The notes below the pieces were generated by a model. That model made no database searches. It was given only the letters and a program-made list of their open reading frames with translations, and was not told the DNA's origin. Position numbers and translations under genes: made by a program. This document shows, piece by piece, positions 1 to 64,000 of a stretch of DNA of 64,000 nt. Origin of the DNA: Octopus vulgaris (taxonomy: Eukaryota); contig OX597824.1 in the NCBI GenBank assembly GCA_951406725.2, forward strand, positions 56,358,001 through 56,422,000, given 5' to 3'. Each line of letters starts with the position of its first letter. Position 1 is the first letter of the stretch.

Positions 1-28204: not shown

Positions 28205-28518
28205 CTTATTCTGCTCTAGGCACAAGGCCCTAAATTTTGGGAGAGGGGGGGCAGTCAATTAGATCAACCCTAGTACGCAACTGGTACTTAATTTATCGAC
28301 CCCGAAAGAATAAAAGGTAAAGTCGACCTCGGCGTAATCTGAACTCAGAACGTATATATTTCTTTACTACCCACAAGGGGCTAAATACAGAGGGGGCAAA
28401 CAAGGACAGACAAATGGATTAAGTTGATTACATCGACCCCAGTGCGAAACTGGTGCTTAATTTATCGACCCTGAAAGGATGAAAGGCAAAGTCGACCTCG
28501 GGGTAATTTGAACTCAGT
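28205..28518 (-). mobile_element. Two adjacent truncated family B SINE copies
   Basis: ctggtacttaatttatcgaccccgaaag...aaagtcgacctcggc core repeated; matches 20733-20961. Confidence 0.8.
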
Positions 28519-28874
28519 ACTCTCTCTTTACTGTTCAGTAGGCGTTGTCTAAGTGATATATGTGGCACTTAAAGACTGTCCAGACTATCTTTATGCCTCT
28601 GTCACATTTTTTCCATTTAATATCGATCTCGCTACTGTCACCCTTTATACGAAATTTACTAGTAATTATTAATGATTGATACTAGTCAATGCTCGTAGTT
28701 GTTGCTACACACACTTACAATGCTAAAGCATTGTGGGATATATACAGACAGTTCTCAAATCCACATTTTCCAAAATCTGCTTAACCAATCGTTTCCGACG
28801 CTAATCACTCCAGCTTTACTCGCGGCAACATTTACAATATGCTCGTTAAGGTTTTTTTCTTTTTCTATTATAAC

Positions 28875-29025
28875 ATATTATAACCTACCCTTAGTGGTTA
28901 GCCATATTGAGATAGCTATTATACTTTACGTTGTCGAGCAGTTACTGTTTACATCTCATTCAGAGATTTATTATTGCTTGCAAACAGTTTTTCGAAATCA
29001 GTGACGGAAGTTACTAGAAAAATCC
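28875..29025. repeat. Diverged fragment of the 47950-48771 repeat family
   Basis: ttacgttgtcgagcagttactgtttacatctcattcagagatttatt matches 48719-48766; another relative lies at ~63675-63765. Confidence 0.65.
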
Positions 29026-29268
29026 ATAAGTATTTGCAAACAGGTCTTCCTTTTCATCGCAAACCGGTGTTTTGACTCGTCTAGGGACCCCTCTTTCATC
29101 TGCGTATTGAGAAGTTAGCTGCCTATTTTGTTGAGTGAGTTCGTTTTTTGTTCGTCGTTGTTTATGTTTGCTCGTGAATTGAACAGTTGCCCGGGGCTGA
29201 AAATTCTGTTATTACCTTCGGGGTAATTTTTTTTTTTTATTGAAAGATTGGTTCTCATAATTTGGGAA

Positions 29269-30702
29269 ATGGAGTTCGACTTGGCGTCGAGGAGCGACTT
29301 TCCTGTGATGGGAAAAGGCGAACAGAAGGATATTGAGGTTAAAAAACAGTCTTTTTCGGCCGCAGTGGGCGGAACCATAACGAAAGTAGAATTTAAAATA
29401 GAACAGTTGTTCGAATACCGGAACTTGGTTAAAAAGGAAGGCAACGAAATAACACTGGGACCGCAGCAAGCGATATTACAGGAAATAAAGGCCAAGACAG
29501 TGGTGTACAAGGCTTACAGTAACAAAGAGAAAAAAATAATGGACGTGAAGAACGAAATAGTAGAGAAGTGCTTGTCCCCGGTGTGGAGCAAAATTCGCTA
29601 CGTCGGTCGAGGTGCCCGCAGCGCTACCGTTGAAGCACATTTCGACTCAGCTGATGTGGCAAGAGAGATTTCATCGATGACCTTAAAAAGTGAGGACATC
29701 ATGTTACTACCTACCTATATGGGAAAAAGAACTGCGAAACTATATGTGGAAGACATTCAAAGAGGATATGATATAATGTAGGTAGCAGTGGCGGTTCTGC
29801 ACGACATAGAGCAGAAAGTCTCAATTCTGCAGATGAAAAGGAAAGAGGAGGTAAACTGGAAGGGACAAGTGCTCAAACTCCTCGTTCAAGCAGAAAATAA
29901 TGTGCTAGAAAACTTACCCGATAGGGTATTTATTGAGGAGGGAATTACAATGAGTGTCAGTAGAGGGGCGCAGACCTAGGTGTTTCAAATGTGGTGAAAA
30001 GGGTCACGTCCGCTCGAACTGCATAAAAAAAGAAAAATAGCGAAGCCCCTCCTCAAAGTGCTTCAAACACAGAAAAAGAAAAGGCGGAAAAAGACCCCAA
30101 GACTGCGACAAGGAAGGGAATCGAAACGGAAGATAAAAATGAACAAATGGAATTTACACAGGTGACACACAAAAGAAAAAAAGAAAATACCCTGGACTCC
30201 CCTCCCCAAACAAAGAAAAAAATCAGCAAACACCGCAGAGATACATACAAAACAAATTCCCCAGCCCTACCCCCACGGCACTGTATTCATTGGAACACAG
30301 TTCGCCAAGCCCCTCCCCATAAAACAAGATTGGAAAAAATTGATTAAAAAAAATGAAAAGATTGTAGCATTCGACGAGAAAAACGATAGAGTGTTCAAGT
30401 ATTTTAAATTTTCAAAACTGAAATTATTCAGTAAGTCTGCAGACACTAAGTCGACCACTCATTTTGCAAAAATAAAGGAAGACGAGTGGAAGGAAAAAAC
30501 ACTCCAAGAACATTTTAAAAATAACCTTATCAGAGACGTAACTAACGAAATACTGGAGGGTAAACTTACTATAACCCCGGCAACCACACCTACCCAGAGC
30601 CCGATGGCAACGCCAGTTAAGAGCCCTGCAGCTACGACCACAAGGGAGGAAGAAGGGGAAGCATGCAGATTTAAACTGTCATGCTCCCTGTCCCAACCAT
30701 AA
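29269..30702 (+). pseudogene. LINE ORF1 (Gag-like, CCHC knuckle), disrupted
   Basis: MEFDLASRSDFP start; CFKCGEKGHVRSNC knuckle near 29981-30022; stops and frameshifts. Confidence 0.8.
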
Positions 30703-30730
30703 GTTTTTGTTTTTTTTTCTCTCTCCGACA

Positions 30731-33700
30731 ATGGCAAAGCTGGGTTGTGTGAATGTGCATGGAATGAGGTCGAAATGGAAACAAATTTGTCTCCTGAATG
30801 ACCTCACGACACACGGAGTGGACGTAGCTATTGTAACCGAGTCCAAGATGAACGGGGCCCAAGCGTTCTCGCCTCTTCTAAATGGTTTTGAGAAATTTAT
30901 TTCTCCTAGCCGAGGAGGAGGAAGGGGCGTGGCAGTCCTTCTCAGGAAGAGCTTGGACTTGCAGGTAAGTACTGTCTTTCTGGACCCAGAAGGCAGGCTG
31001 GTCGTTCTGGATGTGACCCACGTAAGTAAACAGTCCTTCAAGTTGGTAGCTGTCTACGCTCCGAATGAGTGTAGGCAGTCGGGTTTTTTTCGGAATCTGG
31101 AGCACTTTTTAGTGACATCGAAAATGGTAGTCTTAGTTGGGGACTTTAACACTGTCCTTGAAGCGCAGGTCGACAGTGTTGGCTCAACCAATAGGAAGGG
31201 GAACCCTAGCCTCAAGGGTCTACTAGAGAGCTTTAATCTAGTAGACCGTTATCGACTGGATGAGCCAAGCGTTCCACAGTGGACGTGGAGTAATATAGAC
31301 GTATATAGATAGGATATTCGTTAGGAAAAGAGATAAGGATACGTTTAGTTGTCCACAGTTTCACATTGTGCCTTACACGGATCACAAATTTGTGACTTGT
31401 AGGGTGCAATTAGATAAGTGTCATAGACAGGGACCCGGGTACTGGAAGCTGAACAAGTCTATTTTGAATTGTGAAGACTTCTGTACCGGGATTAAGGTGT
31501 TAGTACAGAGGGCATTATGTGGCACCATCATTAACAATAGATGGTGGCAGTCCCTCAAAAGAGCCATTCGTTCAGAGTCCATTAGATTTAGCAATCAGCT
31601 AAGGTTAGATAGGTCTAGGATAGAGGACGATTTAGTTAAGAATCTAAACGAGGCAATGGAATCTGGCTCTGCATCCGGAGTGATGGCGGCAAGGACGGTA
31701 TTGTACCGTCACCTTAACTCCAAACACGAAGGTTGCAGAGTTAGAGCTAAGCTATGCGCAGGGAAACGAGAAGGTATTAACGTTGCCGGAGGCAACAAAG
31801 CTTCAATCAAGTCTTTAACTGACGAACAGGGACACAAGATCTATGGACAGGAGGAGATGCAAAAGTTTCTTCACCAGCATTTTGCTCGCATGTTCGGGGG
31901 TGGTGGTTCGCTGGAGTGGGGGAGGGCCTTAAAGGACTTCCTAGCCGGCGGACCGCGGCTCTCGGGGCGTGAGGTGGAGTGCTGTGAAGTAGCGATCACT
32001 CCCACAGAGATAGAGGGGGTACTGGCTGGATGCGCCGGGGAGAAGTCGCCGGGGTTGGATGGTCTGCCCTACGAGTTTTATCAAAGTATGCCGGACTTGT
32101 TCGGGGGAATACTGGCAGGCGTCTACGCGAACTGGCAGCAGAACGGGAAAATTCCCAGTTCTGTAAGCCGGGGAGTGGTGACGCTAATCCAGAAAGACCC
32201 GAGCAAGGGGGATAACATTAGTACTTACAGGCCCATAACTCTACTTTTAGTAGAGTTAAAGATTTTGGCCAAGGTGTTGGCAAAAAGGTTGACGACTGTC
32301 GTGGAGAAACTTGTAGGGAAAGCACAGACATGTGCAATTCCAGGCAGGTCGATCCAGGACAATCTTCACCTTATACGCTACGACTTAGATAGGGTGGGTA
32401 AATTAACCGGCAAGGGCAGGGTAATGGTCCATTTAGACCAAAGTAAAGCGTTCGATAGGGTAGACCATAAGTACCTGGCGACGGTCCTCGAAGCGACTGG
32501 ACTGGGCCCTGAATTTTGCAGGTGGATCTCCACTATGTATAGCGGCATCAAGTCCACCGTCCAGATAAACGGTTACCTAACGGAACCGTTTTCGATCGAA
32601 TGTTCAGTCCGTCAAGGGTGCCCCTTGTCACCACTTTTGTACGTGTTGGCTCTCGAGCCATTGCTGCGAAAGTTGGAGAGGCGGGAGGACGGTTTCTGCT
32701 TATGCAGATGACGTCACCCTCATCGTGTCCAATGAGGCTCAGCTACCTTGTGTAGAAGATGCTATCAGAGGATACGAGGCGGTGGCAGGAGCAAAAGTTA
32801 ACAAGGACAAGTCGATTGGCTTACGCCTCGGCACCTGGAGGAGCAAGTCGATATCGTCCAGTGCCGTGGGACACTGGACAGATGGTCCTGTTAAGTTGCT
32901 AGGAGTTTGGCTTGGGCCAGACTCCCAAACGGAGAGGAATTGGAGTGAGGTGACGGGCAAGGTGGAGGCCATAGTACGGAAGGTTTCTGTCCTTGAAAGG
33001 AAGGGCGGGGTGGTACAGATGTTTATTGCATCTGTAATCACTTACCGCCCGACCGTTGTCCCTTGCCCCGATTCATGGCTTAGCAAGTTGGAGCGAATCC
33101 TTTTCCGCTTTTTGTGGAAGGGAGGAAAGCCACTTGTGAGGCGCTCCGTTTGCTGCCAGGAACCGTTAAAGGGTGGGTTAGGAATGCCTTGGTTGATGAT
33201 GCGCAGACATGCGTTGAGGCTGAAGCATCTCTGGCACCACCTGGAGGGTGATAAGGTGTGGAGTCCGCTGGCAGGGGAATTTTTCCCGAGACCGGCTTCC
33301 TTAGTGAATTTTAAACCCGGTTGCATCAAAAGATGGAATCTGACTCTATGGCAAAAGGAGTGCCGACAGGCACTCACGCTGATCCACAAGGCGGGCAAGG
33401 CCGGCTGCGGAAATACCACCTTGGTATTTTATAGCAGGCTGGTAGAGGCAAAGAACGACGACGTCCTAGGAGGGGCTCTGGGGTTTGACGAGGACCAGCT
33501 TACCAACCTGTTTAAAAAGACTTTCAGGACGGGGTATTTGGATAATTTCCAAAGATCCCTGGCCTGGCAGTGTTATAGGAATGCTTTACCTGTTCGCGAG
33601 AAGTTATCGCGGCACAGAATTTCAGTGCCACCGACATGTCCAAGATGCGGGTTGGACGATGAAACCGTCCAGCACGCTTTTGTACACTGTCGGCAGTTAT

Positions 33701-34029
33701 CAGACTTGATAAGTTACGTGTTATCGCATCTGGGACGAGTACAGCTGTCGGCTGAGTCTATGATTAAGATGATACCGCCAACTGGACTCTCAAAGGAAGG
33801 TGAGGCATGTTTTCACTGCACGGTTGCAGTAGTAAAAGAATGCATGTGGCGTTCAAGAATGGAAGGAGTCGCAATAAGATCCTTTGTCTCAGGCCCCGGC
33901 TTGCTCACTTACTTCAGATATCATCTAAAGAGCAAAATGGGGCTGGAAAAGAAGACCTTACCACGAGGTGTGTATGAAAAAAGATGGAAGGAAGTGGCGA
34001 AAAAGGTGGGTGTCAGAAACCCAGTTTAA
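30731..34029 (+). pseudogene. LINE ORF2 (APE endonuclease, RT, C-terminal zinc finger), frameshifted
   Basis: NVHG, VYAP, GDFN and TDH (APE); KSPGLDG, YRPITLL, LDQSKAFDRVDH, SVRQGCPLSP, YADD at 32701; CPRCG...H...HC. Confidence 0.95.
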
Positions 34030-34281
34030 CTATGGATGGAGAAGAGGAAAGGAAAGCTGCGGGGCCTTATAGGTTGCTGGGGTTTAAAATATATTGGTAA
34101 GATTTCAATCTAATGTAATGTTATATTAGTCAATGCAAAGGACAGTTTATATACAGTTTTTTTGTATAATGAATAATCCATATATTTTGGAAATTTTTAA
34201 ACGAACCACTTAACTGTTTTTGTATGTATGTCCTGTATTGTTCTTCTATGTACTGATTTTATAATCATAATAAAGAATTAA

Positions 34282-34788
34282 TCGTAAACTGGTGTTTTGA
34301 CTCGTCTAGGGACCCCTCTTTCACCTGCGTATTGAGAAGTTAGCTGCCTATTTTGTTGAGTGAGTTCGTTTTTTGTTCATCGTTGTTTGTGTTTGCTCGT
34401 GAATTGAACAGTTGTCCGTTGTGTGACAGTAATTTTCGCCCTACGGGAATGAAAATTCTGTGTATAAACATTGTTATTACCTTCGGGGTAATTTTTTTTT
34501 TTTTTTTTTTTGAAAAATTGGTTCTCATAATTTGAGAAATGGAGTTCAACTTGGCGTCAAGGAGCGACTTTCCCGTGATGGGAAAAGGCGAACAGAAGGA
34601 TATCGAGGTTAGAAAACAGTCTTTCGGCCGCAATGGGCGGAACCGTAACGAAAGTAGAATTTAAAATAGAACAGTTGTTCGAATACCGGAACTTGGTTAA
34701 AAAGGAAGGCAACGAAATAAAACTGGTACCGCCGCAAGCGATATTACAGGAAATAAAGGCCAAGACAGTGGTGTACAAGGTTTACAGT
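34282..34788 (+). mobile_element. Second, head-to-tail copy of the same LINE (5' UTR and ORF1 start only)
   Basis: Closely matches 29058-29520 and breaks off at gtttacagt. Confidence 0.9.
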
Positions 34789-34819
34789 GGGCGGAACCGT
34801 AACGGAAGTGGAATTCAAT

Positions 34820-37620
34820 CGGTGAAAATTTTCAAATAATTTTTGGGTAAAATTTTCTGTGAAAAATTTTGAAAAACCAAATAATGAATATGCTCCATAT
34901 GCTGAAGTCTATAAACGTCGACATCGTCATACTTGTTAAGTGTAAAGCAGAACCTGGTGTATCGTCGATGGTGAGGCATCTTGACAGTAGTAGTAAGCCA
35001 GAATTCACTCTATATATACAGAGAAAGCAGCCGCAGCAGCCACATGAAAGTCTATTTTTAGCAATAACATAAATCTAAGGTCATTTTTGGGTAAAATTTT
35101 CAGTGAACATTTTCGAAAAATTTTGGGGGAAAATTTTTAGTTAAAATTTTCGGGGAAAATTTTTGAAAAACCATATAATATGCTCCATAAACGTTGACAT
35201 CATTTTCAATGAAAATTTTCGAAAAATTTTTGGATAAAATTTTCAGTGAAAATGCCAAAATCACAAAGTATGGAAGGCCAGCGGTGCCAAAATCACAAAG
35301 TATGGAAGGCCAGTGGTGCCAAAATCACAAAGTGTGGAAGGCCAGCGGTGCCAAAATCACAAAGTATGGAAAGCCATTTTTGGATTAAATTTTCAGTGAA
35401 AATTTTCGGAAAATTTTTGGTGAAAATTTTCGACAAATTATTGGGTAAAATTCTCGGTGAAAATTTTCGAAAAATTTTGGGGAAAATTTTTGGTGAAAAT
35501 TTTAGAAAAACCATATAACGAATATGCTCCATATGCTGAAGTCTATAAAGGTCGACATCGTCATAGTTGTTAAAAGTAAAGCAGAATCTGGTGTATCGTG
35601 GATGGTGAGGCATCTTGACAGTAGTAGTAAACTTGAATTCACTTTATATATACACAGAAAGCAGCCACATAAAATCTATTTTTAGCAATAACATAAATCT
35701 ATTTTTGGGTAAAATTTTCGAAAAATATTTGGGGAAAATTTTTTGGTGAAAATTTTCGAAAAATTTTTGGCGTAAAACTTTCAGTGAAAATTTTAGAAAA
35801 ATTTTTGGGGAAAATTTTCGGCAAAAATTTTCAAATAATTTTTGGGTAAAATTTTCGGTTAAAATTTTAGAAAAACCATATAACGAATATGCTCCATATG
35901 CTGAAGTCTATAAACGTCTACATCGTCATAGTTGTTAAGTGTAAAGCAGAACCTGGTGTATCGTGGATGGTGAGGCATCTTGACAGTAGTAGTAAGCCAG
36001 AATTCATTCTATATATACACAGAAAGCAGCAGGCACATAAAAATTTATTTTTAGCAATAACATAAATCTATTTTTGGGTAAAATTTTCAGTGAACATTTT
36101 CGAAAAATGTTTGGGGAAAATATTCGGTGAAAATTTTTGAAAAATTTTTGGGTAAAATTTTCGGTGAAAATGCCAAAATCACAAAGTATGGAAGGCCAGC
36201 GGTGCCAAAATCACAAAGTATGGAAGGCCATTTTTGGGTAAAATTTTCAGTGAAAATTTTTGGAAAATTTTTGGTGAAAATTTTCGAAAAACCATATAAG
36301 GAAGTCTTATATGCTCCATATGCTGAAGTCTATAAACGTCTACATCGTCATAGTTGTTAAGTGTAAAGCAGAATCAGGTTTATCGTGGATGGTGAGGCAT
36401 CTTGACAGTAGTAGTAAACCAGAATTCACTCTATATATACACAGAAAGCAACCACATAAAAATCTATTTTTAGCAATAACATAAATCTATTTTTGGGTAA
36501 AATTTTCGGTGAACATTTTCGAAAAATATTCAAAAAATTTTTGGTAAAATTTTCGGTGAAAATGCCAAAATCACAAAGTATGGAAGGCCAGCAATGCCAA
36601 AATCACAAAGTATGGAAGGCCAGCGGTGCTAATATCACAAAGTATGGAAGGCAAGTGGTGCCAAAATCACAAAATGGAAGGCTAGCGGTGCCAAAATCAC
36701 AAAGTGGAAGGCCAGCGGTGCCAAAATCACAAAGTATGGAAAGCAATTTTTGGGTAAAATTTTCAGTGAAAATTTTCGACAAATTATTGGATAAAATTTC
36801 CGAAAAATTTTTGGATAAAATTTTCGGCTAAAATTTTAGAAAAAACCTTATGACGAATATGCTCCATATGCTGAAGTCTACAAATGTCGACATCGTCATA
36901 GATGTTAAGTGTAAAGCAGAACCTAGTGTATCGTGGATGGTGAGGGATCTTGACAGTAGTAGTAAACCAGAATTCATTCTATATATACACAGAAAGCAGC
37001 AGGCACATAAAAATCTATTTTTAGCAATAACATAAATCTATATTTGGGTAAAATTTTCGGTGAAAATGCCAAAATCACAAAGTATGGAAGGCCAGCGGTG
37101 CCAAAATCACAATGTATGGAAGGCCAGCGGTGCCAAAATCACAAAGTATGGAAGGCCAGCAGTGCCAAAATCACAAAGTATGGAAAGCCATTTTTGGGTA
37201 AAATTTTCAGTGAAAATTTTCGACTAATTATTAATAATTTTCGGTGAAAATTATCGAAAAACCATATAACGAATATGCTCCATATGCTGAAGTCTATAAA
37301 CGTCGACATCGTCATAGTTGTTAAGAGTAAAGCGGAACCTGGTGTATCGTGGATGTTGAGGCATCTTCACAGTGGTAGTAAGCCAGAATTCACTCTATAT
37401 ATACACAGAAAGCAGCAGGCACATAAAAATCTATTTATAGCAATAACATAAATCTATTTTTGGGTAAAATTTTTGGGAAAAATTTTCGAAAAAGTTTTGG
37501 TTAAAATTTTCGGTGAAAACTTTCAAAAAACCATATAACGAATACGCTCCATATGCTGAAGTCTATAAACGTTGACATCGTTTTCGGTGAAAATTTTCGA
37601 AAAATTTTTGGTGAAAATTT
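34820..37620 (-). repeat. Composite tandem array: ~200-bp units encoding a CRESS-type Rep N-terminus, interleaved with 32-bp repeats and gaaaattttc-type repeats
   Basis: Six full units (~34872, 35506, 35870, 36287, 36841, 37257) and two partial ones (~35167, 37526); minus-strand translation MPHHPRYTRFCFTLNNYDDVDVYRLQHMEHIRYMVF. Confidence 0.85.
35506..35613 (-). pseudogene. rep: Representative CRESS-DNA-virus/circovirus-like Rep N-terminal fragment (RCR motif I)
   Basis: RFCFT(L/F)NNY followed ~16 residues later by Y(M/L)VF, matching the circovirus-like Rep pattern up to just before motif II; tatatata lies ~30 bp upstream of the ATG. Confidence 0.7.
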
Positions 37621-39800
37621 GAAAATATTTCAAAATATTTGTGAAAATTTCAAAATATTGCAAATAAGCATAAAAAAGTGAACAAAACAAAATGTATCAA
37701 AATATAGCAAATAAAATGTATCTTGATACATTTTATTTGCTATATTAAGCAAGTATAGGAAAAAAGTGAAGAAAATTGCCCATTCCAATTTGTTGTAATT
37801 TAGTACTTATTTGCAATATTTTGACACATTTTGCATCTCTAGTGGATGAATGTAATCTTGTCAAAATTTTGCAAGAACAAAATTGCTATTTCATACTTCT
37901 TGTTTTTTAGTACCTATTTGCAATATTTTGACACATTTTGTATCCTAAAATACTTTGAGACTTTATATTTACTCAAGAGATCACTCAAGTCACAAAAGTT
38001 TTTAGAAAACAAAATGTATCAAAATATAGCAAATAACATGTATCAGAACATAGCAAATATAGCAAAAAAAGTGAACAAAATTGCCAATGCCAATTTGTTG
38101 ATTTTTAGTACTAATTTGCAATATTTTAACACATTTCGTATCTTTAAAACTTTTGAGACTCTTGTGACATCTTGGATGAATGTACTCTTATTATCAATCT
38201 GTTAACTTATATTTACTCAAGGGAGCACTCAAGTCACATACGTTTTGAGAAAACAAAATATATTGCAAATAAGCATAAAAAAGTGAAAATTGCTGTTTCA
38301 TACTTCTTGTTTTTTAGTACTTATTTGCAATATTTTGACACACTTTGTATTTTTTAAACTTTTTAAACTTTAGTTTTGAAACTTGGATAAATGTAATCTT
38401 ATTATCAATCTGTTAACATATTTACTCAAGAGATCACTCAAGTCAGAAAAGTTTTCAAAAAACAAAATGTATCAAAATATAGCAAATAAGCATGAAAAAG
38501 TGAACAAAATTGTTAATTCAAATTTGTTGCAATATTTTGACACATTTACATCTTAAAAATTTTTGTATACTGTTTTAATATATTGCAAATAAGCATAAAA
38601 AAGTGAACAAAATTGCCATTTCATACTTCTTATTTTCTAGTACCTATTTGCAATATTTTGACACATGTTGTATACTGAAATCTTTTAAGACATAAGTGAT
38701 CTCTTGGATGAATGTAATCTTATTATCAATCTGTTAACTTCTATTTACTCAAGAGATCACTCAAGTCAAAAAAGTTTTCAAAAAACAAAATGTATCAAAA
38801 TATAGCAAATTAGCATAAAAAAGTTAACAAAATTGTTAATTAAAATTTGTTGCAATATTTTGACACATTTTGCATCTTAAAAACTTTTGAGAGTTTAGTG
38901 ATCTCTTACTCAAGTCACAAAAGTTGTGAGAAAACAAAATGTGTCAAAAAGCATAAAGAAGTAAACAAAATTACTATTTCATACTTCTTGTTTTTTAGTA
39001 CTTATTTGCAATATTTAGACATTTTGTATTTTGAAAACTTTTGAAACTCTAGCGATCTCTTGGATAAATGTAATCTTATTATCAATCTGTTAACTTATAT
39101 TTACTCAAGCGATCACTCAAGTCACATACGTTTTGAGAAAACAAAATGTTTTAATATATTGCAAATAAGCATAAAAATGTAAACAAAATCGCTATTTCAT
39201 ACTTGTTTTTTAGTACCTATTTGCAATATTTTGACACATTTTGTATACTGAAATCTTTTAAGACTTTAGTGATCTCTTAGATTATTGTCAGAAAAGTTTT
39301 CAAAAAGCAAATAACCATTAAAAAGTGAACAAAATTGTTAATTTATATTTCTTGTTATTTAGTACTTATTTGCAATATTTTGACACATTTCATATCTTGA
39401 AAACATTTGAGACTCTAGTGAATGTAATCTTGTCAAAATTTTGCCAATAAACATAAAAAAGTAAACAAAATTTGCTATTTCTTGTTTTTTAGTACTTATT
39501 TTTCAAGATACAAGCGATCACTAAAGTTAACTCAAGGGATCACTCAAGTCATAAGTTTTGAGAAAACAAAATATTTTAATATATTGCAAATAAGCATAAA
39601 AAAGTGAACAAAATTGCTATTTCATACTTCTTGTTTTCTAGTACCTATTTGCAATATTTTGACACGTGTACTGAAATCTTTTAAGACATAAGTGATCTCT
39701 TATATGAATGTAATCTTATTATCAATCTGTTAACTCAAGAGATCACTCAAGTCAGAAAAGTTTTCAAAAATCAAAATGTATCAAAATATAGCAAATAAGT
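37620..39800. repeat. AT-rich complex satellite with internal inverted motifs
   Basis: Recurrent aaaatattgcaaataagcataaaaaagtgaacaaaattgc...gtacttatttgcaatattttgacaca and gatcactcaagtca modules. Confidence 0.85.
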
Positions 39801-40319
39801 TTGATTTGAATGTGTTGTCTATTTCGTTTGATTTGAGCGTTAATGCCGGGCCAGTATATACATTCCTTGGCTCGCTCTGTGCATTTTTCAATACCCATGT
39901 GTCCGGTATGTATTTCCTGTAGAGCTTCTCTACGTAATGACTTAGGTACAATGATTCTTGGACCTTTTAGAACGAGACCATTGACGATCGATATTTCATC
40001 ACGAACAGAGACGAATGGTTTGATGTTTATTGGTATTTTGTCTTTTGGGGGGCCATTCTGTTCTTGTATATGTGATGAGAGTCTGTAGTGACGGGTCGTC
40101 TGCAGTGGCTTTTTTGTACTCGTTTAATTTAGTGTCGGTTATGGGGTAATTTTTTATTACTGCATGTATGTGCGATTTCATATCTTCGTCTGATGCTTCT
40201 GGAGTATTTTGTTCAAGGTATGCACGTGATAGGGTATCTGCAACAACTGATTCTTTACCAGGTATGTGGTTTAGGTCAAAATCGTATCTTTGTAATGCTA
40301 GTAGAAATCTTTGGATTCT

Positions 40320-41501
40320 TCATTTAGTGATCGATTTTATGAATATTTGCTTCAACGGTTTATGGTCATTTTCGATTCTGAAATGAGTTCCGTATATAAA
40401 CTGATGAAATTTCTTGCATGCAAAAACTATACTGAGAGCTTCGCTCTCTATCGGACAGTAGTTTTGTTCCGCTTGAGTTGTTGCACAAGATGCAAACGAA
40501 ACAGGTAGCCATCTTTCGTTGTGTTTCTGCTCAATTATCGCTCTGAGCCCATGCTCACTAGCATCTGTAGTTATTTTTATTGGTAGATCTGGATCATAAA
40601 ATTGTAGCACTGGTTTTCTGGTAATCATTTCTTTTAGCTTTTTTATTGCTTCGATTTGGGGTTTGTTGAATGACCATAACGTGTCACTCTGTAGAAGCTG
40701 GCGTAATGGTGCTGTAACATCGGAGTAATTTGATAAAAATTTACATAGGTAATTTGTCATACCTAGGAATCTTTGTAATTCTTTTTTACTTGTTGGCAGT
40801 GGCATGTGAATGATTGCTTGCACTTTGGTTGGATCTTGTTTTATCCCTTCGCTGGTTAATAGATGCCCAAGGTACGTAATTTGTGATTCATAGAAGATAC
40901 ACTTTGATTTATTTAACTTTAATCCGTGCTTTCGGATTCGTTCGAAAACTTGTTGTAGTCTATTTCTGTGTTCTTCTAAAGTGCTGGACCAGATTATAAT
41001 GTCATCCTGTGAATTTCGTGCTCCTTCTATACCCTCTATTATTTTTGCGATTTCTTTTTGGAAAACTTCACTGGCGCTGTGAATTCCATAGGGTAGTCGT
41101 GTGAAGCGATATCTTCCAAAAGGTGTGTTGAACGTTAACAGGTGAGAGCTTTCTTCGTCAACTGGAATTTGCCAGTATCCATTAGATGCATCGAGTTTCG
41201 AAAAATATTGCATATGACGAGCTATTTGAGTTTTGGTGCCTTTTCTGTCGTGTTGACTATATACCCTTGAGATTTCGTTATCTCTTGTTTCGGATGTGGT
41301 GTTCAGCATCCTTGATTGGTGTGGTGTTTGCTCTGCACTCTGACCTGCTTGAATTGTTTTTTGTAAGTCTAAATTTGGTTCTCTCAATAATATCTCTCTT
41401 AGTCTCATGTCTCTGATTCCACATATCAGAATATCTCTGGTGAGACTGTCTGTGAGGTTGCCGAATTTGCACTGTTGTGCCTTTTGGCGCAACTCTACCA
41501 T
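40320..41501 (-). pseudogene. Gag remnant fused in frame to RT/RNase H (outer Gypsy)
   Basis: LDASNGYWQIP, FNTPFGRYRFTRLPYG, SQDD, TTDAS and NDHKPL; protease and RT N-terminus are missing. Confidence 0.92.
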
Positions 41502-41506
41502 GTACT

Positions 41507-44500
41507 TGTAGTGACGTCATATTCCAGTGTGCGCACACGCAACGTCATTCTTCAGTGTGTGTGTGCGGAACGTCACCTTTGTAGTGACGTCATGTTTCAG
41601 TGTGCGCACACGCAACGTCATTCTTCAGTGTGCGTGTGCGGGGTTGGAACCTTCTGGAAAGTCATAAGGAAGTTCCCTCATGCACATGCGCTAGAGACTG
41701 AAGAATAAATTCCATAGCGTTCCTTAATAGCATCGGGGACTTGAGACACGGCGATAGAAGAGAAAGGACGTATATTTTGAAACCTGTGATCAGCCTATTC
41801 TCCTGTCCCAGACGCTTAGGATTTGACCTGTTCTGTTGCTGCTGAATTGTTGTAAAGCTTACAAACGTTTGAATTCAGCCTTGCTGCATTGAACTAGGTG
41901 GATACCAGCATACCATCGTGTTTCATTGTTGAACCAAGAAAATAAACAATTATATATATTTTTAAACTTGCGTTTCGTTCCTGACTGGTAGTTTCTAGAA
42001 ACAAAAAGAAAGGAAATTGTGTTGCACCCAAGTTGCACCCCAAAAGTGTAAAGAAGCAACCAGTTCCCTTTACACTGGTGACCCCGAACATAGAACATTT
42101 AACTGAAATCTAGAATCTACCTAGTCTGAACCAATCAACCCGCCGCAGTCATTATCTTTCAACAATTTGTCTCCAGTCGTCTCAAGCAGTTTCAGCAATT
42201 TCCTCATCGACGAAAAAAGTTTGACTTAAGCTGTTAGTGCGATCCGTGACCAAGCATAACAGGCAGTCAAACTTAAGAAGAGACAGTTTAAAATACATAA
42301 CATTAAAAAAATTTGTTTTAGACGCGACGAAGGTTGGTAAAATAAAAAAAAAGGAATTTTTTATTCTCTGTGCATACAGTACAAAAAAACAAACAAAAAA
42401 GACATTTTTTTTTGTAAATTGCTGGTCTTGTTTTTCCTTTTTTCCTTGTTGCGTCTTTTCAACTTTGATTCGTTGTCATTTACCTTTCCTTTGACAGAAT
42501 CATCTAGTTAAAATAAAAAAAAGAACATGTCTTTGGCATCATTACCTATTTTCACGGGTGATGCCGCACTTTGGTTTGCACAACTAGAGGCATATTTTTG
42601 TGCACATAGTGTTTCTTCTGATCAGCAGTTGCAAATTCTTTATAGTTGTATGCCTCCTTAACTTGCAACTACTGCCAGAGATCTTATTACGGATCCTTCT
42701 CCAGACGCCACTTATGCGTCTGTTAAATTAGAAGTGGAGAAGAGAAATACTAGAAGCGAGGAAAGTCGCTTCAATGAATTGATGGCGGATGAGGAGTTGG
42801 GAGATAGGACTCCGTCTGAATTTTTGAGACGCCTAAGAGAGTTGAGCGGTAAAGCTGCAGACGCTCCTCTTCTTCGAAAAATTTTTTTTTCAAGGTTGCC
42901 CGCCTATATACAAACTGTTTTGGCAACCGCTTTAGAGTCCAATTCCGTGGACCAGATAGCAACTATGGCAGATAAAATGGTTGAATTTGCCATGCAACCA
43001 CCGTCATGGTCTGCTTGTGCCTGCTCACAAACTTCTTCAGCCTCAATTGAGGGACTTTCTAAACAAATAGAAAGTCTCACCAAAAGGAGGGACGCGATGG
43101 CAAGCGATTTTCCAGATCACGTAGTCGTAGCCGTTCATCATCACGTACCACACAGTCAAAGTCCGGACTCTGTTGGTATCACTCCAAATTTGGAGAGAAA
43201 GCACATAGGTGCATACAGCCATGCACCTATAAAGATTTAAACTAGCTTCGGAGGAGTTGAGCATGTCAACCTCCTCCACATCATTTTCTAGTTATCGTGC
43301 ATTTTTCGTTAAGGATCTAGTGTCGAAGAAATACTTCATGGTGGACACTGGTTCTTGTTGCAGCATTTGGCCTCTGCGTCTTACAACCGACAAGCCAAAA
43401 CGATCTAATGTTACCTTGCACGCTATTGACTCGTCACCAATAGCCACATTCGGTCAGATCTCTTTACACCTTGACATAAATCTTCGTCGAGATTTTCAGT
43501 GGGTTTTTGTCATTGCTGACATTCCGCATCCTATTTTAGGTGTGGATTTTCTAAATAATTTTGATTTATTGGTAGATGTCAGACGTCGGAGGCTAGTCGA
43601 CAGTTCAACTACACTCTCCACGCCGACCAGAGACTCTACCGATTCAGCTCTTAGCCCGACATTTTTTGTTTCTACATCTGGAGATGTTTTTCATTCTCTT
43701 TTGGCTTCTTTTCCAGAGCTACTTGATTTTACCTTTAAAATGGCAAAATCAATACACTCGACACTCCATTTTATTACAACAACTAGCCGCCTGTTTTTTC
43801 GCGCCCACGGCGTCTTGCTCCTGACCGTCTTAAAATGGCTAGGGCTGAGTTTGAGCATATACTCCAGCTTGGTCTGATACGCCCATCCACCAGTCCATGG
43901 GCATCACCCCTTCATTTAGTTCGAAAAGGGGATACAGATTTTCGCCCGGTGGGAGATTATTGGCGTCTAAATTCTGTGACAATTCCGGACAGATATCCAA
44001 TTAGGACTTTTCAGCGAATCTCCATGGCTGTACCATTTTTTCTAAGGTTGACCTCATAGTGTTTATCATCAAATACTGGTCAACCCAGACGATGTTCCTA
44101 AAACAGCTATTACCACTCCTTTTGGTTGTGTTGAATTTTTATGTATGAGTTTTGGTTTTGGGAACGCCACTAGTACGTTCCAACGTTTTATAGATGAAGT
44201 TGTTCGTGGACTTGATTTTGTTTTCGCGTTTTCTCATCGCAAGTGATACGCATGAAAATCATCTCCAGCACTTGTCTCAGCTTTTTCAGTGTCTTCGCGA
44301 CTATGGTGTTCGCATTAATCCAGACAAGTGTGTTTTTGGGCAACCATCTCTTGATTTTCTCGGTCATTATATTGATTCGAGTGGAATCAAACCACTCTCG
44401 TCTAAAGTCGATGCAATTCAGCGCATCGCACCACATTCTTCTTTGCGTCAACTTCGCCATTTTGTGGCTGGCTATAGTTAATTTCTATCGACGCTTCATA

Positions 44501-47168
44501 AACCGGTGTGCGGACAAGTTGTTTCCTTTAACGCAGTTGCTAAAGGGCAATTCTAAAAAGGACGCCCGTCTTACTCTTTCAGCTGAAGCACTGTCTGCCT
44601 TTGAGTTAGTTAAAAAGGAACTAGCTTCAGTTCCTGTTTTAGCACATCCGGCTCCTGATGCTCCACTTACTTTATCTGTGGACGCATCAGATTCTGCAGT
44701 TGGCGCTGTCTTGCAGCACACCGTAGATGGTGAAACTAAACCTTTGGCTTTCTTTTCTTGCCAGCTAAAGCCTGCTGAACGCAGACATAGTACTTTTGAT
44801 CGAGAGTTACTAGCGACCTATCTGTCAGTTCGGCATTTTCAGCACCAGCTCGAGGGACGAGAGTTTGTGATTTATACTGATCACAAGCCCCTTACTTTTG
44901 CACTATCTTCTAAAATGGATAAACTCTCTCCTCGTGCTTTCCGTCACCTGGACTATATTTCTCAGTTTACAAGTGACATTCGACATGTGCCAGGGAAGGA
45001 GAACGTCCCAGCTGATGCTCTTTCTAGACTCCCTGTCAATTCCATTTCCTCTCCGGCAGAAATTGACTTAACTGCTATTTCGCAGGATCAACCACCTTTA
45101 GCGGAGTTGGATTTAACTTCGCCCAAGCTCATCAATTGTAAGTTTGCCTACCGACCGCTCCCTTCAGCAGAAGGCTCTATTCTTTGTGACATATCCACCG
45201 GTTCTCCTAGACCGTTAGTACCTGAGAAATATCAACGTTCTGTTTTTGATGCTCTTCATTCATTGTCACATCCAGGTATCTCTGCCACAGTAAAGCTTGT
45301 TACTGCTCGGTTCTTCTGGCCCAATATGCGACGATCGATTACCTCTTGGGCACGCTCTTGTTTGAGACACATTCGTGCTCCACTTGGACAGTTTTCTTCT
45401 CCTGAGGCCCGTTTTCGCCATGTCTACCTTGATTTGGTTGGACCATGGCCTGTGAGTCGCGGGTTCTCATATATTTTAACCTGTATTGATCGTTTCTCAC
45501 ATTGGCCGGAAGCTATTCCTATAGCAGACATTTCTGCTGAAACTGTTGCGAAAGCTTTCGTGTCTAATTGGATTTCTAGGTATGGTGTACCGTCCAGTTT
45601 AACCACAGATTGTGGTCGACAATTCGAAGCAGTTTTATTTCGTGAGTTATCACGAATCTTGGGAATGCATCATATACGCACCACTAGTTACCACCTCGCT
45701 TCTAATGGGATGGTGGAGCGTTTCCACAGGCAACTTAAGGCCGCGTTGCGTGCCTCGCCGAATCCACAGTCGTGGACTGAATTTCTTCCTATCGTCTTGC
45801 TTGGATGTCGGACTGCGATTAAAGCAGACTTTGGTTTTTCTTCTGCCGAGCTCTTGTATGGTACCACACTGGCATTGCCTGGTACGATGTTGGTGCCAGA
45901 CAAGTCACAGTCTCTTAATTTAGTCTTATGTTGCTCGTCTACGCAGATATTTTTCTGCCCTTCCTCCTATAGGCCCTCGACACCAAAATCCTTCTAATAT
46001 GCCATCAGATCTTGATTCTTGGACGCATGTTTTTGTTCGTGATGATTCTGTCAAAGGACCACTTGTTTCTCCTTATAAAGGACCTTTTCGTGTGATTTCT
46101 CGCACGCCGAAGGTATTCAAACTTGAAATTAACGGTCGTTCGGAGACCGTATGCGTAGATCGTCTTAAAAGGGCATATTTTGAGGTGTCCACATCTTTTG
46201 ATGACCCCACTGCCACAACCATCGTTGAACCTTCACATGCACTTTTGACAACACCACCATTTACACATGCACCTTTATCAACACCACTTTCGTCGTTGCA
46301 GCCTGCCTCGAACAAACCTTATGTTACGAGGTCAGGCAGAACTGTTCACTGGCCGAAGAAACTTTCAAAGACGATTTATATTTAACATTCTCAATTGACT
46401 TCCCAGTGACAGTTACGATACTAATTGAACTTTGTTCATTTGAGTATTATTTTTTCTTTTCCTTTGCTGCATGCTTGTTTATATTATGGATTTTTTTTTT
46501 TGTTTTAATTTGTCATATTGTGTGCCATTTTGGTGATTTGGTATCCACCTTATATTCTGAGGCCACTACAAGGAATTTTGTTTCGTGCTTCTGCACTCGA
46601 GGGGGAGCTTTTGTAGTGACGTCATATTCCAGTGTGCGCACACGCAACGTCATTCTTTAGTGTGCGTGTGCGGAACGTCACCTTTGTAGTGACGTCATGT
46701 TTCAGTGTGCGCACACGCAACGTCATTCTTCAGTGTGCGTGTGCGGGGTTGGAACCTTCTGGAAAGGCATAAGGAAGTTCCCTCATGCACATGCGCTAGA
46801 GACTGAAGAATAAATTCCATAGCGTTCCTTAATAGCATCGGGGACTTGAGACACGGCGATAGAAGAGAAAGGACGTATATTTTGAAACCTGTGATCAGCC
46901 TATTCTCCTGTCCCAGACGCTTAGGATTTGACCTGTTCTGTTGCTGCTGAATTGTTGTAAAGCTTACAAACGTTTGAATTCAGCCTTGCTGCATTGAACT
47001 AGGTGGATACCAGCATACCATCGTGTTTCATTGTTGAACCAAGAAAATAAACAATTATATATATTTTTAAACTTGCGTTTCGTTCCTGACTGGTAGTTTC
47101 TAGAAACAAAAAGAAAGGAAATTGTGTTGCACCCCAAAAGTGTAAAGAAGCAACCAGTTCCCTTTACA
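41507..47168 (+). mobile_element. Ty3/Gypsy LTR retrotransposon (inner), structurally complete
   Basis: LTRs 41507-42074 and 46612-47168 (tgta...taca); PBS tggtgaccccga at 42076-42087 (tRNA-Trp-like); PPT gagggggag at ~46599; 4-bp TSD tact/tatt. Confidence 0.96.
42527..46385 (+). pseudogene. gag-pol of the inner Gypsy (protease, RT, RNase H, integrase, GPY/F), multiply frameshifted
   Basis: LGDRTPSEFLRRL (gag), VDTGS (PR), SPWASPLHLV (RT), VDAS and TDHKPL (RH), [14 protein letters not shown] and SNGMVERFH (IN), PYKGPF. Confidence 0.95.
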
Positions 47169-47948
47169 TATTCATCGAATTTTTGATGTTCCACTTGTCC
47201 ACATGTGAAGAATTTGTGTCTCAGGAAAGTTATGTTTTTCCTGGGTTCACAATATGTATCGAATTTTTCGATTACTGTTTGAAGGTTCATTTCTTCGTCG
47301 GGTGAATCGAAATCCAGAGTGGAATGGATGTCTCGGCCTTTGGAACCGATGCAAGTTAAAAACATTGAAGTTTTTACTTTGTGTCACTTTATGTCACTTT
47401 CTGTTGCTATCAAAAAGAGATTGAATTCTTTCTTCCACTTTGTCCATGCTGCGGCTAGATTTTCCTGATTAAAGTCTAGGTCTTTTGGATGCGGTAAATT
47501 TTCCATTTCGTCTTTGAAGTATGATTTCAACTTCTTTTTTCTTTTGGTTTCTGTATGATGGGTTCTTTTAGTATTCTGACACCATGTTGTTGTTATACAT
47601 ATATATATATAATGTATACTGTATTGAGTATGAAAGGAAATAGTGAGTACTTAGTATGAAAGATTAAGAAAGTGAGAGAGACTGGATAAGCGTGTTAACA
47701 ATACGAGATACTTTATTAGACTGCTGCTTATACAAAGGTATCTCCCGGGGCAGGAGATTTACTGATTGTCTCTGTATCAAGGAAGATAATGGGCGACGTT
47801 AATTGTTCATATTTGTTGTGATGATTACATTAACACTAGGTAAATGTTTGATAGTATCTTTAATTTTACTCTATATGGCATGATTTAAGTATACCATTGT
47901 TGAATTGCTACATGGTGGTTCTCTAATTTATATACATATATTATATAT

Positions 47949-48771
47949 TGTTACTGATGCTTTTAGCCCCAGGCGATCAACGTCACCAGATGGACTTTAG
48001 ACACAAACTATCAGTGCCCTTGTGTTATTTGCAAAGGGAGGTCATCCTCCCTCGAAAACCTAAGTGCTACATACGGACTATAGTTTCAAGGTAATTGCCT
48101 CTCGTCAACGCATAGTAAACATCGGTTTTCGATGAAGGAGACCCCTTGCAAATAATAATATTTAACGTTTTTCACAGCAACCACTGTCACTGATTTAGAA
48201 AAACTGTCTGAAAGCATTAATAAATCTCTGAACGAGATATAAACAGTAACCGCTCGACAACGTAAGGTGTACTAGCCATCTGAATGTGGCTAGCCACTGG
48301 GGTTGGGGTGTTACTGATGCTTTTAGCCCCAGGCGATCAACGTCACCAGATGGACTTTAGACACAAACTATCAGTGCCCTTGTGTTATTTGCAAAGGGAG
48401 GTCATCCTCCCTCGAAAACCTAAGTGCTATATACGGACTATAGTTTCAAGGTAATTGCCTCTCGTCAACGCATGGTAAACACCGGTTTTCGATGAAGGAT
48501 ACCCCTTGCAAATAATAATATTTAACGTTTTTCACAGCAACCAATGTCACTGATTTAGAAAAACTGTCTGAAAGCATTAATAAATCTCTGAACGAGATAT
48601 AAACAGTAACCGCTCGACAACGTAAGGTGTACTAGCCATCTGAATGTGGCTATGGGGCTAAAAGCATTAGTAACACCCCACCCCCAGTGGCTAGCCACAT
48701 TCAGATGGCTAGTACACCTTACGTTGTCGAGCGGTTACTGTTTATATCTCATTCAGAGATTTATTAATGCT
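47949..48771 (-). mobile_element. Non-coding retrozyme/Penelope-like element: 360-bp tandem unit x2 plus inverted partial copy
   Basis: 47950-48309 is repeated at 48310-48652 and inverted at 48653-48771; (TA)n on both sides. Confidence 0.78.
48071..48113 (-). ncRNA. Minimal type I hammerhead ribozyme, U3 variant (second copy 48431-48473)
   Basis: atgcg-TTGACGA-gagg-caatta-cctt-GAAAC-tata-GTC-cgtat; palindromic stem III actatagt. Confidence 0.78.
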
Positions 48772-48815
48772 TATATATATATATATTGTTGAAAAACTGA
48801 ATTTTTTTCAGAATC

Positions 48816-50500
48816 GGGATCTTTTCAATTGTGTGGCCAGGAGCCCAGATCTTTCTACTTAACTAAATAATTTGAAACTTCGTATGCTGGTACAATGTTT
48901 CAAAACAAGACACAGGTTAGAACTAGTTTATTTGAGAAAAATCTATTTTATGACTTTAATCGTAGATTAAAACTGCGAATTTTAACCAATGAGATTGCTT
49001 GTTTTCATATTTAATACGTTACTGCATTCTGTTAGTGTGACGTAGAAAGCAGTTTTGTGACGTAGGCAACTGTGCACACACACACACACACACACACATA
49101 CATACATAGATACATACACACACACACATACAGATACACATACACCGAGTATTCACTCGAAAAAACTAAACACTGAATCGGCCATACATACATGTGTGAC
49201 ACACACACATACATAGATACATACACACACACACACATACATAGATACATACACACACACATACATACAGATACACCGAGTATTCACTCGAAAAAACTAA
49301 ACACCGAATCGGCCATACATACATACATACACACACATACATAGATACATACACACATACATACATACATTCATACATATACACCGAGTAAAAAATTTCA
49401 TCGTTATTGTTTTGTTTACATACCATATGTGGATCTTTTCAATTCTGAAGCCAGGACCACAGATCTTTCTACTTAACTAAATATTCTGAAACTTCGTATG
49501 CTGATAGAGTCTAGCAAAACAAGACACAGGTTGGAACTAGTTTATTTGAGAAAAATCTATTTTATGACTTTAATCGTAGATTAAAACTGCGAATTTTAAC
49601 CAATCAGATTGTTTGTTTTCATGTGTAAAACTTGACTGCATTCTATTAGTGTGACGTAGAAAGCGCTTTTGTGACGTACTAACGTTCGGAAAACTGTAAA
49701 CAAACACAGAACGTAACGGCAGACGAAATACGGCTACGCATTTCGCCCGGCGTGCTAACGTTTCTGCCAGCTCTTTGCTTTTTTAATATTAAATTTCTTG
49801 CCTTTTGCACAAATAAATACAATAAGTGAAATGAAACGCATTAGCTTAGAAACGAAATCTTGTTAGAAGCCTCGTCACTGAGATGCCACTTCTTAATAGC
49901 AAACGAAAGCAAGTACTAACAGAATGGAAACATTTTCAATTTAATACATGTGGCTTATTAACTAGTTTTAAATATTGTTATTAGAAGGTGGCTGACTATA
50001 GGATCCTGGAAACATGAGTACGTTAAATAATTAGAAGGAGATTTCACGGAGACATGCGGTCTGTTTACATTTAAGATGTTTAATACGTCACCAAATTGGT
50101 GGTCGAGACGGAGTAAATAAAATAAAGCCGAATGACGGAATATCATTGGTTAAAATTCTAATTATTAAACAACGTTAAACTTAGAAGTTGACACATTCTA
50201 CCAGTATACGAAGTTTCAAATTGTTTGGTTCAGTAGGAAAAATTTGAAAAAACTGGCTTCAGAATTGAAAAGATCCCCATATGTTTACTACGAGTAAATA
50301 ATATGAAGCCGAAAGACGGAATACCATTGGTTAAAATTCTAATTATTAAACAATGTTAAACTTAGAAGTTACAATTCCGTTTTCATTCTGGTTTACAATT
50401 AAGTTTACTTTTGACACATTCTACCAGTATACGAAGTTTCAAATTGTTTGGTTCAGTAGGAAAAATTTGGAAAAACTGGCTTCACAAATGAAAAGATCCC
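48816..50500. mobile_element. Non-autonomous TIR element (GGGATCTTTTCA ends) with a same-family copy nested at 49430-50277
   Basis: Outer TSD agaatc (48810-48815 / 50501-50506); inner TSD catatg (49424-49429 / 50278-50283); long imperfect TIRs. Confidence 0.8.
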
Positions 50501-51555
50501 AGAATCGTAATCTTCGTATTTTTGTACGTATTTCGCAAAAAAAAAAAAAAAAAAAAAAAAGAAAAGAAATTTTACAAAGTGTTAATTTTAGAAAATTCTT
50601 TTCAGAATCGGATCCTCTATAATAAAAACGTGAGATTCTGTAAAAATATATATATATATATATATAACCATTTTACCGATAGTTATGACGGAAATATCGG
50701 ATCTTGTATATTATCCGAAAGTCCTCTTTCCCCCATCCTGGGTCATTACCGCAATTTTCGCATAATTGTTAACACCCAGCAGGCTGGTTTATTATTATTT
50801 TTTTGTTCACGGGTGAAGATCTTTATATTAACCTTTCTTACTACAGTCACGGCTATCTATGTGTAATTAGTATTATCGCGTCATTTTCTGTTGGTTTGAA
50901 TATTTTTTCATATAAACTTTTCACTTTGTTTAAATACAAACGTATTTACTTTCTATTTTACATGTAGAAGGGGTCTGGCGGAAATAAGCTTGCAGATATT
51001 AAATAATTTCTGATCAATATTTTAGAATAGATGCAAAGGAATTGTGCGAGTGATAAGGTAATAAATTGTACGACAGAACTTTTTGACACATTACAAAAAT
51101 AAAACGAATTAAATATATCGGTATACGTATTTTAAACGGTAATCATAACTCGCCAACACATATCTATTGTAGTTCTCCATGTTATGTTAAAAATGTTAAC
51201 AGATTATTCACTCCCTTATTTGTAACTCTTCAGTTTTCATTCATAAGACTTTATTTACAAACATTTTTTTCTGGGAGATTTTGAATGAATATGTAGTGCG
51301 TATTTTTCTGCATTTACTCCGCTGTTGAAAACAAGATTGATAAATCTATATGAACAGACTTATCTCTATAATTAACAAAAAAGGTATTATTGTGGTATTT
51401 TCAACGATAGCATTTTTCTTTCTTTTATAACATTGTTTATTTTGATATCTTTCATAAATATTGTCCGGTATTACCGACACCTTGCGTGGATAAAAGACGA
51501 ACAATCCAATGTGGTTATCAAGTGTAATTTAAGATTTTAGGTCTTTAATATTTCG

Positions 51556-51843
51556 ATGTGTTATAAACAACTATCCCATGTAAGAACAAATATGATCAAG
51601 GCCACTATCTTTGTGTTGCTCCTGGCAATTATTTTCTATTATTCTTTGCGAAAATTGATACACGAAAGCTTCCTTCAAGATGGTAAATCACCAGGAAATA
51701 TTTACATAAATCAAAAAAATATTCTTCATGAAATCAAACTGTACACTGGTCCAGAAAATACCAAAGCAATTTCTGAAGAACCCTTAGTTGATTCCAAGTT
51801 TGACGTGCAACCTATAATGGAAGGATCGAAGAAAAACAAGTGA
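51556..51843 (+). CDS. Possible small single-transmembrane ORF of unknown origin
   Basis: IKATIFVLLLAIIFYYSL hydrophobic segment followed by a polar tail, in non-repetitive AT-rich DNA; no family recognised. Confidence 0.25.
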   Translation: MCYKQLSHVRTNMIKATIFVLLLAIIFYYSLRKLIHESFLQDGKSPGNIYINQKNILHEIKLYTGPENTKAISEEPLVDSKFDVQPIMEGSKKNK

Positions 51844-52325
51844 GGAACTTTTGATATTCTAAATTGGATAATGAAAGATTAACTTGTTTAAATAAATGAT
51901 TATAGAGCTGAGGATGACAAAAGTGTAAGAGATTAAACAAAATGTTATGCCTTGTTTATGTTTCTCTGCGTACTGAGTTCTGGCGAAGTCGTCAAAATAC
52001 GTACGGCTTAAATACCGACGAGGTCGATATGATTATATAATTTCTGCAGTTATGTTAGTCAGATGATATTTTGCACAATTGTTTTTCAGAGTGAACTATT
52101 TAATGATATTTCAAAAATGTCGGAGAAATGCTGGGGATCTTTTTTCGTTTTCTTCCAACCACAAATCTTATTCTAAAAATTCTCAAAAATTTACTTTTGA
52201 TATAGTTTTGTATACTGACAACGAATTTAAATTTACGTACTTTTAGCCAAGTCAGTGTGCTCGCAGCGGAAGTCGAAACTGTTGTCATGACAATTCTAGT
52301 GTATCGTTTACTCCTATTGCTGTGA

Positions 52326-52492
52326 GTGAAAGAATTGACAGCTACTAGATTTGGTAAGAAGGAATTTGGAATTGGTAACACTAACGCAGTAGATTATACT
52401 ATTTATTTATGGGATATCTGCGTGGAAGATTTGCCCCGCAATGCAATGAAAATTAATGGTGGTCCCCTGCGGAATTGTGGAAATAGACGAGC
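52326..52492 (+). pseudogene. Merlin/IS1595-like (ISXO2) transposase fragment
   Basis: Across a frameshift reads KI.GGP-GIVEIDE, resembling the first catalytic block of Merlin transposases. Confidence 0.55.
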
Positions 52493-53397
52493 GGCGAAGT
52501 TTCGCATGTCGTAGCACAGATTTCCGTCGATTTCCGTAAAAAACTTTTATTTTTTCACATAAGTAATGAGAGCGAAAGAGACTAAGAGGAAACGATTTTA
52601 CGACGAGAAGGTTTCTCTTTGAAATCGGCCTGTGTGTGTTTGATGGGGTGTGGGAGACAGACAGTATGTTGTGTAAGTGAAGTGCTTCTGTTAGTGTGTG
52701 CGAAGAGACAGAGAGAGTAATGTGTGAAAGAGAGAGATAACTGATTTTTTACTTGGTGTATGTGTATATGTATGTATGCATGTATGTGTATATGTATGTA
52801 TGCATGTATCTATGTATGTGTGTGTGTGTAAGTATGTGTGTGTGTATGTATGTATGTATGGCCGATTCATCGTAATTTTTTACTCGGTGTATGTGTATAT
52901 GTATGTCTGCATGTATGTGTGTGTGTGTATGTATCTATGTATGTGTGTATGTGTATGTATGTATGTGTGTATGTATGTATAGTCGATTCAGTGTAATTTT
53001 TTACTCGGTGTATGTGTATATGTATGTCTGCATGTATGTGTGTGTGTGTATGTATCTATGTGTGTGTGTGTGTAAGTATGTGTGTGTGTATGTATGTATG
53101 TGTGTGTGTGTATGTATCTATGTATGTGTGTGTGTGTATGTATGTATGTATGTACTCGGTGTATGTGTATATGTATGTCTGTCTCTTCGCACACACTAAC
53201 AGAAGCACTTCACTTACACAACATACTGTCTGTCTCCCACACCCCATCAAACACACACAGGCCGACTTCAAAGTGAAACCTTCTCGTCGTAAAATCGTTT
53301 CCTCTTAGTCCCTTTCGCTCTCATTACTTATGTAAAAAAATAAAAGTTTTTTACGGAAATCGACGGAAATCTGTGCTACGACATGCGAAACTTCGCC
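52492..53397. mobile_element. Foldback/MITE with ~220-bp TIRs around composite (TG/TATG) microsatellite
   Basis: ggcgaagtttcgcatgtcgtagcac... pairs with ...gtgctacgacatgcgaaacttcgcc. Confidence 0.85.
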
Positions 53398-54045
53398 AAA
53401 AACGGCAATAGGGTAAATATCGGCCCGAGTTAAACACTATAGTTTAAAGGCCATGGACTGAAGATGGGGAATTTTTTTTGTTTGTCTTTGTGCCCGGGTC
53501 AGATCCGGAACATTCATATCCTGAATGTTCCGAGTCCTCTCCTCCAACCCCCTTTCGCGAGCGCGCATTTTTTTTTGTCATATTCGTTTAAAGCAAGTTG
53601 TTTTACACCTATTACACTTTTTTTATTGTTTTTATGACCGGGTCAAACGCTTTAGTTTGACCGTATGCAAGTTTCGTTATTTTTATTTTTGTTTTCAGTT
53701 TACAGAGAAAATAAATTACAGAACATATAACTCATTGGCTATTTGGCCCCTCGTATCATTAATAATAGTTGACTCGTAAAAGTAAATTACCTCCCCTTGT
53801 TTCATCCAACATGTTTATTTGTATTCGCGAGTGCCCGTTTTCCGTTTGTTTTACTTTTAAGTTTTTTTTTTGGATTTGGTTTACAAGATTCTTTATATAA
53901 GTTCGTATGTTGAAGCATATTCTGTTGTGTCTGGGGAGAGTCATTTTCTTTTTGTGCCTCATAATTTAACACACTCACCGGAAAAAATTTCCACTTATTT
54001 CTTATTTTTATTTTCCTAAAACTTTCGTTGTCTTGCAACCTTTTC

Positions 54046-55234
54046 GGCAATGTTTCGTTTGTATTAGCACGCTTGTAGCACGTTTCCGTCGATTTCCTCC
54101 GTCGATTTCCGTAAAAAACTTTTATTTTTTTATATATGGCTTTGCGGGAACATTTGAAGTAATGAGAGCGAAAGAGACTAAGAGGAAGCGATTTTATGAC
54201 GAGGAAATTTCTTTTGAAGCTATGAAAGCATTGATGTACATGTGTGTGTGTGTTTGATGGGGTGTGGGAGACAGACAGTATGTTGTGTGTGCGAAGAGAC
54301 AGAGAGAGTAATGTGTGAAAGAGAGAGATAACTGAAATTTTTTACTCGGTGTATGTGTATATGTATGTCTGCATGTATGTGTGTGTGTGTATGTATGTGT
54401 GTGTGTGTAAGTATGTGTGTATGTATCTATGGCCGATTCAGTGTAATTTTTTACACATACTTACACACACACACACATACATAGATACATACACACACAC
54501 ACACATACATGCAGACATACATATACACATACACACACACACATACATGCAGACATACATATACACATACACCGAGTAAAAAATTACACTGAATCGGCCA
54601 TACATACATACATATATACACACATACACACACACACATACATTCAGACATACATATACACATAAACCGAGTAAAAAATTACACTGAATCGGCCATACAT
54701 ACATACACATACATAGATACATACACACATACATACATACATTCAGACATACATATACACATACACCGAGTAAAAAATTACATTGAATCGGCCATACATA
54801 CACACACACATGCATAGATACATACATACACACATACATACACACACACATACATACACACACACATACATAGATACATACACACACACACATACATGCA
54901 TACATACATATACACATACACCGAGTAAAAAATTTCAGTTATCTCTCTCTTTCACACATTACTCTCTCTGTCTCTTTGCACACACTAACAGAAGCACTTC
55001 ACTTACACAACATACTGTCTGTCTCCCACACCCCATCAAACACACACACACATGTACATCAATGCTTTCATAGCTTCAAAAGAAATTTCCTCGTCATAAA
55101 ATCGCTTCCTCTTAGTCTCTTTCGCTCTCATTACTTCAAATGTTCCCGCAAAGCCATATATAAAAAAATAAAAGTTTTTTACGGAAATCGACAGAAATGT
55201 GCTACAAGCGTGCTACTACAAACGAAACATTGCC
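54046..55234. mobile_element. Merlin-like foldback element with 8-bp TSD
   Basis: TIR ggcaatgtttcgtttgta / tacaaacgaaacattgcc, long inverted arms, TSD accttttc at 54038-54045 and 55235-55242. Confidence 0.85.
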
Positions 55235-55535
55235 ACCTTTTCAATAGTCTTGACTCTGTCCGTTTGTGCGCATGTTTGTGGGTCAGTGTGTGTATGTATG
55301 TGTGCATGTATATATGTGTGTGTATGCATTTGCATGTCCGTGTTTGTGTATTGTTTATGTATGTGTGTGTGAGCATGTGTTTGTAGATGTATGCACAAGT
55401 GTGTGTGTATATATGGTCATGTGTTTGAGTCTCCATTTGCATATATGTACTTGTCTGTTCTTATAACTTATGTACCTATCCGTCTGCATGTTGATCTGTT
55501 TCTTTTCATATCCTTATGCTTACATACAAAAAGGC

Positions 55536-57500
55536 ATGAGAGAAGTTACACCACAGGAACATGAAAGAGTGGAAAAACTCTTGAATGCACACATGGGAAT
55601 GTGGTGCAACATACTCCAACCTATAAAAAGGACGGCACACAACTTCCAAGCATCCAACAATGATGTTCCTTCACTATACGGGTTACGCAAAGACCACAAA
55701 CCCTACATAAACCCTGTCACGGGGCACCCAACCAGACTAGCTTGAGGAGCGAACATCTCCAGCAACTGTAGACTGTCCTACTTTCTCTCATAGAGATGTT
55801 TCCGGATGTCAGTGTGAGTACGGAAGATCTCAATAAAATCAGTACTTGCAACCACTCCAACGACCTCACAGGTTGTGTAGTGGGTAGTATGAATGTGATT
55901 TCACTCTACCCATCTATAGACATAGATTTTGCTGTAGAGAAATGCATTCAGGTAATCTGTGAGAGTGAAGTGGAATTCCGTAAGGTCAACTCTAGGGAAC
56001 TGGGCCTCCTCCTCAGACTATGCTATGACAGTAACTATTTAGATGACCATGACCTCAATAGATTCTGCCCCACCAGGTCACTGAGGGAAAGACCACTCAC
56101 CATCACTTCAGCAGTGAAGAAAGGCACCACAGAGTGTTGGAGTGGCTGGACCGCACCCACCCAACACCCTGAGAACAGCAATCAGGTGAAAGTAATGATT
56201 GCATATGCAATAGGGGCCAGTGTAAAAACCACCTTGAAGAACCACATAGTAAAGTTTAATAAAAAAAAAAAAAACTATACATGCAGGTTCAAGGTGCAGC
56301 CATCGGTGTAGGTGTAACTGGAGATTTGGCTGGCCTCTTCATGACCTGGTGGGACAGAAAACTTAAACAAATGTTAGCAGAACAGTCCACAACTCTTCTA
56401 CTCTACAGTAGATATGTAGATGACAATATCATAGTTAGGACCAACTCTAGTGACGGTAATGTAGAAACTGAGAAGAACGTAATGGAGAGTATCCAGCAAA
56501 AAGCTAACCCCATCCACCAAAGTTTCAAGTTAACTATAGATTACCCCACTAAGAACCCTAACAATAGACTCCCTGTACTTGATACTGAACTTGGGTTAGA
56601 GACTGTGAACAATAGAGTGCAGCTCCTCCACTCCTATTACATGAAACTCATAACTTCAAAATATGCTGTTCACAAGAACTCAGCTTTGTCACACAACATG
56701 AAAATTAGCATACTGATAGCAGACTTAATTAGAATAATGAACTATGTGTCCCCACTATGCGAACCCTATGAAATGAAAAAAACATATACAGAACTTCATG
56801 CACCGCATGCAGTTCTCTGGATATAATCAGAAAGATAGGATTTGAGTATACAGTGGGGCTAGAAAGAAATTAGACAACATTATATGTAATGATATCAGTG
56901 GTATCTGCCCTAAATATAGAAACAAAGAATGGAATAGGATACAAAGAACTTGTGACAAAGCAAACAGGGCGAACACGTGGTATAAAACTGACAAATATCA
57001 AAAAGTGATGTTTGTAGAGCCCATGGAGAACTAGCCTGTAGATTTAGAAAAGATCTGAAGGAGACCAAACTCAACATTAAGATTGCTGAAAAACCAGGGA
57101 ACTCCGTCAGATCACAACTATGTAGGACGTATCATATGCATCAATGATAATTGCATGGTATGTAGGATTAGTCCTGGCATTAACTGTAGAACTCGAAATG
57201 TAGTTTACAGCATAAGATGCATAGAAGGTGCTTGTAAAGACATGAACATGACATACATAGGGGAAACATCTATGAGCATTGCGGAACGACTAAATGAACA
57301 TTTGAGACAATATGATGACAAAAATCAGTCCTCCATACTCTACCAACATGCCAAAGACCATCATGGGGGCAACTTGGGTCAACTTGACATCTGCATCTTA
57401 ACCAAGCACCCAAAAGACCCAACACTCAGATAAATATGGGAGTATGTCCTTATAAATGAAACTTTCCCAATACTAAATAGTAGATATCATAACTCCATAC
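55536..57500 (+). pseudogene. Penelope-like RT plus GIY-YIG endonuclease, degenerate
   Basis: LYGLRKDHK, NVISLYPSI, QGAAIG, RYVDD, LPVLD, VVYSIRC...YIGETSMSIAERLNEH. Confidence 0.9.
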
Positions 57501-58267
57501 CCACAATTTACACAGGTAGAGTAGAATAGTTAGTGGACTGTTATGTAGATAGATGTATGTGTTAGTGGGTGTGTATGCACATGCTTTTTTTTTTTGTATG
57601 TAAGCATATGGATATGAAAAACAGATCAACATACAGATGGATAGGTACATAGGTTATAAGAACAGACAAGCACATATACGCAAATGGAGACTGAAACACA
57701 TGACCATATATACAGACACACTTTACTCCATGCAAGGACGCATATGGAGACATGGGTCCGCATATATAAAGATGCACATCCATACATACAAACATGGTAC
57801 ATAGTTGAAAAACACAGACACAAGGAGACAGAGGTGCATACATCTACAAACACATGCTCACACACACACATAGAAAATACACAAACACGGACATGCAAGC
57901 ACATGAATATGCAGAATACATACATACAAATGCACACACATACATACATATATACATATGCATACACACACACACATATACATACACACATGCATACATA
58001 CGTACATGTATACATGCATAGGCACACACACACGCTGACCCACACACATGCGCACAAACAAACAAAAAGGAACGCAGCGTAAATAACAGACAGAGTCAAA
58101 ACTATTGAAAAGGTTGCAAGACAATGAAAATTTTAGGAAAATAAAGATAAGAAATAAGTGGAAATTTTACCAGTAAAGAAAATGACTCTCCTCAGACACA
58201 ACAGAATTATTTTTTAGTATAAAATATTTAAAAATGGATGAATCTTTCTAATTTTTTTGCATACATA

Positions 58268-58643
58268 GGCACAGGAGTGGCTTTGTGGTAAGTAGCTTGC
58301 TTACCAACCACATGGTTCCGCGTTCAGTCCCACTGCGTGGCACCTTGGGCAAGTGTCTTCTACTATAGCCTCGGGCTGACCAAAGCCTTGTGAGTGGATT
58401 TGGTAGACGGAAACTGGAAGAAGCCTGTCGTATATATGTATGTATATGTATATGTGTATATGTTTGTGTGTCTGTGTTTGTCCCCCCACCATTGCTTGAC
58501 AACCGATGCTGGTGTGTTTATGTCCCCGTAACTTAGCGGTTCAGCAAACGGACTGATAGAATAAGTCCTGGGGGCGATTTACTCGACTAAAAGGTGGTGC
58601 TCCAGCATGGCCACAGTCAAATGACTGAAACAAGTAAAAGAGT
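58268..58643 (+). mobile_element. SINE, family A
   Basis: Near-identical to 9871-10268. Confidence 0.9.
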
Positions 58644-58829
58644 ATACATCATTTATTTTGTATATATTTTCCATTGGCATTCTTTCGATATAACTCGGCA
58701 AAATCAAAACATTTCACTTCAGGTATTTCCGTGGGAGCAAATGACAGTTCGATTCTGTTTTTTGCTTGAAAATTTGCGGATTTTACATACACACATGAAA
58801 CAGGTAAGAACAAATATGCAAGGTTTTTT

Positions 58830-61800
58830 TTTCTTCAAGTTTAAAATGGAATCTTTATTATGATCATGAGGATCTTATATAGAATGGGACAATACAGGGC
58901 AAACAAAAACAAAAATGTTATGTGAGTTCATATGAGTTACATGTAAAAATTTACTTTAAAATATTTTATATAACGATTAAATTTTCCTTTAACAAGGACT
59001 TTTTTAAAAAAATAAAACGAAAACAAACAAAGAAAAACGAACAAAAAGATTAAAAGATCGAACCCGGCAGTCTATAAAGCCCAGCAACGATCTTTTCCTT
59101 TCATCAATGATTAAACTGGGTTACTAACACCCACCTTTCTCATCACATCCTTCCATCGTTTCTCGTATTCTCTCGGAAGCAGGTTCCTCCTCTCCAACCC
59201 CATCTTGCTCTTCAGGTGGTATCTGAAGTAAGACAGCAAACCGGGGCCAGAGATGAAGGACCCTTTCACCGAACCTTCCATTCTCTTTCTGCAAACAGAC
59301 TCTTTCAGTACTGCAACCGTACAGTAAAAACGTGCCTTACCTTCCTTTGTGAGTCCAGTTGGCGGTATCCTCTTTATTATAGATTCAGCTGACAGCTGTA
59401 CTCGTCCTAGATGTGACAGCACGTGTTCGACGTAACTTATCAAGCTAGATAGCTCCCGACATTGTACAATAGCATGCTGGACAGTTTTCTTGTCCACTCC
59501 GCATCTTGGACACGTCGGTGACACTGGTACTCCGTGTCTGGATAACTTATCTCGAACAGGTAAAGCGTTCCTATAACACTGCCAGGTCAGGGATTTTTGG
59601 AAGTTATCCAAATACCCTGGCCTGAAAGTTTTTTTAAACAGGTTGGTGAGTTGGTTCTCATCGAACCCCAGAGCCCCTCCTAGGACGTCATTGTTTTTTT
59701 CCTCTACCAGCCCTCTATAGAACACCGAGGTGGTATTCCCGCTGCCGGCCTTGCCCGCCTTGTGGATCAACCAGAGTGCCTGACGGCACTCCTTCTGCCA
59801 TGAAGTCAGGTTTCGTCTTTTAATGTCTGCGCATCTTCAGCCAGGGTATCCCCAGTCCACCCTTTAATGGTTCCTGGCAGCAAACGGAGCGCTTCACAAG
59901 TGGCTTTCCTCCCTTCCACAAAAAGTGGAAGAGGATTCGTTCCAACTTGTTTAGCCAAAAATCGGGGCAAGACACCACGGACAGGCGGTAGGTGATTACA
60001 GATCACCTATCTATAAACTATAAACACCTGCACCACCTCCGCCCTGCCCTTCAAGGACAGAAGCCTTCCATACTATGGCCTCCACCTTCTTCACTACCTC
60101 GGCCCAATTCTTCTCCGCCTGGGAGTCCGGACCAAACCAAACTCCGAGCAACTTAACAGGACCATCTGTCCAGATTATCCTGAATCGACCTGCCTGGGAT
60201 TGCACATGTCTGTGCCTTCCCGACAAGTTTCTTCACGAACAACTGTCAACCTTTTTGCTAGCACCTTGGCCAAAATCTTTAACTCTACATTAAGTAGGAT
60301 TATGGGCCTGTAATTACTGATACTATCCCCCTTGCTCGGGTCTTTCTGGACCAGTGTCACAACTCCCCGCCAGTATATCCCCGAACAAGTCCGGCATACA
60401 ACGATAAAACTCATAGGGCAGACCATCTAACCCCGGCGACTTTTCCCCGGCGCACTCAGCCAACACCTCTTTTACCTCCTAGGGCGTGATCGGTCCTTCA
60501 CAGCATTCAACCTCACATGTCGAAAGTCGCAGCCCACCGGCTAGGAAGTCATTTAAGGGCTCACTCGCTCAAGCGGACCACTCTCCCCGAACAACTGAGC
60601 AAAATGTTAGTGAAAGACTTTCTGAATCTCCTCCTGTCCATAGATCTTGCGTCCCCGTTCGTCCGTTAAAGACTTTATAGAGGACATTTTACCTCTCTGA
60701 CTCTCCACATGACGTGCCCATTTCCCTGCGCGTAGCTTGGCTCTGACTCTGCAGCCTTCATGCTTGGCGTTACAAGACCTTTCTCGCTGCCAACACTCTA
60801 GATGCAGAGCCAGATTCCATTGCCTCGTCTAAGTTCTTCACTAAATCGCCCTCTATTCCAGTCCTATCTAAACTTAGCTGCTTGCTAAATCTAATGGACT
60901 CTGAACGAATAGCTCTTTTGAGGGCGTGCTACCATCTATTGTTAATGATGGTGCCACATAATGCCCTCTGAACTAACTCCTTAATCCGGGTACGGAAAGC
61001 TTCACAAGTCAAAATAGACTTGTTCATTTTCCAGTACCCGGGTCTGACATTTATCTACATTTACCTCACACGTCACAAGTTTGTGATCCGGGTAAGGCAC
61101 AATACAAAATTGTGGACAACTAACACTATTCTTATCTCTTTCCTTAATAAATACCCTATCTAGGTACGATCTGTGTGAGCCATCGTTGTTACTCCACGTC
61201 CACTGTGGAACGTTCGGCTCATCCAGTCGGTAAAGGTCTACTAGATTATAGCTCTCTAGTAGACCCTTGAGGCATGGATTCCCTTTTCTATCAGTTGAGC
61301 CCACACTATCGACCTGCACTTTGAGGATAGTGTTGAAGTCCCCTAACAAAACTAACGTTTTAGACGTCACTAGAAAGTGCTCCAGGTTCCGATAAAAACC
61401 AGACTGCCTACACTTCTCAGGAGCGCAGACAGCTACCAACCTGAAGGACTGTTTACTCAGATGAGTCACATCTAGTACAACCAGCCTGCCTTCTGGGTCC
61501 AGAAAGACAGTACTTATCTGTAAGTCCAAGTTCTTCCTGATAAGGACTGCTACGCCTGCACCCCCTCCTCGGCTAGGAGAAATACATTTCTCGTAACCAT
61601 CCAGAAGAGGCGACAACGCTTGAGGTTCACTCATCTTGGACTCAGTTACAATTACAACATCTATTCTATGTGTCATGAGGTCGTTCAGAAAACAAGCTTG
61701 TTTCCATCTCGACCCCATTCCACGTACATTCAAACAACCTAACTTAATCATTGAAGAAAAGAAAATGAATTACTTAAGGTTGTGAGAGGGAGAATGGCAG

Positions 61801-62795
61801 TTTATGTCTACCAGCTTCCCCAGCACTCCCCGTAGCTGCTGGGCTTTTCACCGGCGTTGCCACTGGGCTCTGGTTAGGAGTGGCTGCCGGGCTGATAATT
61901 AGCTTCCCAGCTATTACCTCCTGGGTAACATCTTTTATGTTTTTGTTTAGCAAGTGTTCCTGGAGGAGCTTTCCTTTAAACTCCTCCTCTCCGACTTTTG
62001 CATATCGCGTGTCGGGCTCCCCACCAGTCATTTAAAAAAAAATTATACGGCTATTAGCCTTGATTAGTCGTAAAACCTTCTCGTTTTTTTCATTGAACGA
62101 TATTATTTTGTCTGATTTTTTGACACCTTTTAACACAGGGGGGTGGGGTTTGTTAAAAAGCTGACCTACAAATGTAGTGTTAGCTGGGAGAGATTGGGGA
62201 ATTTTTTGCTGTTCTTGCGTGTTTGCAGTTTTTCTTTTTGTTTGGGGAGGGGAGTCCGGGGTGCATTCTTTTTTACGCTTGTATGTCAGTTGTAAATTCC
62301 ATTTGGTCGCTTTACTTTTGTTTTTTCTCTTCTTTCTGTTTTTCATTATGTTTTTCACATTGTTTTTTTCTTCCTTTTCTTTTTCGTTTTGCTTCTTTTT
62401 GTCACTGTCGTTTTGTTTTTTTTGAGTGACGCTCTCCTGTCTCACTGCGTTTTGGGGAGGGACCTCAACTGTTTTTTTTTTTCGTACAGGTAGAGCGAAT
62501 GTGGCCCTTCTGCCCACACTTAATGCATCTGGGCCTACGACCCTCTACCGACACACGAATTGTATGTCCCTCCCCTACGGAGATCCTATCAAGCAAACTT
62601 TCGAGGGTTTAGTTGTCCCCTTGGACAACCATCTCTAAACTCTGGCCTCTCCAGTTCGTAGCCTCCTTCATTCTCATGTTCAGTACAGTTACCTTTGCCT
62701 CCACGTCGTATACGACTGCCGTTGCTGCCCACATTACATCATACCCGGCCGGTATGTCTTCTACTGATATTTTTGCTGTTTGCCGGCCTAAGTAA
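58830..62795 (-). mobile_element. L1/Tx1-clade LINE related to 29058-34280, 5'-truncated and internally deleted
   Basis: APE ORF 61002..61751 and zinc-finger ORF 59111..59770 closely resemble the plus-strand element; ORF1 remnants at 61774-62795. Confidence 0.92.
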
Positions 62796-64000
62796 TGAGG
62801 GAAATTACTCTGAAAGAAATCTTTGCCGAAAAAGGAGTAGATTGATTACAAATTTCTTTCATTATGTTATCGCAGTTTTGTGAGATTTGGCTGTTATTAC
62901 TAGCATGTAGATAGCCTGCATGAAGGCCAAGGCCATAGAATCGGCAGGGGTTGGGGTCATTTTTTTTACAATTTTTTTTTTCAGAATCATCTCCGTATTT
63001 CGCAAAAAAAAATTTCTGGAAAAAAATGAAGGGGGAGGGTTGAAATCTTGAAGTTGCGATTTTTGAAACACCTTTTCCAAATTTAAAATGCCTACCTCAA
63101 CCTCCTTTCTCCCAAATTAAAAATTTTTCAAATTTCACACCGCCTCTCAGGCAAACCTCACATACAGTCACCCCACACGCATATACAAAAACGTTTTTTT
63201 TTTTTCAGCGGGCTCGGGCGGGCGGGCGGGCGGATTGATGGATGGATGGGTGGATGGATGGATGGCGATCAGTCGTTAAACTGTCACTTATAAACCCACG
63301 TGGGTTTATTTACATTTCTGAAGAAAAAAGATATCCTTCCCCCTAACCCCACTTTACGGAAAGTGACGATATTCTTCAAGTGTAAACAAATACACGTGAT
63401 GTGGGACTCATATAGAAAGAATGCCCCTGGCAAACTTACGATATGAGTAGTTACTGTCAAACTAGAGCACATGCTTTTGTTTACATTTGAAGAAAGAGAT
63501 CATCGCTTTCCGTAAATTTAAAAAAATTTTTTTATATATATATAAGTCAGCGTGAAAGTGAGGCAGAGAGAGCGCGAATGGATTGGGGAAGTTCTTTTTA
63601 AGTTGGCGTTGCTGCTACCTTTTTTTTTATGCTAGCGGTTTAATGCTCAGTTTCATAGATACGTTTTATTAATATGTGAGGTATACTTGCCGTCTCAATA
63701 TGGCTAACCACTAAGGGTGGGTGTTACTGTAGCTTGTAGCCCCAGGAGAACATCGTCTCCAGCTGGATTTAAGGGTTAAAATAGGGCGTTACGTATATCA
63801 GAAAATCAAAAAAAAAAATGTGTGTAATAGGTGTAAAACAACTTCCTATGAACGAATATGAAAAAAAAATTCGCGCACGCGAAAGGGGGGTGGGGGAGAG
63901 GCCTCGGAAAATTCACATCGGGAAGTTCCGAAAGCGTCTGAGGGGCTGACCCGGGCACCAAAACAAAAAAAAAATAGTGTAATATGTGTAAAACAACTTG

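Follow-up and report, generated by a model that had tools for sequence, protein, structure and literature searches.

The array in the window (the whole 64,000-nucleotide stretch of Octopus vulgaris DNA that was analysed) is real, is of viral origin and is more widely spread than was first noted. The best explanation, to which a probability of about three in four (0.74) is given, is that a fossil 205-bp start of a CRESS-virus Rep gene lies within an octopus AAAATTTT minisatellite, likely after one break-repair capture, and that passive amplification and spread along with the satellite likely followed. As protein the units likely have no role, and the array is probably functionless. It is a CRESS-derived endogenous element, of a kind already known in several molluscs, and not a new class of transposon.

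Composite array in the window and its Rep cargo

The cargo is a piece of about 205 bp, composed of a TATA-like motif, a leader and the first 36 codons of a CRESS-virus Rep. The features of the array and its left junction are as follows.

34278..34788, plus strand: left flank, a LINE 5' fragment, 86% like 29053-29520, cut off by the array
34785..34818, plus strand: 34-bp copy (88%) of flank 34631-34664 at the left junction, resembling a templated insertion
34820..37657, no strand: whole composite array of AAAATTTT minisatellite backbone, Rep cargo and 32-bp sub-arrays
34872..35077, minus strand: full cargo unit 6, ATG at 34979
35156..35189, minus strand: degenerate partial unit, 3' end only
35253..35376, no strand: 32-bp sub-array, 3.9 copies
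35506..35706, minus strand: full cargo unit 5, ATG at 35613
35871..36075, minus strand: full cargo unit 4, ATG at 35978, 36 codons open, with FTLNN as Rep motif I and a TATA-like motif 39 nt upstream of the ATG
36171..36230, no strand: 32-bp sub-array, about 2 copies (read from the sequence and the repeat family)
36287..36494, minus strand: full cargo unit 3, ATG at 36400, stop at codon 7, indel near the 3' end
36563..36741, no strand: 32-bp sub-array, 5.7 copies
36841..37045, minus strand: full cargo unit 2, start codon ATC at 36948
37067..37190, no strand: 32-bp sub-array, 3.9 copies
37257..37461, minus strand: full cargo unit 1, ATG at 37364
37516..37581, minus strand: partial unit, codons ~18-36; partials with about the same start point occur 42 times in 11 loci

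A preliminary description of this DNA had counted six full and two partial units of about 200 bp on the minus strand, and all of them were located. It had also reported a common break codon and one unit with its ATG mutated to ATC; the cargo indeed switches to A/T-rich backbone at codon 36-37 in all six full units, and the ATC was found at 36948. The peptide that it quoted is exact only in the unit at 35978; the rest carry substitutions, and the unit at 36400 has the stop and the indel listed above. The full units read, with substitutions, MPHHPRYTRFCFTLNN...YMVF and then A/T-rich sequence, and each has a TATATA run 39 nt upstream of its start codon. The units of the window are 4-8.5% apart from each other (mean pairwise distance 0.063).

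The repeated pieces of the supposed ~200-bp tandem array are present, but they are not arranged head-to-tail, since minisatellite and 32-bp sub-arrays lie between them. From start to start, the full units are spaced by 634, 365, 422, 548 and 416 bp. Between the units lie short arrays of the 32-mer and a 12/13/24/37-bp minisatellite, the core of which is the self-complementary octamer AAAATTTT. The true period of the array is 365-634 bp, because the ~205-bp piece is cargo within a hairpin-forming AAAATTTT 12/13/37-bp host minisatellite. The octamer occurs 52 times in the 2841 bp of array, compared with nine times in the remaining 61159 bp of the window.

The array peptide has rolling-circle motif I and N-terminal homology to HUH Reps. 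In a profile search, which had been proposed as a check, the 37-aa piece alone matched Pfam Viral_Rep under the curated cut-off in three of the four window units tested (E 0.011-0.034), and no match was obtained for the fourth. The CRESS-type Rep origin was nevertheless supported through a longer relative in the same genome, the Rep at C14:64.34 Mb, which scores 5e-23 against Viral_Rep. The window peptide shares 24 of 35 residues (69%) with this Rep (pairwise E 1e-18), and the genome-wide protein search with the array peptide reached it with an E of 1.2e-9. Two database proteins are 64-67% identical to the array peptide over 33 residues; the remaining Reps among the 303 database proteins compared are 39-52% identical. 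Judged from these comparisons, the Rep likeness of the peptide is not due to chance.

A promoter in the 97 bp upstream is suggested by position only, as these gave no significant alignment with three viral leaders (P 0.35-0.82 in nine comparisons). The TATA-like motif lies 39 nt before the ATG in the array versus 42-56 nt in three viral fossils, a spacing that would agree with a viral Rep promoter, and the bases around the ATG match the relative at C15 at 16 of 17 positions (E 0.12).

Genome-wide distribution, carrier and age

The DNA search with the unit gave at least 74 matches, from the best 40 of 182 candidates, and the protein search with the array peptide gave at least 135, from the best 150 of 173 candidates; another genome search scored the best 150 of 172 candidates. 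An exact 23-mer of the cargo occurred 79 times (control 0). In 31 regions 208 Rep pieces were found, 129 of them near-full. Thirty-three cargo-bearing regions were examined, five more sites from the protein and 23-mer matches lie outside them, and all matches together fall on 13 contigs. The cargo lies in host chromosomes and is inherited, as indicated by differing host flanks in the 33 regions, by decayed copies and by four public runs, under four coded organism labels, whose contigs cover the Rep part. In the one run guessed to be RNA the unit is covered by contigs alone, which counts neither for nor against expression. The earlier idea of an endogenous ssDNA-virus fragment amplified into a satellite is supported; what it missed is that a wider host minisatellite carries the fragment and that over 30 loci contain it.

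An exact 32-base word of the backbone occurred 245 times (control 0). Fourteen backbone regions were picked from the first 100 of these 245 matches, with known Rep loci excluded. The cargo was present in none of the 14, the 32-mer in five, and neither of them in nine; therefore the backbone exists without the viral piece. As the regions were picked at places without known Rep, they show that cargo-free arrays exist and do not give their frequency. Host inserts have also been co-amplified locally by the backbone; for example, an insert of about 600 bp occurs about seven times at C18:30.13. All four backbone stretches computed fold as single-stranded DNA hairpins (z -3.1 to -4.2 versus shuffles), and the cargo and the 32-mer showed no such excess of folding. 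Inverted cargo, in both orientations, was found in 10 of the 24 multi-piece regions.

One end of the cargo is common to the 33 regions, and 152 of 182 pieces pass to the backbone at codon 35-36. Four of the five protein matches reaching past residue 43 were translated, and all four run into backbone. No match to motif II/III, helicase or capsid was found in 47 regions (572 kb). The origin hairpin is absent from the arrays, in which only two loose nonamers without stems were found in 119 kb, and the three places with the origin pattern in the genome are all outside arrays. No terminal repeats or ends are shared: the cluster ends are ragged in 34 regions, except for three loci with one palindromic insertion. 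Flank repeats of at least 8 bp, as expected from target duplications, occur in two of 34 regions versus 3.6% in the null, which is the chance level. The palindromic insertion is MITE-like, about 400 bp long and 94-96% identical, and it is common to L044, L049 and L125 (C1:7.46, C7:2.53 and C3:4.43 Mb) at the 5' end of the cargo. As loci on different chromosomes share the insertion, a block moved after it.

A foldback or TIR DNA transposon was considered as carrier and is not supported: there are no common ends, the flank repeats (two of 34 versus 3.6%) are at the level just given, and Merlin served as no more than the insertion site of the C14 fossil.

The copies evolve neutrally. When 126 units were compared with the commonest codon of each column, pN/pS was 0.97 with copies counted and 0.93 with distinct variants, and the reading frame is open in 60 of the 126. 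The mean pairwise distance is 0.100 within loci and 0.114 between loci, and 51 of 106 units have their nearest neighbour within their own locus. From the column majority the units differ by a mean JC distance of 0.067, or about 7% (116 units). With a calibration in which 0.065 corresponds to 18 million years (PMC13282606), the age of the copies is roughly 18 million years, a rough value based on one published calibration and blurred by homogenisation. Distances between loci are star-like, and the central copy C31:11.71 is the nearest for 21 of 26 other loci. Loci on the same chromosome are somewhat closer (0.093 versus 0.107, P 0.001). The star-like loci, the same-chromosome closeness and the recurrent partials fit a single capture, after which blocks of several units were built early, spread in a burst and later grew locally.

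Related viral fossils in the octopus genome

The preliminary description had suggested a search for copies continuing into motifs II/III and an SF3 helicase. Relatives with one or the other were found at C14, C15 and C11, and none was found in the arrays. Motifs II/III, the SF3 helicase, a capsid-like gene and the nonanucleotide stem-loop of the source family are distributed among the C14, C15, C11 and C12 relatives and are not in the array, which is linked to this virus family because of the common Rep N-terminus (64-69% identity). No direct parent of the array unit was found, and the closest of the longer Reps has 73% DNA identity over 105 bp.

The Rep at C14 (L031:1383-1794) is the only full HUH Rep domain from the genome search with Viral_Rep. 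It has 104 aa with motif I, motif II HLQG and motif III YCQK, matches solved Rep structures (E 2e-14), and ends after motif III. It has no helicase and lies inside a Merlin-type transposase gene, between the DSW and NH motifs, which had suggested a new element. In an empty-site test of 29 loci, the interval was 412 bp in the C14 copy versus 37-39 bp in 23 distinct other copies (27 rows); therefore the C14 Rep arrived as one insertion, and bases of the target were lost. This test ruled out the 104-aa Rep, as a single 412-bp insertion, being a Replitron or helicase-less Rep element, and it also ruled out a Merlin-Rep hybrid.

The relative at C15:38.11 Mb (L113:1261-3255 and L115:1-2125) is an integrated ambisense CRESS genome with host repeats at its flanks. 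Its TAGTATTAC hairpin has a 9-bp stem, and the origin region is present twice, 2144 bp apart, on both sides of the element. The Rep start is 64% identical to the array peptide, the motif II region is missing, and the SF3 helicase has Walker A, Walker B and motif C. An Arg-rich ORF on the opposite strand has no Pfam match; its closest Atlas clusters are Cressdnaviricota capsids (Circo_capsid) at 0.90, which is only a lead. At C11:25.61 Mb (L135:499-2058), a convergent capsid-like and Rep-helicase fossil abuts a piece of a 7tm_1 GPCR gene, and its Rep is 88% identical to an Octopus bimaculoides protein over 258 aa. The fossil at C12:6.09 Mb (L146:960-1900) has the 3' part of the capsid gene and an origin hairpin; its Rep is almost wholly deleted, leaving a few first codons and the C-terminal tip. 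Its Rep direction is opposite to TAGTATTAC, unlike that of C15, and the fossil may represent a defective genome in a second layout. The C15 and C11 proteins are labelled Octopus vulgaris in the database, and the label of the C15 Rep record bears out the mollusc host that had been proposed from the array.

Genome-wide, 10 Rep-helicase and six capsid-like matches were obtained. Further fragments of this virus group, capsid-like or from the helicase, are in L145 and L147 (C31:6.46 and 3.48 Mb), L148 (C6:7.17 Mb) and L136-L143; L145 and L147, both on C31, are apparent duplicates of each other. Two 18-bp DNA matches in L145/L147 were considered as Rep and ruled out.

In a quick tree of the helicase (50 of 50 rows used, five distant Reps left out), four octopus rows and one unnamed protein formed an octopus clade with an SH-aLRT of 99. 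The nearest named virus to the C15 Rep is Dragonfly larvae associated circular virus-10 (43% identity). The name of its lineage does not occur in one supplement of PMC9615429, and other supplements of that paper may have it. The Cressdnaviricota near this virus share with the octopus family FTLNN, HLQG, YCxK, the SF3 helicase, the TAGTATTAC hairpin and a size of ~2.1-2.3 kb; the difference is that the octopus sequences form their own clade. A close free virus was not found; the best 80 IMG/VR loci reach 33-50% identity, and none of these 80 matched the capsid-like ORFs. One IMG/VR contig, L180, is free, 2.25 kb long and circular-virus-like, with a TAGTATTAC hairpin; its Rep start is 49% identical to the array peptide over 41 residues, and its helicase is 32% identical to that of C15.

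The related fossils point to a virus group likely to infect octopuses. A CRESS virus lineage can thus be tied to octopuses as likely hosts, with fossils of one clade in two Octopus species; most such viruses have, to our knowledge, no known host.

Origin of the arrays and comparison with known elements

A series of events is proposed for the formation of the arrays. Viral DNA might have entered the octopus germline repeatedly, as suggested by the independent fossils at C11, C12, C14, C15 and elsewhere. One viral fragment would have been joined into the fold-back minisatellite at a break, by break repair; breaks, like template switching, are favoured by repeats that form hairpins. Slippage, unequal exchange and template switching might have multiplied and inverted the cargo locally, which is suggested by the inversions in 10 of 24 regions and the templated-looking copy at the window junction. 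Multi-unit blocks could have reached new sites by repair-mediated copying or by re-insertion of circles. Most of this spread would belong to a single early burst at around 18 million years, after which some blocks would have spread along a chromosome. The order, backbone first and cargo second, is a proposal only. By riding a minisatellite, a non-retroviral fragment could thus have a route to more than 200 pieces in an animal genome without an origin or transposase.

The whole satellite might instead be viral, if slippage in the Rep codons that follow the break (G-x-E to H-U-Q) gave rise to both the 12/13-bp backbone and the 32-bp repeat and the cargo-free arrays later lost the recognisable part. 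Both the 32-mer and the backbone have their best local match directly behind the break codon of the C14 Rep, and the 32-mer is present in five of the 14 cargo-free regions. However, the matches to the motif II codons are within chance (shuffle P 0.15 and 0.26; window P 0.18 and 0.31), nine of the 14 picked regions have neither cargo nor 32-mer, and the other viral fossils are not tied to the backbone (0-5 octamers each). This origin is considered unlikely. A shade less likely still is that the arrays are kept for a use, either as a putative transcribed source of siRNA/piRNA from inverted segments against octopus CRESS viruses or as putative promoters for neighbours. The cargo in both orientations in 10 of 24 multi-piece regions and the position of the TATA-like motif relative to the viral fossils would agree with such a use, and siRNAs are reported from the tandem repeats of yam EGV (PMC5014472). 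Against it, the codons evolve neutrally, the copies are still diverging (pairwise 0.10-0.11), the nearest other family member is 27% different in DNA, and inversions are expected anyway from a self-complementary backbone. A bolder form is that the fold-back host minisatellite acts as a trap and amplifier of viral DNA, that it brought the captured Rep start to hundreds of copies, and that inverted arrays give putative small RNAs against an undescribed octopus virus lineage, as a heritable antiviral memory; this is as doubtful as the entirely viral satellite.

The preliminary description had also offered a Replitron-like derivative, and this option was not sustained: an SF3 helicase, a capsid-like gene and a nonanucleotide origin all occur in the family, and conserved ends are missing from the arrays. 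In a broader form, the array would be a non-autonomous rolling-circle element (Replitron-like or GRD/Helitron-like) served by a Rep in trans. The dispersal over 13 contigs without target duplications is compatible with this, as HUH transposition generally leaves none (PMC10288648), and the backbone is computed to form hairpins. However, there are no conserved ends, no origin and no multicopy helicase-less Rep; the helicase is present in C15 and C11, and the C14 piece, the sole full HUH domain found, is single, truncated and absent from 23 other Merlin copies. Instead of defined ends with short direct repeats, ragged and unshared ends were found in 34 regions, and the family has helicase and capsid-like genes. 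A rolling-circle element is thus improbable, clearly more so than the readings above. A carrier transposon with eroded ends that went undetected is possible. As for assembly artefact, contamination or chance similarity of the peptide, the Pfam score of the fragment is under the cut-off; however, the window units are 4-8.5% apart, 33 regions have different flanks, the Rep part occurs in the contigs of the four differently labelled runs, and the identity to a full Rep domain is 69%, and this explanation is given almost no weight.

The preferred reading, a captured viral fragment amplified within a host minisatellite, has its closest precedent in GRD2/3/5/53 of Nicotiana and EGV1 of yam (PMC5014472). 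These are also truncated ssDNA-virus rep genes with upstream sequence in direct repeats in host chromosomes, and GRD is neutral (PMC5014472), as is the array. In the GRD/EGV units, unlike in the array, an origin-like hairpin is retained, and these units are grouped at only one or two sites of the chromosomes (PMC5014472); whereas the octopus array has no origin, only 36 codons and a minisatellite for which it is cargo, at more than 30 sites on 13 contigs of an animal host. CRESS endogenous elements have been reported in the molluscs Modiolus, Mytilus, Biomphalaria and Conus, with 1-4 in each (PMC6069186), and CRESS-derived fossils in pillbug, Crassostrea and Lottia (PMC4231630). Like these (PMC6069186, PMC4231630), the octopus sequences are Rep-derived fossils in a mollusc genome, integrated without target duplication. 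The reported elements are few and mostly independent insertions; the main text of PMC6069186 makes no mention of octopus, and the parts consulted do not describe satellite amplification.

Replitrons share with the octopus family a Y1 HUH Rep related to CRESS Reps, the HUQ motif II and a location in eukaryote genomes (PMC10288648). They are multicopy elements of 2-4 kb that lack a helicase and end in short direct repeats, and their reported hosts are the green lineage, stramenopiles, cryptophytes and haptophytes (PMC10288648); whereas the octopus family has helicase and capsid-like genes, and its arrays lack defined ends. A search confined to papers outside subscription yielded none that deals with this satellite or with CRESS fossils of octopus. 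The words 'virus', 'viral' and 'satellite' do not occur in the main text, as consulted, of a study of O. vulgaris repeats (PMC13282606), and the repeat library of that study may hold the repeat unnamed. The 116 near-full neutral copies provide a dated sample (about 18 million years) for the calibration of ssDNA-virus rates, and could also be of use for studying the spread of satellites between chromosomes.

Several other elements were noted in the window. Two diverged LINE copies, both encoding endonuclease and RT, are at 29053-34081, neighbouring the left flank, and at 59063-61965; they are in opposite orientation and ~78-83% alike. On the right, a second A/T-rich quasi-palindromic array (37660-39800) with many inverted arms of 60-90 bp abuts the cargo array; it was not found beside any other fetched cluster. 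It is followed by nested LTR retrotransposons (39800-47170), including a gypsy-like element on the plus strand that is flanked by direct repeats of 569 bp (41506-42074 and 46611-47168, 97.5%); remains of RT/RNase H are on the minus strand at 39764-41516. An open frame at 27453-27923, with a signal-peptide-like hydrophobic start, an acidic tract and no Pfam match, is possibly the first exon of a secreted host protein. The window also has a Pif1 helicase fragment (4517-5101, Helitron-like) and a DDE_3 transposase fragment (12196-13023), together with a frame at 17844-18713 and another at 24874-25852, which we take by resemblance to be Penelope-like and a mariner-like transposase, respectively.
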